DNA of 64,000 bases, from the NCBI GenBank assembly GCA_963744145.1, contig CAVUSO010000001.1, forward strand, positions 1,440,001 through 1,504,000. Reading direction: 5' to 3'. Shown here in pieces: positions 1 to 64,000 of the stretch. The notes beneath the pieces were generated by a model. The model was not told where the DNA came from and did not search any database. It saw nothing but the letters and a program-made list of their open reading frames with translations. This DNA comes from an uncultured cyanobacterium. Lineage in GTDB: Bacteria; Cyanobacteriota; Cyanobacteriia; Cyanobacteriales; CAWUOF01. Position 1 is the stretch's first letter. The number at the start of each line of letters is the position of its first letter. The position numbers were made by a program, and so were the translations under genes.

Positions 1-1377
1 AACTGGGTATCCAGCTACAATTACTGCCAATCGATGCCGATCGTCTTCCATCCGTTTCAGCAAGGTATTTATTGCTTCTTGCCCAAAATCATTTCCTCCA
101 CCCTGATTCAATGTATAAGCTTCGTCAATAAATAACACACCGTCAAGGGCTTCATCGATAATTTCATTGGTACGAATAGCTGTTTGTCCTATATATCCTG
201 CTACTAAATCTCGCCCTCCTACTTCTCGCACATGACCCCGCTTTAACAGTCCCAAATCACGATATATTTCGCCAATTAATCTGGCAACTGTAGTTTTTCC
301 GGTGCCAGGATTGCCTTTAAAAATATAATGTAGCCGAGCCGGGTCGGTGCTAATTCCTTGTTGTACCCGTTTTTGCTCAACTTCAAGGATTTGCATTCGT
401 CGTCGAATGGTATCTTTTACTGATGTCAGACCAATCATTTGCTGTAATCGTTCTTGTGCGGGTTCTGTACTCATATCTCCTGAGAGCCAATTTAGCCGAC
501 GTGCTTCCGTTAGGGATATTTGACGAGCAGCTTGAAAGCGATCGCACCAATGTTTTAGAGAGTGGTTTTCTGCGGCGATCCAAACAGATAATTTTTCTGC
601 TGTTATCCAATCTACTATCTTCTGGTGTTTGAGTCGGAAATAATCATTTAAAGCTCTAATTTCGCTTGGATCTGGAGAAGTTAGGCGAACCAAATTAAAC
701 CCACGATTTGCTAATAGATTGCGGTTAGTGATCAGGTTTGCTAAAAATGTAAATCCTATGCGATCGCAAAAGTTTTTCAATTCGGTGCGATTTTCATGGT
801 GAAAAATTAAAATACAAAGGTTATTATTATGAGGAGGTAAGCGCGACCAATCTACGACCCGACCAAATAATTCGCGTCGGTTGTTGAAATGCTCTAAGTC
901 TTCAGCGTGAGAAAAGATAATGGCAGATTTTTGAGATTTGTCCTCCATGACGGTTTGAAAAATCGGCAAGATGTTAATATCCTGTAACCGTCTGGTTGGG
1001 AAATTTGGTGATGTGGGTGTTGGTAATGGTGGATCATTTGTTTGGGTTGATCGTCTACCAAGCAATCCGCGCTTAGATCCCAATGGACCAGGTGTTACCC
1101 GCATTTGGGCTGAGGATACGGAATTGAGGGGAGTTTGAGGTTGGAGACGACAGCGATCGCGCGATCGTTGATCGAGAAAATATAGCTTTTGAACACCTGA
1201 ATAAAATAGTATCCGCTCATAACCTTGAGAACGAAGATATTCGTGCAACACTTCCTCGATATTTAGCAGCAATAAATCTGGAGTGCAAAAAGTATCGCTG
1301 GTGTTCACTCCATAGAAAATCAGGAAGCGATCGCCTGATTGTAAATTTAATTCTGATGTAACTCTGGCAACTGACAT
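1..1377 (-). CDS. SpoVK/CbbX/EccA-type AAA+ ATPase with long N-terminal domain (3' end beyond window edge)
   Basis: Absent from the ORF track. Manual translation from ATG at 1377 stays open to base 1: [13 protein letters not shown]...MIGLTSVKD...[20 protein letters not shown] (Walker A)...[10 protein letters not shown]...GVLFIDEAY (Walker B)...VIVAGYP. Confidence 0.9.
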
Positions 1378-1434
1378 TTTAGTTTTTACCTGATTGGTAA
1401 GGAATAAAAAATAAATAACTTGATGATTTAGTTC

Positions 1435-1468
1435 GTAGTAAGCGCTTTAGCGCTAAAGCGCTTACTAC
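1435..1468. repeat. Perfect 34-bp palindrome, GTAG-type REP-like
   Basis: GTAGTAAGCGCTTTAGCGCTAAAGCGCTTACTAC equals its own reverse complement. Confidence 0.85.
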
Positions 1469-1554
1469 AAACCTTAAGATTTTCCCATCTGTTAATTTTA
1501 CCAAGTTATCTATCAAGCCAATCTACCTGTCTGATCTAGCATAATTTTATAAGA

Positions 1555-3960
1555 TTATAGCAAACTTCTAATCTCGATTAATTTATCTAGATATTGCTGA
1601 AGATCAATTTTATCTTTTTCTAATCTCTGTCGAATTTCAATAGTTTCTACTTCTCTTGTTTCTCGTTCTTTCAACAATTGATCAAACTTGGTTTGAAAAT
1701 TATTAATGTAATTATTAATTTGGTCTTCAGCATTTTTAAAATCTTCTGACATTTGTTTTTCAATGACATTTTTTAACAAAACTTTAATTTGCGCTACTTG
1801 GGGATCTATTTTTGACGTTATTTCTTGTTTTATTCTGTTCAAATCAATCTCATAATAGTCAACGGTTTCTTCATAATGAACCTCGACTTCAGTCAATATA
1901 TCATCATTACAGCAACGCTTTTCACGGTTGAATTCTTTGCGCGTTCTCCAGAAAACTTCCTGCTGTTTTAAAACTTGGGCATCGATCCCCGTAAATTGAA
2001 ATCTGGGAAATTGGATTTGACTATTATTCAGTTCTATTCGTAGACTTTGTCCTAAATAGTTAGAAAGCTCTTTGGAAATAGATTGGGTAGTCTGCTGAAT
2101 TTCTTGGACAAGTTTCTCTCTAATTTCTGTTCCATCTCGGACAAGCTTATCTTGGGTATCTAACCACCAGGTCTGAATCACAGGAGCGCAGTATTTATTT
2201 ATTGTATCTACAATTTTATCAGCATCATCGCGGTTATTAACTCTAATTTTGTAAGGATCTGAACTACGATTTCCAGTAAAATCATCAAAGATTTTTTTTA
2301 AATGATCTAATAAGCTATCTGACGATGAATCAGGATTTTGCTTATTCTCACTATTGGCAACCCGGTCGATCTCTATACCAATATTCTTTTTAGCTTCTTG
2401 AGCAAATTGCTTAATTCCGCGATTAAATCCATCAATTAGGTTACCTTTTTCCTTTTTAAGAGACTTGTTTATGTTTTCTACTTCTTTTTTGGCGATATCA
2501 GCGCGTTTCCTATATCCCTGTACTGTACTTTTGAGAGTTTCAAGTTCCGTTTCCCATCCTCGGATTTCTGTATTTAACATATCCTCTATAGATTGGGCGC
2601 TTTTCTCTATTTTTGCCAATACATCATTTAGCAGATTCCAACCGGAGTTCTGAACTACTTTTTGAATCACTGAATTTTCGATCTTGGGAATACCACTTTC
2701 TGGTAAAGCTTGTTCAGCAGCTTCAGCATCTTCCAACAAGATTCTCTTCCCATTTGGATCTGTTATAATCAGATAACGTCCAAAGTTATTTTGAAAATCC
2801 TCTTTATCTTGCTGAATTGCTGTTTGATTAAGAATTAATTTAGATAACAATCCTTGTAAAGCACTAACAGGATAAATATTTGGGTTGGGAATACCAAAAT
2901 CAATCAAAATTTTTCTTAAATCATTAATAACATCGTCAATAGCTCGATCACGAACTTGCTTTCTATCAATTTTATTCAGAATAAAAAAGATTTTACCCTG
3001 GTCACTAATCAAAGAATCTTTTCGTTCCTTTAAGATTTTAATCAATTCGGAATTAGTCTGATCTTTAAAAGAAGAATAATCTAATATAAATAAAATAACA
3101 TCACAAGTTCGCAGCGATTCCAAGGCAGTTTTCTTCAAGATAGTGGTATCAAAATTAGCAGATTGCCATTCATTAGGTCCAGGAGTATCTACCAAAGTAA
3201 ACCCTGTCAAGGAAGAAAAATTACTGATTGCTTCAATCGGATATTGAAGTTCAAATCTAGTGGTGCGATCGCGATTGTTGGTGGCTCGTATTTCGTGGGT
3301 ACGTTCTAAAAATTTCTGCTTAATTATCTGGGCATTTCCCTCCACAAGTACCGAAGGTTTTTTATGCGCTTCTCGATATTCCAGCAGTTTGGGAGTTGCT
3401 GAAGTAGCGATCGGACGAATATCGGTGCGACAGACAGTACAAGCTTCAGATTCACTAGCTAGTACATCAGCACCTATGATCGCATTGAGAAAGGTACTTT
3501 TACCTGCTTTCATTGCTGCAATCACAGCCACTTGATATTTTTGCTCTTTCAAAGCTGTTAAAGCTTGAGTTAAATCTTCTTCAATACTTTGGAATTCCTT
3601 AGTTTTATTTCCCTCCTTTAATCGTCCACTTCTAAATTCTTTAATGTACTGTAAAAGACAAGTACCAGTTTCAGAAAGACGGTTATATGCTCGTTGAAAT
3701 TGTTCAGAAGGTTTTGCTGGATCAGACTGGGGAGAATTAGTCATCATATTTAACAATCGGTCTAGTTGTACTTTTTGATCTTGATACTTAAGCCAAATCT
3801 GCTTTGCCCAAAACAGTTTTGCTCGTTCCTTCTCCAAAAAAGCTTCCGGTAATTGTCCAGGAAACGTTAGGGGATAGGAAGTCAAATCCCATTCACAGAC
3901 AGAACAAAAATTGACCTGAGCTTCAATAAATTCAGTTTGACAAACTGGACAATTAGCCAC
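1555..3960 (-). CDS. Dynamin-like GTPase with N-terminal zinc ribbon and helical/coiled-coil C-terminus
   Basis: G1 AAMKAGKST, G3 DTPG, G4 NKID; N-terminal CPVC...CSVC. Start placed at GTG 3960 behind an AGTAGGT RBS-like sequence (the track starts at 4014, overlapping the upstream gene). Confidence 0.88.
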   Translation of the reverse strand: MANCPVCQTEFIEAQVNFCSVCEWDLTSYPLTFPGQLPEAFLEKERAKLFWAKQIWLKYQDQKVQLDRLLNMMTNSPQSDPAKPSEQFQRAYNRLSETGTCLLQYIKEFRSGRLKEGNKTKEFQSIEEDLTQALTALKEQKYQVAVIAAMKAGKSTFLNAIIGADVLASESEACTVCRTDIRPIATSATPKLLEYREAHKKPSVLVEGNAQIIKQKFLERTHEIRATNNRDRTTRFELQYPIEAISNFSSLTGFTLVDTPGPNEWQSANFDTTILKKTALESLRTCDVILFILDYSSFKDQTNSELIKILKERKDSLISDQGKIFFILNKIDRKQVRDRAIDDVINDLRKILIDFGIPNPNIYPVSALQGLLSKLILNQTAIQQDKEDFQNNFGRYLIITDPNGKRILLEDAEAAEQALPESGIPKIENSVIQKVVQNSGWNLLNDVLAKIEKSAQSIEDMLNTEIRGWETELETLKSTVQGYRKRADIAKKEVENINKSLKKEKGNLIDGFNRGIKQFAQEAKKNIGIEIDRVANSENKQNPDSSSDSLLDHLKKIFDDFTGNRSSDPYKIRVNNRDDADKIVDTINKYCAPVIQTWWLDTQDKLVRDGTEIREKLVQEIQQTTQSISKELSNYLGQSLRIELNNSQIQFPRFQFTGIDAQVLKQQEVFWRTRKEFNREKRCCNDDILTEVEVHYEETVDYYEIDLNRIKQEITSKIDPQVAQIKVLLKNVIEKQMSEDFKNAEDQINNYINNFQTKFDQLLKERETREVETIEIRQRLEKDKIDLQQYLDKLIEIRSLL

Positions 3961-3994
3961 ACCTACTCTCACTAAGAAATTAGTTGACAATCTT

Positions 3995-5500
3995 TTAAGA
4001 AGATATCTTACCAAATTGTTCCGGTTTAACCTGCCGTCCTTTCACTTTCTCTATATTCTGATATTCCTGTCTTGCCTGTGGATTACATTCTAGCGGTCTA
4101 CCCTGTACCCCTTCTTCCTTCAAAGCATCAAAAATAGCGTCAGCATTGTCTTTTGTAGCTTTCTCATCTACTATAGTTTGACTAAATGTGTTAATCGAAA
4201 CCGAGTTGGCTCCAAATTCTTTCTCTGGACTAATTATGGTGACCACTTCATCACCAGCTATATTTTTTACCTTGACTACATAAGCATTTCTTTGGTCATC
4301 ACCTTCATAAACAGCGTCAGATTCTCTATTCTCAAGATTGTATCCCAATGACTCAAGCGTTTCTACAATTCTGTCGGCAATTTCCACCCGCAATTGCGAG
4401 CCTAATATTGTTAGTTTTGCCTGTTCGACAATTTCTCCTAGTTTTGGTTGTAAAGCAGTTATTTTTTCTCCTAACTCCTTCAGTTGTTCAATGGTAAGCG
4501 TCGATTCACCAGTTTTTAATTGCGATTCCAACTGCTGCAATTGTTCTGCATACTGGCTCAAGCGACCATTAACCCAGTAATCTACTTCCAATTGAAATTT
4601 CTCAGCCTCATTACCCTGACCAACTTCAATTTCGCATTGTCGATTAGCTTGTACTTCAGTAATTAAAGTTTTTAAATCCTCCAATGCAGCACTATAAAGT
4701 AACAACCATTCTTGCTCTTTTTGTTCCAATTCCAACCGTAAATCTGCCAAATCTAAATAAGTTTGTTGAGTTGTGGCGATCGCTGCTTCAGTGACACCAG
4801 CTTGGATATTAGTTCGAGCTATTTCCAATCCCCTACGCAAATCTGCCAAACGTCCAGGAGCAAATCGCTCATGTTGGTAATCCCGATTAATTTGTGACCA
4901 AACTGTTTCTACATCTGCAAGTAACTCTTTAGCTATCTGTGCTTTTCGCTGTTTTTCCTGTACAAGGTCTGTCACCACCTGATCAATCTGCTGCTGAAGA
5001 ATTTGTTGTCCCTGTTCTCTTGCTTGCCGTTCCTCTCCAATCAACTGAGTAAATTTTTGGTCTTGTTGTTTAATTAATCGGGTATATTCCTGCCGTTGTT
5101 CAGAGGTAATTCGCAAATATTCACTACGTTGCTGCTCAAACCCTTGACGCATAGCCGATTCTAAACGATTTGTCTCTCGCTCTAACGCCTGTTGTTGACG
5201 ATACTCGGTCTCACGTACTGCTGTTTGAAATTCTTCTCGTTGTTTCTGCAAACGCTTTTGGGTGTTTTTTTCTGTATCGGCTAGACTGCTTCTGAGTTTC
5301 TGTGTTTCTTGTTCCTGCTGTCGAGCGCGTTGTTCTAAAGGTGCTAAACGTTGCTGAAACTCTTGCCGTGCTTGCTCTCTAACTGCATTCAACCGCTCTG
5401 GTAAATCCTGTTGTACAGACCGTAATCGGCTCTCCTGTTCCCGGAGTCGTCGCAACTCTTGGTCTTCAACCTGGACATACCGTCGTTTTTCGCCACTCAT
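3995..5500 (-). CDS. Uncharacterised coiled-coil protein with small alpha/beta C-terminal domain
   Basis: 501-aa ORF; Q/E/R-rich heptad pattern over most of its length; co-oriented directly upstream of the dynamin gene. Confidence 0.8.
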   Translation of the reverse strand: MSGEKRRYVQVEDQELRRLREQESRLRSVQQDLPERLNAVREQARQEFQQRLAPLEQRARQQEQETQKLRSSLADTEKNTQKRLQKQREEFQTAVRETEYRQQQALERETNRLESAMRQGFEQQRSEYLRITSEQRQEYTRLIKQQDQKFTQLIGEERQAREQGQQILQQQIDQVVTDLVQEKQRKAQIAKELLADVETVWSQINRDYQHERFAPGRLADLRRGLEIARTNIQAGVTEAAIATTQQTYLDLADLRLELEQKEQEWLLLYSAALEDLKTLITEVQANRQCEIEVGQGNEAEKFQLEVDYWVNGRLSQYAEQLQQLESQLKTGESTLTIEQLKELGEKITALQPKLGEIVEQAKLTILGSQLRVEIADRIVETLESLGYNLENRESDAVYEGDDQRNAYVVKVKNIAGDEVVTIISPEKEFGANSVSINTFSQTIVDEKATKDNADAIFDALKEEGVQGRPLECNPQARQEYQNIEKVKGRQVKPEQFGKISS

Positions 5501-5796
5501 GTTTTTTCTCCGGATCGTTACAGGTTAGTCTGTTGATTTCTCGAAAATAGTTTTTTAGATGGCAGAATTGGCCCTACTATTGCCCACTAACTGTCCCAGT
5601 CTAAACATGGGACAAATAAGTTAATAATTTCTAATAACTTATCGGGATGTCAACTCTAATTTTACGCAAATCCGACCTATTGGTAATAAAACTTAATAAA
5701 TTAATACCTAGAGCGCCAGTCTAGTAGAAAGTATTGACAAAAAAAAAGAAGCCGCAGAAGGGTGAAGCATATTTAGCGACAATTGAACAATCAAAC

Positions 5797-5919
5797 TAGA
5801 CCTCTTGCAAAAGTCATGGTGATCAATTTATTGGACAGGCAAGATGCCTGTCCCACAACGAAAAAGACTATTGTAGGACAGGCATCTTGCCTGTCCTAGT
5901 TATTTTTGCAAGAAGTCTA
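5797..5919. mobile_element. MITE-like element containing inverted REP hairpins
   Basis: TIRs TAGACCTCTTGCAAAA / TTTTGCAAGAAGTCTA (1 mismatch); internal GGACAGGCAAGATGCCTGTCC and its reverse complement. Confidence 0.75.
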
Positions 5920-5972
5920 CTTAGTGTAGTGGTCAATTAGCTTAATGCTTTACAGAACAAGGTTTTTCAAGG

Positions 5973-6449
5973 TTACAGGTTACATTTTTCAAGACGTGCA
6001 AAAAGATGTTCAGACCATACTCTACTACATATCCGACTAGGAAAATCTGGACATACTGCCCAAGGGAAATGACCATTGAAAAGATATTGCCCTGGAGCAG
6101 GTAAAACTATTGCCCGATCTTCCTCCCACCAACCAATGCGATCGCCAAAAATATTCCAGACTTTTTCATAGTCCTGTTTAAACTTTTCCCTCAGACTTCT
6201 ATTAAGATAATCATATATTTCTTTCTGGATAGAAAAGCCAAACCGATCATGACTAGCTGTTACCCAAAGTTGGTCAATTTTCAGAAGGTCTTCGCAGGGA
6301 AAATTCTGAATATCTGCGACGCTTAGATGATGATTTGTTTCCATTACTTCTAACATTTTTTGAGCTGTTTCGTTGTTAGCAGCATACCAATTCTTTGCGG
6401 CTAGTAAGCTTTCTAAATTTGTGTAATCTATATTTTTAGATGAGTGCAT
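5973..6449 (-). CDS. Stand-alone GUN4-domain protein
   Basis: DYTNLESLLAAKNWYAANNET...FPCEDLLKIDQLW...SHDRFGFSIQKEIY...FGDRIGW...GHFP pattern. Confidence 0.85.
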   Translation of the reverse strand: MHSSKNIDYTNLESLLAAKNWYAANNETAQKMLEVMETNHHLSVADIQNFPCEDLLKIDQLWVTASHDRFGFSIQKEIYDYLNRSLREKFKQDYEKVWNIFGDRIGWWEEDRAIVLPAPGQYLFNGHFPWAVCPDFPSRICSRVWSEHLFARLEKCNL

Positions 6450-6556
6450 TATTTATCTCTCCAATAATTTCTCTATTGAAAATTTAGTAAGTTCTGAAAG
6501 TTTTAATTTTAAAGCGATTCACCCATTAAAGTAAATGCTGTTATTTTTGGTTGATT

Positions 6557-7774
6557 TTAAATACTTCTCAGGGCAACAATGGGATCTAGTTTAGCAGCTT
6601 GACGTGCAGGAACAACTCCAAAAAATAAGCCAATTCCACCAGAAATTCCGACCGCGATCGCGATCGCAATGGGGGAAACTCCAGCTTTTAAAGGAGAAAA
6701 TACAGCGATCAATCCGATCCCACTAATACCACATAAAGTGCCGACTAATCCCCCAGCAGCAGATAAAATTACCGCTTCGATCATAAATTGAATCAAAATC
6801 TCTTGTTCCGATGCACCGATCGCTTTTCTTAAGCCAATTTCTTGAGTTCTTTCCGTTACAGAAACGAGCATAATATTCATAATCCCAATTCCTCCAACTA
6901 ACAGAGAAATTCCCGCAGTTGCAGCTAACATTATGGTTAATCCACCCGTAATTGTACCGACAATGTTTAAAATATCTTTCTGGGTGCTCACCGTGAAATC
7001 ATCGACGGTACTAATTTTATGTCTCAAGCGGATTAAATTAGTAATTTGAAACTCTGCTGCTTGAATACTAGCTTCATCTCGAGCTGAGATCGAAATAAAA
7101 GAAACTTGAATTCCGAATAAAGAACTTCTCCCGATTAAACGATTAGACATAGTAGAAATTGGAATATACCCAGCATCATCCTGATTATTTCCGAGGAAAG
7201 TACCTTTAGCTTTCATCAATCCAATCACTTCAAAAGATACATTTTTAATTCTCACTAACTGACCAATTGGATCTTGACCAACAAATAATTTTTCTGCTAA
7301 TTCCGGACCGAGAACTAAGACCCGATTATTACGTTTAACATCCTCATCAGTAAAAAACCTTCCCTTCGCTAAATCAAAGCTACGGACAGATAAAAAAGAT
7401 GCAGTTGTCCCGACAGTTAAGCTTTGCGAGTTCCGATTGCGGTAGGTAAATAATTGTTGATTTTGGAGTTGAGCAGCTACACTTTTGACTGAAGGTACTT
7501 GAGATGCGATCGCTTCAGCATCTTCTAAAATCAAAGTCTTCGGTAAATCAAAGCTAGTTCTTCTTGCTTCTCTAGTACCAGGAACCACAAATAATAGATT
7601 TGGTCCGAGTGATTCAAATTGTTCAGCTGCGAGTTTTTGCGCTCCTTGACCAATTCCAATCATCGCAATGACCGAAGCATTACCAATAATCATTCCTAAC
7701 ATAGTTAAACTACTCCGTAGTCGATTAGCGACTAGAGTTGTCACTGCCATTTTAATACTTTCGGTTAAATCCAT
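6557..7774 (-). CDS. ABC transporter permease, MacB/FtsX family
   Basis: RSSLTMLGMIIG, SLLVGGIGIMNIMLVSVTERTQEIGLRKAIGA, PARQAAKLDPIVALR. Confidence 0.93.
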   Translation of the reverse strand: MDLTESIKMAVTTLVANRLRSSLTMLGMIIGNASVIAMIGIGQGAQKLAAEQFESLGPNLLFVVPGTREARRTSFDLPKTLILEDAEAIASQVPSVKSVAAQLQNQQLFTYRNRNSQSLTVGTTASFLSVRSFDLAKGRFFTDEDVKRNNRVLVLGPELAEKLFVGQDPIGQLVRIKNVSFEVIGLMKAKGTFLGNNQDDAGYIPISTMSNRLIGRSSLFGIQVSFISISARDEASIQAAEFQITNLIRLRHKISTVDDFTVSTQKDILNIVGTITGGLTIMLAATAGISLLVGGIGIMNIMLVSVTERTQEIGLRKAIGASEQEILIQFMIEAVILSAAGGLVGTLCGISGIGLIAVFSPLKAGVSPIAIAIAVGISGGIGLFFGVVPARQAAKLDPIVALRSI

Positions 7775-7784
7775 ATCTACTCAA

Positions 7785-9278
7785 TTACTTTTTCTGATCT
7801 TCTGGTTGTTGATCTTTAGGTAAATCGACAAATACTCTGTCACCAGCTTGAATACCCTTGATAATCTGAATCTCGTTACCCAAACTTATCCCCGTTGTAA
7901 TTGGTCGAAATTCAGCTTGATTATTTTCATCGGGAACCAATACACCAGATTGACCATTTTTAGTGACGATCGCGACGGTGGGTATAACTAAAGCATTGTC
8001 AAGTTTTTGTCCTAAAAAAGTTAAATCTACATTCATCCCAGATAATAACTCGATCTGACCCTGAGCAAGAGCGATGCGGACTTCAAATGAAGTGACATTT
8101 TCTTGCTTAACTGCTTCCGGAGCAATTAAGCGCACATTACCTTTAAAAATGCGATCGGGATAAGCATCAGCATGAATTTCGACGGATTGTCCCAATTTAA
8201 TTTGGCTAATATCTACTTCTGGAACATCTGCTAAAATTTCTAGTTCTGTGCTAGCAAGTGTCACTATGGATGTGGAAGTTGCAGAAGAACTAGCGGAAGC
8301 GGAAGTCGTAGGAGTCACAAAAGCTCCTTCCGTCGCATATTTTTGAGTAATAATTCCAGCAAAAGGAGCTTTCACTAAAGTATCTTCCTTTTGTGCTTCT
8401 ACCGCACGTAAACGTCCCACAGCTTCTGCTACATCAGCTTGAGTTTGAGTAATCACCTCTGGTCTTGTACCGACTTGTAATAATTCTAAGGATTTTTTTG
8501 CTTCTGCTAATTCAGCTTCACCACGTTGAATTTCTTCAGGACGAGAACCATTCTGGACTTGCTCTAGTTTTTGTTTTAGTTCCCTCACTGCTGCTTTTGC
8601 TTGTTCTAAAGCAGAGGAACGACTACGCTGTTCATTTAATACACCATCAAGACTATCACTAGAAATAGCGCCTTCTGTGGCTAATTGTCGGTTACGAATT
8701 ACTCGTTGAGTTGCTAAATCTAGCCAAGATTGAGCATCTTTTACTTTTGCTTCGGCTTGGGCTAAACTAGATTTAGCTTGAGCAACTTCTTCCGGACGAC
8801 TACCTACTCTTAATAGGTCTAAACTAGCTTGAGCTTGATCTAACTTCGCTTGAGCTTGGGCAATTTCTTGGGGTCGATTACCAGCTTTAAGTTCATCTAG
8901 ATGAGCTTTAGTCCGATCTAAGTTAGCTTGAGCTTGAATTAATTGTGCATCTACATCGTCGCTATCCATGCGGGCAATTATTTGTCCTTGGGTCACGCGA
9001 TCGCCCTGTTCCACTAATAATTTAGCGACTCTACCTGATGTTTTTGGACTTAGGTTAACTGTTTGGACTGGTCTGACTGTCCCACTAGCTGTAATTCGCA
9101 CGGTGACAGTTTTTGCTTTTACTGGAACTGTCAGAGTATTAATGTCAGTTTTTGGAGCTGAATTGCGGATCACCAGATAAACTGTGATGCTAGTACCAAT
9201 TAATCCAACTCCTAATAATCCAATTAACCAGGGAGTAAATTTTCTGTCTATTTTTGTACCAAGCAGGGAGATGTGCAT
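7785..9278 (-). CDS. Efflux periplasmic adaptor subunit (HlyD/MacA family)
   Basis: N-terminal TM, lipoyl half motifs (SPKTSGRVAKLLVEQGD; KAPFAGII), long alpha-hairpin with GxRPEE repeats. Confidence 0.92.
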   Translation of the reverse strand: MHISLLGTKIDRKFTPWLIGLLGVGLIGTSITVYLVIRNSAPKTDINTLTVPVKAKTVTVRITASGTVRPVQTVNLSPKTSGRVAKLLVEQGDRVTQGQIIARMDSDDVDAQLIQAQANLDRTKAHLDELKAGNRPQEIAQAQAKLDQAQASLDLLRVGSRPEEVAQAKSSLAQAEAKVKDAQSWLDLATQRVIRNRQLATEGAISSDSLDGVLNEQRSRSSALEQAKAAVRELKQKLEQVQNGSRPEEIQRGEAELAEAKKSLELLQVGTRPEVITQTQADVAEAVGRLRAVEAQKEDTLVKAPFAGIITQKYATEGAFVTPTTSASASSSATSTSIVTLASTELEILADVPEVDISQIKLGQSVEIHADAYPDRIFKGNVRLIAPEAVKQENVTSFEVRIALAQGQIELLSGMNVDLTFLGQKLDNALVIPTVAIVTKNGQSGVLVPDENNQAEFRPITTGISLGNEIQIIKGIQAGDRVFVDLPKDQQPEDQKK

Positions 9279-9492
9279 ATAATATATGTGTTACTAAGGT
9301 TTATCAAAATCTTGTTCGTAGTAGGGACTTCAGTCCCATAATCTCCAGCATCAGACAGAAGATCCCCTGACTAAGAACAGACATTTTTAATTTTTGCTTT
9401 CTTGGTCATCACATCCAGAATTCTTGGTATCCACTACCCTAACTAGACAAACACCACCTGTTACCCGGATCAATAACTTGTCAAACTACCAA

Positions 9493-9565
9493 CGAGCATG
9501 GAGGGATTCGAACCCCCGACCCTTAGAACCGGAATCTAATGCTCTATCCACTGAGCTACATGCCC
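9493..9565 (-). tRNA. tRNA-Arg(CCG)
   Basis: Reverse complement GGGCATGTAGCTCAGTGGATAGAGCATTAGATTCCGGTTCTAAGGGTCGGGGGTTCGAATCCCTCCATGCTCG folds as a cloverleaf with anticodon CCG and T-loop TTCGAAT. Confidence 0.96.
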
Positions 9566-9942
9566 TCATATTTTTCTACTATAACACAATCGTCACAATT
9601 TGCCAAATCCAAAGCAGAAATTTTCCTGATCCATGATCTTTATTTTTAATCCCCCTTTAAAATTTGAACGCGATAGTTCTTCCTTATCAACTTCATTATA
9701 TCATAAAACCAAAGACCTGTCTAGAGGTCTCCCCCATTTAGTCAAACCCGAATGTATATTATGCTATTGAATAGGAGATGGGAGGAAAATTCGTTTGAGG
9801 CTAGATCAAGTATGATCATATATTAATCGGTGCAAATCTAATTGATCAATGCGATCGAAAATTTATCAGTAACTAATTGACAGGGGTGCAGTTATCTGCT
9901 AGGGCAATTCCAAAACGTCTAAAGTAAATTAAATTAAATTGA

Positions 9943-11313
9943 ATGGAAGCAAAAATTATCCTCACTATTATCGAAGGTGAGTTAATGGGACAAGAATTTA
10001 TATTTGAAGACCGTAATACAAGTGTAATCGGTCGTGCTAAGGATTGTTATCCCCACATCCCTGATAACGATACCCATCGCATTATTTCTCGTTATCATTG
10101 CTTATTGGATATCAATCCTCCAGATATTCGGGTCCGAGATTTAGGAAGTAAAAACGGTACTTATGTAAACGGGCAAAAAATCAGTAAACCGACCGTCACT
10201 CAAACGGAGGAAGGAGATCCTCTATATAATTTTCCTGAACAGGATTTACAAGCAGGAGATGAGGTGAAACTAGGTAAAAATATATTTAGAGTATATGTAG
10301 AAGTAATTAGAGAAGAAGATGAAACCCTGAATGTGGGTGGAGGAGGGTTTTATCCACCAACTCTGTCAGCACATAAACCCAATATGTTGGATTTAGCTAA
10401 TCGATTAATCCAACAAGCAAACACAGGACAAAAGAACCTCCAAGCAATTCGCGATCATCAGATTGTTAAATTATTAGGAAAAGGTAGATATGGAGAAGTT
10501 TATTTAACCGTAAATCAGCACACTGGTGCGGAAGTAGCATTAAAAATTATGCTCCCAGAAGTTTTAGCTAATCAAAGAGCGATCGGGAGGTTTGAGTTTG
10601 ATATTGAAAATGCCAAAGCATTGCAACATCAGCATATAGTCAAATTACTAGATTATGGTTATTGGTACGGCACCTTCTTTTTTACCACCGAATATTGTGC
10701 AGGAGGTAGTATAATTGATTTAATGGCACAAAAGGGAGGAAAATTATCGATTCCCGAAGCAGTAGGAATTATTTTACCAGTTTTAGATGGGTTAGAATAT
10801 GCCCACAATGCGGAAATTCCTTATGTAAAAAATGCGAATGGTAGTTTTAGTCAGGGGAAAGGATTAGTACATCGAAACTTAAGACCAAGTAATATTTTGA
10901 TTAGTCACATAGATCAACAACAAGTTGTCAAAATTGCCAATTATGGATTAACCAAGTCCTTTGATTTAGCGGGATTAAGTGGTCAAACCATGAGTGGTCT
11001 TAAAGTAGAGATACCCGATTTTATTCCCCGACAACAGATCATTAACTTTCAATATGCTAAACCAGAAGTAGATGTTTGGGCAGCAGCGGCAATTTTTTAT
11101 TTCATGTTAACAGGATGTTTACCGCGTGAGTTTAAAGCTGGAGAAGATCCATTTTTAAACGTATTACAAAATCGAGCAGTACCAATCCATCAACGTGATC
11201 CTGCTATTCCTACCCAGTTAGCAAAATTAATGGATCTAGCTTTAATAGATTCACCAGAAATTCGGTTTAAAAATGCACGAGACTTCAAGCGATCGCTAGA
11301 GAGCGTCATCTAA
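9943..11313 (+). CDS. FHA domain + Ser/Thr kinase-like domain (probable pseudokinase)
   Basis: FHA motifs IGR, SRYH, DLGSKNGTYVNG; kinase LGKGRYGEVY, VALK, but HRN and NYG replace HRD and DFG. Confidence 0.88.
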   Translation: MEAKIILTIIEGELMGQEFIFEDRNTSVIGRAKDCYPHIPDNDTHRIISRYHCLLDINPPDIRVRDLGSKNGTYVNGQKISKPTVTQTEEGDPLYNFPEQDLQAGDEVKLGKNIFRVYVEVIREEDETLNVGGGGFYPPTLSAHKPNMLDLANRLIQQANTGQKNLQAIRDHQIVKLLGKGRYGEVYLTVNQHTGAEVALKIMLPEVLANQRAIGRFEFDIENAKALQHQHIVKLLDYGYWYGTFFFTTEYCAGGSIIDLMAQKGGKLSIPEAVGIILPVLDGLEYAHNAEIPYVKNANGSFSQGKGLVHRNLRPSNILISHIDQQQVVKIANYGLTKSFDLAGLSGQTMSGLKVEIPDFIPRQQIINFQYAKPEVDVWAAAAIFYFMLTGCLPREFKAGEDPFLNVLQNRAVPIHQRDPAIPTQLAKLMDLALIDSPEIRFKNARDFKRSLESVI

Positions 11314-11408
11314 ATCAAGTCCAAGGGAATTCATCGAAAATCAGACATGGGAATCAATGCACCAAAAGGATTAAAATAAACCTAATCTTCGCTTTACAAC
11401 TGTAACAG

Positions 11409-11912
11409 ATGTCAGCCACAGTTATCCTCACCGTCATCTCTGGTAGCCTGAAAGGGCTAGAATTTGAATTTAGTGATCACATTACCTTCATAATTGGTCG
11501 TGGGAAAGACTGCTATATCAGACTACCAGATGACGAAATCCATCTTAACATTTCCCGTCATCACTGTCTTTTTAATATCAACCCACCCCTGATCTGGGTC
11601 AGAGATTTAGGTAGTAAAAACGGTACTTATGTAAACGGGCAAAAAATCGGGCAACGACGGTCACACCAAAGCTTAGATTATGGTCTAGAAATGAATTTAC
11701 CAGAGTACAATCTAACTAATGGGGATGAAATTGCGATCGGACAGGTAATCTTCCGAGTGAGTATTTCCCTCGACAATAGTAATTTGAACTTACCCATGAT
11801 TGAAGGTTATACCTTACTCAGAGAATTAGGAAAAGAAGGAAACAAAATAGTTTACTTAGCTAACAATCATATAACTGGACAATTAGTAGCCTTAACGGTC
11901 AGGCTACCATAA
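11409..11912 (+). CDS. FHA domain protein ending in a truncated kinase N-lobe
   Basis: IIGRG, SRHH, DLGSKNGTYVNG; ends YTLLRELGKEGNKIVYLA...VALTVRLP*. Confidence 0.82.
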   Translation: MSATVILTVISGSLKGLEFEFSDHITFIIGRGKDCYIRLPDDEIHLNISRHHCLFNINPPLIWVRDLGSKNGTYVNGQKIGQRRSHQSLDYGLEMNLPEYNLTNGDEIAIGQVIFRVSISLDNSNLNLPMIEGYTLLRELGKEGNKIVYLANNHITGQLVALTVRLP

Positions 11913-11928
11913 ACAAAGATCAGATTGA

Positions 11929-13425
11929 CTAAATCTGGAATAAATCCATGATTTTCTGAGGAGCGGGTAACAGAATCATCACTAACAAAAAGAGTGCTGC
12001 TAACCCCCAGAAATCGCGATGATTATCAAGGTCACTGACATCATTAAGAGCAGGTTCATCAACAATAGGCATTAAAAATAAGAAAATCGCCCAAACAAAC
12101 AACCCAGTATGTTGAGACAACTGACTAATAGCTAAGATTAACAACAAAAAGCGAGAAACTTGACCAATCATTGCACCAGATAAACGTCCAAACATAGCAT
12201 GAACAATGTGACCACCATCTAATTGACCAACGGGCATCAAATTTAGAGCTGTGACAATCAAACCCAAATATCCTGCAACTGCAACGGGATGAAGGTTAAT
12301 TGCGGATTTAGCAGTGAGAACATTACCCAGAGATAACTTACTAAGTAAAGTTAATAATAGAGAAAATCTGGGATTGAGGGAATTAAAATTTAACAAATGA
12401 GAGGAAGAGGATAAATCGACTACATGGGAATGAGCTAAACCCCAGATTAAGAGGGGGAAAGTAATTACTAATCCAGCCGCAGGTCCAGCAATACTAACAT
12501 CAAACAAAGCTTTGCGATTGGGAATGGGACTGCGAATAGAAATGAAAGCGCCAAAAGTACCTAAAAAAGCCGGAACGGGAATAAAATAAGGAAGAGTAGT
12601 GCGAATTTTATAGAATCTAGCCATCAGATAATGACCTAATTCGTGAATTCCTAAAATCGCGATCAATCCGCAAGCATAGGGAATACCTTTGAGCAACAAA
12701 ACCGGATTAGCTTGGATTGCTTGGGGAGAAATACCACTCAGATTAGTGCCAACTATAGTGGTAGTTAAGAAAGTGAAAAATAGCAGAGCCAGAGCAAGTT
12801 TAGGACGAGTTAAAGATTGAGAATTAGTATTTTTTAAAGCATTAGGCACAATAATAAAAAAAGGTTTACCATTGAGACCTTCTTCAAAAATTACCAAAAA
12901 GCGATCGGCAAACCTAGCTTCAATATTTTCCCGGATAGTTTGATACGCTACTCCTGGTTCAGAACGTAACTGTCCCCGACAAATAATTGCTTGAGGACGA
13001 TACTCAATACTTTGGATCGAATAAATAGACCAAGAAAAACAATTTTTTAAATCAGCTTCTTCAGTTAAATTGATCGGACGTAAAGGAGTAGGTTCGGGTG
13101 CTGTTTTCATCTGTGATCCAGATTGCTCGGGTTGATTCTGACTATTGGGATCAGCAACAGTAGTCTTCAGATTTTTTTGTCCCAAGTGAACCAACCAACC
13201 ATAGACAAACGGACAGCTTAGACATAACGCAATTAAAACACCTACAGGAATCGGTTTTTTTTCACCATAGATCACAATCCAACTTACCCAACTAAAAGCT
13301 GGAATCATCATCACTAACCACAAAAGCCAAACAGGCGTGCGAGTGAGATGAGCCACACTGCGTTGCACGATGGAATAAGTCATCAATCCCAAGAGGATTA
13401 AAAGTAACCACAATTCAAAAGTCAT
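11929..13425 (-). CDS. Site-2 protease (M50 family) membrane metalloprotease
   Basis: HELGH, AGP, NLMPVGQLDGG motifs; multiple TM segments. Confidence 0.93.
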   Translation of the reverse strand: MTFELWLLLILLGLMTYSIVQRSVAHLTRTPVWLLWLVMMIPAFSWVSWIVIYGEKKPIPVGVLIALCLSCPFVYGWLVHLGQKNLKTTVADPNSQNQPEQSGSQMKTAPEPTPLRPINLTEEADLKNCFSWSIYSIQSIEYRPQAIICRGQLRSEPGVAYQTIRENIEARFADRFLVIFEEGLNGKPFFIIVPNALKNTNSQSLTRPKLALALLFFTFLTTTIVGTNLSGISPQAIQANPVLLLKGIPYACGLIAILGIHELGHYLMARFYKIRTTLPYFIPVPAFLGTFGAFISIRSPIPNRKALFDVSIAGPAAGLVITFPLLIWGLAHSHVVDLSSSSHLLNFNSLNPRFSLLLTLLSKLSLGNVLTAKSAINLHPVAVAGYLGLIVTALNLMPVGQLDGGHIVHAMFGRLSGAMIGQVSRFLLLILAISQLSQHTGLFVWAIFLFLMPIVDEPALNDVSDLDNHRDFWGLAALFLLVMILLPAPQKIMDLFQI

Positions 13426-13511
13426 ATCTATTCCTCTACGGACGATTTTTTTTGCTAAATTGAGCAGACAGGATTTAAGATCCCTATTAGAGAATTAAAC
13501 ACAGCAACGCA

Positions 13512-14237
13512 GTGCCACCGGAAGATCCAGAACACCTTTTTCCCATCTCTGAACCCAATTTTAGGTCAGAGCAATTGACTACGACCAAACTACCTCGGTT
13601 AGTCTTAGAGGGAATTTTTGCCTTTCCACCCAACCGAGATACATTGGGAGGAACAGCTTATCTCATTCTAGAAAACTCTGCCAATATCCTGATCGATAGT
13701 CCAACTTGGGGGGAAATTAACCAACGATTTCTCCAAGAGCAGGGAGGTATCCAGTGGTTGTTTATTACACATCGGGGCAACATTGGTAAAGCGAGAGAGA
13801 TTCAAGCAACATTTGGGTGCGAAATTGTCATTCAGGAACAAGAAGCTTATTTGTTACCAGGATTAAAGGTAACGTCTTTTGGCACTGAGTTTAATTTTAG
13901 TCCTCAGTCTACCGCAATTTGGACTCCCGGTCATTCTCCTGGATCTTCATGTTTGTATAATCAACGTTGGGGTGGAGTATTATTTTCGGGACGGCACTTG
14001 TTACCCAATCAACAAGGAGAACCAGTCCCATTACGAACCACCAAGACTTTTCATTGGCCCCGACAAATTCGCAGTGTCCAAGCTTTACGCGATCGCTTTC
14101 GGGCCGAAACTCTCGCATTTATTTGTCCAGGGGCAAATACAGATTTTTTCCGCAACAAATTATATATTGAACGAGCCTATCAGGGGATCAGCAAATTGGA
14201 CTTAAATGCTTACTTGCAAATCAAGGCTATACTTTGA
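13512..14237 (+). CDS. MBL-fold metallo-hydrolase
   Basis: ILIDSP, LFITH, TPGHSPGS, LFSG; PPNRDTLGGTAY typical of the cyanobacterial family. Confidence 0.82.
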   Translation: MPPEDPEHLFPISEPNFRSEQLTTTKLPRLVLEGIFAFPPNRDTLGGTAYLILENSANILIDSPTWGEINQRFLQEQGGIQWLFITHRGNIGKAREIQATFGCEIVIQEQEAYLLPGLKVTSFGTEFNFSPQSTAIWTPGHSPGSSCLYNQRWGGVLFSGRHLLPNQQGEPVPLRTTKTFHWPRQIRSVQALRDRFRAETLAFICPGANTDFFRNKLYIERAYQGISKLDLNAYLQIKAIL

Positions 14238-14321
14238 GAAATTAGTAGTCATAGGTGCATCAAAAGCAGATCCTATGACCAAGTACATCATAGGTTAGTG
14301 GTAAACATTAGGTAAACAATC

Positions 14322-14780
14322 ATGGCCAATGGGGTTTTTAAAAATACTGGTGTCGCTGGAGACGACTATGTAGTTTTGGGTTTAGCAACTTGCTTTATTA
14401 AAGAAGAAGGGGAAGTTCACGAAGTCAAAATTGTTGAACCCATCCCTTCTGCTGCTTTAGAAGCGATCGTCAAAGGAATTCCCACTTCTTATCAAATGGG
14501 ATATGGCACAACTTTAGGTGAGGTGATTAAAGGAGATATCTTAGAAATGCCTTCGGAATTTCCTGCTGAGGCTCAGTTTGCGGATGAATTTGTCTATCGA
14601 GCGATCGCGGCTGCTCGCACTTACAAACGACGGGAAATCGCTAAATCTTTTATTCCTTTGGGAACTATTCGGGAAGATTTTAACTATTCGCTGGAACGGA
14701 AACGGATCTTAAATTCACAGCGAATTGTCAAAACAGAAGATAATGTCAAACAGCACGAATATACCCATAAAGTGTTGTAG
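14322..14780 (+). CDS. Conserved cyanobacterial hypothetical protein
   Basis: 152-aa ORF; DDYVVLGLATCF...EPIPSA...DNVKQH..THKVL. Confidence 0.75.
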   Translation: MANGVFKNTGVAGDDYVVLGLATCFIKEEGEVHEVKIVEPIPSAALEAIVKGIPTSYQMGYGTTLGEVIKGDILEMPSEFPAEAQFADEFVYRAIAAARTYKRREIAKSFIPLGTIREDFNYSLERKRILNSQRIVKTEDNVKQHEYTHKVL

Positions 14781-14935
14781 AAAGGGGGAATAGAGGGTTA
14801 AAAAAAACAGAATTATCAAAAATTCATGATCATGCTATAATTTAATTTAGCTTGACTCAATTCTGCTCAAATAAATCTAATCAACTATCAACCTAAGCTT
14901 CGCTGTTTAGGTAAGTTTAACTATTGGTAATAATA

Positions 14936-16093
14936 ATGGTTATAGGCAAATTAGAGAAAATATCAGTCAAAGGTTTTCGTCGTCTTCAGAATATTGATCT
15001 GGAAATGAGAGAGCTAACTGTAATGATTGGGGCAAACGGAGCAGGAAAAACTTCTTTTTTAGATATTCTTTCAACCCTAGCTGCTTCAGCTAACGGTAAA
15101 CTATCTGAGCGATTACAACTTAAAGGTGGTTTGAACGAAATTTTAACCAGAGGAAAAGCCAAAAAACTGGAAATTACAGTTTCGATGACAGTTCCAGAAC
15201 AACAACCTTTGCAATATAGTTTAACTTTATCTCCTCAAGGGTTATCCTATGAAATCACAGAAGAAACCCTAACACAACAAAGTGATCCGAGTGCGCGTGA
15301 ACCATTCAAATATATTGAATCTTATGGTTTAGATATTAAATATTTTAATCAGGAAACTCGCAAACTTTTGCATCCAGATTGGGAACATAATTATCTGGAA
15401 ACATCACTTTCCCAAGTTCCGAAAATGTATCGTCAACCAGAGAACTTGAGAAAAAGCCTGGCTTCATGTACCTATTATGCAGCACTTGATGTTTCGGAAA
15501 AAAGTTCCATTCGACTACCTCAAGCGATGCGTCCTGCTAAGTTACCTGGTGCAAATGGTGAAGATTTAGTTTCTTGTCTGTTCGAGCTACGAGAGACGGA
15601 TCAAGATAGATTTGAAATGATTGAAAATATTATTAATACCGCATTTCCGGATAGTTTTGAGCGGCTAAATTTTCCTCCAGTTGCTGCCGGAATTCTTTCG
15701 ATGACTTGGAAGGATCAAAACTTTTCTCAACCCATATATATCCATGAACTATCAGAAGGAACATTACGCTTTCTTTGGTTAGCAACTCTTTTGCAAAGTC
15801 AAAGTTTGACCAGAATTACTTTACTAGATGAACCAGAGGTTAGTTTACACCCTGACCTGTTGAGACACTTAGTGTATTTAATGAGAGAAGCAGCAAAATC
15901 CACCCAACTTATAGTCGCAACACATTCAGATCGACTGATTAGATTTCTTGAACCTCGTGAAGTTTTGATTTGCGATTTGGAAGAAGGTGTAGCAAAAATG
16001 ACATGGGCAGATACCCTGGATTTAGATAAATGGTTGGAAGATTACAGTCTTGATCAAGTATGGGCAAAGAATTTAATGGGTGGTTGTCCATGA
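14936..16093 (+). CDS. ABC/SMC-like ATPase (AAA_21 type)
   Basis: GFRRL, Walker A GANGAGKT, signature LSEGTLR, Walker B LLDEPE, H-loop ATHS. Confidence 0.9.
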   Translation: MVIGKLEKISVKGFRRLQNIDLEMRELTVMIGANGAGKTSFLDILSTLAASANGKLSERLQLKGGLNEILTRGKAKKLEITVSMTVPEQQPLQYSLTLSPQGLSYEITEETLTQQSDPSAREPFKYIESYGLDIKYFNQETRKLLHPDWEHNYLETSLSQVPKMYRQPENLRKSLASCTYYAALDVSEKSSIRLPQAMRPAKLPGANGEDLVSCLFELRETDQDRFEMIENIINTAFPDSFERLNFPPVAAGILSMTWKDQNFSQPIYIHELSEGTLRFLWLATLLQSQSLTRITLLDEPEVSLHPDLLRHLVYLMREAAKSTQLIVATHSDRLIRFLEPREVLICDLEEGVAKMTWADTLDLDKWLEDYSLDQVWAKNLMGGCP

Positions 16094-16246
16094 AGATTGC
16101 TATTTTAGTAGAAGGAGCTACCGAAATAGCTTTTAAACCATGTCTTGAAAAATAATGAGCTGATAATTGCTATACAAGCTTGTCCAGAGTTAAAAGCTTT
16201 GATCAACACAATTCTTTCTCTAAGTAATGCAACCTTAATTCCTTAG
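16090..16246 (+). pseudogene. Internally deleted DUF4276-like (TOPRIM-like) partner gene remnant
   Basis: ATGA overlap with the ATPase stop; MKIAILVEGATEIAFKPCLEK* followed closely by a C-terminus-like IAIQACPELKALINTILSLSNATLIP*. Confidence 0.7.
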
Positions 16247-16453
16247 ACTAAAACTAGCATTAGTTATTTGACTAGCAAGAAATTATCTTGACTAACTCCC
16301 CAAAACATCATAAAAGCGATCGCACTCCACCCCCAAATAAACCCGTAATCTGGCGCGATCGCCAAGTCTAAAAAATGTTCTGGAGTCTAAATGTTTGGGA
16401 ACAAAACCCAAAATCTGTATAATTTTGATTATACTGTCAACTAGGTAAAATCT

Positions 16454-16771
16454 ATGATTGTTACAGAAATTAACAATAAAGAGCAATTTGATCAAAAAGT
16501 CCTAAAAGCCGACAAATCTGTCGTGATGTTTACGGCAAATTGGAATATAAATTGCCGGATTATGAAACCATTTTTCTTGAAACTGTCAGCATCCGAGCCG
16601 ATTCGTTTCTATCTACTTGATATTGACAGAGTACGGAATATACTTTCAGCTACTGAAATCAGCACCATACCTTTGTTTCAATTTTTCCATCAAGGACAAA
16701 AAATATCTCAATTATCAGGAGCTGATCAAAATGAATTGTTAAAATTAATTGCAAAGTTTAAAGATTTATAA
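16454..16771 (+). CDS. Thioredoxin-fold protein with atypical WNINC active site
   Basis: FDQKVL...VVMFTANWNINCRIMKP...LDID...IPLFQFF..G. Confidence 0.8.
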   Translation: MIVTEINNKEQFDQKVLKADKSVVMFTANWNINCRIMKPFFLKLSASEPIRFYLLDIDRVRNILSATEISTIPLFQFFHQGQKISQLSGADQNELLKLIAKFKDL

Positions 16772-16870
16772 ACGATCAGATCACTGATTTGATCGCTAAA
16801 AAAAGTGAGCGGGCCGGGTCGAATAAATGATTTCCAAAAACCCGCTTGAACTCAATCAACAGGAGAAAAA

Positions 16871-17350
16871 CTACTTTCTTAACAATTTAAAAGCAATATT
16901 TCGTCCTAACTGTTGTTTGAGAGCTAAATCAATCCATAACAAAGCAAAAGGTTCTGTCAGACGAGCATTTTTTAAAGGACCACAGTCGATTACTTCAAAC
17001 CCAATATCAGCAGCAAGTTGAGAAACGATCACTTTAGCTTTAGAGTCATCTCCACAGACATGAATATCAATAGTTTCTGTACCATATTTGACTTGAGCTA
17101 AATTATTCGCACCAGTAGTATTGAAACATTTAACCACTTTAGTATTAGGCACAATTTTGGCGATTTCTTCAGCTCCCGATGTCGTTGTACCAACTGCTAA
17201 TCCAGCTAAATTGGGTAAGAGAGGATTAGTGCTATCAATCAAAATTTTTCCCCCAATATCTCCCAAGGATGCGACCACACTCAAAGTTACTTCCTAAGGA
17301 GTTGTTAAAACAATTACTTCACTAAGTTGAGCAGCTTCAATCAGTTCCCC
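16871..17350 (-). pseudogene. NADPH-dependent F420 reductase-like (F420_oxidored) pseudogene
   Basis: KILIDSTNP, SGAEEIA, VVKCFN, CGDD, GPLKNARLTE; upstream frame GELIEAAQLSEVIVLTTP then TAG at 17294-17296; no N-terminal GxGxxG. Confidence 0.8.
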
Positions 17351-17881
17351 AAGTCAACGGCTGATTTTTCTTGGGGTGGTCATATATTGAGAGATTTGGG
17401 GGCGATCGCTTTCCTCGCTAGTTGATCGGGAACGCCCCCTAAATCCCCCAATGCTGGGGGAATTTGAACCTTTGGCAATTATCTTCCCCCAAAGTTAACA
17501 GCCTAGGCCGGCTCAGTGTGATCGCGTTGAAACTGTGCCAGATGGTTATTGACGTTTGACTGTGCTGTCTATATGTTATATTTGGCAATACAGTTCATAC
17601 CAAATCAGCTTTGGTAAGGCTACTATCACCAACCCAAAACCTTTGCTCAAAGCGGATTTGTAAATCACATAAAAAGTCATCGTAACCGGATTTAATATCA
17701 GTTGAGTCCAATCACTGTGAGCCTAGGCTGTTGAATTTGTGCCTTTTTAAGGGGAGTTTTGTTTCGCTAACAGACTCTAAAAATAGGATTTAAACACTCC
17801 TGTCCCCTAAGAGTTAATATAATTCTTTTAAAGAATTATGGCTCTACCGCTCCCTTTATGAAATAAATTAGGAATTTAACC

Positions 17882-19372
17882 ATGTCTGTTAAAAATGGCG
17901 TAATGATGCAATACTTTCACTGGTATCTGCCAGCGGATGGTAGCTTGTGGAATCAGGTAGCTGAGAAAGCCGAGGAATTAGCGAAAATTGGCATTTCTTC
18001 CTTATGGTTGCCGCCTGCCTACAAAGGTACAGGTGGAGGCATGGATGTCGGTTATGGTGTTTATGACTTATTTGATCTAGGTGAGTTCGATCAAAAAGGC
18101 TCAGTACGGACAAAATACGGTACCAAAGATGAATATATTCGGGCGATTCAAGTAGCGAAAAAAGCCGGAATTAGTATCTACGCCGATGTGGTTTTTAATC
18201 ACAAAATGGGAGCGGATGAGACAGAAGAGGCGGAAGCGATCCCATTGAGTATGGACGATCGTAATCAGCCGATTCAGGACTACCAAACAATCAAAGCCTG
18301 GACTCACTTCACTTTTCCAGGACGTAAGGGGCAATATTCTACTATGGAATGGCATTGGTGGCATTTTGATGCGATCGATTACAACGCCTATAATCAGGGC
18401 GAAAATGCTATCTACTTGTTCAAGGGCAAGTCATTTGATCGCAATGTTGACCTAGAAAAAGGTAATTTTGACTATTTGATGGGTTGCGATCTTGATATGC
18501 AAAATTCCGAAGTCCAAGGAGAACTGAAATATTGGGGGGAATGGCATGATGATACGACCCATGTAGATGGTTTCCGATTTGATGCTGCCAAGCATGTGTC
18601 AGCCGACTTCTTTCAGGAATGGTTAGAGCATATGTGTCACTATGCCAAACGAGATCTATATGCTGTAGGAGAATACTGGTCTTACGAAGTAGACGCTTTA
18701 CATCATTTCATTACCGTGACCAATGGCAAAGTCGATTTATTTGATGTGCCTTTACATTACAACTTTCATGTGGCTAGTCAATCGGGGAAGGATTACAACC
18801 TAAGCCAAATTTTTGACAATACATTAGCCAAAAACCAACCTACGCTTGCCGTCACCTTTGTTGATAACCATGACTCTCAGCCGTTACAATCACTAGAATC
18901 GATTGTTGAAGCTTGGTTTAAGCCTCTGGCTTATGCACTTATTTTGCTCCGGCAAGAAGGATATCCTTGCATTTTTTACGCTGATTATTACGGAGCAAAT
19001 TACAAAGATCGGGGTAAAGATGGCAACGAGTATGAAATCTTTATAGATAGCCATCAATGGTTACTTGATAAGTTTCTCTTTGTCCGGCAAACTTACGCTT
19101 ATGGCGCTCAGTATGACTATTTTGATCATCCCAATACGGTTGGCTGGACGAGATTGGGAGATGATGAGCATCCTGGTGGTATGGCAGTCCTGCTCAGTAA
19201 TGGTGAGGATGGCAGAAAATTGATGGAAGTGGGGCATCCCAACCGCACTTATATTGATATTACTGAGCATGTGGATGAGACTATTACCACAGATGATCGA
19301 GGTTGGGCTGAATTTCGTTGTAATGGAGGTTCAGTCTCGGTGTGGGTATGGATTGAGCAAGTTTCTGGATAG
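17882..19372 (+). CDS. amyA: Alpha-amylase (GH13, AmyA/AmyS type)
   Basis: MMQYFHW, GYGVYDLFDLGEFDQKG, DVVFNH, GFRFDAAKH, GEYW, FVDNHD. Confidence 0.93.
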   Translation: MSVKNGVMMQYFHWYLPADGSLWNQVAEKAEELAKIGISSLWLPPAYKGTGGGMDVGYGVYDLFDLGEFDQKGSVRTKYGTKDEYIRAIQVAKKAGISIYADVVFNHKMGADETEEAEAIPLSMDDRNQPIQDYQTIKAWTHFTFPGRKGQYSTMEWHWWHFDAIDYNAYNQGENAIYLFKGKSFDRNVDLEKGNFDYLMGCDLDMQNSEVQGELKYWGEWHDDTTHVDGFRFDAAKHVSADFFQEWLEHMCHYAKRDLYAVGEYWSYEVDALHHFITVTNGKVDLFDVPLHYNFHVASQSGKDYNLSQIFDNTLAKNQPTLAVTFVDNHDSQPLQSLESIVEAWFKPLAYALILLRQEGYPCIFYADYYGANYKDRGKDGNEYEIFIDSHQWLLDKFLFVRQTYAYGAQYDYFDHPNTVGWTRLGDDEHPGGMAVLLSNGEDGRKLMEVGHPNRTYIDITEHVDETITTDDRGWAEFRCNGGSVSVWVWIEQVSG

Positions 19373-19395
19373 ACTCTAAGTTTGCACTAAAGAAA

Positions 19396-19488
19396 CTAGG
19401 ACTTAAGCAACTATTCTAGAAATAGGGGCAACCACGGGGGGATTGCCCCTACAAAACTCTACATATAGAGGCTCTGCGTAAGTCCTAG
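19396..19488. mobile_element. MITE-like element with internal REP hairpin
   Basis: TIRs CTAGGACTTAAGCA / TGCGTAAGTCCTAG (1 mismatch); internal TAGGGGCAA...TTGCCCCTA. Confidence 0.72.
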
Positions 19489-19555
19489 AGATATAACAAC
19501 GGTAGAATTAACCAAATTGACAATTGCTAAAGTTCACGCTTGAGAAAGCGATCGA

Positions 19556-21103
19556 TTATTTCTTATTTACAGGAGGAGGGGGAATTGTCACATCAATTAA
19601 ATTCACATTTATCCCCTGACTCAGACTGGTAAGAGGTGGTTGAATATTCTGATTATTACCAACCACTAAGATCACAGTATTTTCTGGCTTTAGATAAGTT
19701 TTAGCCACTCTTTGCACATCCGCGATCGTCGTTGCTTCCAATTGTCGCTGATAACGGAAAATAAAATCAGCCGGATAGCCAAAATATTCATAACGCATTA
19801 AACGAGAGAGAGTTTGACTAGGACTTTGGAAATTGAAAATAAAAGAATTAAGTGCAGATTCTTTAGCATAAGCAAGTTCTTCGGTTGTAATCGGTTCATT
19901 CCGAATTCGATCGATTTCCATCTGAATCGCTTGAATAAAAGGTACGGTTGCTTCCGATCGCGTCTGTCCACCAGCAATAAAAGTGCCAGGATAATCATAT
20001 CTAGGACTCCAAGTCGCATATACTGAATAAGCTAGACCTTTACTAGCTCGTACTTGGTTAAACATCCGTCCACCAAAACCATTGAGAACTGAATTTAAAA
20101 CCATCAGCGCTGGATAATCCGGATCATTTATTTGCCCACCTAAATGACCCATCAACACCGAACTTTGAGTTAGGTGAGGTTGATTGACTACAAACACACC
20201 CTGAGAATTTGCTTGAGATACATCTGGTAACTTTGGTAATTTCCATTCTGGTGCAGGTTTCCAATCACCAAACTTTTTCTCAATCAGCGATCGCATTTTG
20301 TCTGGATCAAAATCTCCTACTATTCCTAAAATCATATTATTAGGATGGAAATTTTGATCATAAAAATCCACTACATCCTGACGATCAATATGGCTGAGAT
20401 TTACATACTCTGTAGTCCGAGCATAGGGACTCTGAGCACCATAAATTAATTTTTGGAATTCCCGACCAGCAATCCCATTCGGGTCATCATTCCGACGCGC
20501 AATCTCCCCCTTGAGTTGATTTTTAGCAAAATCTAACTGATCTTGAGCAAAAATCGGTTCACGGATCACTTCCGCAAATAACCCTAAAACCTTCTCTAAA
20601 TCCTCACTCAAAGCACTAAAACTCGCACTAGCACTAGTCCCATCTAATCCAGTTTCCACCGCAGCTGCTTCTGTTTCAAGGATTTCATTGAGTTCTGTGC
20701 CCGAATGTTTACTAGTACCACCGATCCTCATTACCGTTCCGACCAAATTCCCTAGACCAACTTTATCCTCTGGTTCAAAGCGATCGCCCGTCCGAAATAT
20801 TGCGCTCCCACTCACCAGAGGAAGTTCTCGATCTTGCATCAAATAGACTATGATCCCATTGGCCATTTGATAGCGAGTAGATTTGGGTAATTTAATTGCT
20901 GGTAACTGGGGAAAAGTTAAATCTGTATAATGTTTAGCTTCAACTGCTAATACTGGTAACAATAGCCCCAAAATTACCCAAATAAAAACTCCCACAAATA
21001 AGCCAAATTGCTGGAGTTGTTGATGAATTTTTACTGCCATTTTTGATATTTTTTTCTGAATTTTTCTGGGATGATGACGCTGATTCCAACCAAACAATTG
21101 CAT
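19556..21103 (-). CDS. M16 family peptidase, non-catalytic subunit
   Basis: M16 fold (NGIIVYL, FHPNNMILGIVGDFD, KGLAYSV) without HxxEH; true start may be downstream of the track start. Confidence 0.88.
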   Translation of the reverse strand: MQLFGWNQRHHPRKIQKKISKMAVKIHQQLQQFGLFVGVFIWVILGLLLPVLAVEAKHYTDLTFPQLPAIKLPKSTRYQMANGIIVYLMQDRELPLVSGSAIFRTGDRFEPEDKVGLGNLVGTVMRIGGTSKHSGTELNEILETEAAAVETGLDGTSASASFSALSEDLEKVLGLFAEVIREPIFAQDQLDFAKNQLKGEIARRNDDPNGIAGREFQKLIYGAQSPYARTTEYVNLSHIDRQDVVDFYDQNFHPNNMILGIVGDFDPDKMRSLIEKKFGDWKPAPEWKLPKLPDVSQANSQGVFVVNQPHLTQSSVLMGHLGGQINDPDYPALMVLNSVLNGFGGRMFNQVRASKGLAYSVYATWSPRYDYPGTFIAGGQTRSEATVPFIQAIQMEIDRIRNEPITTEELAYAKESALNSFIFNFQSPSQTLSRLMRYEYFGYPADFIFRYQRQLEATTIADVQRVAKTYLKPENTVILVVGNNQNIQPPLTSLSQGINVNLIDVTIPPPPVNKK

Positions 21104-21122
21104 GAAAATAGCTCCTGCTTTT

Positions 21123-22757
21123 TTACTGACTTAAAATCCGCCCAATCGTTCGATTTGCTGGCGTAAAAGTAATTTGAGCTACCCTTTGAATATCAGCAGG
21201 TGTAACTCGCTCAATTGCTTCTAATTCTTTAAATAGATTCAGCCAAGTCCCAGTTTTAATTTCGTATTCTAATAACAAACTAGCCATCCCATTGTTAGAA
21301 TCTAGCGATCGCAACAACCCAGCACGGGCTTGATTTTTTACTCGGACTAATTCCAATTCGGAAACCGGTTCAGTTTTCAACCGTTCTATTTCTGTTCTTA
21401 ATGCTGTTTCCACTTCATCTACAGTATGATCTTTCGCTGTCAAAGCATAAAACAACATGACATTAGCATACTTATTTCCGGGAAATCCGCTAAAACCCTG
21501 AGCAACTAGCGCAATTTGCTGTTTTTCCACCAAAGATTTATACAAACGCGAAGTTCTACCATTACTAAGAATACTACCGATCAGGTCATAAACTACATGA
21601 TCCGGATGTTTCATTGCTGGACGATGATATCCTTCTAAATACCAAGGTTGAGAAGCAAGTTTCAGATTTACTTCTCTCGGTTCTGTTTGGGGTGGTTCTA
21701 CCAGTTCAAGTTCTTTTGGTTTTGGTTGAGCTGGATAACGACCAAAATAAATCTGAGCTAATTGTTTGACTTGCAGAGGAGAAACATCCCCCACGATCGC
21801 GATGGTTAAATTACTCGGAACATAGTGAGTTTTGAAAAACTCTTGCACATCAAGTCTAGTCAGATTACGAATATCTTGATTGTAACCAATGACCGGACGC
21901 TTATAGGGGTGTACTTGATAAGCTTTATCCAGAAATGCTTCGAGCATCTGACCGATCGGTGAATTATCAGTCCGTAAACGTCTTTCTTCCAAAATTACCA
22001 GTTTTTCTTTATAAAATTCTCGAAATACAGGATCAAGAAACCGTTCCGACTCTAACGACATCCACAATTCTAATTTATTGGCTGGAAAACTGTAGAAATA
22101 ACGAGTAGCATCAGTGGAAGTATTAGCATTTAGTCCAACTCCACCTTCTCTTTCCACGATCTTTCCTAGTTCATTTTGCTTCACATATTTAGCTGCTTGG
22201 GCTTCTACTTGGTCAAATTCGGCTTTCAGTTTGGTTACATCTGCATCTTGACCAGCTTTTTTGCTAATTTGGATTTGGTCAAATAATTGATCTAATTGGT
22301 CTAATAAGGGTTTTTCCTGGTTATAGTCTCGCGTTCCGATCTTGGTTGTACCTTTAAACGCTAAATGTTCCAAAAAATGCGCTACACCCGTTTTTCCATC
22401 AGGTTCATTTGCCCCACCCACATCTGCGTATGTAAGAAAGGAAACTATGGGTGCTTTATGTCTTTCTAAGACAATAAATTTGAGCCCATTGTCTAAACGA
22501 AACTCGGTTACTTGTTTAATTACCCGATCTAAATAGGGCTGAATTAAACTAGTTGCTACCTGGTTGAGTGGTTCAGATTGAGCAAAAGCCATTTTTATGG
22601 GTATTCCTGACCACAGCAGCACCAAGCTCAGAATTAGTGTGAGCAATTTTTGCCAGTAATGGTACATCTTTTGAATTTTTCGGCTTGGCTTTTTAATTGA
22701 GATTAAATAGCTTAAACTTAATCTAGTTGAGAAATTTGACATAAGCAGTTGGTCCAT
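21123..22757 (-). CDS. M16 family zinc peptidase, catalytic subunit
   Basis: GVAHFLEHLAFKGT (HxxEH), NANTS, EERR; start uncertain. Confidence 0.92.
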   Translation of the reverse strand: MDQLLMSNFSTRLSLSYLISIKKPSRKIQKMYHYWQKLLTLILSLVLLWSGIPIKMAFAQSEPLNQVATSLIQPYLDRVIKQVTEFRLDNGLKFIVLERHKAPIVSFLTYADVGGANEPDGKTGVAHFLEHLAFKGTTKIGTRDYNQEKPLLDQLDQLFDQIQISKKAGQDADVTKLKAEFDQVEAQAAKYVKQNELGKIVEREGGVGLNANTSTDATRYFYSFPANKLELWMSLESERFLDPVFREFYKEKLVILEERRLRTDNSPIGQMLEAFLDKAYQVHPYKRPVIGYNQDIRNLTRLDVQEFFKTHYVPSNLTIAIVGDVSPLQVKQLAQIYFGRYPAQPKPKELELVEPPQTEPREVNLKLASQPWYLEGYHRPAMKHPDHVVYDLIGSILSNGRTSRLYKSLVEKQQIALVAQGFSGFPGNKYANVMLFYALTAKDHTVDEVETALRTEIERLKTEPVSELELVRVKNQARAGLLRSLDSNNGMASLLLEYEIKTGTWLNLFKELEAIERVTPADIQRVAQITFTPANRTIGRILSQ

Positions 22758-22941
22758 ATCCTTGGCAAGTATAACGCAAAATTCCCTAACCCGGTTTCCT
22801 TGGTTCCAAATTGATTTTAAAGGTTTCTGATGGAAGTCAATCAGGAAACTTTAATGCTATGTGAAGTTTTTGTACTTTCCTCGATTCCATGTTGGACAAT
22901 ATAATTACAGTTTTCTGAATGTAGTTCTTTTTCTAATCACT

Positions 22942-23562
22942 ATGAGAATTTTTACTCAATCACCTCCTCCTGAAGCCGAAACTCGCACGCGCATTCTCAA
23001 AGCAGCGCAGAAATTATTTGCACACCAAGGTTATGATGGGACTACTACTCGTGATTTAGCTGCATCAGCAGGAGTAGCTGAAGGCACCCTATTTCGACAT
23101 TTTGCCAATAAAAAGGCAATTTTAATTGAATTGGCTACTCAAGGATGGGTAGAAATTCTCACCGATCTGCTGACGGAATTGAGCGAAATGGGTAGCTATA
23201 AAGCGATCGCGCAAGTGATGCGTCATCGGATGCTTAATTTCCATCAAAATGCAGATCTGCTCCGAGTTTGTTTTATGGAAGCTCAGTTTCACCCAGAATT
23301 ACGCGATCGCATTCAAGCAGAAGTAATCGGTAAAATGACTGATGTCACGGAAGCTTTTTTCCAAACTGCGATGGACAGAGGTACTTATCGCCAAATGAAC
23401 CCCAAAATAGTTGCCCATGTATTTCTGGGAATGTTTGCTGTTTCTGGGTTTAGCTACACTACTATGGCTGAACCTAGTGCATCTCCTCAACAAATGCAAG
23501 AAATGGCTGAAGGAATTGCTGATATTTTTCTCAATGGTGTTTTAGTCAAAGAAGAATCTTAG
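22942..23562 (+). CDS. TetR/AcrR family transcriptional regulator
   Basis: TRILKAAQKLFAHQGYDGTTTRDLAASAGVAEGTLFRHF; ATG 22942 preferred over the track GTG 22861. Confidence 0.92.
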   Translation: MRIFTQSPPPEAETRTRILKAAQKLFAHQGYDGTTTRDLAASAGVAEGTLFRHFANKKAILIELATQGWVEILTDLLTELSEMGSYKAIAQVMRHRMLNFHQNADLLRVCFMEAQFHPELRDRIQAEVIGKMTDVTEAFFQTAMDRGTYRQMNPKIVAHVFLGMFAVSGFSYTTMAEPSASPQQMQEMAEGIADIFLNGVLVKEES

Positions 23563-23647
23563 TTACACGGGGGAATACGTTTTCTTCATCCTACTGAGTG
23601 ATCGGCATTCTCCTGTCTTCTATTTATTTTCAACTTACCAATCTATT

Positions 23648-25024
23648 ATGTATATTCCTACCCAGTACGATTTAATCACAACTACTCTAGGACAACGTCG
23701 GCAGAAATTAGCCAATTTAATTAATTTCCCTGTCATTCTTTGGTCGGGAGATAGTTGTGCTCGTAATTATCCTGCTAATACTTTTCCGTTTCGTGCTAGT
23801 AGTCATTTTCTCTATTTTGCTGGTTTACCACTGCTCAATGCAGCGATTCGTCTAGACTCTGGTAAGTTAGAACTATTTATGGATGATTTACCTGCTAGTC
23901 ATACTCTTTGGTCTGGAGAAATTCCTGAACGGGAGAAAATTGCCAATATTATTGGTGCTGATGCTCATTTTCCTCTTTTAGAGTTATCTAATCACGCTCT
24001 TGGTGCTGCAACTATTGCGGTCCAGCATTATCCCACTCAGTTACAACAATCCCAGGTACTCAACCGATCGCTCGTTCCTCCCCAAGAAATCGATCGAGAA
24101 CTAACTAAGGCAATTATCTCTTTACGATTGACCCATGATGAATTAGCTTTAACCGAATTACGACAAGCCGCAGCTTGTACTATTCTAGCTCACCAAACAG
24201 GAATATTAGCAACTAAAAATGCCCAAAGTGAAGCCCAAATTCGAGCCGCAATGGAAGGTGTGATCATTGCTCACAATATGACTTTAGCTTATCCGAGTAT
24301 TGTGACTGTTTATGGTGAAGTTCTTCATAATAATATGTATCATCACCCGCTCCAATCAGGAGATTTATTATTAGCTGATGTGGGTGCAGAAACTTCCCTG
24401 GGTTGGGCAAGTGATGTGACGCGAACATGGCCTGTTTCTGGGAAATTTTCCCCTACACAACGAGATATTTATAATCTAGTTCTGACAGCTCACGATGTTT
24501 GTATTGATCACATTTGTGCTGGAGTCGAATATCAAGATATTCATTGGTTAGCTAGTAGAATCATTGCTCAAGGTTTGGTAGATTTAGGGATTTTACGTGG
24601 TCATCCTGAAGATTTAGTTAATCATGATGCCCATGCTTTATTTTTTGTGCATGGAATCGGACATTTATTAGGTTTAGATGTTCATGATATGGAAGATTTT
24701 GGAGATTTAGCGGGTTATGAAGAAGGTCGAACTAGAAGCGATCGCTTTGGGCATAAATTTTTACGCTTAAATCGTCAATTACAACCGGGAATGTTAGTGA
24801 CAATTGAGCCTGGATTTTATCAAGTTCCCGCAATTTTAAATCATCCCGATACTCGTGCCAAATATCGGGAAATGGTAAATTGGGATCAACTAGAACAGTT
24901 TGCTGATGTGCGTGGGATTCGGATTGAAGATGATGTTTTAGTTACGGAAACTGGTCGAGAGGTTTTAACTAAAGGATTACCAAATCAAGCGGATGAAATT
25001 GAGAATTTGCTTAATGATTACTGA
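23648..25024 (+). CDS. pepP: Xaa-Pro aminopeptidase (M24B)
   Basis: DVGAE, SDVTRTWP, HGIGHLLGLDVHD, TIEPGFY, GIRIEDD. Confidence 0.9.
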   Translation: MYIPTQYDLITTTLGQRRQKLANLINFPVILWSGDSCARNYPANTFPFRASSHFLYFAGLPLLNAAIRLDSGKLELFMDDLPASHTLWSGEIPEREKIANIIGADAHFPLLELSNHALGAATIAVQHYPTQLQQSQVLNRSLVPPQEIDRELTKAIISLRLTHDELALTELRQAAACTILAHQTGILATKNAQSEAQIRAAMEGVIIAHNMTLAYPSIVTVYGEVLHNNMYHHPLQSGDLLLADVGAETSLGWASDVTRTWPVSGKFSPTQRDIYNLVLTAHDVCIDHICAGVEYQDIHWLASRIIAQGLVDLGILRGHPEDLVNHDAHALFFVHGIGHLLGLDVHDMEDFGDLAGYEEGRTRSDRFGHKFLRLNRQLQPGMLVTIEPGFYQVPAILNHPDTRAKYREMVNWDQLEQFADVRGIRIEDDVLVTETGREVLTKGLPNQADEIENLLNDY

Positions 25025-25029
25025 GTCAG

Positions 25030-26103
25030 TTAAACTACCACAGCACCCCGATCGCTCAAATCATATTTCATCGCTTGAGATAGACCAATATTATTCATAA
25101 ACCTAGCATTTTCTAACCTAGCACCTGTTAAATCAGCCCGAGTTAAATTAGTCCCAATTAACTCTGCTTCTTTCAGATTCACACTGGTCAGATCAGCATT
25201 ACTTAAGTCCGCATCAATCAGATTAGCACCATTGAGATTAGCTAAACATAGATAAGCACTACTTAAATTCGCACCCTTTAATAAAGCATTTTTGAGATTA
25301 GCGCGACTTAAATTAGTCCGTAGATCCGCACCAGTGAGATTAGCAGCTTGCAGGTTAGCGCGACTCAGATTAGCATTGACTAAATAACTATGACTCAAAT
25401 TAGCACCAATCAGATTAGCACCACTCAAATCGGCTAAAGTTAAATTAGTATTACTTAAATTTGCCTGTTGTAAATCGGCATTATGAAAATTAACATAGTG
25501 CAAATCTAAACCGCTTAAGTCAGCTTCAGTTAAATCTTCAATCGGATTTATACCCATCCTTTGGGCGATCGCGATAAAATCAGTTTTTTCTTGTAAAAAC
25601 AATTCCTTGGCGCTGACTATTTGCTGTTGATTACAAGTAAGTGCTTCCGCTTCATTTCCAGCTACAGCATGAACAGTTCTTAATTTTCCTAAAGTTTGTC
25701 CGATCCCAAGATAATCTTGATTTGACCGAGCAAACACTAATACTTGCTGATAATAGGCGATCGCTTGTGCATATTCACCCAAAGTATAGTAAATATTACC
25801 GAGATTAGTGAGCGCATTAGTTTTACCCCGATGATCAGCAATTTCAGTAGCGATCGCTAAATGTTGTTCATAACAAGCGATCGCATTTGGCAAATCACCC
25901 AAAGTCTGGTAAGCGACGCCCAAATTTCCTAATGCTGCTCCTTCTTTTCGTCGTTGATGGATTTGTTGATAGATTAATAGTGCTTGTTGCCAAGACTCTA
26001 AAGCAGCCTTAACCTCACCATTTTGATATTGCTCGATTCCTTGTTTGAGCAGAACGTCAGCTTCAGGCGTCATATAACTTATGGAATGGAAAACCTTTTC
26101 CAT
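25030..26103 (-). CDS. TPR + pentapeptide repeat protein
   Basis: N-terminal TPRs (ALGNLGVAY, ALTNLGNIY), C-terminal A(D/N)Lxx repeats. Confidence 0.9.
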   Translation of the reverse strand: MEKVFHSISYMTPEADVLLKQGIEQYQNGEVKAALESWQQALLIYQQIHQRRKEGAALGNLGVAYQTLGDLPNAIACYEQHLAIATEIADHRGKTNALTNLGNIYYTLGEYAQAIAYYQQVLVFARSNQDYLGIGQTLGKLRTVHAVAGNEAEALTCNQQQIVSAKELFLQEKTDFIAIAQRMGINPIEDLTEADLSGLDLHYVNFHNADLQQANLSNTNLTLADLSGANLIGANLSHSYLVNANLSRANLQAANLTGADLRTNLSRANLKNALLKGANLSSAYLCLANLNGANLIDADLSNADLTSVNLKEAELIGTNLTRADLTGARLENARFMNNIGLSQAMKYDLSDRGAVVV

Positions 26104-26129
26104 TATATAAATAAAACATTAATCTGGTT

Positions 26130-27365
26130 TTAACCATCTATAAAAATTGCCCCACGTTGTTTTAAGTCTTGGATGATTGCCACAGATAATCCTGAATCGT
26201 GACGAAATCTTGCCTGATTTACCTTAGCACCATGGAGATTAGTCCCGGTTAAATTAGTTAATCCTAGCCCAGCTTGATGCAGATCAGCATTACTGAGGTT
26301 AGCACCACTCAAATCAGCATCACTAAGATTAGCATTACTTAAATTTGTTTCGCGCAGATTAGCATTCCGCAGATTGGCACCACTCAAGTTAGCCAAAGCT
26401 AAACTACATCGATGTAAATCAGCACCGCTAAGATTAGCATCACTTAAAAGCGCACCACTAGCATCAGCACCACCTAAATAAGCACCTTGCAAATTGACAT
26501 CACTTAAATCAGCATCACTTAAGTCTGCACCACGCAAAATTGCTTGCTCAAAATTAAACCCACCCAGATCAGCCCCAATTAAATTAACTCCCAGCAGATT
26601 AGCACCAACAAAGTCTGATTGGGGATCAAGCTGGGCAATTTTTGCTAATTCCACAAATTTATCTGTGTTTGCGTCTAAAACCTGATGAATCAAATTTTCC
26701 AGTTCAGCCGGAATTGTAGCAGACATTTGGGATTGATCAGTCTTTACTGCTGGGGATTCGAGGAGAGAGTTGTATTGTAAGACAACTGAACTAGTTAGAT
26801 GAGTTTTAAGTTGTAATTTTTTTAGGGAAATATCTAATTTCGTTGCTAAGATCGCGTGTTTATTGGGACTGATGTCGTGTCTCCATACTCCTTCTACTTC
26901 CGTTAGCTGTATATCTGCTGGTAGGATTTCTAATCTTGCTATCACCTGACAGGGAATATTGGTGACATGGATCTTTCCGAGGGGGAAATTAGGAATCAGA
27001 CCACTCACTACTGGTTGAGGGAAACTAAGCAACCAATAGGGTTCGGTTTGGGTCCCACCTAAAGTCCCATGACAAGCGATCGCTGATTTTGATTCGCTAT
27101 AGTGCTCAATCAGATTAGCTTGAGTCGGGTCTGTACAAATCATACAGTTTTCTAGCTTCAGCTTAAACAGACCACTTTTTACACCAAATCTAAATCTACC
27201 CCCTAAGAGTGGTTCCCAAGCTTCCTTAAATCTGAGGGTTAAATATAGATCTATTTCCTTGGGATCGGCTAAATCGGTCTGAGATAAGATGCTGGTCAAT
27301 TCCATTAACAGACAATCTGATTGATCTAACTGAAGCATAGGGGAAGAAGATTCTTGCATGGCCAA
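26130..27365 (-). CDS. Pentapeptide repeat protein with unknown N-terminal domain
   Basis: C-terminal ADLS/ANLS repeats. Confidence 0.9.
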   Translation of the reverse strand: MAMQESSSPMLQLDQSDCLLMELTSILSQTDLADPKEIDLYLTLRFKEAWEPLLGGRFRFGVKSGLFKLKLENCMICTDPTQANLIEHYSESKSAIACHGTLGGTQTEPYWLLSFPQPVVSGLIPNFPLGKIHVTNIPCQVIARLEILPADIQLTEVEGVWRHDISPNKHAILATKLDISLKKLQLKTHLTSSVVLQYNSLLESPAVKTDQSQMSATIPAELENLIHQVLDANTDKFVELAKIAQLDPQSDFVGANLLGVNLIGADLGGFNFEQAILRGADLSDADLSDVNLQGAYLGGADASGALLSDANLSGADLHRCSLALANLSGANLRNANLRETNLSNANLSDADLSGANLSNADLHQAGLGLTNLTGTNLHGAKVNQARFRHDSGLSVAIIQDLKQRGAIFIDG

Positions 27366-27405
27366 TACTGGAGTAAGGATTCAGAAATTCTCACTAAATA
27401 TAAAG

Positions 27406-27806
27406 CAATACGGTTCAGTTAACTGTAGGGGCGAAGCATTCGGGCGATCATTTATTGCCCAAGTTTTACCCTGAGCGTAGTCGAAGGGCCGTTAATATTA
27501 GATCCGAATGCTTCGCCCAGTTCTGTGCCGATATCTCCCAAAATATTCTTAACTGAATTAATTTTAATATATAGTTGATCTGTTGGCTGCATAGATGGTA
27601 AGGGCAAAGCATTTCGGTAATATTATACTTCCCTTCGACTACGCCCCCTTCGGCTACGCTCAGGGCAAGCTTCGACTCCGCTCAGGGCAAGCTTCGGCTA
27701 CGCTCAGGGCAAGCTTCGACTCCGCTCAGGGAACACTCAGGGTAAACGTTTAGCCATCATTTATGTGCCGAAATGCTTTGCCCCTACGGTTAACTGAACT
27801 GTATTG
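27406..27806. mobile_element. 401-bp MITE with 18-bp TIRs and 10-bp target-site duplication
   Basis: CAATACGGTTCAGTTAAC / GTTAACTGAACTGTATTG (1 mismatch); AAATATAAAG on both flanks (27396-27405, 27807-27816). Confidence 0.88.
27648..27731 (+). repeat. Tandem 22-bp repeats CTTCG(G/A)CT(A/C)CGCTCAGGGCAAG inside the MITE
   Basis: Three full units and one partial, alternating A/B variants; inverted copy near 27468-27488. Confidence 0.85.
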
Positions 27807-27972
27807 AAATATAAAGTTAGTAATAAGAACCAATTGGCAAAAGCAAAAAAAATTAGGGCGTTGTTTTAGTAAACGCCCAATTTGTTCTTGATCATGCAAT
27901 TAAAACTATTTCACTGATGGAATAACTGGTTGACTTGCTACCAGTAGGCTCAATACCATCCAACTTGTCCAT

Positions 27973-28122
27973 CTAGCTCATGCTAGAATGGTTACCATCA
28001 TTCAATTTAGCACCATCAAGACCAATTTCGCTCGCGACACGACTGAGCATTGATTGTTGACGGTTTTTCACGATTTGTTGATGACGCACCATCAGACTAC
28101 GAGCTTGTTCTTGGGTAGACAT
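27973..28122 (-). CDS. Short GifA/IF7-like paralog (49 aa)
   Basis: Manual translation MSTQEQARSLMVRHQQIVKNRQQSMLSRVASEIGLDGAKLNDGNHSSMS*; GGAG upstream; below the ORF-track cutoff. Confidence 0.82.
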   Translation of the reverse strand: MSTQEQARSLMVRHQQIVKNRQQSMLSRVASEIGLDGAKLNDGNHSSMS

Positions 28123-28202
28123 AATAGTTCTCCAGCAAAATATTTTCGGTTTGTTCAGAATCAGATCGGATTTTTGGTCTAGTGCTAAATTGCACTGATT
28201 GA

Positions 28203-28397
28203 TCAGCTCATCGTTGCATTACTACGGTCATAGCTGACCCGGAAGGATGAATGGGTCTTTCCTTGAATGTTGCTCCAGTATTCTCCAGCATCAATACCTA
28301 CTTCGTCAGCAACGCGACTGAGCATGGATTGCTGTCGATTTTTGATCAGGTGATGATGACGCATCATTAGTGCCCGTGCTTGTTCTTGTGCAGACAT
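28203..28397 (-). CDS. gifA: Glutamine synthetase inactivating factor IF7 (64 aa)
   Basis: MSAQEQARALMMRHHHLIKNRQQSMLSR...QGK..SSFRVSYDRSNATMS matches IF7; AAGGAG RBS before ATG 28397. Confidence 0.9.
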   Translation of the reverse strand: MSAQEQARALMMRHHHLIKNRQQSMLSRVADEVGIDAGEYWSNIQGKTHSSFRVSYDRSNATMS

Positions 28398-28466
28398 AAT
28401 TATGTTCTCCTTGTGATGTTTAACTGGTTGTTTTTTGTCTATGAAATTAATGTAGCAGATAATTCT

Positions 28467-28508
28467 GTATCTAAATTGACAAAATCCGGTTTTATTACAA
28501 AACGTTAC
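28467..28508 (-). promoter_or_regulatory. Two imperfect NtcA-like boxes upstream of gifA
   Basis: GTA-N8-GAC (28467-28480) and TTA-N8-TAC (28495-28508), each one mismatch from GTA-N8-TAC; gif genes are known NtcA-repressed targets. Confidence 0.5.
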
Positions 28509-28628
28509 ATTAATTTTAGAAATAGGTAACCAAGTGATGATTTTTCCGCTCAATCCGGTTTCTTGGGAAAAAAAAACCTCTCACAAATCGGGAGAGGGTG
28601 ATCAGAAATCTGGTGAAAATGGGTCGAT

Positions 28629-30218
28629 CTAAATGGGTCGATAGACGCGATAGTTAATTTGAGGAAAGATATTATCGATTTCTTGGACTTTTTCTAGCCA
28701 ACCACTATCAACCTTACCAAAATTAAGATCCTCATACAATTTGTTAAAACGCATCAGATGCGATCGGGTGCGTTTGACTGCATAAGGAACCATTGTCCCA
28801 GTCCGCATAATAAATGCCCAATCAGAAGATTGAGCCAGTAAAACTTCCCGAGCCGCTTGATTGAGAGCCCGCCATTCTAATTCATCAACAGGTTCTCTCC
28901 GAGCCAGTTCAATCATTCTTTCCGCAGCTTTATGTAAATGGGGATAAACCCAAGAATTAGTTTCATTCAGCCAATATTCGTGGAATCCTTTATAGCCCCA
29001 ACTAGATTGAGCCGGACGAGTTACTTGCTGAGTCGGATAATTTTGCAAGTAGTCCGCTAAATGGGTCATCTCATAAGTATGTTGATCGTACCAAGTTTTC
29101 CGGAACAAATAATCAATAAACCAAGGACCTTCATACCACCAATGACCAAATAGTTCCGCATCATAAGGGGAAACAATAATGGGGGGACGGTGCATCATCG
29201 ACCGGAGATTTTCGACTTGGCGTTCCCGATTATACATAAAATTCCCAGCGTGTTCAGCTGCTTTTTCCCGAGCCCAGTAAGGATCATATAGTTTTTTATC
29301 AGCTAATCCCAAGCCCCGACCTGTAATTTTATGGTATTTAATCCCGGTATTTTTTCGCTGGCCATTGGGCATAATGTAAGGTTTGATATATTCATATTCC
29401 GCTTCCCAACCTAGATCTTTATAAAATTCACGATATTCTGCGGCTCCAGGATAGCCGACTTCTGAAGACCAAACCTGCTGAGATGATTCGTGATCTCGAC
29501 CAAACGCAGCTACACCACACTCAGTGAAAACTGGTGCATAAGTGCCAAATCGGGGACGGGGACGAGCGTAGAGAATCCCATGGCCATCGGTGAGAAAGTA
29601 GCGCAAACCAGCATCAGCCAGCATTCTCTCCACACCTTCATAATAAGCGCATTCTGGCAGCCAAATTCCTTTTGGCTCACGACCAAAATGTTCCTCATAG
29701 TGTTCACAAGCGACCTTAATTTGCGCCCAGACCGCCTGGGGGTACATTTTCATTAGTGGGAAATAACCGTGGGTAGCACCACAGGTAATGATTTCCAGGT
29801 TGTTAGTATCTAAAAAGTTTTTAAAGGCGGTTACCAGATCTCCACCATAGCGTTCCCAAGTTTGTCGAACTTGATTAAATTCTGCGACATAATGTTCGGC
29901 TAAGTAACGCAAATGGCCATTATATTGATTATGCTCAACCTCTAGCGCTGCTAGTTCCTCTAATTTGCTTAAGTGGGCCTCGTAGCGGTTTTGTAAAAGT
30001 GGATCGCGGAGCATTGACACTAAAGGAGGTGTCATGCTCATCGTCATTTTAAAGTTTATGCCATCCCGTTTTAGTCCTTCAAAGACTAACAATAAGGGAA
30101 TATATGTTTCTGTAATGGCTTCAAATAGCCATTCTTCTTCGAGTACATAATCACTTTCCGGATGCCGCACAAAAGGGAGATGGGCATGGAGGACAAGTGC
30201 GAGGTAACCATTAGCCAT
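28629..30218 (-). CDS. GH57 family glycogen branching enzyme-like (DUF1957)
   Basis: LVLHAHLPFV, EAITETYIP, GIWLPEC, PYDAELFGHWWYEG, QSSDWAF. Confidence 0.92.
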   Translation of the reverse strand: MANGYLALVLHAHLPFVRHPESDYVLEEEWLFEAITETYIPLLLVFEGLKRDGINFKMTMSMTPPLVSMLRDPLLQNRYEAHLSKLEELAALEVEHNQYNGHLRYLAEHYVAEFNQVRQTWERYGGDLVTAFKNFLDTNNLEIITCGATHGYFPLMKMYPQAVWAQIKVACEHYEEHFGREPKGIWLPECAYYEGVERMLADAGLRYFLTDGHGILYARPRPRFGTYAPVFTECGVAAFGRDHESSQQVWSSEVGYPGAAEYREFYKDLGWEAEYEYIKPYIMPNGQRKNTGIKYHKITGRGLGLADKKLYDPYWAREKAAEHAGNFMYNRERQVENLRSMMHRPPIIVSPYDAELFGHWWYEGPWFIDYLFRKTWYDQHTYEMTHLADYLQNYPTQQVTRPAQSSWGYKGFHEYWLNETNSWVYPHLHKAAERMIELARREPVDELEWRALNQAAREVLLAQSSDWAFIMRTGTMVPYAVKRTRSHLMRFNKLYEDLNFGKVDSGWLEKVQEIDNIFPQINYRVYRPI

Positions 30219-30577
30219 AGTAGTAGAAGTTTTAGCAGTGGACAGGTCGTCTTGAGGCAGGCTGGGGAAATTTTACGATATTTTAAGATTTTAGGAGTAA
30301 ATGGGGAATAAAGGAAAAAAGTTAGCGATCGCTGGAAATTGCTGCCAGCCAAAGCTGAGCGGATCTGTTACGCTTTTGATGGTGAGCAAAGGTAAGAACC
30401 AAGGTAGTTTCTGAATCCATTATCGCCAATATCCAGATAAAATTAAACTTGCGGCGTTAATTTTGGGGAAATCAACAGCTATAGTTCTTTTTAAACATTG
30501 GCAGCTTGCCAATGTTATATGTAAGTCCTAATTTTGTTTAGAAGCTATGATTAGCCATCAGTTCCTCATATCCCGCA

Positions 30578-31723
30578 GTGCTAGCCATGTCACAAGCAAA
30601 TTTTATGGAACTTGCCCAGCAAGGTGACCCGAAAGCGATCGCCACTGTACTCAACCGTTCTCTGCAAAGCCAAGGTGTCACAGCCAAGGTAATTCGGAAA
30701 AATGATTCCCTCCAGGTACTGCTCGAATCAGCACAGATTCCAGCCCAAAAGTCCCTCGTCCCATTAATTTATAAAGAAATCAGCAATCTGAGGATTTCCT
30801 CAATTCAAACCATCAAAGTTTACGGACGTAAACAAGGTGATAAAGACCCATCCTGGCAGGAAGAACTAGAAGTACCTGTCGAAGATGATTTATTGCTCTC
30901 AGAGCTAGAACATGTGATGGCAGAAGATCCTGATTATCACGATCAGGATCAGGATCTCAGCCTCCACCAAGATGCCGATCCGATTTTTGAGGACTTGCCC
31001 ATGGCTAACCAACATGATGATGATCACGAAGCAGATGAAGTCCAAGAAGAATATGATGAAACTGAGGAAGAGGAGCAAGAACAGCCGCGATCGCGTCAGC
31101 TATCTAAACCACTGCTGATCTTATTGTTGTTATTGATTCCCTTGGGATTAGGTATTGGGGTTTATTTAAACTGGTCTACTATTACTGCGGCTCTACCTTT
31201 TCTAGGTGGCTCCCCCACTCCTCCAACTTCACCAGCTCCGGTAGCATCTACACCACCTAAAGCTGCTGCTACTCCGGTTGGAGCTGCTAAACCCTCAACT
31301 GTTGCAGCTAAACCTACCCCAGTAAATCCAGGGACCGCCGCTAAACCCACTCCCACAACTCCAGCGACGGCGATCGCGACTAAAGCTACCCCAACGACGA
31401 CCGCCCCAGTGGCCACAGCTAAACCTACCACACCTGCACCAGTTGAGCAAGCAGCTAAACCCGAGACTGCTAATCCAAAAACCAATGCAGCTCATCCTAA
31501 ACTGCGGGAAGCTGTAAAAAATGCTACAGATGCAGCTAATTTGACTCAAAATGCTACATCCAAGGAAGAATGGAATACGGTGGCTAGTAAATGGCAAGCA
31601 GCGATCAACGCGATGAAGGCTATACCTAAAGATAGCCCTAACTATGCGATCGCACAGGATCGCATACCTATTTATCAGCATAATCTTGAATATGCTCAAC
31701 AAAATGCCGAAAATGGGATTTGA
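30578..31723 (+). CDS. Hypothetical single-pass membrane protein with acidic tract, P/T/A-rich linker and helical C-terminal domain
   Basis: LAQQGDPKAIA N-terminus, D/E tract, TM LLILLLLLIPLGLGIGVY, AKPT repeats; ATG at 30587 is an alternative start. Confidence 0.82.
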   Translation: MLAMSQANFMELAQQGDPKAIATVLNRSLQSQGVTAKVIRKNDSLQVLLESAQIPAQKSLVPLIYKEISNLRISSIQTIKVYGRKQGDKDPSWQEELEVPVEDDLLLSELEHVMAEDPDYHDQDQDLSLHQDADPIFEDLPMANQHDDDHEADEVQEEYDETEEEEQEQPRSRQLSKPLLILLLLLIPLGLGIGVYLNWSTITAALPFLGGSPTPPTSPAPVASTPPKAAATPVGAAKPSTVAAKPTPVNPGTAAKPTPTTPATAIATKATPTTTAPVATAKPTTPAPVEQAAKPETANPKTNAAHPKLREAVKNATDAANLTQNATSKEEWNTVASKWQAAINAMKAIPKDSPNYAIAQDRIPIYQHNLEYAQQNAENGI

Positions 31724-31860
31724 TTTTTAGTCCAAGTTTTGGTCAAAAGATCATTGGGGCTGATAATTTTTTCGCTTAAATTCCATTTTGGTGAGCAGAG
31801 ATTGAATAAACAGGGAGTCCGTGAACTTTTCTGGTGAAGATAATTGTGATGTTTTTCTGA

Positions 31861-31895
31861 AAAAACCCGTTTTTTCTCAAGAAAAACGGGTTTTT
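31861..31895. repeat. Inverted repeat (AAACCCG-type dispersed repeat or terminator)
   Basis: AAAAACCCGTTTTT..AAAAACGGGTTTTT; related motifs near 34280, 32986 and 22789. Confidence 0.55.
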
Positions 31896-32244
31896 AGCCA
31901 AACTTTTTCTGCTCCTGAGCAAAATAGAACCGGATGAATCCTTGAGCCAAGTCAGGCGATCGCTACTCTCCATCTCGATTATTGGTAAAATTAAAACTAT
32001 TGCCAGTTTAAAATTAGATGATCTGGAATTAATCCTGGAATTGCTTCTCTTTTGGAGATCTTCAAGCAAAATTTTGGTTACTGCTAATAAGCGCGAAGAC
32101 AAATCAGGTAGGATCTTCACGATCATCGGAATCAGTAACTCGAAACTGCCAGTCGTTGCACTAGATCAATTAGTTTATTTTATCTAATCAAAGGACTTGA
32201 CTTAACAAGGAAAACCTGTGTTATACTGACGAGCGAAGAGTTGA

Positions 32245-32358
32245 ATTCGGTTGCAGTGTTTGTATCTAGTATGGACAAGCTTTTTTGGTTTGTAGTATTG
32301 GTATGCTTCTCTCCGAACTCTAAATCTCTACGCAATTTAAGACCTTCGGAGATATTCC
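32245..32358 (+). promoter_or_regulatory. Conserved rbp 5' leader
   Basis: TTTGTATCTAGT box plus complementary TCTCCGAA (32310-32317) / TTCGGAGA (32345-32352) covering the RBS, as known for cyanobacterial rbp leaders. Confidence 0.65.
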
Positions 32359-32673
32359 ATGTCAATTTATGTAGGTAACCTATCCTACCAGGTCACCCAA
32401 GAAGACCTTAAAAATGTTTTCACTGAATACGGCAATGTTAAGCGAGTTCAGCTACCTACTGACCGCGAAACAGGTCGGATGCGCGGCTTTGGTTTTGTGG
32501 AAATGACAACGGATGAGGAAGAAGCTGCGGCTATTGAAGCATTAGATGGGGCAGAATGGATGGGACGGGATCTAAAAGTAAATAAAGCGAAGCCTCGCGA
32601 AGACAACAGACGTTCTGGTGGTGGTAGTAGTAGTGGTGGTGGTGGTCGCAGAAACAATAATTATAACAGATAG
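32359..32673 (+). CDS. rbp: RRM RNA-binding protein with Gly-rich tail
   Basis: RNP2 IYVGNL, RNP1 RGFGFVEM. Confidence 0.95.
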   Translation: MSIYVGNLSYQVTQEDLKNVFTEYGNVKRVQLPTDRETGRMRGFGFVEMTTDEEEAAAIEALDGAEWMGRDLKVNKAKPREDNRRSGGGSSSGGGGRRNNNYNR

Positions 32674-32706
32674 TAATTGTAAAAGCATTAAAATTTACTT
32701 GATTGG

Positions 32707-32739
32707 AAAAGACCTAGACGAAGATGTCTAGGTCTTTTT
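32707..32739 (+). terminator. Intrinsic terminator after rbp
   Basis: AAAAGACCTAGAC-gaagat-GTCTAGGTCTTTTT. Confidence 0.8.
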
Positions 32740-32799
32740 CCCTATTATTGATGTCTATATGGATACTGCTCTCCACCACATCCTTAGTCACTGCAATCA

Positions 32800-32978
32800 C
32801 AGGGCTGTTTCATGCTAGCAGAACACCTCTCCCCCAATCCCTCTCCTCAAAGGAAAGAGGAGCAAGAATGACTCGCTATTCAATCTCCCATCAATTTAAT
32901 CATCTTAATTACTCCCCCTGCCCTCCTAGGGAAGGGGGTTAGGTTGCTCATGTGAGAATCGAGCATGAAATAGCCCTG
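32800..32978. mobile_element. MITE-like element with CAGGGCT termini
   Basis: TIRs CAGGGCTGTTTCATGCT / AGCATGAAATAGCCCTG (1 mismatch); interior homologous to 41165-41336. Confidence 0.75.
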
Positions 32979-33676
32979 CACCAGGAAACCGGGTTTCTCT
33001 ACCAAATGTTCGTTTTTCACCTAGATATCTACACACCAAACTCAGTTTCTAGTCTGAGAATGTGGAGTCCTAACCTTTGCACCTACTTATAGACCTGATG
33101 ATCTATTTCATCATCTGAAAATTAGCAAAATTTACTTTTTCCGAACTCGCTCGTTTGTTTAGTAGCTAAAGTTGATTGACTTAAGTAGTGAATAAAAAAT
33201 ATCTGTATAAATGGAAATATCCCCCAAGAAAACGGAAATATGGGGGCTAGTTTTTCACCCTGATCCGCATAAAAGTCTAAATTAGAGTCAATCTTTGATT
33301 GTTCCTTGCTTGTAGCTAGTAGCCAGATAAATCCTCAGCCAGGACTCGCAAAGAATCACAAATCACCTCAGCATACACACCAGGGATTATGCTGGAACTA
33401 AAGGGTTGATTTTCACCTTACACAACTCTGGTAAGAACTCAGATCATTCCCACTTCTGTAAAAAAAAGACTGTTCTATGGATATAAAGGGGCAAAAATAA
33501 AAAAAAACTTACCGATACTATCCAAAGTATAGTTTCCTCTAGTCCTGAGATACTAGGGACAAATGATGTTATCCAGTGATCTAGTTAAAGTTAGAGAAAA
33601 TATTTAATATTTATTACTTGCTAATCATAGAGGTAATATTGAATAATAAGATCAGTAAGCGAATTTATTTAACCTC

Positions 33677-34135
33677 ATGGCTAAAACTAAAAATCTCCCA
33701 ATAGAACCACTGACAGGAAAAGCTCTGCTCCAAAAAGTAAAAGAACTTTCAGACTTACCCAGGAGAGAGACCGCAAAACGTTGTGGATATTACACCAGCA
33801 CAAAGAACAGCCAAACCCGCGTTAATTTAACAGAATTTTACGACGCGGTACTAGCAGCAAAGGGTTTAGACTTAAATCCTGAACGTACAAAAGATGGTCG
33901 AGGACGTGAAGCCTCTTATCGGGTCAGCGTGCATAAAAACGGCCAAATTGTAATTGGGGCTAGTTACACAGAAGCAATGGGATTAAAGCCTGGAGATGAG
34001 TTTGAAATAAAACTGGGGCACCGTCACATTCATCTATATCAGCTTAATAAAGATAGCGACGACTTAGATGAGGATGGTGATGAGGATGGTGATTATGAAG
34101 AATCTGCATCCGATGAATTGGTAACTGTCGGTTAA
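33677..34135 (+). CDS. Cyanobacterial AbrB-like regulator (cyAbrB)
   Basis: LTGKALLQKVKEL..AKRCGY..FYDAVLAAKG..GREASYRVSVHKNGQIVIG..GDEFEIKLG. Confidence 0.93.
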   Translation: MAKTKNLPIEPLTGKALLQKVKELSDLPRRETAKRCGYYTSTKNSQTRVNLTEFYDAVLAAKGLDLNPERTKDGRGREASYRVSVHKNGQIVIGASYTEAMGLKPGDEFEIKLGHRHIHLYQLNKDSDDLDEDGDEDGDYEESASDELVTVG

Positions 34136-34438
34136 AAAAAAAGTTGGTTGGGAAGGGGTAAAGGCGATCGCTTTTAAATAGCTTAAAAGCATATATAGCA
34201 AAGGTTTTGCTGTTTTTTTTGACACTTTTAATCGATTCCCAACCAAAATGACTTAAATCGTCAATCTCGTCTAACATCAAAACCCGGTTTCTTGAAAAAA
34301 TCGGGTTTGTATGTTTTCAATTTGTTCATGGCTAACCTCTGGAGCAGGTCTGGCATGATCTGCTTCAGAAGAAAGATTTAGGCAAATTACTGAAAACTCG
34401 GTTTTTAATTATCCGGGTGATCGGGGCAACTAAGTTGC

Positions 34439-35278
34439 TCAATGCTGATGTTGGAGAAATTTAACAACTTCTTGCCATAGTAAATCCGGGGCTTCAATTA
34501 AAGGTGTATGACCGGTCTGGAAAATTTTTAAATTCCCATTAGGAAGGAGAGAAACTAGACGCTTGGCTAACTCTAGATACTTTTGATCCCTACTACCAGC
34601 AATCACGAGAGTAGGTGTCTGAATCGCGATCGCCTGTTCCCATACAGGTGGCATTACTCCGGAGCTAAAATGTTGTAAACTACTAGCTAGTCCAGCCGGC
34701 TGAATTGGCAAGCGTCTTAATATTTCTTGTGCAAGGAAATTTTTGCCTTTAGCAGTAAGTTCTTGAAACAGAGGTTGTTCTAACCAGGATTGCAAAAAAT
34801 CCACTGGATCGGAATTAAGAATTTTTTGACTCAGTTCCCAGTCTGCTTGTGCTCGATTTTGTCGAGCGGTGTCATCTTGGATTCCGGCTGTGCTAGAAAC
34901 CAAAATCAGGGAACTCAACTGAAGGGAATATTTGACAGCAAATTGTAATGCTAAACGTCCACCCATGGAGTATCCAAATAAATGAAACTTGCTCAGATTT
35001 AAAAAATTCAGCCATTGGTGTAACAGCATTACCTGTCCGGTGGTACTAAAAACGCTTTCCTCTTCAGAAAGCAGCGTTTTTCCATGTCCTGGTAAATCAG
35101 GAATTAAACATCGGTAGTGATCAGTCAAAAAATCTGGAATTTGGTGAAAATCGCGACTACTGCCAGTAAATCCATGCAAAAAAACGATGGTCTGATCAGC
35201 GGGAATTCCCAAGTCAAGATAATGTAGTTTGCCAGATTGATGATGATAATAATTAGATTTAGGGTAGTTGATCGTCAT
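34439..35278 (-). CDS. menH: Alpha/beta hydrolase, MenH (SHCHC synthase)-like
   Basis: FLHGFTG, DLPGHG, GYSMGGRLAL, WLEQPLF, G.RD.KY. Confidence 0.72.
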   Translation of the reverse strand: MTINYPKSNYYHHQSGKLHYLDLGIPADQTIVFLHGFTGSSRDFHQIPDFLTDHYRCLIPDLPGHGKTLLSEEESVFSTTGQVMLLHQWLNFLNLSKFHLFGYSMGGRLALQFAVKYSLQLSSLILVSSTAGIQDDTARQNRAQADWELSQKILNSDPVDFLQSWLEQPLFQELTAKGKNFLAQEILRRLPIQPAGLASSLQHFSSGVMPPVWEQAIAIQTPTLVIAGSRDQKYLELAKRLVSLLPNGNLKIFQTGHTPLIEAPDLLWQEVVKFLQHQH

Positions 35279-35301
35279 TCAGAATGAGATTTAGATCAGA
35301 T

Positions 35302-36777
35302 TTAAAACTGACGAGACCAATTTTTTGGCCAACGTTCTACCACCACTTTAGTTTGAGTAAAAAACTCGATCGCGTGATGTCCTTGGCCATGTAAATCTCC
35401 AAAAAAACTATCTTTCCAACCACTGAAGGGAAAAAATGCCATGGGAGCAGCGACACCAATATTAATTCCAATATTGCCAGCATCAGCTTCATAACGAAAT
35501 TTCCGAGCTAGAGATCCATTGGTAGTAAACAAACAAGCCATATTTCCCCATTGACCGCGATTAACCAAGGCGATCGCATCTTCAATGGTATTAACATTGA
35601 TTAATCCTAATACTGGTCCAAAAATTTCAGTTTGGGCAATTTCACTAGCAGGATCAACCTGAGCTAAAATTGTCGGTTTAATAAAATTACCTTGGCTATA
35701 ACCAGGAATTTGGGGATGACGACCATCTATTAATATAGTTGCACCTGCATTTATACCTTTTTGAATTAATCCTTCAATCCGGGTTTTACTTGCTGGACTA
35801 ATTACTGGACCCATTTCCACTCCTGGATCGAGACCGTATCCCACCACTCTAGTTTTAGCAACTTCTGTTAAACCTTCTGTAAATATTTGACTGGCTTCAC
35901 CCACAGTCACAACTAAAGAAGCAGCTAAACAACGCTGTCCAGCACAACCAAAGGCACTATCTGCGGTAATTTTTAAGGTAGTTTCTAAGTCAGCATCAGG
36001 TAATATAATAATCGGATTTTTGGCACCACCTTGACATTGAGCGCGTTTACCATTAGCAGTTGCTCGACTATAAACATATTTAGCAACAGGGGTAGAACCA
36101 ACAAAGCTAATTGCCCGGATTTGAGGATGATCTAAAATCCCATCTACAATTTCTTTAGCACCATGAACTAAATTAACCACACCTTTGGGTAATCCTGTTT
36201 GCTCAAGTAACTGAAATACTTTTTGCATGGTCAATGGGACTTTTTCCGAAGGTTTGATGATCGTGGTATTCCCACAAGCGATCGCATAAGGAAAAAACCA
36301 GAATGGAATCATCCCCGGAAAATTAAAAGGAGCAATTACTGCGGTTACTCCTACGGGTTGTCGAATCATGATTTCATCAATTCCACGAGCCACATCTTCT
36401 AAGTGGTAACCTTGCATCAACATCGGAATTCCACAAGCGACTTCGACATTTTCGATCGCTCGTCTCATTTCTCCTTGTGACTCAGTTAAGGTTTTACCAC
36501 ATTCGCGGGTAATAATCTGGGCTATTTCTGGTAAATTCTCTTCGAGCAGATTTTTGAGTTTAAATAGATATTGGATTCTTTCTGGTGAGGGAATTTGTCG
36601 CCAAGTTATTAAAGCTGTTGTAGCTGATGTTACTGCTTGCTCTAGTTCTATTGTCAGCGACAAAGGCACCTGTGCCAAGGTTTCTGCTGTAGCTGGGTTG
36701 AGAATTTCCAGGTAATTTGTAGTATTAGACTTACACCATGCACCGTTTATGTAGTTTTGTAAAATATTGAGTGTCAC
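35302..36777 (-). CDS. mmsA: CoA-acylating methylmalonate-semialdehyde dehydrogenase
   Basis: [45 protein letters not shown]. Confidence 0.88.
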
Positions 36778-37077
36778 TCCTAACTCCTGTTCATCTCTTA
36801 AATGCAGATTATGATTATAGTGTCAAAAATAGACTTTTTTTTTCACCCCCGAAACTCTCCAGCTTGTAAGGCAATAATGCTTATAGTTAAAATAAAAAAA
36901 CAAAGTTGACCAATTCTACAGACAGAAAAAGCGATGAGCGCTCAGAACTTTTTCTGTCTTTTTTCCTATGGATACAGAGTTGTTGATTGGTGACCAGATC
37001 GAGCAGTCACTAGCGATCGCCAATCACCCACCAGGTTTTGGGAGCAATTTTCACCTCAATCAATTAGTAAATACCAA

Positions 37078-38151
37078 ATGATTCCCTTAATCAAAAAATA
37101 TCTAGCAGCGATCCTATTGGGTAGTGCGATCGCGATTCTGACTGGATATCTCGCTTACCAACCAAATTTTCTAGCTAAAGTCCCACAGTCAATTATTTCC
37201 GGTCAGTCTACCACAGCGATCGCCCAAACTGATCAAATTCAACTAGCGATCCCGATCGACTGTACCTTGGGTAAAGACTGTTTTATTATGCACTATGTAG
37301 ATCGACTTCCTAGTCCTGAAGTCCTGGATTTTGCTTGTGGTACACTCACCTATGCAGGTCATAATGGCACGGACTTTGCGATTCGTGATGAAACTGCGAT
37401 GAAAGCAGGTGTTGCTGTCAAAGCATCTGCTCCTGGTCAAGTCTTACGAGTCAGGGATGGAGTACCTGATCAACGAGTAGTAGATCAAACCACGATCCAA
37501 TCCGTGAAAGGAATCGAATGTGGTAATGGTGCTGTCATTGATCATGGTAATGGTTGGCAAACCCAATATTGCCATATGCGTCGTGGTAGTGTAGTTGTGC
37601 AACCGGGAACTTTAGTGGAAAAAGGAACAGTTTTAGGAATGATTGGCGAATCTGGGTTAGCATCATTCCCCCATGTTCATTTAACCGTTACCTATCAAGG
37701 TAAAAATGTTGATCCTTTTGTTGGACCGACAGACCAACCCGGTTGTCATGTAGCACCTCAACCAATTTGGGAAAATCCGATTCCTTATGTTCCAACTGGA
37801 TTAGTTCGTGCTGGTTTTGCTAGTGAAGAACCTAATATGGATCGGATTTGGCAAGGAGATTTTTCCCTAACTACCCTCCCGATTAGTAGTAAGCTACTGA
37901 TATTTTGGGTACAACCTTATGGTGTCAAACAGGGAGATCAAGAAGAATTTCGACTGATTGACCCTAATGGTCAAGAAATTGCTAAAAGTTCCCAACCCAT
38001 TCCATCCACTACTCGGATCTGGTTACGTTATATCGGTAAAATAAATCGTCCTCAACGTCCCCTCATTCCTGGGATATGGCGCGGGGAATACCGTCTGGTA
38101 CGGGGCACTCAAGTGTTAATTGATCTCCAACGCGAAATTAATCTGAGTTAA
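37078..38151 (+). CDS. M23 family metallopeptidase
   Basis: N-terminal hydrophobic segment, HNGTD, YCH, FPHVH. Confidence 0.88.
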   Translation: MIPLIKKYLAAILLGSAIAILTGYLAYQPNFLAKVPQSIISGQSTTAIAQTDQIQLAIPIDCTLGKDCFIMHYVDRLPSPEVLDFACGTLTYAGHNGTDFAIRDETAMKAGVAVKASAPGQVLRVRDGVPDQRVVDQTTIQSVKGIECGNGAVIDHGNGWQTQYCHMRRGSVVVQPGTLVEKGTVLGMIGESGLASFPHVHLTVTYQGKNVDPFVGPTDQPGCHVAPQPIWENPIPYVPTGLVRAGFASEEPNMDRIWQGDFSLTTLPISSKLLIFWVQPYGVKQGDQEEFRLIDPNGQEIAKSSQPIPSTTRIWLRYIGKINRPQRPLIPGIWRGEYRLVRGTQVLIDLQREINLS

Positions 38152-38155
38152 TCAA

Positions 38156-38590
38156 ATGATTGATAAATTTATGACCGTCGCGATCGCTCAAGCTAAACAA
38201 GGTCTCCAAGAGGGTGGAATTCCGATTGGTTCAGTGCTGGTTAAGGATGAGCAAATCATTGGTCGAGGACATAATCAACGAATCCAAGCTAATGACCCCA
38301 TTCTCCATGCAGAAATTGACTGTTTACGCAACGCTGGTCGGATTGGCACCTATAGAGATACAACAATTTATTCTACTTTAATGCCTTGTTATCTTTGTGC
38401 TGGTGCGATCGTCCAATTTGGCATTAAAAAAGTTATTGCTGGAGAATCCCATACTTTTGCAGGAGCTAGAGAATTTATGGAATCCCATGGAATTGAGGTC
38501 ATTGATTTAGACCTAGCAGAATGTAAACAATTAATGCAGGATTTTATTACGAGGAGTCCCCAACTCTGGAATGAGGACATTGGTAAATAA
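38156..38590 (+). CDS. Zinc-dependent nucleoside/cytosine deaminase
   Basis: EGGIPIGSVL, HAE, PCYLC, WNEDIG. Confidence 0.9.
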   Translation: MIDKFMTVAIAQAKQGLQEGGIPIGSVLVKDEQIIGRGHNQRIQANDPILHAEIDCLRNAGRIGTYRDTTIYSTLMPCYLCAGAIVQFGIKKVIAGESHTFAGAREFMESHGIEVIDLDLAECKQLMQDFITRSPQLWNEDIGK

Positions 38591-38635
38591 CCCATCCTCA
38601 GTCTGATCTGAACTTTCTTTCTATTGTTTCTAATT

Positions 38636-38869
38636 TTAAGGTAATGTTGCCCATGCTTGAGCAACCACATCACTTAACCATCGTCTTTGCTGTCGATCTA
38701 AGAAATGGTCTTCTGCTAATAGCTCGGTAGTTAGCTCGTCTAGTGACTTACCCTGGGAACGGGAAATTTGAATCACACCAGCGATCGCTGCTGCGACTAA
38801 TTCTTCACTGACGGTCAATTGCTGTAAATCGGCAATTTCTTGAGGACTGGTTGGAATAGGATAGTTCAT
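38636..38869 (-). CDS. Small conserved cyanobacterial hypothetical protein
   Basis: EELVAAAIAGVIQISRSQGKSLDELT..LL..D..LD..QRRWLS. Confidence 0.72.
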   Translation of the reverse strand: MNYPIPTSPQEIADLQQLTVSEELVAAAIAGVIQISRSQGKSLDELTTELLAEDHFLDRQQRRWLSDVVAQAWATLP

Positions 38870-39030
38870 AGTTAGTTATCCGCGCACCCTGATCAATCAA
38901 CAATTATGAGAAAATTGTAAAGTTTCTTTAAGTGTAATCAAAATGTAGTATACGAGATTCTAGCTTACTTTGTCTATCTGTCAACTCCTTTATTCCTTGA
39001 GATTTGATTAAATTTTGAGATAACCGCACA

Positions 39031-41154
39031 ATGAAAGAACTGCTTTACTTAGAAGTCCCGACACCGGATCTAACCACAGTCCGTACTTGGTTACAGCAAG
39101 AATGGGAATCACCAATGGGACAAAAAAGTCTATCTCCGGACGGAATTAAATTGTCACTTCCGCAAACTACAAGCCAGACTAGCCTAATTACCGAAACTAA
39201 GACGGTTTTTACTGAAGAGATTTGGATTTTCGTCTGGCTAGTCCAATCTACTACATATTTGAAAGTATTTCGGACTGGAGATCAACCGATTCAGGGTGAA
39301 AAGAAAATCTTGACTAATTTGCATAATAATATTAGAAATAGATTTACCCATCACTACTCGGTTCCACCAGAAATTAACTTATCGGAACAGTCTATTTTTG
39401 AAGCATTAAAAGCTGCTTATCCCCTGACCGTCAAATATTTTCAAAAAATCCCCAATGGTGAATATGATCTACAGCGAGTTTATTGGTGGGAACAACGTTG
39501 GCGTAATAGTGTCCTTCATCCACAACAACCGCAACAAGTATTATTTAAAGTGCCAGAAAACTTAAGTAGTTTAACAGCAGTAGAGGCAAATACTCCTCCC
39601 TTAAAACCTGATTATGATATTATTTATATAGGTGGTGCCCTAGGAATAGTTCACGCAGCAGTAATGGCTCGATTAGGATATCATGTCTTGTTAATCGAAA
39701 GATTACCTTTTGGTAAGATGAATCGGGAATGGAATATTTCTCGTCATGAATTACAAAACTTGATTCATTTAGGCTTATTTAGTGCTAGTGAAATTGAAAG
39801 TCTGATTGCTAGAGAATATAAAGATGGCTTTAATAAATTCTTTGATGCTAATAATCCACCTCAATGTAAAGCACCGATTTTGCATACTCCCAAGGTATTA
39901 AATATTGCTTTAGATTCCGAAAAATTACTAAGACTTTGTGGAGAGAAATTAAAAGCCGCTGGGGGAGATATTTGGGATCAAACTGAGTTTAAACGTGGCG
40001 ATATTGATGACCAAAAAGTTTTAGTACAAGCACAATGTTTAGTAACTAAAAAAGAACGGGTGGTAAGTGGAAGATTATTAATCGACGCAATGGGGACCGC
40101 TTCTGCGATCGCATGGCAATTAAATGGTGGTAGAGCTTTTGATAGTGTTTGTCCGACCGTAGGTGCTAGTATTGAATCAGGATTTGCACCAGGTGTGTGG
40201 GATTCCCAATATGGGGATATTTTGAATTCCCATGGAGATATTTCTCGGGGAAGACAGTTGATTTGGGAGTTATTTCCTGGTCAAGGTGAGGAATTGACAA
40301 TTTATTTATTTCATTATCATCAGATCAATGCAGAAAATCCAGGTTCATTATTAGAAATGTATGAGGATTTTTTCGCAATTTTGCCAGAGTATCGTCGTTG
40401 TGATCTGGAGAAATTAAAATGGAAAAAGGCTACTTTTGGTTATATTCCGGGACATTTTAGTGTGGGAAGTCGCGATCGGCAAGTTGCGTTTGACCGTCTG
40501 ATCGCGATCGGTGATGCTGCTTCATTACAATCTCCCCTAGTTTTTACTGGTTTTGGTTCTTTAATTCGGAATTTACCGCGGTTAACAGATTTGCTAAATA
40601 CGGCGCTAAAATCTGATCTACTGAGTGCTAGTTACTTAAATCAAATTCGCGCTTATCAAAGTAATGTTGCTGTCACCTGGCTATTTTCTAAAGGAATGAT
40701 GGTCCCGACAGGTCGATTTATTCCACCGCAATTAATTAACTCTATGCTGAATACTTTTTTTGGAGTTTTAGGAACTGTACGTCCAGAGATAGCTGAAGCT
40801 TTTATTAAGGATAAAACTGATTGGTTAACTTTTAATTGGTTAGCTTTTAAAGCTGCTAAAAAAAATCCAGCTTTGTTATTATGGATTTGGCAGTTAGCAG
40901 GTGGAAAAGATATTTTTCGCTGGTTGGGTAGTTATTTAGATTTTACTCTTTTTTCTATCTTAGGCTGGTTATTTTCCTGGTTACCGAAATTTCTCCGTCA
41001 GATTCAACCAGTTTTAGAAGATCGTTATCCCAGTCTATGGTTTTGGTTATTAGCTACTAGTTATGCTCTGACTGATGGAATAGGACGACCTCAAACTATT
41101 GCTCAATATTCTGAAGTTATAGGAATATATAATCGGACTTTAGAGAAATCTTAA
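39031..41154 (+). CDS. cruA: FAD-dependent oxidoreductase, probable CruA-type lycopene cyclase
   Basis: DIIYIGGALG, MNREWNIS, DAMGTAS, IGDAASLQSPLVFTGFG; about 700 aa with N-terminal extension. Confidence 0.68.
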   Translation: MKELLYLEVPTPDLTTVRTWLQQEWESPMGQKSLSPDGIKLSLPQTTSQTSLITETKTVFTEEIWIFVWLVQSTTYLKVFRTGDQPIQGEKKILTNLHNNIRNRFTHHYSVPPEINLSEQSIFEALKAAYPLTVKYFQKIPNGEYDLQRVYWWEQRWRNSVLHPQQPQQVLFKVPENLSSLTAVEANTPPLKPDYDIIYIGGALGIVHAAVMARLGYHVLLIERLPFGKMNREWNISRHELQNLIHLGLFSASEIESLIAREYKDGFNKFFDANNPPQCKAPILHTPKVLNIALDSEKLLRLCGEKLKAAGGDIWDQTEFKRGDIDDQKVLVQAQCLVTKKERVVSGRLLIDAMGTASAIAWQLNGGRAFDSVCPTVGASIESGFAPGVWDSQYGDILNSHGDISRGRQLIWELFPGQGEELTIYLFHYHQINAENPGSLLEMYEDFFAILPEYRRCDLEKLKWKKATFGYIPGHFSVGSRDRQVAFDRLIAIGDAASLQSPLVFTGFGSLIRNLPRLTDLLNTALKSDLLSASYLNQIRAYQSNVAVTWLFSKGMMVPTGRFIPPQLINSMLNTFFGVLGTVRPEIAEAFIKDKTDWLTFNWLAFKAAKKNPALLLWIWQLAGGKDIFRWLGSYLDFTLFSILGWLFSWLPKFLRQIQPVLEDRYPSLWFWLLATSYALTDGIGRPQTIAQYSEVIGIYNRTLEKS

Positions 41155-41164
41155 AATTAGCAGA

Positions 41165-41336
41165 AGACCTCTCCCCCAACCCCTCTCCTGAAAGGAAAGG
41201 GGAGCAAGAATGACCTCTCCCCCAACCCCTCTCCTGAAAGGAAAGGGGAGAAGAATAAATCGATTCCTCCCATCAATTTAATCATCTTAATTACTCCCCC
41301 TTCCCTCCGAGGGAAGGGGGTTGGGGGGTTAGGTCT
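41165..41336. repeat. Dispersed CCCCT/AGGGG inverted repeat with internal 46-bp tandem duplication, between convergent genes
   Basis: GACCTCTCCCCCAACCCCTCTCCTGAAAGGAAAGGGGAG occurs twice; shares CTCCCATCAATTTAATCATCTTAATTACTCCCCCT with 32800-32978. Confidence 0.82.
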
Positions 41337-41339
41337 TAT

Positions 41340-43694
41340 TTATTTTGCCGAAATCAATATGCGATTTCGTCCCATAGTCTTAGCTTCATATAATAAAGTA
41401 TCAGCTACTCGATAAAGTTCTTGCCAAGAAATACCATCAAGAGGATACTCAACTACTCCAGCACTAAAAGTGATCTGAAATTTTTCCCTATTAGCATCAG
41501 TAAAATCTTGACCAGACCAGATTTTGAGGAAATCAGTTAACCGTTTGGCACCTTCCTCTCTGGTAATTCCATATAAACCTAAAACAAACTCCTCACCACC
41601 CCAACGACCTAATAGATCTTCAGACCGAAAGAACTGCTTTAAGTTTTTTCCCAATAGATAAAGCACTCGATCGCCAGCCGCATGACCATATTGATCATTG
41701 ACACGCTTAAAATGATCTAAATCTAGAATCATAAAACAAAAAGGCTGATCTTGACGATCGGCCAAACGGATTAATCGTTCTAGATCCTGAAGAAATTTGC
41801 GTCGAGTCGCAATACCCGTTAATTCATCAATTTCTGCAAATCTATGTAAAATTCGGGTTCGCTCTAACCGATTCAGAATCCGGGCAATTAATTCGGGTCC
41901 GACGATCGGTTTTTGTACATAATCATCACCACCAACTGTAAACACCTGATGAATCGTCTGAGAATCGTTATGAGCAGAGAGAAATAATATAGGTAAATCA
42001 CTCCAACATCGATCGCTACGCACCACCTGACAGAGTTCAATCCCGCTAAAATTAGGCATTTCTATATCTAAAATCAACAAATCAGGTGCGATCGCTTCTA
42101 ATATTTGCCAAAATTGCTGAGGATCGGCTAAAGTTCTGATCTGAAAACCCCAGGGTTCGAGGAGATTAGCTAAAGCTACTAACATCTGCTCATCATCATC
42201 GACAATCAGGATTTTCGCTTCTACTTTTTCAGTCCGACTAAGTTCTTGGGTAACTGTTTTGATAATTTCTTCTGGACTAATCGGTTTCTCTAAAAAGACA
42301 TTTCCCCCCAAACGTGCTATTTTCACCCGATCGCTTAATTGATTACAAGCAGTCAACACTAATACGGGCAGATTTGGAGTTTTGTGCTTGAGTTCAGTTA
42401 ATAGAGTCATCCCATTTTCATTCGTTTGGGGAAAAGTGAGATCGAGAATGATTACATTAGGTTGGTAGGACAAAATTATGCTTCTCGCTACTGTTGGGTC
42501 GGTTGCTACTTCCACCTGAAAACCCCATAGGATTGCTTCTTTTTTGATCTGTTCCGTCATCACCAGATCATCATCGATAATCAGCAAGCGACCTAAACCA
42601 ATGAGAAAATTAGGAGTGAGTGTTGTGGTAGTGGGTTGATTTTCGACAACTTGTTTTAGATGTACAACTAACTCTTCCAGTTGTTGTGCATGATCTTTAC
42701 CCAAATACTCCAAACCTAACAAATTTTCGATCTGTCTGGCTATTTCTGAACCTGTCGGTAAACCAAATGAACCCAATGAACCAATTAAACGATGAGCTTC
42801 TGCTTGAGCTGAGGTGCGAATTTGTGGATCTAGAGTTTCGGTCGAAATTTGGGCGATCGCTTGCTCCAGCACCATCATCCTGACAGCCAAACTTTCTTTA
42901 AATTTGCCCCACATTTGTTGTGCTACTGCTAGCACTTTTGCTTGAGCTTGACGCTGGTTTGTCCGATTTAACTGAGATAAGTGCGATCGCGTTTCAGTTT
43001 GATGGAAGAGAATTTCTTCCGGTGGTGCTTTGAGTCGATAACCCAATCCATATACTGTTTCAACTAAATCTGTAGTTATTCCTGCGGCTTTAAGTTTTTG
43101 TCTGAGACCTTTGATTTGAGTAGAAACCGCGTCTTCTTGGGGAAATTCACCACTAGGCCATACATGGTCAATAATAGCACTTCGGCTAAAAATACGTCCT
43201 GGATTTCTCAGGAAAAGTTCTAGTATGCTATACTCTTTTGGGGTAAGATGTAAAACTTTTCCTTCATAAGTCACTCGACTTGCATCTGGGTCAAGTTGCA
43301 GTTTTTCCCAAGTTAATATATGAGGTAGTATTGATCTACCCCGTCGCAATAAAGCCTGAATTCGAGCGATTAATTCTGATCCTTGATATGGTTTGACCAG
43401 ATAATCATCTGCTCCTGCTTCTAAACCGATGACCCGCTCATTGGTGGTATCTTTAGCACTTAACAATAGAATCGGAATCTGTACCCCCAGCGATCGCAGT
43501 TGACGACACAAATTAATTCCATTCAGTCCAGGAAGAATTATATCTAGCACAAGTAGATCATAATGAAAAGCTTGAACCAGTTCCAAACCCATTTGACCAT
43601 CTGTTGTGGTCTCCACCGTGTAGTTATGGTTGGTCAGTTCTTGTGCTAGAATATGAGCTGTTGCTTCATCATCTTCTACGAGCAAGATTTTCAC
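41340..43694 (-). CDS. Multidomain regulator REC-wHTH-Hpt-REC-REC-GGDEF
   Basis: KILLVEDD; LTPKEYSILE...ETVYGLGY; AHRLIGSLGSFG; two more REC domains; DLDHFKRVNDQYGH, RSED I-site, GGEEF. Confidence 0.92.
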   Translation of the reverse strand: MKILLVEDDEATAHILAQELTNHNYTVETTTDGQMGLELVQAFHYDLLVLDIILPGLNGINLCRQLRSLGVQIPILLLSAKDTTNERVIGLEAGADDYLVKPYQGSELIARIQALLRRGRSILPHILTWEKLQLDPDASRVTYEGKVLHLTPKEYSILELFLRNPGRIFSRSAIIDHVWPSGEFPQEDAVSTQIKGLRQKLKAAGITTDLVETVYGLGYRLKAPPEEILFHQTETRSHLSQLNRTNQRQAQAKVLAVAQQMWGKFKESLAVRMMVLEQAIAQISTETLDPQIRTSAQAEAHRLIGSLGSFGLPTGSEIARQIENLLGLEYLGKDHAQQLEELVVHLKQVVENQPTTTTLTPNFLIGLGRLLIIDDDLVMTEQIKKEAILWGFQVEVATDPTVARSIILSYQPNVIILDLTFPQTNENGMTLLTELKHKTPNLPVLVLTACNQLSDRVKIARLGGNVFLEKPISPEEIIKTVTQELSRTEKVEAKILIVDDDEQMLVALANLLEPWGFQIRTLADPQQFWQILEAIAPDLLILDIEMPNFSGIELCQVVRSDRCWSDLPILFLSAHNDSQTIHQVFTVGGDDYVQKPIVGPELIARILNRLERTRILHRFAEIDELTGIATRRKFLQDLERLIRLADRQDQPFCFMILDLDHFKRVNDQYGHAAGDRVLYLLGKNLKQFFRSEDLLGRWGGEEFVLGLYGITREEGAKRLTDFLKIWSGQDFTDANREKFQITFSAGVVEYPLDGISWQELYRVADTLLYEAKTMGRNRILISAK

Positions 43695-43813
43695 AAGCTT
43701 TTTTTATCCTCGATCGCCAAAGCCTATTTTTATTTTAGGCTGATCTTGATTAATCCGAATCTTAATTCCTTTGGCTCTCTGCTCGGTAAATAGCTAATTC
43801 TTGCTGACTTTTT

Positions 43814-44176
43814 CTACTGATTGGAACCAGTTTTAGCTCCATGAATACTCTCAAATTGGTTAAGCTGCTGTTCCGGTTCAGAAATAATTTTTCTATCCGC
43901 GTCTTTTTTGATATTTTTTTTCGTTTTCCCCCGAGGTTTTAAATATTTGGAAAACTGCGATGCAGATGGTGATAATTTTTGCTTGATTAACGACTCTGTT
44001 TTTTGGCTCACAGGATATTTGTTAGCCAAGCAATTCAAAATATAAATAGCTAAATCCTGATCTACTCCATCCCCAGCAAAAGCTGGTTTAGAGGGATATT
44101 CTAGATCAACTGCAAAAATGGTTTCAATTTCCTGAAGAACCTTCAGTAGTTGAGAATTAACAGGTGGTTTTTTCAT
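43814..44176 (-). CDS. Hypothetical protein
   Basis: 120-aa ATG ORF co-oriented within the signalling cluster; no recognisable motif. Confidence 0.5.
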   Translation of the reverse strand: MKKPPVNSQLLKVLQEIETIFAVDLEYPSKPAFAGDGVDQDLAIYILNCLANKYPVSQKTESLIKQKLSPSASQFSKYLKPRGKTKKNIKKDADRKIISEPEQQLNQFESIHGAKTGSNQ

Positions 44177-44323
44177 GGTTTATTTTTATTTTTTAATTGG
44201 CCATGATCTAGATGGCGCTGAATTTGAGCTGGTAAAATAGTAAAATTTATGTCCCCTGTGTGAATTTCACCTGGGGAAAAGCAACAAATATGTTGCAATA
44301 GTTATAAAGATTAGGAAACAAAT

Positions 44324-44342
44324 TTGAGGAAATTTTGAGGAA
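44324..44342 (-). promoter_or_regulatory. Direct-repeat operator candidate TTGAGGAA-N3-TTGAGGAA
   Basis: 11-bp period; identical 19-mer at 45190-45208. Confidence 0.6.
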
Positions 44343-44531
44343 TAAAAATTTTCGGCATTTTTTTTGTGAAAATCTGCACATACTAGACTAGAAATGGTAA
44401 TTCACCCACTAAATTAAATGAAGTGAGCCAAGATCCAGTAGAAATTAAACGGGTGATCGCCGATTCCACCTTTGACCACCATAAAAATCAAGGGAACAAA
44501 AAATATTGATGATACATCTAATCAGTTAGTG

Positions 44532-44927
44532 CTAAATTGCCAATTCCCAACCTAGCATTTTGGCGATTTGGGCTACTAAAGTAAGAGGATCGAAGGGTTT
44601 AGCGATCGCACCTTTAACTCCTAAATTGTAAAACCGCTGATATTCAGTTAAACTCAGTCTTGCGGTTAGGAAGATCACGGGAATTGACTGAGTTACAGGA
44701 TCGACCTGGAGGTATTTTAATACCACCAGACCATCCATTTCTGGCATCATTACATCAAGGAGAATTGCATCTGGTTGCTCAGAAATTGCTTTGGCTAAAC
44801 CTGCTGGACCAGAATCTGCTAATACTACCTTCCAACCCCCTAGTGATTCTAGACAAGCTTTCACAACTTGTCGGATATTGAATTCGTCATCAATAAACAA
44901 AATTCGTTTCGTTGTTATACTCTCCAT
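44532..44927 (-). CDS. Single-domain response regulator
   Basis: ILFIDDE, LLDVMMP, FLTA, KPFDP. Confidence 0.92.
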   Translation of the reverse strand: MESITTKRILFIDDEFNIRQVVKACLESLGGWKVVLADSGPAGLAKAISEQPDAILLDVMMPEMDGLVVLKYLQVDPVTQSIPVIFLTARLSLTEYQRFYNLGVKGAIAKPFDPLTLVAQIAKMLGWELAI

Positions 44928-44979
44928 TTTGTTTCTGTGGTTAAGCTAAGAGCATCTTTTTATAAGGATACATAGACTT

Positions 44980-45119
44980 GATCCCCCCAACCCCCTTAAC
45001 AAGGGGGAGCATGAATTTAAAGTCCCTCTTTTGAAGGAGGAGCATGAATTTAAAGTCCCTCTTTTGAAGGAGGAGCATGAATTTAAAGTCCCCCTTTTTA
45101 AGGGGTATTTAGGGGGATC
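44980..45119. repeat. GATCCCCC...GGGGGATC-bounded repeat with 33-bp tandem units
   Basis: GAGCATGAATTTAAAGTCCC starts at 45007, 45040 and 45073. Confidence 0.82.
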
Positions 45120-45189
45120 TAAATCTCTGCAACTTCACATTAAATTGTGATAAGAGCATCTTCTTAGACCTATAAGATAAAACAAAAAA

Positions 45190-45208
45190 TTGAGGAAATT
45201 TTGAGGAA
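45190..45208 (-). promoter_or_regulatory. Second copy of TTGAGGAA-N3-TTGAGGAA operator candidate
   Basis: TTGAGGAAATTTTGAGGAA upstream of the 44532-44927 regulator. Confidence 0.6.
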
Positions 45209-45214
45209 AAATAA

Positions 45215-45595
45215 TTACCATTTCAGTAGAGCAGCCATTTGATCTGCTAGAGTCAAAGGGTCAAACGGTTTAGCAATTACTCCAGTTACACCGAGTTTGG
45301 CAAATTGATCTAAATCAATAGACTGCACCTTCGCTGTGAACAAAATAATCGGAATTTTTTGAGTAGCTGGATTATTTTGTAATTCCCGAAATACGGTTAG
45401 TCCATCTAGATCGGGCATCATCACATCCAGTAAGATCGCATCGAAATTTTCGCTCTCGATCAGAGCAAATCCTGCTCTACCTGATAAAGCTGTCTGAACT
45501 TCCCAACCTCCTAAGTTTTCTAGACAAGCTTTAATCACAATACAGAGGTTTATTTCATCATCGATTACCAGAATTCGCTTTCCTGGCATTAGCAA
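45215..45595 (-). CDS. Single-domain response regulator (paralog of 44532-44927)
   Basis: ILVIDDE, KACLENLGGW, LLDVMMP, KPFDP. Confidence 0.92.
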   Translation of the reverse strand: MLMPGKRILVIDDEINLCIVIKACLENLGGWEVQTALSGRAGFALIESENFDAILLDVMMPDLDGLTVFRELQNNPATQKIPIILFTAKVQSIDLDQFAKLGVTGVIAKPFDPLTLADQMAALLKW

Positions 45596-45642
45596 TAATT
45601 ATGGTTAAATTTACATAGGCTACTATAGCATCAATGAAATCA

Positions 45643-47487
45643 CTAATCAAGAAATTTTGGCAAAGTAAAATAAAAGCTACTACCTTGTCCAACAACACTT
45701 TCCACCCAAATTTTGCCACAATGCTGTTGGATAATACCCTTACAAATTGCCAAACCCAAACCTGTTCCTCCTTTTTGACGGGAGTCAGAAGCATCTACCT
45801 GTTGAAACCTAGCAAAAATAACTTCTAATTTATCAGCTGGAATACCCCGTCCTTGGTCTGTGACTTGAAATAAAACATGATCTGCTTGGTCTTTGAGATT
45901 GAGTCTCACCATTGTATTTGGAGGTGAAAATTTAATCGCGTTACTTAACAGATTAACCAGAGTTTGAATCACCCGATCGCGATCTGCCCAGACTTGTACC
46001 CCAGTTTGTTCAATTAATAGAGTTATATTATTTTGTAATGCTAAAGATTGTACCGTTTCTACAGATTCTTGCATCATCGCTAGCCCATCGCACCACTCCT
46101 GATTCAGTTCGACTTTCTCTGCTGTTAGTCGTTCTAAGTCAAGAATATCATTCACGAGACGCACTAATCGTTCTGTTTCGTGAAAGGCAATATCCAACAT
46201 TTGTTGAGCAGATTCCGGGTTGTTTTTAAAAACTCCTGCAGCTAGTAAACCAAGAGAACCCCGCATAGAAGACAGGGGTGTGCGGAGTTCGTGACTGACA
46301 ATGGAAATGAACTCTTTTTTCATAGTTTCCACTGCCCGACTATCCGTCACATCTTCTACTGTACCAACATAACCAATTAATTCATTGGGACTAGAAAAGA
46401 TCGCGGACTGTACCCTCCCAAACCGAATGCTTCGATCTTGATGGATATAACGAATTTCATCAGCAAATTCCTGTTTTTCAGAAATCGCTTTTGACCACTT
46501 GGTTTTAATTTTCTCTTGATCATCTGGGTGAATAAAATTGATCCAACCTTCTCCCAAAGCCTGATCAAATATGCAATCACTAATGACTTGATAGCGTGGA
46601 TTCGTATAGGTGAAATGTCCGTCACTATCCATCATAAAAATGCCGATCGGTAAACATTCACACAAGAAACGGTATTTCTCTTCACTCTGTTTAAGTACCT
46701 CTTCGATTTGTTTGCGATCGGTAACATCTAATAAAACACCGAGTGATCGACTCGGTTTTCCTGAGTCATCGTAGATAGTTGTCGAACGTTGCATGAACCA
46801 ACGAATAGAACCATTTGTATGGATTACTCGATATTCGCAATAGAAATCTGTGTGATTTTCTGCCGATTTAAAAAACTCTGGTTCCAGCCAAGCCAGATCA
46901 TCAGGATGAACCGAATTGCGCCAAATATCATAAGTTGGCTCAACACTATAGGGAGCTAAACCGAGCAGGGTAAAATGATTATCGTTCCAGATTACCTTAG
47001 TATCGGACATCTTCCAATCCCAAAAACCAATATTAGTTAAATCTATTGCTAATCTGCGACTTTCTTCACTCCGTTTTAGGTCTATTAATGCTTCCTTTAG
47101 ATTAGCATTTACTTCAGTCAGCTCTCTTGTTCGTTTTGCTATTCGTTGCTCTAGTTCATTTTTCAGCTCCTGAAAATTGCTAATTAATGCGCTACTGATC
47201 AAGGAAACTATCACAAAAGTACATAACGTAAATAACTCCTTCGAGGAAACAATTCTAACTATGGATAGGTGAGGAAACAAAAAATAAGTAATGCTTATTG
47301 TCGATAGGAAAATGGCAACAAGTGCTGATCGCCTATTGGCGTACCAAGCAGTTATAATGATGGCGATATAGAAAAATGCCCCAACGCTTCGCACTAGAAA
47401 TGGTTGTAGCCAGAATGTTAGCACTAAGGCGATCGCGGTAGTACCGATGGCAATTGCGTAGGGTAAAAATCGCTCATAAAGTTTCAT
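45643..47487 (-). CDS. Membrane sensor histidine kinase (DUF4118-like TM, two PAS, HisKA, HATPase)
   Basis: Four TMs, HPDD PAS motifs, [24 protein letters not shown]. Confidence 0.92.
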   Translation of the reverse strand: MKLYERFLPYAIAIGTTAIALVLTFWLQPFLVRSVGAFFYIAIIITAWYANRRSALVAIFLSTISITYFLFPHLSIVRIVSSKELFTLCTFVIVSLISSALISNFQELKNELEQRIAKRTRELTEVNANLKEALIDLKRSEESRRLAIDLTNIGFWDWKMSDTKVIWNDNHFTLLGLAPYSVEPTYDIWRNSVHPDDLAWLEPEFFKSAENHTDFYCEYRVIHTNGSIRWFMQRSTTIYDDSGKPSRSLGVLLDVTDRKQIEEVLKQSEEKYRFLCECLPIGIFMMDSDGHFTYTNPRYQVISDCIFDQALGEGWINFIHPDDQEKIKTKWSKAISEKQEFADEIRYIHQDRSIRFGRVQSAIFSSPNELIGYVGTVEDVTDSRAVETMKKEFISIVSHELRTPLSSMRGSLGLLAAGVFKNNPESAQQMLDIAFHETERLVRLVNDILDLERLTAEKVELNQEWCDGLAMMQESVETVQSLALQNNITLLIEQTGVQVWADRDRVIQTLVNLLSNAIKFSPPNTMVRLNLKDQADHVLFQVTDQGRGIPADKLEVIFARFQQVDASDSRQKGGTGLGLAICKGIIQQHCGKIWVESVVGQGSSFYFTLPKFLD

Positions 47488-47496
47488 CTAATTGAA

Positions 47497-49008
47497 TTAT
47501 TTTTCTTTGTTTATTTCTTTTCCCGGTATAGTTTTGGTCGGAAAACTGGGTAGTTCAATTGCAGCTAAAGACTTCCGTTTTTTGACTGGATGTAAGGGAT
47601 AAACAATTGGTGCGGGCCAATTTAGTTTGGGCAGACTGTCTGGTGGTTTTTGCATCACCTGACTAGATTGCTCATCGATCGCTGATGGTAATTCAATTTT
47701 TGACTGGGAAATGTTCAGCTCTGACCCAATTCCACTGAGAGGATTAATCTGCTCAATATTGATGCTAGTTTTTGGTAATTCATCTCGTTGAACTAAAGGT
47801 GGAAGTGCTGGTTCAATTTTTTTGACGGTCTCCTGTTTGATGGTTTCAGCTCTAGCTAAATCTTGGTCAACTAATTTGGTTAAATCTTGCCATAGTGTTT
47901 CATCATTGATCGAAGTTTCTCTAGTCTGAGTCGGAGCAGAAATATCTGGATGATTTGTGGGAGCAACCACCGCAACAGTATCTAAAGTGACCTTGGTATC
48001 GCTAGGTTGAACTACTTCTGGGATTGAATCAGCACTCGGATTGTCATTATTTTCGTTAATAATGATCGTTTCATCCATCACAGGTTCTCCTGGTTCAGCT
48101 GACCAAGGTCGGACTGGTTGAGAACGGGGTAGAAAAGGACGAGCAACTGGGGTGGGGTCAGAAACTAGGTCTTCCTTATTTTTCTGGGTACTTACTTCAT
48201 TTTTCCCCACCGGATTTTGTCCATAAGGTGAGGGTAGTTCTAGACACTTTTCTAAAGCTGCTTTAAATTGCAATGTATGTCTTTGTTGACGGTTAAGACG
48301 CGATCGCAAATCCCGGGCTGTATTTTCCGCTTGAGAGAGTAAATGAGTTTGCTCATTGTATCTTTGCTGGGTCAATGCACATTCTCGTTCCAACTGTGCT
48401 ACTCGTTCTTGACTGCTTTCTAATTCTTCTGTTAATGTTTGCAGTAGAATTTGCTGACGCTGGTTATTTTGGCGCACCGATTCTACTTCTTGATTTAATC
48501 GTGTTATTTCGCTAGTTGCCTGAGATAATTCCTGAGTTTTTTGACCTAATAAGGTTTCTTGAGCTTGATTACGTTGCTGTTGTTGCTGTAATGTCTTTTG
48601 GTTTTGGTCTAATGACTTCTCTAACTGAGCTACTCGCTGGAGTAAATTACTGTTACTTTGGCGTAAATCTTGGACTATAGCCATCAGTTCCTTGCCCACT
48701 GTAGCCCCAATTGTATCACTATTAAGAATAAGATTAGGGGAAAATACCGATTCTCTGGGTGCTGTACCCAGGGACTTTTGCTCAAAAGTTATGGATGAAT
48801 TTAAGACTTCTTCCTCATCAAGATTACCCTGGGCGATCGCATCTATATTGATAGTATTGGGAAGATTAACAGTTTCCCATCCCTCTGCTGCTCCAGGTTT
48901 TTCTTGGGACAATTGGGCTGGATCTGTCACCTCTGGTGGGACATTAACCTGGTTCAGATCGGTGGGTTGATAGTTATGCTGGTGAATCGGAATGTCAGCT
49001 TCATTCAT
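47497..49008 (-). CDS. Cyanobacterial coiled-coil hypothetical protein
   Basis: SQERVAQLEREC, LRSRLNRQQRHTLQFKAALEKCL, WPAP..P..KKRKSLAAIELP. Confidence 0.8.
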   Translation of the reverse strand: MNEADIPIHQHNYQPTDLNQVNVPPEVTDPAQLSQEKPGAAEGWETVNLPNTINIDAIAQGNLDEEEVLNSSITFEQKSLGTAPRESVFSPNLILNSDTIGATVGKELMAIVQDLRQSNSNLLQRVAQLEKSLDQNQKTLQQQQQRNQAQETLLGQKTQELSQATSEITRLNQEVESVRQNNQRQQILLQTLTEELESSQERVAQLERECALTQQRYNEQTHLLSQAENTARDLRSRLNRQQRHTLQFKAALEKCLELPSPYGQNPVGKNEVSTQKNKEDLVSDPTPVARPFLPRSQPVRPWSAEPGEPVMDETIIINENNDNPSADSIPEVVQPSDTKVTLDTVAVVAPTNHPDISAPTQTRETSINDETLWQDLTKLVDQDLARAETIKQETVKKIEPALPPLVQRDELPKTSINIEQINPLSGIGSELNISQSKIELPSAIDEQSSQVMQKPPDSLPKLNWPAPIVYPLHPVKKRKSLAAIELPSFPTKTIPGKEINKEK

Positions 49009-49259
49009 AATAGTAATCCAGAGGTTTATCTATTTTAATTTTCTTTATGATCAAATGCCATTTCATTTAGATTTATTTTATCCCCATCCCGATGGGGATA
49101 AATGGCAAACACAGATTAGATGTCGTTGCTAGAATTATATGTGGATGACTAGCTCCTTGACCCAAGTCAATCGCCCCTAGTGGGGAAAATATTAATCAAA
49201 TATATCTACAAATCTGTTTTGATGATCAATGGTTCAAGATTTTTACCACATTTGCTAAT

Positions 49260-50363
49260 ATGGCCTTAAATTTTCAGTTTGCTGTGATCAGCGATTTGCA
49301 CATTGCTCTTCCCCATACCATTTGGGACCAAACTCACCGATTGCATTTGGTGGAAACGAGTATCCCTTGCTTAGAATCTGTTTTACAGCATTTGTCTAAT
49401 TTAGATTTAGACTTTTTACTTCTACCAGGAGATTTGACCCAACATGGTGAACCAGATAATCATTCTTGGTTGGCTGATCGTTTGGCTCAATTGCCTTATC
49501 CAGTATATGTGATTCCCGGCAATCATGATATTCCATGTTTAGAGTCTGATGGTCGATCGATTGGAATGGCTGATTTCCCTTTCTATTACCGTCGATCTGG
49601 TTATCATAACACAGAAGAACTATATTACACTTGTGAAATTTTACCTGGGGTCAGGTTAATTGGTCTTAACTCTAACCTATTTGACGCTGATGGTAAACAA
49701 TTAGGACGGTTAAGCGATCGGCAATTAGTCTGGTTAGAACAGGTCCTAACTGGATCTCAGGATCAGTTAATTATCGTCACTATCCACCATAATATTCTCG
49801 AACACTTACCTGATCAATCTCGTCATCCCCTAGGACGTAGATATATGCTGGAAAATGCTTCTACATTATTACAGTTGTTACGTTCGGCTGGTGTGCAATT
49901 GATATTTACAGGTCATTTGCACGTTCAGGATATTGTCGGTGAGCAAGGATTATATGATATTACTACAGGCTCTTTAGTTAGCTATCCCCATGCTTATCGG
50001 GTTTTAAATTTTGCTGAAGATGATCAGGGTCGAAGAACTTTACAGATCGAGTCCCATCGAGTCACCTCTGTCCCAGAATACCCCGATCTCCCACAAACCT
50101 CACGAGAATGGATTGGCGATCGATCGTTTCCGTTTATGCTCAAGTTGCTAAGTGAACCCCCTTTAAATTTACCTCTTTTAGATGCTAAAGAATTAGTTCC
50201 TCACTTACGTTATTTCTGGGCTGAAGTTGCTGCGGGTGATGCTGTTTTTGATTTTCCCAATTTTCCTCCGACTGTGCGTCAGTTTTTGGAAAGTTTTAGT
50301 GCTACTAATACCTCCCTACCCATTTTCCATGATAATTGTGTGACTTTAAAACTAAATTTTTAA
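49260..50363 (+). CDS. Calcineurin-like metallophosphoesterase
   Basis: SDLH, GDLT, GNHD, HH, GHLH. Confidence 0.9.
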   Translation: MALNFQFAVISDLHIALPHTIWDQTHRLHLVETSIPCLESVLQHLSNLDLDFLLLPGDLTQHGEPDNHSWLADRLAQLPYPVYVIPGNHDIPCLESDGRSIGMADFPFYYRRSGYHNTEELYYTCEILPGVRLIGLNSNLFDADGKQLGRLSDRQLVWLEQVLTGSQDQLIIVTIHHNILEHLPDQSRHPLGRRYMLENASTLLQLLRSAGVQLIFTGHLHVQDIVGEQGLYDITTGSLVSYPHAYRVLNFAEDDQGRRTLQIESHRVTSVPEYPDLPQTSREWIGDRSFPFMLKLLSEPPLNLPLLDAKELVPHLRYFWAEVAAGDAVFDFPNFPPTVRQFLESFSATNTSLPIFHDNCVTLKLNF

Positions 50364-50382
50364 GATTGACATGATTAATTAA

Positions 50383-51060
50383 TCATGCTTCTTCCTGGAG
50401 ATTAGCTAGGAGTTTTTCCACTTGATCAACTTTAAAAAAGAAGATGATCTCTGCTCCAGATTGGGCATCATTTCCCAACATATTGGCATATTGTTTGGGT
50501 AACAATCCGCTCCATCGATCTAAGTATTTTTTAATTCCTGATGGGGGTAAATCAACTTTAAATAGGATTTTTCCAAATAAAATTGTGGTCTGACTGGCTA
50601 GATTATTGACTAATAGTTCTGCAACGGTACTTTCTACATAGTTAGGAACCATATAGGTAATATTGTCATCTAATACCTTACTAATTACTCCCATTAAGCC
50701 ATTGAAGAAAATATTACCAACTTCACCAATTGTTCTTTTAATTACTCCATCTTGATCAAGATGACGACGTTCTTCACCAGCAATAATATCGACAATTGCT
50801 TCTGAAGTATCTGGGGGAAAAACTAAAGTAGCAATCCCGGTAAATTCTCCTCTAATTACCAATTCCATGTTAGCCACCTGATCAACACCAAAACGTTCCG
50901 ATAGATCCTGGGCTAATTGCTGCTCAGAAAATGTTTTAATCGGACAGATTTGGAAGCAAAGGGGGGATTCACTTAAATAAGTCAACATGGAATTAGCACG
51001 ATTAATACCTTGGTTGAACAACTTCTGTAAGGAATTTATTTGAGCAACAGTTAAATTCAT
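50383..51060 (-). CDS. CheC-like chemotaxis phosphatase family protein
   Basis: LFNQGINRANSML, GEFTGIATLVF, EVGNI (ExxN); the first ExxN appears degenerate (KLFN). Confidence 0.72.
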   Translation of the reverse strand: MNLTVAQINSLQKLFNQGINRANSMLTYLSESPLCFQICPIKTFSEQQLAQDLSERFGVDQVANMELVIRGEFTGIATLVFPPDTSEAIVDIIAGEERRHLDQDGVIKRTIGEVGNIFFNGLMGVISKVLDDNITYMVPNYVESTVAELLVNNLASQTTILFGKILFKVDLPPSGIKKYLDRWSGLLPKQYANMLGNDAQSGAEIIFFFKVDQVEKLLANLQEEA

Positions 51061-51120
51061 AGTAAATCCCCCCAAATGGGATCTAAGATTTTGATTGCTA
51101 GTTTAATCAGGACAACAAGA

Positions 51121-52359
51121 TCAACTCGAAAGTTGACGACAGATCCCAAATACAGAGGTATAGCCATGTAAGAAGGTACTACCACCCACTGGTCCAATTT
51201 CACCATTACAAAAAAAGCCACTAATCGGAATATCACCTAAGTAGCGACGAAATAGACCCGAATCAAAGTTAGGTTGACCATAGAGTCGTTCACCGCGTCC
51301 CAAACAGGAGAACATTAAAGCCCCAGCAGGAGGAGATAAGGTGGGATTTTGAGGATAGCGTTGGAGGAGCAGTTCCAAGTCTTCAGCCGAAGTCTGAGCA
51401 TCACGCAAATGGAACTGAATCCGTTGACCAGGACGAACCCGATCGCCGATCGCGATTGCCCCTGTTTTCGGTTCAACTCCTAGCAAATTGCGGATTAAGA
51501 AATCTCCTGGTTCAAGTTCTTGTTTAAACTCATCGCGAGCCACACCAACAAACAGGGAGTGCTGTGCTAATTCACGATCAGCTTCACTGAGATTTTGCAG
51601 CAAATTTTGGAGAATTTCCAGGGGTGAATGGGAGCTCATCCGATCGCCTGGAGATATTGGGGCTAACTCTAACACAATATTACGTTCTCCTTCGGTCACG
51701 CGAACGGGCTGACCAATGGGCCGACATCCTTGAGCAACAATAGTTTCCATCACAATATTGCCACTTAGAGCGACACCAACAGTACCTTCGCGGTAGAGAC
51801 GATAATTACAAAACAGACCATTATGGGCAGCACCAAAACCACTGCTAGCCATTCCCCCCACTTTAATCGCACCTGGATAGGCAAAATCTAAACCCTGGAT
51901 CAGGTCATTACTACCACCAGACATCAAATCAGCCAATAAGATAAATTGGGGCTGGTCAACTGGAGATACACCGATGAGCTGAACCCAAGTATCCGGAGGG
52001 CTATCTAAGTCTGGCAACTTTTCGGCAGAAATATGAAAAGCTTTTACTTTTACTTCTGGTAGATGCGCTAAAGTTAAACTTAAAGCGGGTTGAGCTTCTA
52101 ATTCTTGGGCTAAACCGAAGCCATTGACACCGATAATACCACTACCACTACAACCAATCAGCGTTGGGACACCGAGCCGTTCTTGGAGCAAGGGCATTAA
52201 TCGCGAGTATTCACTGGCAAAAGCAGAGGAAATAAAGACCAACGCCAGATCTGCTTTGACTAGCAAAAGTTGCTGCGCTCGAGTCACTACTTCCTCAACT
52301 GCTGCTTCGAGAGAAGGACGAGTTGATAAGGCATTTGCCCATTTCATCGGATTAGGCAT
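51121..52359 (-). CDS. FIST N/C domain signal-transduction protein
   Basis: WANALSTRPSLEAA, GCSGSG, VAQGCRPIG, FHLRD, FSCLGRG, GFFCNGEIGP, HGYT. Confidence 0.9.
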   Translation of the reverse strand: MPNPMKWANALSTRPSLEAAVEEVVTRAQQLLLVKADLALVFISSAFASEYSRLMPLLQERLGVPTLIGCSGSGIIGVNGFGLAQELEAQPALSLTLAHLPEVKVKAFHISAEKLPDLDSPPDTWVQLIGVSPVDQPQFILLADLMSGGSNDLIQGLDFAYPGAIKVGGMASSGFGAAHNGLFCNYRLYREGTVGVALSGNIVMETIVAQGCRPIGQPVRVTEGERNIVLELAPISPGDRMSSHSPLEILQNLLQNLSEADRELAQHSLFVGVARDEFKQELEPGDFLIRNLLGVEPKTGAIAIGDRVRPGQRIQFHLRDAQTSAEDLELLLQRYPQNPTLSPPAGALMFSCLGRGERLYGQPNFDSGLFRRYLGDIPISGFFCNGEIGPVGGSTFLHGYTSVFGICRQLSS

Positions 52360-52600
52360 GAATTTTACGTTAGTTAATCTTCCCATTAATTGATCATCAG
52401 GAATTTTTTCTGACCGATCCGGGTATGATGCAGTTAGAGTGAACGTTTGCCACCCAGACTGTTAAGATTAAATCTGACAAGATGCCATTCACATTTAGGT
52501 GTGTTCAACCTGATTGTTTTATTTTCTCATATTCGTCGTTACAAAGGAGGCGGGCTTGTGTCAATCTTGTGTTAAAGATTGGTGTCTAGCTCGATTTTTT

Positions 52601-52996
52601 ATGAAAACCGTTCTGATTGTAGAAGACGATCTCATTAATGCTCGTGTTTTCTCAAAAATTTTGACCAAACGTGGTGGTTTGGCAGTTAAACACACTGAAA
52701 ATGTGGAAGAGGTGATCCAAATTGCCCAAGCTGGGGAAGCTGATGTCATTTTAATGGATGTTTCTTTAGCCCACAGTGTTTACCAAGGTAAGTCTGTAGA
52801 CGGAATTAAAATTACCCAAATGTTGAAGTCCGATCCAAAAACTGCCAACTTGCCGATTATTTTGGTGACAGCCCATGCGATGGCAGGCGATCGCGAAAAT
52901 TTTCTCAAACAAAGCGGTGCCGATGGTTATATTTCTAAACCGGTGGTGGATCATCAAGGATTTGTGGATCAGATCGTGGCTTTATTACCCCAATAA
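52601..52996 (+). CDS. Single-domain response regulator (DivK-like)
   Basis: MKTVLIVEDD, ILMDVSL, VTAHAMAGDRE, SKP; ATG 52601 preferred. Confidence 0.9.
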   Translation: MKTVLIVEDDLINARVFSKILTKRGGLAVKHTENVEEVIQIAQAGEADVILMDVSLAHSVYQGKSVDGIKITQMLKSDPKTANLPIILVTAHAMAGDRENFLKQSGADGYISKPVVDHQGFVDQIVALLPQ

Positions 52997-52997
52997 G

Positions 52998-53023
52998 AGA
53001 CAGAAGTCAGAAGGCTTCTGTCT
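52998..53023. terminator. Hairpin between convergent genes
   Basis: AGACAGAAGTC-agaa-GGCTTCTGTCT. Confidence 0.6.
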
Positions 53024-53051
53024 TCTGTTTATGGGTGCAAAACGCTCAAAA

Positions 53052-53931
53052 TTAATTTTGCAGTTGAGGTGTTTTTGGTTGCTCTTGGAGTTTCGCCAGA
53101 GTAGCTTGAATCCGGGGAGTTTGGAGAAGTGTTCGGGTATCTTTGAGTAAGTGTTCGCCCCAGAGGTTTTCTTTAAGAAACGCCAAATCTCCATAACGAT
53201 CATCTAATTGGAGAGCGGACTCAGCCTTAGCTAAACCTTCTTCTTGATTGCCTTGAGTATAAAGAGCGACAGCCGTGGCCAAGAGAGGTTCTGCTGCTTT
53301 TTGCTCAATTGCTAATGCAGCTCGCCATTGGCTGAGCACCAGGGACATCACCAGTTTCGTATTTGACTAAACCGATATTATTGAGTGCTGGCCAAAATGT
53401 TTTTTCAGCGGTAACAGCATTTTCATATTGGGCGATCGCTTGATCAAATTGACCAAGCATATAATAAGCATTACCCAAGTCAAACAGAGCGCCAGGTGTA
53501 TTGGGTTTAAATGTCAACCCCAATTGCAACTCTTTCACCGCATCATTATATTGTTTCTTTTGAAAATAGGCTGAACCTAAAGCAAACAGAATCGAAGGAT
53601 TTTCGGGATCAAGCGACTGAGCTTGTTGGAGAGCATTAATCCCATTATTCACATCCTCAGTTTGCAAATATAAGCTACCAAGCAGAACCCAAACACGATA
53701 GTTTTTTGGTGCTAACTGGGTCGCTAGTTTCGCTCTAGACAAAGCGATATCATATTGGTGAGACTGGGCGTATAAGGCCGCTTCCTCGGCCAGATTTAAG
53801 CCCTTATTTTCAAGGTTGGTCGAGTCTAGGGGTAAAGTATGGGGCAGCAAAGCTTGTCCAACAGCGGGTTTAGCAACGCCCCATAAGCTGAGGATCATGA
53901 TTAGCGAGAGGAAAGGAATGGGTTTAGGCAC
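53052..53931 (-). pseudogene. Secreted TPR protein split by a frameshift near 53335
   Basis: ORF 53305-53931 (signal peptide, TPRs) ends mid-TPR at NIGLVKYETGDVPGA; ORF 53052-53351 continues SQWRAAL...LKENLWG in another frame. Confidence 0.78.
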
Positions 53932-54190
53932 GGAAAAGCCTCAAGGAAAAGGGATAAAGTGTGTTCACGTAGATTAGACCATTTCCATCCTATCCTGACA
54001 AAAATTAGAGAGAAAGACCAGTATTTGCTGAAATCTGGGACGGTTAAAATTAGGCGCAAAAACCTGATCGGGAAAAATAAATATGATCAGGTAGTGAGTC
54101 AAATGATAAAGTCAAAGCTATTCTGAAAGTGCCGACTTAGGTCGGGCGACTATCTATTTTTATTCAGGATCGGAATCGAACGGTTTTTTT

Positions 54191-55690
54191 ATGCCTTTTC
54201 CCAGATCTAGTGGTATTTTGTTACATCCTACCTCTTTTCCCAGTCGCTACGGCATTGGCGATTTGGGATCTGATGCTTATCGCTTTATTGATTTTTTAGC
54301 AGAAAGTAGCCAACAACTATGGCAAATCTTGCCTGTTGGGCCAACAGGCTATGGCAATTCTCCCTATATGTCTTATTCGGCAATGGCTGGTAATCATTTG
54401 TTGATTAGTCCAGAACAGCTAGGTAATTATGGTTTGTTGACTGGGGCTGATTTAGCTAATCTGCCAGAATTTCCAGCTACTAGAGTGGATTTTGAAGTCG
54501 TGATTGCCACCAAAATGAATTTGTTCTGGCAAGCGTTTGATCGTTTCCAACATCAGCCAAATCATGAATTTGAGCAATTTTGCCAGAATAGCCAAGATTG
54601 GTTGGATGATTATGCTTTATTTATGGCGATCAAAAAGGTGAATCAGGGTAAGGCTTGGAATGCTTGGGATACTCTGATTGCTAAACGTCAACCCGAGGCG
54701 ATCGCGACTTGTCAGGAATCTCTGAAAACTGAGGTAATGTTCTACAAATACCTTCAGTTTGAATTTTTTCGTCAGTGGTCGCCCCTGAAGCAATATGCTA
54801 ATCAGCGTGGGATTCAAATTATTGGTGATATTCCCATTTATGTTGCCCATGATAGTGCGGATGTTTGGTCAAATCCAGAAATTTTTTGTCTAGATGTGAA
54901 AACTGGTGAACCGGCAGGAATGGCAGGTGTTCCCCCTGATTATTTCAGCTCGACCGGACAATTGTGGGGTAATCCAGTTTATCTGTGGCGAGAATTAGCG
55001 AAGCAAGATTTTGCTTGGTGGGTCAAGCGTTTCCAGGGTCTACTGAATTATGTAGATATCATTCGCATTGACCATTTCCGAGGCTTTGAAGCGTTTTGGC
55101 AAGTTAAACAGGGAGAAACAACTGCCATCAAAGGAAAGTGGGTGAAAGCGCCAGGGGATGCTTTATTTACCGTTGTGAACGAAAAGTTAGGTAAACTACC
55201 AATTGTGGCCGAAGATTTGGGGACAATAAGTCCAGAGGTAGAAGCATTAAGAGATAAATTTGAGTTTCCGGGCATGAAGATTTTACAGTTTGCCTTTGGC
55301 TCTGGTGCCGGAAATCCTTATTTACCTTTTAATTATGATTCGCGCAATTGCTTGGTTTATACTGGAACTCATGACAATGACACGACCATTGGTTGGTTTA
55401 ACCAGTTAGGTGAGGGCGACAAAGCGGGTCTGTTGGCTTATTTGGGTTCAATCAGCACTGATGGTGTTCATTGGGATCTGATCCGGCTAGCGCTGAGTTC
55501 GGTAGGAAATCAGGCAATTATTCCTTTACAAGATCTTTTGGGTTTGGATACCCATGGGAGAATGAATATGCCAGGTAAATCTGATGAGGGGAATTGGAGC
55601 TGGCGCTATCAAGCTGAGGATTTAACTCCCCAAATTCGCGATCGGCTCAAAGGTATGACCGAAACCTATGGTCGCGCTCATCATCATTAA
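54191..55690 (+). CDS. malQ: 4-alpha-glucanotransferase (GH77)
   Basis: SGILLHPTS, GDIPIYV, GVPPDYFS.TGQLWGNP, RIDHFRG, AEDLG, YTGTHDNDT. Confidence 0.96.
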   Translation: MPFPRSSGILLHPTSFPSRYGIGDLGSDAYRFIDFLAESSQQLWQILPVGPTGYGNSPYMSYSAMAGNHLLISPEQLGNYGLLTGADLANLPEFPATRVDFEVVIATKMNLFWQAFDRFQHQPNHEFEQFCQNSQDWLDDYALFMAIKKVNQGKAWNAWDTLIAKRQPEAIATCQESLKTEVMFYKYLQFEFFRQWSPLKQYANQRGIQIIGDIPIYVAHDSADVWSNPEIFCLDVKTGEPAGMAGVPPDYFSSTGQLWGNPVYLWRELAKQDFAWWVKRFQGLLNYVDIIRIDHFRGFEAFWQVKQGETTAIKGKWVKAPGDALFTVVNEKLGKLPIVAEDLGTISPEVEALRDKFEFPGMKILQFAFGSGAGNPYLPFNYDSRNCLVYTGTHDNDTTIGWFNQLGEGDKAGLLAYLGSISTDGVHWDLIRLALSSVGNQAIIPLQDLLGLDTHGRMNMPGKSDEGNWSWRYQAEDLTPQIRDRLKGMTETYGRAHHH

Positions 55691-55759
55691 AAACTAATTA
55701 GATAAACGGCGAATCGTTTCGGTATCCTCAGACGCCGTTTGTCTTTTTTTGGGGTTTAT

Positions 55760-56584
55760 TTAAGACCTGGGAGTAGCTTTAAAAGTGACTTCTTCTGGCA
55801 TTCCTGGAGATCCCAATTGCTTGGCTTTTTCATCATTAAAAGCCACTAATACTCCACCAGCATTTCCCGCGAGAACTACTAATTTTTCATCCGCTACCCA
55901 AGTCCGCTGAGTCCCTTCTGGCAAAGTCCCTTCAAATTCCATTTTGCCATCAGCTACTACTCGAATCCAGGATTGCGCTTTGAAGATCACACCAACCCGG
56001 ACTGGTTTATGGGGTTGGTTAGGAGTTTTATTTTTGATAATTGTTCCCGTTTTCAGCGGACCTAAATTTTTGGGCTGATTAGCAATGACTTTACCTTCGG
56101 ACAGGGTGGGATGAGCTTCAGAATCCCGATTATTGTCCATATCGCTAGCCTGCATGGCTGACTGACGAATCAGATAGGATAAGCTATTCACAGCACAAAT
56201 AATCACAGCTATATAAACTAAATAAAGGTGTATTGGTCGGAGCTGTGCGGCTGGTAGATATTGCCAGAAAGGTCTTAATCTCATGATGAACGAGTCAGTG
56301 GGAAAGTCTTGGGCTAATAATTCGCCATTCAATCCCAGCGCATTCGCAAATCGTTTAATAAAGCCCTGGATATATACTGGTTCAGGTAATTTTTCTAATT
56401 GACCTTCTTCGATCGCCCGCAGTTGACTGACCCGAATTAGGGTTTTGAAAGCAACTTCTTCGAGGGAAAGCTCTTGTTCTTGACGCAAGACTTTTAATTT
56501 TGCCCCAATCAGCGCCAATTTTTCAGCTCGTTCTTGCTGTGGACTTAGTTTATTTTTTTTATTATTTCTCTTATTTTTCTTCAT
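55760..56584 (-). CDS. rodZ: RodZ-like HTH membrane protein (DUF4115 C-terminus)
   Basis: N-terminal HTH with LPEPVYIQGFIKRFA, TM, SWIRVVADG, GNAGGV. Confidence 0.75.
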   Translation of the reverse strand: MKKNKRNNKKNKLSPQQERAEKLALIGAKLKVLRQEQELSLEEVAFKTLIRVSQLRAIEEGQLEKLPEPVYIQGFIKRFANALGLNGELLAQDFPTDSFIMRLRPFWQYLPAAQLRPIHLYLVYIAVIICAVNSLSYLIRQSAMQASDMDNNRDSEAHPTLSEGKVIANQPKNLGPLKTGTIIKNKTPNQPHKPVRVGVIFKAQSWIRVVADGKMEFEGTLPEGTQRTWVADEKLVVLAGNAGGVLVAFNDEKAKQLGSPGMPEEVTFKATPRS

Positions 56585-56615
56585 ATCCTGTGCTCCTCGA
56601 GGTCTGTTGGCACAT

Positions 56616-57368
56616 TTACTTATTTACTGATATTAGTTTGACTTGGGTTCGTAAAAAACTGATTTCTGATGGTTTGAGAAAACGATAATGCCCACTCGGC
56701 AAATCTGCCAATGGAATTGGACCGATGGCGGTACGATGTAAGGTTAACACTGGATATCCTAGTTGTTCAGCGACTCTTCTAATTTGTCGATTTCTTCCCT
56801 CTTGTAAAACTACTTCTAAAAGTGTTTGACAATCGGGATGCCATTTTAACACTTTGACTTTGGCTGGTAAGGTTTTTCTGCCAGATAAGACAATTCCTTG
56901 ACGCCATTGTGCCAAGATTAATTCGGGTGGGTTGCCCTTAATCCACACCTGATAGGTTTTGGGGATCTGATGACGGGGATGGGTCAAATAAAAGGTGAGA
57001 TCGCCATCATTGGTCAGGAGTAATGCACCCGTAGATTCAGCATCTAAGCGTCCAACCGGATGTAATCCCTCTCCTTGGCTGAAGTTGGACGGGAGAAGGT
57101 CTAAAACAGTAGTTCGCTGCTGTGGATCTTTACAGGTCGAAACTACCCCAGCGGGTTTGTGCAGTAAAAGATAGATCAGATGAGGTCGATTGGACTGATT
57201 GATCAGCTTACCATCGACTTCGATTCGATCCTTGTCTGGATCGGCTTTTTGCCCCAAGCCAACTACTGTGCCATTTAATCTCACTCGTCCTGCCAGGATC
57301 ATTTGTTCGGCTTGACGACGTGAGGCAATGCCCCATTGCGATAAGATTTTTTGCAGCCTTTCATCCAT
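56616..57368 (-). CDS. rRNA pseudouridine synthase (RsuA/RluB family)
   Basis: [17 protein letters not shown]4 domain, [18 protein letters not shown]. Confidence 0.93.
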
Positions 57369-57635
57369 TGAGTGACTGCTGTGTATATTTCTAGGTCGGT
57401 TAATTTCAAACTTAATTTTGCCATTAATTCAGAAAATTTGTGTAAAAACATTACACTTTTTTTGGCGATGACGATCGCCCAACTGTCCCAGCCGTGATTA
57501 GGGTGGACTAATTAAATCAGAAATTGGCTGGCGTAATCCAGGACTTTACTTCCCGAATTAATATAAATATAGCATAAATTTTGTGAAGCAAGTACGGGTT
57601 ATATTGCACTTGCTTGTTCGATTGAGTCGTCAGCA

Positions 57636-58154
57636 ATGGACAGGGATGCAGAGATTGAAGGAAATTATCGCTATTTATTAGGTCGGATGTGGAATCCCCA
57701 AACTCCAAGAGTTGTTTTTGTGATGCTTAACCCCAGTACAGCGGATCATCGCCATGATGACAAGACGCTGAAAAAATGTATTCATTTTGCCCAATCTTGG
57801 GGTTACGGTTCCCTCGATGTCGTTAATTTGTTTGCTTATCGTACCTCTAACCCGGGTGAGCTACATCAAGTGCCAGATCCTGTAGGTGCAAAGAATAACT
57901 ACTATATTGTCAAAGGAATCAACCGTGCTGAGAAAATTGTGTTAGCATGGGGTAATCACGGTAATTTTGGACAGCGCGATCAAGAAGTTTTACAACTAAT
58001 TTCTGGGCAATTAATTTTTGAGCATAAGCCTGTCTACTGTCTGGGTTATACAAAGTTAGGAAATCCACGTCACCCACGCGATCTTCCTCTAAATAGTTCT
58101 CTGGTTCCTTTTGCCATGCCACTATTCCAGTTAGTGCTCAATTTAGAAATATAA
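57636..58154 (+). CDS. DUF1643 family protein
   Basis: YRYLL.R.W, MLNPSTAD, DD.T, WGYG...NLFAYR, LAWG, PRHP. Confidence 0.85.
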   Translation: MDRDAEIEGNYRYLLGRMWNPQTPRVVFVMLNPSTADHRHDDKTLKKCIHFAQSWGYGSLDVVNLFAYRTSNPGELHQVPDPVGAKNNYYIVKGINRAEKIVLAWGNHGNFGQRDQEVLQLISGQLIFEHKPVYCLGYTKLGNPRHPRDLPLNSSLVPFAMPLFQLVLNLEI

Positions 58155-58242
58155 GGTAAATCTAAGTGCGATCGCTTTATATTATATGATATAATGGTAA
58201 ACTGTTCTTTAGTGAGCCGACGGTTATTGGCCATATTTATTT

Positions 58243-59220
58243 ATGCAAAAAAGACCAGAAATTTTTGAGATCTACTGGAAATTTGCGGCCTGGCGGCAAG
58301 AAGTTTTTTTTAAGAAAATGAAAAATATGCCTCGTCCTTGGACAGAGGATAATATTATCAATACCTATAAATTTTGTAATGCTTATCGAGCCAGCGATCG
58401 CGTTTCCCAATATTTAATCAAACAGGTTATTTATCAAGGTAATTATAATGAAGAAGATATTATTTTTAGAATTTTGTTATTTAAAATATTTAACAAAATC
58501 GAGACTTGGCAATTATTAGAAAGTAAATTAGGTGATATTACTTTAGCTGAGTTTAATTTTGATACCTATTGTGATTTACTCCAAGCAGCACTAGATGCAA
58601 ATATGGTAATTTATACCAGTGCTTATACATCCTGCCCCACTAAATATTTTGGCTATGATAAAAAACATGAAAATCATCTCGCTTTAATTAGAAATATGGT
58701 GCAGGAACAACCAATTTTCAGCAAGATCATTACAGCTAAAAGTTTTAAAGAGGTTTACCAGACTTTGCTTAATTATCCATTAATTGGCAAATTTATGGCT
58801 TATCAACTAGCAACGGATATTAACTATAGTGAAGTGATCAATTTTGATGAAAATACATTTACGATCGCTGGTCCAGGTGCGGAACGTGGAATTAGTAAAT
58901 GTTTTAGTAATTTAGGAGGTAAAAATCATGCTGATGTGATCCAGTGGATGACGGAAAACCAACATGAGCAATTTCAAAGTCTCGGGATTAATTTTCAAAG
59001 TCTCTGGGGTCTTCCTCTCAAAGCGATCGATTGTCAAAATCTGTTTTGTGAGGTAGATAAATACTGTCGAGTAGCTTTTCCTGAACTGAAAAGTAATCGG
59101 ACCAAAATCAAAGCAAAATTTACTGCTAATCCGACACCAATTGACTATTTTTATCCTCCCAAATGGAAGATCAATGAAAAGGTTCAAGTAACTCTAGCGA
59201 CTAGATTACCTTCAGGATAA
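58243..59220 (+). CDS. aGPT-Pplase1-like putative DNA base hypermodification protein (HhH-glycosylase-like fold)
   Basis: YWKFAAWRQ, PWTED, YKFCNAYRASDRVSQYLI, FKIFNKIETW, IGKFMAYQLATDINY, GPGA.RG, DCQNLFCEVDKY.RV. Confidence 0.78.
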   Translation: MQKRPEIFEIYWKFAAWRQEVFFKKMKNMPRPWTEDNIINTYKFCNAYRASDRVSQYLIKQVIYQGNYNEEDIIFRILLFKIFNKIETWQLLESKLGDITLAEFNFDTYCDLLQAALDANMVIYTSAYTSCPTKYFGYDKKHENHLALIRNMVQEQPIFSKIITAKSFKEVYQTLLNYPLIGKFMAYQLATDINYSEVINFDENTFTIAGPGAERGISKCFSNLGGKNHADVIQWMTENQHEQFQSLGINFQSLWGLPLKAIDCQNLFCEVDKYCRVAFPELKSNRTKIKAKFTANPTPIDYFYPPKWKINEKVQVTLATRLPSG

Positions 59221-59270
59221 ATCCTGCTCAAAACTAACTAAAATCAGAGCAAGTAGGTAGGAAACCTACA

Positions 59271-59288
59271 GTTAACTGAACCCTATTG
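59271..59288. repeat. Solo right end of the 27406-type MITE
   Basis: GTTAACTGAACCCTATTG vs GTTAACTGAACTGTATTG (16/18), both preceded by CCTAC(A/G). Confidence 0.6.
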
Positions 59289-59462
59289 AATTATATATCG
59301 GTTAATCCTCATTAAGAAATAGCAGAAAATTTTTGCCAGTAACCCGATTTGTGGATGTGAGTTGGATGGTGAAAATAATTAACGAATAAACTTTAATAAA
59401 CCTTAACCTTTTCTCAAGCGAGAGCTGGTTAAAATATTGGTGTAGTATATAAATTTTTATCT

Positions 59463-62054
59463 ATGCCTCAGACTTTATATAAGAAAATATTATCATTACT
59501 CATATTAAGCACTCTGATTCCAGCTTCGACGATTGGAATGTATGGAATCTTTTCTTCAACTCAAGCAATATATGAAGTAAATATCAATCGGATTAAGAAG
59601 CAGAATAATGACAAAGTCAAAGATATTGAAGCATTTCTCAATAATACTGACCAAGATTTGCGTTTTTTAATGTCAACTCCTGCTTTGGAAGAATTAACTA
59701 GACTAGGTGTATATCAAGCACCTCAGTCACAGTCAAATAATTATCAAGATGTTCTCAGAAGAGCAAATCAGATTGCGAAAGGACTAATGCGCACGACTCC
59801 TGGTTACAAGACTATTCGCTATGTTGATGCTCATGGTCATGAAATGATGCGGGTTGAGCTAGTCGATCATAAATCTTTTGCGATCGCAGATGAAAACCTA
59901 AAAGATCAGAAAAACTCAATTTATTTTCAGGAAGCACGACAGCTAAAACCTGATCAAGTATATATTTCACCTGTGGTTTTTGAACCTAGTTCTGAAGAGA
60001 TTAAAACTCAGCCACCCGTTAAAGTCAACACCAGTGATAGCAATTCTATTCATCCTGTTCTCTACTATGAAATGGCATTTTTTAATCAATCAGGTGCTTT
60101 GACAGGTGCAGCGGTTATTACTTTAGATTTATCAGCGCTCAGAAATCTGCTAGAAAGTTCAAAAATAGACAAAAATTATACCTATTTGATTGATTCATCA
60201 GGTCGTTATCTATTTAATTCTCCTCGCCAGGCTCAAGGTAATATCAAACAAGTTTATCCAGAAAAAATAGTTAATGACATACTTTCAATGCCAGAAAGTG
60301 TAATTAAAGTCAATCAACAGGAAATTATTAGCTCCCAAAATATTGCGAGTAATACTAATCATAAATTAGTGATTTTCCAAGTATCTAGTACCGATATTGT
60401 GCTTGCTCCAATTAATTCTTTTATTTTAGTGGCAATAGCTGTAATTGTTGGTTCATTAGGAATAGTATTAATGGCTGGGATTCCCATATTAAGGAGAATT
60501 GCTAAGTACCAAAATCAGTTGTACGATCAAATTCAAAATGTAGCCGCGATCGCTACAAAAAAAGCGGAGGAATTAGCAGAAACTCTCAAAGTTAATTCTA
60601 CTCTAACTGAACACCTTCAATCCGCCAAAGAAGCTGCGGAAGTTGCCAATCAAGCTAAAAGTGAATTCTTAGCTAATATGAGTCATGAGTTACGCACTCC
60701 TCTCAACGGTATTCTCGGTTATGCCCAAATTCTCCAACGAGCAAAAGAACTAACTCCTAAACATCGCAAAGGGATTGATATTATTGAACAAGCAGGTTCT
60801 CATTTACTGACTTTAATTAACGATATTCTCGATTTGTCAAAAATTGAAGCCGGAAAAATGGAATTATTGCCAAGAGATTTTCACTTAGGTGCATTTTTAA
60901 GTGGGATTGCTGAACTTAATCGTGTTCGGGCTGAAAGTAAAGGAATTAACTTTTATTATCTGCCTGACCCAGAAATGCCCACTGGAGCAATAGCTGATGA
61001 AAAAAGGTTAAGGCAAGTTTTAATTAATTTAGTAGGAAATGCGGTAAAGTTTACCGATCGCGGTCATGTAACTCTAGAAACAAAAGTGCTAGAAAAACAA
61101 CCAAAAGAAGTGATGGTTCGGTTTACGATCACAGATACAGGAGTCGGGATGAAACCAGAACACATTGCTAATATTTTCCTTCCTTTTGAACAGGTGGGTT
61201 CAAATTCTAAACGAACAGAAGGAACAGGACTAGGTCTGACGATTTGTACAAAAATTGTGCAAATGATGGGTAGCAAAATTGAACTGACTAGCAATTATGG
61301 TCAAGGTAGTAAATTTTGGCTTGATCTCAAGTTAGGAATTTCGACGGAATGGATTAGTGCTGCTAGTTATAGTAACAAAGGTACTATTATTGGCTATAGT
61401 GGTGAACCAAAAAAATTATTAGTAGTCGATGATAAAGAAGTAAATCGAGAAGTTTTGGTAGAAGTATTAAGACCTTTAGGATTTGTAATAGAACAAGCAG
61501 AAAACGGTGCAGAAGCATTAGAAAAAACCCGCTCTTTTCAGCCAGATTTAATCATTACTGATATTGCTATGCCCGTGATGGATGGTTATGATTTTACCCG
61601 GGAAGTGCGGAGTTTATATTCAGAAAAAATTCCGATCATTGCTTGTTCGGCTAGTGTTTCCTCTAGTGACAAAGATTTAGCGATCGCTGCTGGATGTAAT
61701 GATTTTATTCCCAAACCAGTGGAAATGGAAATTTTATTCCTAATCTTAGAAAAATATTTGCAAATCCAATGGAATTATGATGTCAATCATTCGACTTCGA
61801 GTAGGACCCAGGAGCAGTCAACCAAGGTGCCAGTTCAAGAGATGGTTTTTCCAACTTCAGCAGAGCTCAATAAGTTATATGAAGCGAGCCGGATTGGTGA
61901 TATTGATATGATCAAAAGTGAAGCTGAAAGATTATCACAAAGTAACCCACAATATCAGCCTTTTACTGATCGAATTATTGAACTTGCTGACCAATTTGAT
62001 GATGTTGGGATTATTCAAATGATTAAGTCGATTATAAATTCAGAAATAACGTAG
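59463..62054 (+). CDS. Hybrid sensor histidine kinase (Cache-like periplasmic domain, HisKA, HATPase, REC)
   Basis: Two TMs; [49 protein letters not shown]. Confidence 0.93.
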   Translation: MPQTLYKKILSLLILSTLIPASTIGMYGIFSSTQAIYEVNINRIKKQNNDKVKDIEAFLNNTDQDLRFLMSTPALEELTRLGVYQAPQSQSNNYQDVLRRANQIAKGLMRTTPGYKTIRYVDAHGHEMMRVELVDHKSFAIADENLKDQKNSIYFQEARQLKPDQVYISPVVFEPSSEEIKTQPPVKVNTSDSNSIHPVLYYEMAFFNQSGALTGAAVITLDLSALRNLLESSKIDKNYTYLIDSSGRYLFNSPRQAQGNIKQVYPEKIVNDILSMPESVIKVNQQEIISSQNIASNTNHKLVIFQVSSTDIVLAPINSFILVAIAVIVGSLGIVLMAGIPILRRIAKYQNQLYDQIQNVAAIATKKAEELAETLKVNSTLTEHLQSAKEAAEVANQAKSEFLANMSHELRTPLNGILGYAQILQRAKELTPKHRKGIDIIEQAGSHLLTLINDILDLSKIEAGKMELLPRDFHLGAFLSGIAELNRVRAESKGINFYYLPDPEMPTGAIADEKRLRQVLINLVGNAVKFTDRGHVTLETKVLEKQPKEVMVRFTITDTGVGMKPEHIANIFLPFEQVGSNSKRTEGTGLGLTICTKIVQMMGSKIELTSNYGQGSKFWLDLKLGISTEWISAASYSNKGTIIGYSGEPKKLLVVDDKEVNREVLVEVLRPLGFVIEQAENGAEALEKTRSFQPDLIITDIAMPVMDGYDFTREVRSLYSEKIPIIACSASVSSSDKDLAIAAGCNDFIPKPVEMEILFLILEKYLQIQWNYDVNHSTSSRTQEQSTKVPVQEMVFPTSAELNKLYEASRIGDIDMIKSEAERLSQSNPQYQPFTDRIIELADQFDDVGIIQMIKSIINSEIT

Positions 62055-62078
62055 GGGCGTATTGCAATACGCCCCTAC
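62051..62078. repeat. Perfect 28-bp GTAG-type REP palindrome overlapping the kinase stop codon
   Basis: GTAGGGGCGTATTGCAATACGCCCCTAC; TAG at 62052-62054 is the stop. Confidence 0.85.
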
Positions 62079-62454
62079 ATCATCAACCGATCGACCCAAA
62101 TGGAAGATCAATAAAAAAGTTCAGGAAACTTTAAACGCAATACTGTCATCTGTATAAATACTTATAATTAATAAAATTATCGATGACTATATAAGTATTT
62201 GTTTATACAAAATATTACTTAAGTAATGTACTGTTTTTACCAAACTAAGATCGTTTGGATAGTTCCTAAAATTCCTTTTGAAACAAAGATATAAAAGCTA
62301 GTATGTTAGACAAATTTAAACTAATCTTAACTATTTAATGGTACTATTTTAGTTAGAATATTAATATTGATTAAAATCGCAAAATTCTAATATTAGTACA
62401 AGTGATTTATCAATTTTTTTTCTAAATAAAACCTTCTTTGTAGAGATGTTTCGA

Positions 62455-62470
62455 TGTAACCTCTATTACA
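62455..62470. promoter_or_regulatory. Consensus NtcA-like box
   Basis: TGTA-ACCTCTAT-TACA, 27 bp upstream of ATG 62498. Confidence 0.45.
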
Positions 62471-62497
62471 TGGTGTTAAAATACCTAAAAAAACTTT

Positions 62498-64000
62498 ATG
62501 TTAAAAAATTTTCATAACAAATTGCTATTATTGTTAGTATTAAGCACTATTATTCCTGCCGCTACAGTTGGAATATATGGGATTATTTCTTCAACCCAAT
62601 CAATATATGAGCTAAATATAAATCGAATTAAAAAACAGAACGATAATAAAATCAAGGATATTGAAGCAGTTCTATTAAATACCGAACAAGATATACATTT
62701 TGTCATCGCGACTCCAGCATTTAGTGATGATCTAACTCAATTAAATACATATCAAGCACTTCAACTACAGACAGATATTTATAAAACTTTTACAGCCAGA
62801 GCAAATAAGCTTGTTAAAGGATTAATGGTAACAACTGAGGCTTATAAAAGCATTAGTTATATTGATACAAATGGTCAAGAAATGCTCTGCGTTGAACGCA
62901 TCAATGAAAGCCCTGAACCCCTACCAGATAACCAGCTTAAAAATTGGAAAAATTCAGCTTATTTCCAAGAAGCTCTGAAGCTGAAACCTAACGAATTATA
63001 TATATCACCGATTATATTGGAAACAAGTAAAACAGGTCAGAAAATTTCTATTAACCCTATAATTTACTATGCAATAGCAGCTTTTAATAGTTCCGGTGTG
63101 CTGAAGGGAATTACTGTTATTACTTTGCAAATATCATCTTTTGAAAAGTTTTTAGAGACAGCCAACCTAGAACAAAATAGTATTTATTTACTTGATTCAT
63201 TAGGCCATTACCTCCTAAACTCTCCTAGCAAAACTCAAGGTGAAATTAAGCAGGTTTATTCAGAAAATATAGTTAATCAAATTCTTAATAATGATGAAAA
63301 TATAATTTTTTCTGGTGAAAAAGAAATAATTAGTTCTAAAAAGATTGTGGTTAATAATAATCCGGTATTCATAATTTTACAATCATTTTCGACCAAGGAT
63401 GTGGTTACTGCTGTGAGTTGGTTTACGTTTGTAGCAGTTGCGGTAATTTGTGGTTCTTTAGGAATAGTTTTAATCATTGGAATTCCCACCTTGGTGAGAA
63501 TTGCACGTAACCAAGATAATTTATATGATCAAATAAAAGCTTCAGCTGCGATCGCGACAGCTAAAGCGGAAGAATTAGCAGAAACCTTAAAAATTAACTC
63601 GGCACTATCAGATAGCTTGAAACTAGCCAAAGAAGCAGCAGAAGTTGCGAACCAAGCTAAAAGTGACTTTCTGGCTAATATGAGCCATGAATTACGCACT
63701 CCTCTGAATGGGATACTTGGTTATACCCAAATCCTCCAAAGAGCTAAAGATTTGGCTCCACAATACCGTAAAGGTATAGATGTTATTGAAAAAGCAGGTA
63801 CTCATTTACTAACTTTAATTAATGATATTCTTGATCTTTCTAAAATAGAAGCTGGCAAAATGGAATTTTTTCCCAAAAATTTCCATCTCGGTTCTTTTTT
63901 GAGTGGGATAGTCGAAATTAATCGTGTAAATGCAGAAAACAAAGGAATCAAATTCTATTACCTTCCTGACCCAGAAATGCCTAGGGGAGTCTACACCGAT
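62498..64000 (+). CDS. Paralogous Cache-like sensor histidine kinase (truncated by window end)
   Basis: Absent from the ORF track. [49 protein letters not shown]...[22 protein letters not shown]...; start and last codon are in the same frame. Confidence 0.9.

What the first reader, a model, noticed from the sequence alone, without database searches (positions are those of the whole stretch)
57636..59220. Orphan DNA-hypermodification-type gene (aGPT-Pplase1-like) paired with DUF1643
Seen: two co-oriented genes 88 bp apart among housekeeping genes. No thymidylate synthase/hydroxymethylase, nucleotide kinase or phage genes lie in the window. Known: aGPT-Pplase families act in phage thymidine hypermodification downstream of 5hmdU synthesis and kinase steps, and DUF1643 is uncharacterised as far as I know. 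Inference: without a supply pathway, the pair may recognise or process modified or damaged bases in incoming or host DNA (defence or repair), or the pathway partners lie elsewhere.
Basis: partly seen in the sequence, partly recalled or inferred. Interest (0 to 1): 0.7.

Follow-up and report, generated by a model that had tools for sequence, protein, structure and literature searches.

The report
Cyanobacterial DUF1643 plus thymine-modification-type gene pair
Two neighbouring genes in a cyanobacterium are a conserved, sometimes fused pair related to the genes phages use to alter thymine in DNA; they are not orphans, because a phage-type hydroxymethyl-uracil-making enzyme and a small kinase lie just beyond the window, and this genome oddly lacks the usual genes for making thymidine.

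Summary
Both genes are real and intact: 57636-58154 is DUF1643 (PF07799) and 58243-59220 is PF18723, now called HMUDK_hel and formerly aGPT-Pplase1. They lie 88 bp apart on the + strand.

The pairing is not chance:
- 6 of 9 PF18723-bearing genomes in a 301-genome phylum sample have DUF1643 within about 1 kb.
- 15 of 23 cyanobacterial PF18723 loci carry it, against 0 of 57 loci from other phyla.
- One relative fuses the two into a 630-aa protein.

"Orphan" is wrong. About 7.4 kb downstream, 2.6 kb past the window end, lie a thymidylate-kinase-like P-loop gene and a 595-aa fusion (TS-X). TS-X joins a SPO1/SP10-type dUMP-hydroxymethylase-like domain to a SPO1 gp30-like domain. A relative has the same genes contiguous.

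PF18723 folds like HhH DNA glycosylases and the phage glycinyltransferase gp46. DUF1643 is an alpha/beta protein whose UDG likeness stays unproven.

The closest known system is the validated E. coli anti-phage system DS-4.

Unexplained: this genome has no ThyA, ThyX, thymidylate kinase or thymidine kinase.

Verdict: a new cyanobacterial variant of a known but mechanistically unsolved module.

The parts
57636..58154 (+). DUF1643 gene (172 aa), an alpha/beta protein and possible UDG-like glycosylase.
   Evidence: ORF. PF07799 E 6e-46 and phrog_3230 E 3.4e-50. AF2 model has pLDDT 92.7. It carries all 19 invariant residues of a 50-sequence alignment, but has R148/D149 where 90% or more of sequences have L/Y, plus a 5-residue insert. 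It is the single copy in the genome.
58155..58242 (.). 88-bp spacer between the two genes.
   Evidence: Sequence read; it holds a GCGATCGC palindrome. One weak hairpin-plus-T site lies at 58216-58231, but the count is not above shuffled expectation. Whether the genes are co-transcribed is not shown.
58243..59220 (+). PF18723 gene (HMUDK_hel, formerly aGPT-Pplase1; 325 aa), with an HhH DNA-glycosylase-like fold.
59463..62054 (+). Hybrid histidine kinase (863 aa) lying between the pair and its presumed partners. Membership in the module is doubtful.
   Evidence: dCache/HisKA/HATPase_c/Response_reg domains; GC 0.36. No counterpart sits at this place in G003, where the module genes are contiguous.
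62498..64000 (+). Second, paralogous hybrid histidine kinase (847 aa), cut by the window end. Membership is doubtful. Beyond it, outside the window, lie three genes: a 244-aa unknown (C1:1505249-1505983, minus strand); an AAA_28 / thymidylate-kinase-like gene (C1:1505980-1506546, minus strand); and TS-X (C1:1506618-1508405, plus strand).
   Evidence: These genome coordinates equal the L013 coordinates plus 1497000.

Best explanation
The two genes form a functional pair that acts on DNA (or nucleotides). They belong to a horizontally acquired, phage-derived module built around uracil substituted at position 5.

The parts are:
- The PF18723 protein is a helix-hairpin-helix, DNA-glycosylase-fold protein. 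It is the same domain that is fused to the P-loop kinase in the validated 5-hmdU DNA kinase of phage SP10. It sits beside the kinase and the dUMP hydroxymethylase in phage PaMx11.
- DUF1643 is a small alpha/beta protein. Its conserved residues lie at the C-terminal ends of its parallel strands.
- A dUMP-hydroxymethylase-like enzyme fused to a SPO1 gp30-like domain (TS-X) and a thymidylate-kinase-like P-loop protein lie 5-8 kb downstream.

Most likely working, all of it inferred:
1. TS-X makes 5-hydroxymethyl-dUMP from dUMP.
2. The small kinase carries it towards the triphosphate, or phosphorylates the base once it is in DNA.
3. The PF18723 protein flips the altered uracil out of DNA and attacks it through its conserved Cys-Glu site.
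4. DUF1643 works on the same substrate, perhaps removing uracil or 5-hydroxymethyluracil as a glycosylase.

By analogy with the E. coli system DS-4 and with the repressor/protease-controlled cassettes that carry this family in other phyla, the likeliest biological role is anti-phage defence: poisoning or marking replicating phage DNA.

What is shown: gene identity, folds, conserved residues, recurrence of the pairing and one fusion, and synteny of the partners. What is inferred: every enzymatic step and the defence role.
For: The pair is real and its pairing recurs.
- establish the genes.
- In a 301-genome phylum sample, 9 genomes have PF18723 and 56 have DUF1643; 6 of the 9 have the two within about 1 kb on the same strand.
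- DUF1643 lies in 15 of 80 PF18723 loci from public genomes. All 15 are among the 23 loci whose titles name cyanobacteria; 0 of the other 57 have it.
- Four arrangements exist: PF18723 then DUF1643 (Nostocales); DUF1643 convergent after MazG (5 loci and G058); a fusion (G003, 630 aa, HMUDK_hel 65-346 plus DUF1643 468-604); and the reversed order seen here.

Partners.
- The genome's only PF00303 gene is 7.4 kb downstream.
- Its residues 4-360 match the SPO1 gp29 and SP10 dUMP hydroxymethylases (29-32% identity, E 9e-47 and 6e-45). E. coli ThyA matches over only 118 residues (E 2e-11).
- Residues 318-493 match SPO1 gp30 (E 1e-12).
- It shares the 'PCN', 'FSDDG' and 'RSND..WG' motifs and the helical C-extension of the hydroxymethylases.
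- The top 25 of 1966 phage records with a match are the Glutamicibacter phage Montesquieu ('thymidylate synthase/pyrimidine hydroxymethylase') and large Bacillus and Lysinibacillus phages of the SPO1/SP-10 kind. Four are annotated as dUMP hydroxymethylase: SP-10 (AB605730), SPO1 by its note, and Montesquieu as hydroxymethylase.
- The adjacent divergent gene matches phrog_2107 'thymidylate kinase' (E 8.5e-11).
- G003 has the same genes contiguous, with identities of 70.5/66.5% (PF18723), 51% (DUF1643), 68% (kinase-like) and 65% (TS-X).

Family context.
- SP10 gp186, listed as a 5-hmdU DNA kinase in PMC8989533 Table 1 (passages read), carries PF18723 at residues 303-596 (E 2e-20).
- PaMx11 gp50, between kinase gp49 and TS-like gp51, is PF18723 (hhalign 99.7%).
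- Across the 80 loci, a kinase is fused or adjacent in 50, MazG/MazG_C-like in 48, Peptidase_M78 in 38, HTH in 33, dCTP-deaminase-like in 21 and TS-like in 13.
- DS-4 (TS, dNMP kinase, PF18723, TIR/NDT-like, Nmad2) is listed as validated and replicated in DefensePredictor Table S8.

Fold and site.
- Invariant residues include G210/G212/G216 in an 'AGPGAxRG' stretch, and D263, E270 and K273. C269 is near-invariant.
- hhalign places C269 on gp46 Cys247, a residue that turns to the target nucleoside in PMC11472151 (passages read).

Island signal: GC falls to 0.33-0.36 from the PF18723 gene through TS-X.
Against: - No activity, expression or phenotype was tested. No RNA run is on record, so transcription is unknown.
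- Two histidine-kinase genes (5.6 kb) separate the pair from TS-X and the kinase-like gene. The shared order with G003 may be common descent within one order rather than selection.
- G025 has TS-X without PF18723, DUF1643 or the kinase-like gene. Five genomes have the pair without TS-X. The two halves are therefore separable.
- TS-X is the only thymidylate-synthase-family gene of this genome, and canonical Tmk is missing. TS-X and the kinase-like gene may simply be this organism's housekeeping thymidylate enzymes.
- The kinase-like protein resembles the PF18723-associated kinases only at the Walker A motif (33 columns).
- The genome lacks the DS-4 parts Nmad2 and MazG_C, and the locus has no HTH/M78 switch. 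Neither of those two genome searches had a positive control ring.
- PADLOC gives no hit.
- The alignment of C269 to gp46 Cys247 has an hhalign probability of only 3.3%.
- DUF1643's glycosylase nature is unproven: hhalign against two cyanobacterial UDG alignments gave probabilities of 0.5% and 0.3%, no better than controls, and the structure matches are generic.
- In vitro, the clade 1 proteins (M6 gp55) were dispensable for phage hypermodification (PMC8989533).
Confidence: 0.5

Rival explanations
1. Self-directed thymidine pathway replacement or self-DNA modification. On this reading the island supplies the cell's own pyrimidine route. TS-X and the kinase-like protein stand in for the missing ThyA/ThyX and Tmk. 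They act either as a true thymidylate synthase and dTMP kinase, or as a dUMP hydroxymethylase and 5hmdUMP kinase that put 5hmU (or a derivative) into the organism's own DNA. The PF18723 protein and DUF1643 then serve the host genome as they would a SPO1/SP10-type phage genome: recognition or phosphorylation of 5hmU in DNA, and removal of misincorporated dU.
For: - The genome has no ThyX, no canonical ThyA or X-TS-DUF4346 type, no Tmk and no thymidine kinase.
- Among 60 relatives, 33 have ThyX and 23 others match with a roughly 500-520-aa X-TS type. The two sets do not overlap.
- In 27 genomes, the 3 without PF02223 are exactly the 3 with TS-X: G000, G003 and G025.
- G001, of the same family as G000, still shows the X-TS type and a Tmk fragment.
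- In G003 the housekeeping-type TS gene sits between the kinase-like gene and TS-X.
- T-modifying phages need a UDG to remove dU, and they carry dCTP deaminase, a dUTPase and a TS homologue (PMC13697223, passages read).
Against: - G003 and G025 keep a housekeeping-type TS beside TS-X, so TS-X is not generally a replacement.
- G025 lacks the kinase-like gene, though that genome is only 92% complete.
- The pair occurs in 5 of 5 checked genomes that keep Tmk and lack TS-X, so the pair does not depend on this route.
- No PF18748 DNA kinase or aGPT-Pplase2 transferase was found.
- As far as I recall, no free-living bacterium is known to replace T by 5hmU.
- The assembly may be a metagenome bin: one soil-metagenome run holds 0.72 of the sampled words, and completeness is 96.3%.
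Confidence: 0.2
2. Reduced two-gene remnant, unrelated to TS-X. On this reading the pair is what is left of the Nostocales-type cassette (PF18723, DUF1643, MazG-MazG_C, dCTP-deaminase-like) after loss of the nucleotide-pool enzymes. Its nearness to TS-X is inherited synteny or chance. It may act alone, for example as a sensor or processor of modified phage DNA, or it may be functionally idle.
For: - The closest homologues (68-72% identity) are in cassettes with MazG-MazG_C and a DCD-like gene. This genome has no MazG_C match.
- The gene order is reversed relative to those cassettes, and the roughly 65-aa tail is missing.
- DUF1643 here departs from two near-invariant residues.
- Two histidine-kinase genes separate the pair from TS-X.
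Against: - Both ORFs are intact with all invariant residues, and both fold with high confidence.
- G003 has the same short 326-aa form, so the missing tail is a natural variant.
- No remnant of deleted genes lies in the flanks.
- The association of PF18723 with TS-like, kinase and dCTP-deaminase-like genes across phyla makes the nearby TS-X and kinase-like genes unlikely bystanders.
Confidence: 0.2
3. Base-excision repair pair. On this reading the two glycosylase-like proteins remove oxidised thymine (5hmU), uracil or similar lesions from the host's own DNA as ordinary repair enzymes.
For: - The PF18723 protein has an HhH glycosylase-like fold.
- In phage PA8, DUF1643 sits in a replication/recombination gene block.
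Against: - The distribution is patchy, unlike core repair genes: PF18723 is in 4 of 61 relatives and 9 of 301 in the phylum.
- The stretch has low GC, like an acquired island.
- The genome already has a UDG-family gene.
- Family contexts are mobile or defence-like rather than repair operons.
Confidence: 0.1

Closest known systems
DS-4 (working id NTTI), an E. coli anti-phage system from DefensePredictor (PMC13092281). I read passages and supplementary Table S8 rows.
   Same: DS-4 contains a PF18723 protein (340 aa, HMUDK_hel 27-324), a thymidylate-synthase-fold protein (361 aa) and a small dNMP kinase (185 aa). This genome has the same three kinds of protein within 10 kb.
   Different: DS-4 adds a TIR/NDT-like protein and Nmad2. 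Neither is at this locus, and Nmad2 was not found in the genome, although that search had no positive control ring. Here DUF1643 is the partner. The TS-fold protein is a 595-aa fusion with a gp30-like domain, and the parts are split by two histidine-kinase genes. The mechanism of DS-4 is not given in the passages I read.
Thymidine-hypermodification clusters of phages SP10, PaMx11, M6 and ViI (PMC5889632, PMC8989533, PMC11472151; passages read).
   Same: SP10 has, in order, gp186 (kinase plus PF18723), gp188 (dUMP hydroxymethylase) and gp189 (gp30-like). PaMx11 has gp49 (kinase), gp50 (PF18723) and gp51 (TS-like). The cyanobacterial genes match each of these parts.
   Different: No aGPT-Pplase2-type amino-acid:DNA transferase, no PF18748 kinase and no PLP, radical-SAM or FAD enzymes were found. 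The setting is a chromosome, not a phage. The clade 1 protein has no assigned activity in the phage work: M6 gp55 was dispensable in vitro.
Nostocales and other cyanobacterial PF18723-DUF1643-MazG/MazG_C cassettes. These are unnamed; I saw them here in loci L020-L032, L053, L062, L070, L073, L079 and G058.
   Same: The same two families are adjacent, with 68-72% identity for PF18723 and up to 62% for DUF1643.
   Different: Those cassettes have MazG-MazG_C, often a dCTP-deaminase-like gene, and in non-Nostocales forms an HTH/Peptidase_M78 front end. This locus has none of these, a reversed gene order and a shorter PF18723 protein.
Uracil-DNA glycosylase superfamily, including the UDG domains fused to DNA polymerases of T-modified phages (PMC13697223; passages read).
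   Same: DUF1643 is a three-layer alpha/beta protein. Its invariant 'NPS' follows the first core strand, an invariant Asn ends the next strand ('VVNLF'), and 'P-x-H-P' follows the last strand. From recall, this placement resembles UDG motifs A and B. UDG-type chains give its longest structural alignments.
QNG1 / DUF2419 queuosine-5'-monophosphate glycosylase (PDB 7ugk, 7u91).
   Different: Sequence identity is 8-12%, with no sequence-level match. The substrate and context are different. Its main lesson is that PF18723 proteins could act on nucleotides rather than on DNA.

Membership tests
Pfam PF18723 (HMUDK_hel, formerly aGPT-Pplase1) | Full-length match to the family profile above the curated cut-off. 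| tested here: met
   353.8 bits against a cut-off of 25; profile 2-280 of 281.
Pfam PF18723 (HMUDK_hel, formerly aGPT-Pplase1) | The family's conserved residues: the AGPGAxRG stretch, D263, C269-E270 and K273. | tested here: met
   All 18 invariant columns and the near-invariant C269 of a 32-sequence alignment are present.
Pfam PF18723 (HMUDK_hel, formerly aGPT-Pplase1) | Helix-hairpin-helix DNA-glycosylase-like fold. | tested here: met
[quoted passage not shown] | A P-loop kinase domain (PF18748 or Thymidylate_kin-like), fused or adjacent. | tested here: not met
   The 325-aa protein has no kinase domain. No PF18748 match was found in the genome, though no positive control rang. tblastn with PaMx11 gp49 gave only E 0.009 elsewhere in the genome. 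The nearest P-loop gene is about 6.8 kb away and resembles the family's kinases only at Walker A.
Phage thymidine-hypermodification pathway | dUMP hydroxymethylase. | tested here: inconclusive
   TS-X matches the SPO1 gp29 and SP10 hydroxymethylases (E 9e-47 and 6e-45) and shares their motifs. Its activity is untested, and it is the genome's only TS-fold gene.
Phage thymidine-hypermodification pathway | aGPT-Pplase2-type amino-acid:DNA transferase. | tested here: not met
   tblastn with PaMx11 gp46 against the whole genome gave no hit at E 0.01 or better. This was a single query, so distant forms could be missed.
Pfam PF07799 (DUF1643) | Full-length profile match and the family's invariant residues. 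| tested here: met
   156.3 bits against a cut-off of 22.5; profile 1-133 of 134. All 19 invariant columns are present. Two near-invariant positions differ (L148R, Y149D).
Uracil-DNA glycosylase superfamily | UDG fold with motifs A and B, detectable by profile or structure. | tested here: inconclusive
DS-4 anti-phage system (DefensePredictor) | A TS-fold protein, a dNMP kinase and a PF18723 protein in one unit. | tested here: inconclusive
   All three kinds are present within 10 kb, but they are split by two histidine-kinase genes and lie on both strands. They are contiguous in G003.
DS-4 anti-phage system (DefensePredictor) | TIR/NDT-like protein and Nmad2. | tested here: not met
   Neither is among the ORFs of L013. 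There was no Nmad2 match in the genome, though no positive control rang. TIR was not searched genome-wide.
DS-4 anti-phage system (DefensePredictor) | Protection against phage. | not testable with these tools
   This needs a phage challenge in a laboratory host.

The most novel reading that the evidence does not exclude
This cyanobacterium runs its thymidine supply through a phage-type route. Having lost ThyA/ThyX, thymidylate kinase and thymidine kinase, it uses the SPO1/SP10-like dUMP hydroxymethylase fusion (TS-X) and the small kinase beside it. Its own DNA would then carry 5-hydroxymethyluracil, or a base derived from it, in place of some or all thymine. In that case the DUF1643/PF18723 pair is the DNA-level part of a cellular thymine-replacement system: it would recognise or process 5hmU and remove misincorporated dU. 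That would be the first such system outside phages, dinoflagellates and kinetoplastids. A milder form of the same reading is that TS-X and the kinase-like protein are non-orthologous replacements for both thymidylate synthase and thymidylate kinase.
Probability: 0.1. Interest if true: 0.95.

Novelty: new variant of a known kind. Interest (0 to 1): 0.6.

Why it matters
PF18723 proteins sit in phage thymine-hypermodification clusters and in a defence system validated in 2026, yet no activity has been assigned to them.

- **A new handle on the chemistry.** A conserved and sometimes fused partner (DUF1643), limited to cyanobacteria in the loci I examined, suggests that two base-flipping, glycosylase-like proteins work on one substrate. 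It also gives a testable pair for biochemistry.
- **A clue to an old phage gene.** The fusion of a dUMP-hydroxymethylase-like domain to a SPO1 gp30-like domain links gp30, an old 'DNA replication' gene of unknown function, to hydroxymethyl-dUMP metabolism.
- **A puzzle in core metabolism.** This genome lacks every recognisable thymidylate synthase, thymidylate kinase and thymidine kinase apart from these phage-type genes. That means either a double non-orthologous displacement in core metabolism or a modified-thymine genome. One mass-spectrometry run would settle it.

Tried and rejected
- **Complex prediction.** Complex prediction for the two proteins could not be run: the queue was full or the call was too early. 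Physical binding is therefore untested.
- **Sequence searches against solved structures.**
  - DUF1643 alone gave nothing meaningful; its 50-sequence profile gave a best E of 0.33.
  - PF18723 gave no match.
  - The kinase-like protein gave a best E of 0.32, to adenylate kinase.
  - The 244-aa protein gave nothing.
- **ESM Atlas.** No usable hit for DUF1643. For the TS-X C-terminus there were only weak leads, at score 0.75: TS-fusion clusters and DUF1599 on 16% of members.
- **Pfam at E up to 1** on the TS-X C-terminal pieces and the 244-aa protein: no family. My guess that the gp30-like part is a MazG-type all-alpha pyrophosphatase rests on recall only and was dropped.
- **NCBIfam and PADLOC:** no hits for either gene.
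- **Expression.** No RNA holder is listed; there is one DNA run (a soil metagenome) with 0.72 of the words. I did not lay reads.
- **Promoter/terminator scan of 57300-59520:** counts at or below the shuffles.
- **Deletion scars.** I looked for a deleted first PF18723 domain upstream of DUF1643 and for the missing 65-aa tail. Neither was found.
- **Is the TS-X C-terminus the missing thymidylate kinase?** No: it has no P-loop motif, and hhalign against Tmk gave 0.5%.
- **A weak Tmk-like tblastn hit** at C1:1177173-1177742 is adenylate kinase by its sequence.
- **The first search for related loci attempt,** with the 32-sequence alignment, failed because no stretch was conserved enough. I repeated it with 9 sequences.
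- **Papers not held.** Iyer et al. 2013 and Burroughs et al. 2015. They may describe these associations.
Full report
**1. Observation**

- The first is DUF1643 (PF07799, E 6e-46). The second is PF18723 (E 9.1e-106).
- JGI and some phage records still name homologues 'alpha-glutamyl/putrescinyl thymine pyrophosphorylase clade 1' (P0061, P0094; H19, H21).
- PHROGs places both genes in phage families of unknown function. NCBIfam and PADLOC give nothing.
- Each gene is single-copy in the 7.7-Mb, four-contig genome.
- Upstream are a pseudouridine synthase and a RodZ-like gene. The 499-aa ORF before them looks like a 4-alpha-glucanotransferase, but that is my reading of the sequence and was not scanned.

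**2. The pairing is conserved**

- In a 301-genome sample of the phylum, PF18723 occurs in 9 genomes and DUF1643 in 56. In 6 of the 9 the two lie within about 1 kb on the same strand: G000, G116, G180, G247, G272 and G278. The exceptions are G011, G277 and G282, the last on a 2.7-kb-scale contig.
- Among 80 PF18723 loci fetched from public genomes, a DUF1643 profile hits 15. All 15 are among the 23 loci whose record titles name cyanobacteria; 0 of the other 57 are hit.
- The arrangement varies:
  - PF18723 followed by DUF1643 and then MazG-MazG_C, in Nostocales.
  - DUF1643 on the opposite strand after MazG, in five other cyanobacterial loci and G058.
  - DUF1643 before PF18723, in this window.
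  - A single 630-aa fusion in relative G003 (HMUDK_hel 65-346, DUF1643 468-604), followed by a second, 326-aa PF18723 gene.
- Several arrangements plus a fusion argue for a functional link, not just inherited order. Most DUF1643 genes (50 of 56 genomes) stand without PF18723, so the dependence is one-sided.

**3. The pair is not an orphan**

The genome's only PF00303 match lies at C1:1506645-1507394, 2.6 kb beyond the window end. The stretch after the pair reads as follows:

| Gene | Size | Strand | Identity |
|---|---|---|---|
| Hybrid histidine kinase 1 | 863 aa | + | dCache/HisKA/HATPase_c/Response_reg |
| Hybrid histidine kinase 2 | 847 aa | + | paralogue of kinase 1 |
| Unknown | 244 aa | - | weak phrog_274 only |
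| AAA_28 P-loop gene | 188 aa | - | phrog_2107 'thymidylate kinase', E 8.5e-11 |
| TS-X | 595 aa | +, divergent from the P-loop gene | TS-fold fusion |

On TS-X:
- Residues 4-360 align with the dUMP hydroxymethylases of SPO1 (gp29, so annotated in the record) and SP10 (29-32% identity, E 9e-47 and 6e-45).
- Residues 318-493 align with SPO1 gp30 and its SP10 counterpart (E 1e-12).
- E. coli ThyA aligns over only 118 residues (E 2e-11).
- In a multiple alignment TS-X shares 'PCN' (ThyA has PCH), 'FSDDG' (ThyA has IWDEWAD), 'RSND..WG' and a helical C-extension with the phage enzymes and with the TS-like genes next to PF18723 in other phyla. It lacks the ThyA C-terminus.
- Of 1966 phage records with a match, the best 25 are a Glutamicibacter phage 'thymidylate synthase/pyrimidine hydroxymethylase' and SPO1/SP-10-type Bacillus and Lysinibacillus phages.

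In G003 the same genes are contiguous: fusion, second PF18723, two small ORFs, AAA_28 (68% identical), a 508-aa X-TS-PterinBD_DUF4346 protein, and TS-X (65%).

GC falls from 0.42-0.45 upstream to 0.33-0.36 from the PF18723 gene through TS-X, against a genome mean of 0.394.

**4. What the family does elsewhere**

- SP10 gp186, listed as a 5-hmdU DNA kinase in PMC8989533 (Table 1, passage read), carries PF18723 at residues 303-596.
- PaMx11 gp50, between kinase gp49 and TS-like gp51, is PF18723 (hhalign 99.7%).
- Representative proteins show these architectures: Thymidylate_kin plus PF18723; PF18723 plus MazG and MazG_C; and fusions with MT-A70, N6_N4_Mtase plus NADAR, DUF4326 and Chromo.
- Across the 80 loci a recurrent operon reads: 99-aa unknown, HTH_3, Peptidase_M78 (IrrE-like), 270-aa unknown, (kinase-)PF18723, then MazG-MazG_C or a TS-like gene or a radical-SAM gene. 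An ACPS-like and a dCTP-deaminase-like gene often follow, and sometimes ThsB-TIR plus Nmad2.
- Counts out of 80: kinase 50, MazG-like 48, 270-aa unknown 42, M78 38, HTH 33, 99-aa unknown 25, DCD-like 21, ACPS 14, TS-like 13, Nmad2 10, TIR 9, radical SAM 7.
- DefensePredictor (PMC13092281; passages and Table S8 rows read) lists the validated, replicated E. coli system DS-4: TS (361 aa), dNMP kinase (185 aa), PF18723 protein (340 aa), TIR/NDT-like (163 aa) and Nmad2 (220 aa). Its supplementary tables also list DUF1643 proteins among predicted, unvalidated defence genes.
- Its Fig. 6F legend names aGPT-Pplase, MazG, MazG-C and UDG among predicted systems. The figure itself is not held, so I cannot say whether a PF18723 plus UDG-like pair is drawn there.
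- In the phage work the clade 1 protein was not needed: M6 reactions without gp55 still gave product (PMC8989533).

**5. Folds and sites**

The PF18723 model is confident (pLDDT 94.8).
- Foldseek gives only weak E-values, but nearly all the top rows are HhH glycosylases.
- Invariant residues in 32 sequences include G210/G212/G216 ('AGPGAxRG') and D263, E270 and K273. C269 is near-invariant ('FCExDKY'). All are present here.
- hhalign puts C269 on gp46 Cys247 (probability only 3.3%). Cys247 turns to the target nucleoside in the gp46-DNA structure, and that paper proposes a covalent cysteine mechanism (PMC11472151).
- PMC8989533 reports an essential Cys and neighbouring Glu in clade 2.
- That PF18723 uses the same chemistry is my inference.

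The DUF1643 model is also confident (pLDDT 92.7), but it has no clear structural neighbour.
- Foldseek's best E is 2.8e-3, to alpha/beta hydrolases, with a UDG (5gn2_A) at rank 23.
- Profile comparison with two cyanobacterial UDG alignments is at noise level: 0.5% and 0.3%, with controls at 0.1-0.7%.
- What the sequence and model do show is that the invariant residues sit at the C-terminal ends of the parallel strands: N32-P33 after strand 25-30, N64 at the end of strand 59-64, W105-G106 after strand 100-104, and P144/H146/P147 after strand 133-135. The likeness of this layout to UDG motifs A and B is from recall.
- The window's protein departs from two near-invariant residues (L148R, Y149D) and has a 5-residue insert.

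**6. An unexplained genome-level finding**

- The genome has no ThyX and no other ThyA-type gene. That includes the roughly 510-aa X-TS-DUF4346 form. My own tblastn with E. coli ThyA, two cyanobacterial ThyX proteins and the G003 X-TS protein found only TS-X.
- Among 60 relatives, 33 have ThyX and 23 others match with the X-TS form. The two sets do not overlap, and 4 show neither with these queries.
- The genome also lacks thymidylate kinase. PF02223 gave no match with 45 candidates scored. tblastn with three cyanobacterial Tmk proteins gave a best E of 0.055, and the one long weak hit is adenylate kinase.
- It lacks thymidine kinase too.
- In 27 genomes the three without PF02223 are exactly G000, G003 and G025, the only three with TS-X. 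These three belong to three different families, but they are kin, so this is no formal test.
- TS-X is rare: 3 of 61 relatives, and 1 of 301 in the phylum sample.
- Five genomes with the PF18723/DUF1643 pair but no TS-X all keep Tmk. The loss therefore goes with TS-X, not with the pair.
- The kinase-like gene has an orthologue in G003 but not in G025, G001 or G018.
- Either TS-X and its neighbour have displaced the canonical enzymes, or the organism's thymidine chemistry is unusual. Assembly gaps (96.3% completeness, possibly a metagenome bin) are a third possibility.

**7. Reading**

- I rate it likely (about 0.85) that the two genes work together, and probable (about 0.65) that they belong with TS-X and the kinase-like gene.
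- A defence role by analogy with DS-4 is about even odds. The individual enzymatic steps are inference.
- Rivals are a self-directed thymidine route or self-DNA modification, a reduced remnant unrelated to TS-X, and plain repair.

**8. Novelty**

- Full-text searches for 'DUF1643' gave 14 papers; from their listings and abstract starts, none concerns this pairing.
- Searches for aGPT-Pplase/HMUDK terms gave 19 papers. Searches for MazG-C/Nmad2/HMUDK_hel terms gave 11 papers. Neither showed a description of a PF18723-DUF1643 pair or fusion.
- Iyer 2013 and Burroughs 2015 could not be read, and Fig. 6F of DefensePredictor is not held.
- Earlier notes of this scan found the same family on other DNA and also named DS-4 as closest. 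One of them is a cyanobacterial module beside thymidine-precursor genes (e1-3353294). None of the eight DUF1643 notes shown mentions this pairing.

Noticed in passing
Whole genome G000 (outside the window).: Apart from the phage-type TS-X and its kinase-like neighbour, the genome has no recognisable thymidylate synthase (ThyA, ThyX or X-TS-DUF4346 type), no thymidylate kinase (PF02223) and no thymidine kinase (PF00265). In 27 relatives, the 3 genomes without PF02223 are exactly the 3 with TS-X.
   Followed up: partly
G000:C1:1506618-1508405 (TS-X), residues 107-138; also C1:4345574-4345681.: TS-X of this genome carries a 32-residue insert made of about four 'GFDSAQxx'-type octapeptide repeats, in a loop where the G003 and G025 orthologues have none. 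A 36-residue stretch that is 61% identical occurs elsewhere in the genome.
   Followed up: no
TS-X residues 318-493; L137 (SPO1) 3342-4022; L138 (SP10) 4141-4590.: The dUMP-hydroxymethylase-like domain is fused to a homologue of SPO1 gp30 / SP10_189. These are annotated only as 'DNA replication' proteins and lie next to the hydroxymethylase gene in both phages. The fusion hints that gp30 works with the hydroxymethylase.
   Followed up: partly
window:59463-62054 and 62498-64000 (continues to about 65041).: Two tandem, paralogous low-GC hybrid histidine kinases (863 and 847 aa, with dCache sensor and receiver domains) sit between the pair and its presumed partners. G003 has no counterpart at that place.
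   Followed up: no
Loci L035-L099 (many phyla).: A widespread operon reads: 99-aa unknown, HTH_3, Peptidase_M78/IrrE-like, 270-aa unknown, (kinase-)PF18723, then MazG-MazG_C or TS-like or radical SAM, then ACPS-like and dCTP-deaminase-like genes. The two unknowns have no Pfam or PHROG match.
   Followed up: partly
P0237, P0241, P0259 (protein representatives).: PF18723 domains are fused to a C-terminal Chromo domain, an architecture that looks eukaryotic. Others are fused to MT-A70, or to NADAR plus N6_N4_Mtase.
   Followed up: no
G000:C1:1505249-1505983 (244-aa ORF, minus strand, overlapping the stop of the kinase-like gene).: An unknown protein apparently co-transcribed with the kinase-like gene. 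Its only lead is a weak match to phrog_274 'DNA endonuclease V' (E 2.8e-4). It has no counterpart in G003 or G025.
   Followed up: partly
Relatives G002, G004, G008, G019, G027, G030, G038, G040, G044, G054, G060; L010:16879-17937.: ThyX matches in many relatives are split into two pieces (profile 1-85 and 86-191) about 1 kb apart inside ORFs of 440-694 aa, as if interrupted by an intein. The dCTP deaminase of G003 carries an intein splicing domain.
   Followed up: no
L139 (Pseudomonas phage PA8) 6977-7465.: DUF1643 occurs in 151 phage records. In PA8 it lies in a block with PolC-type exonuclease, SSB and RdgC genes, which fits a DNA-acting role.
   Followed up: no
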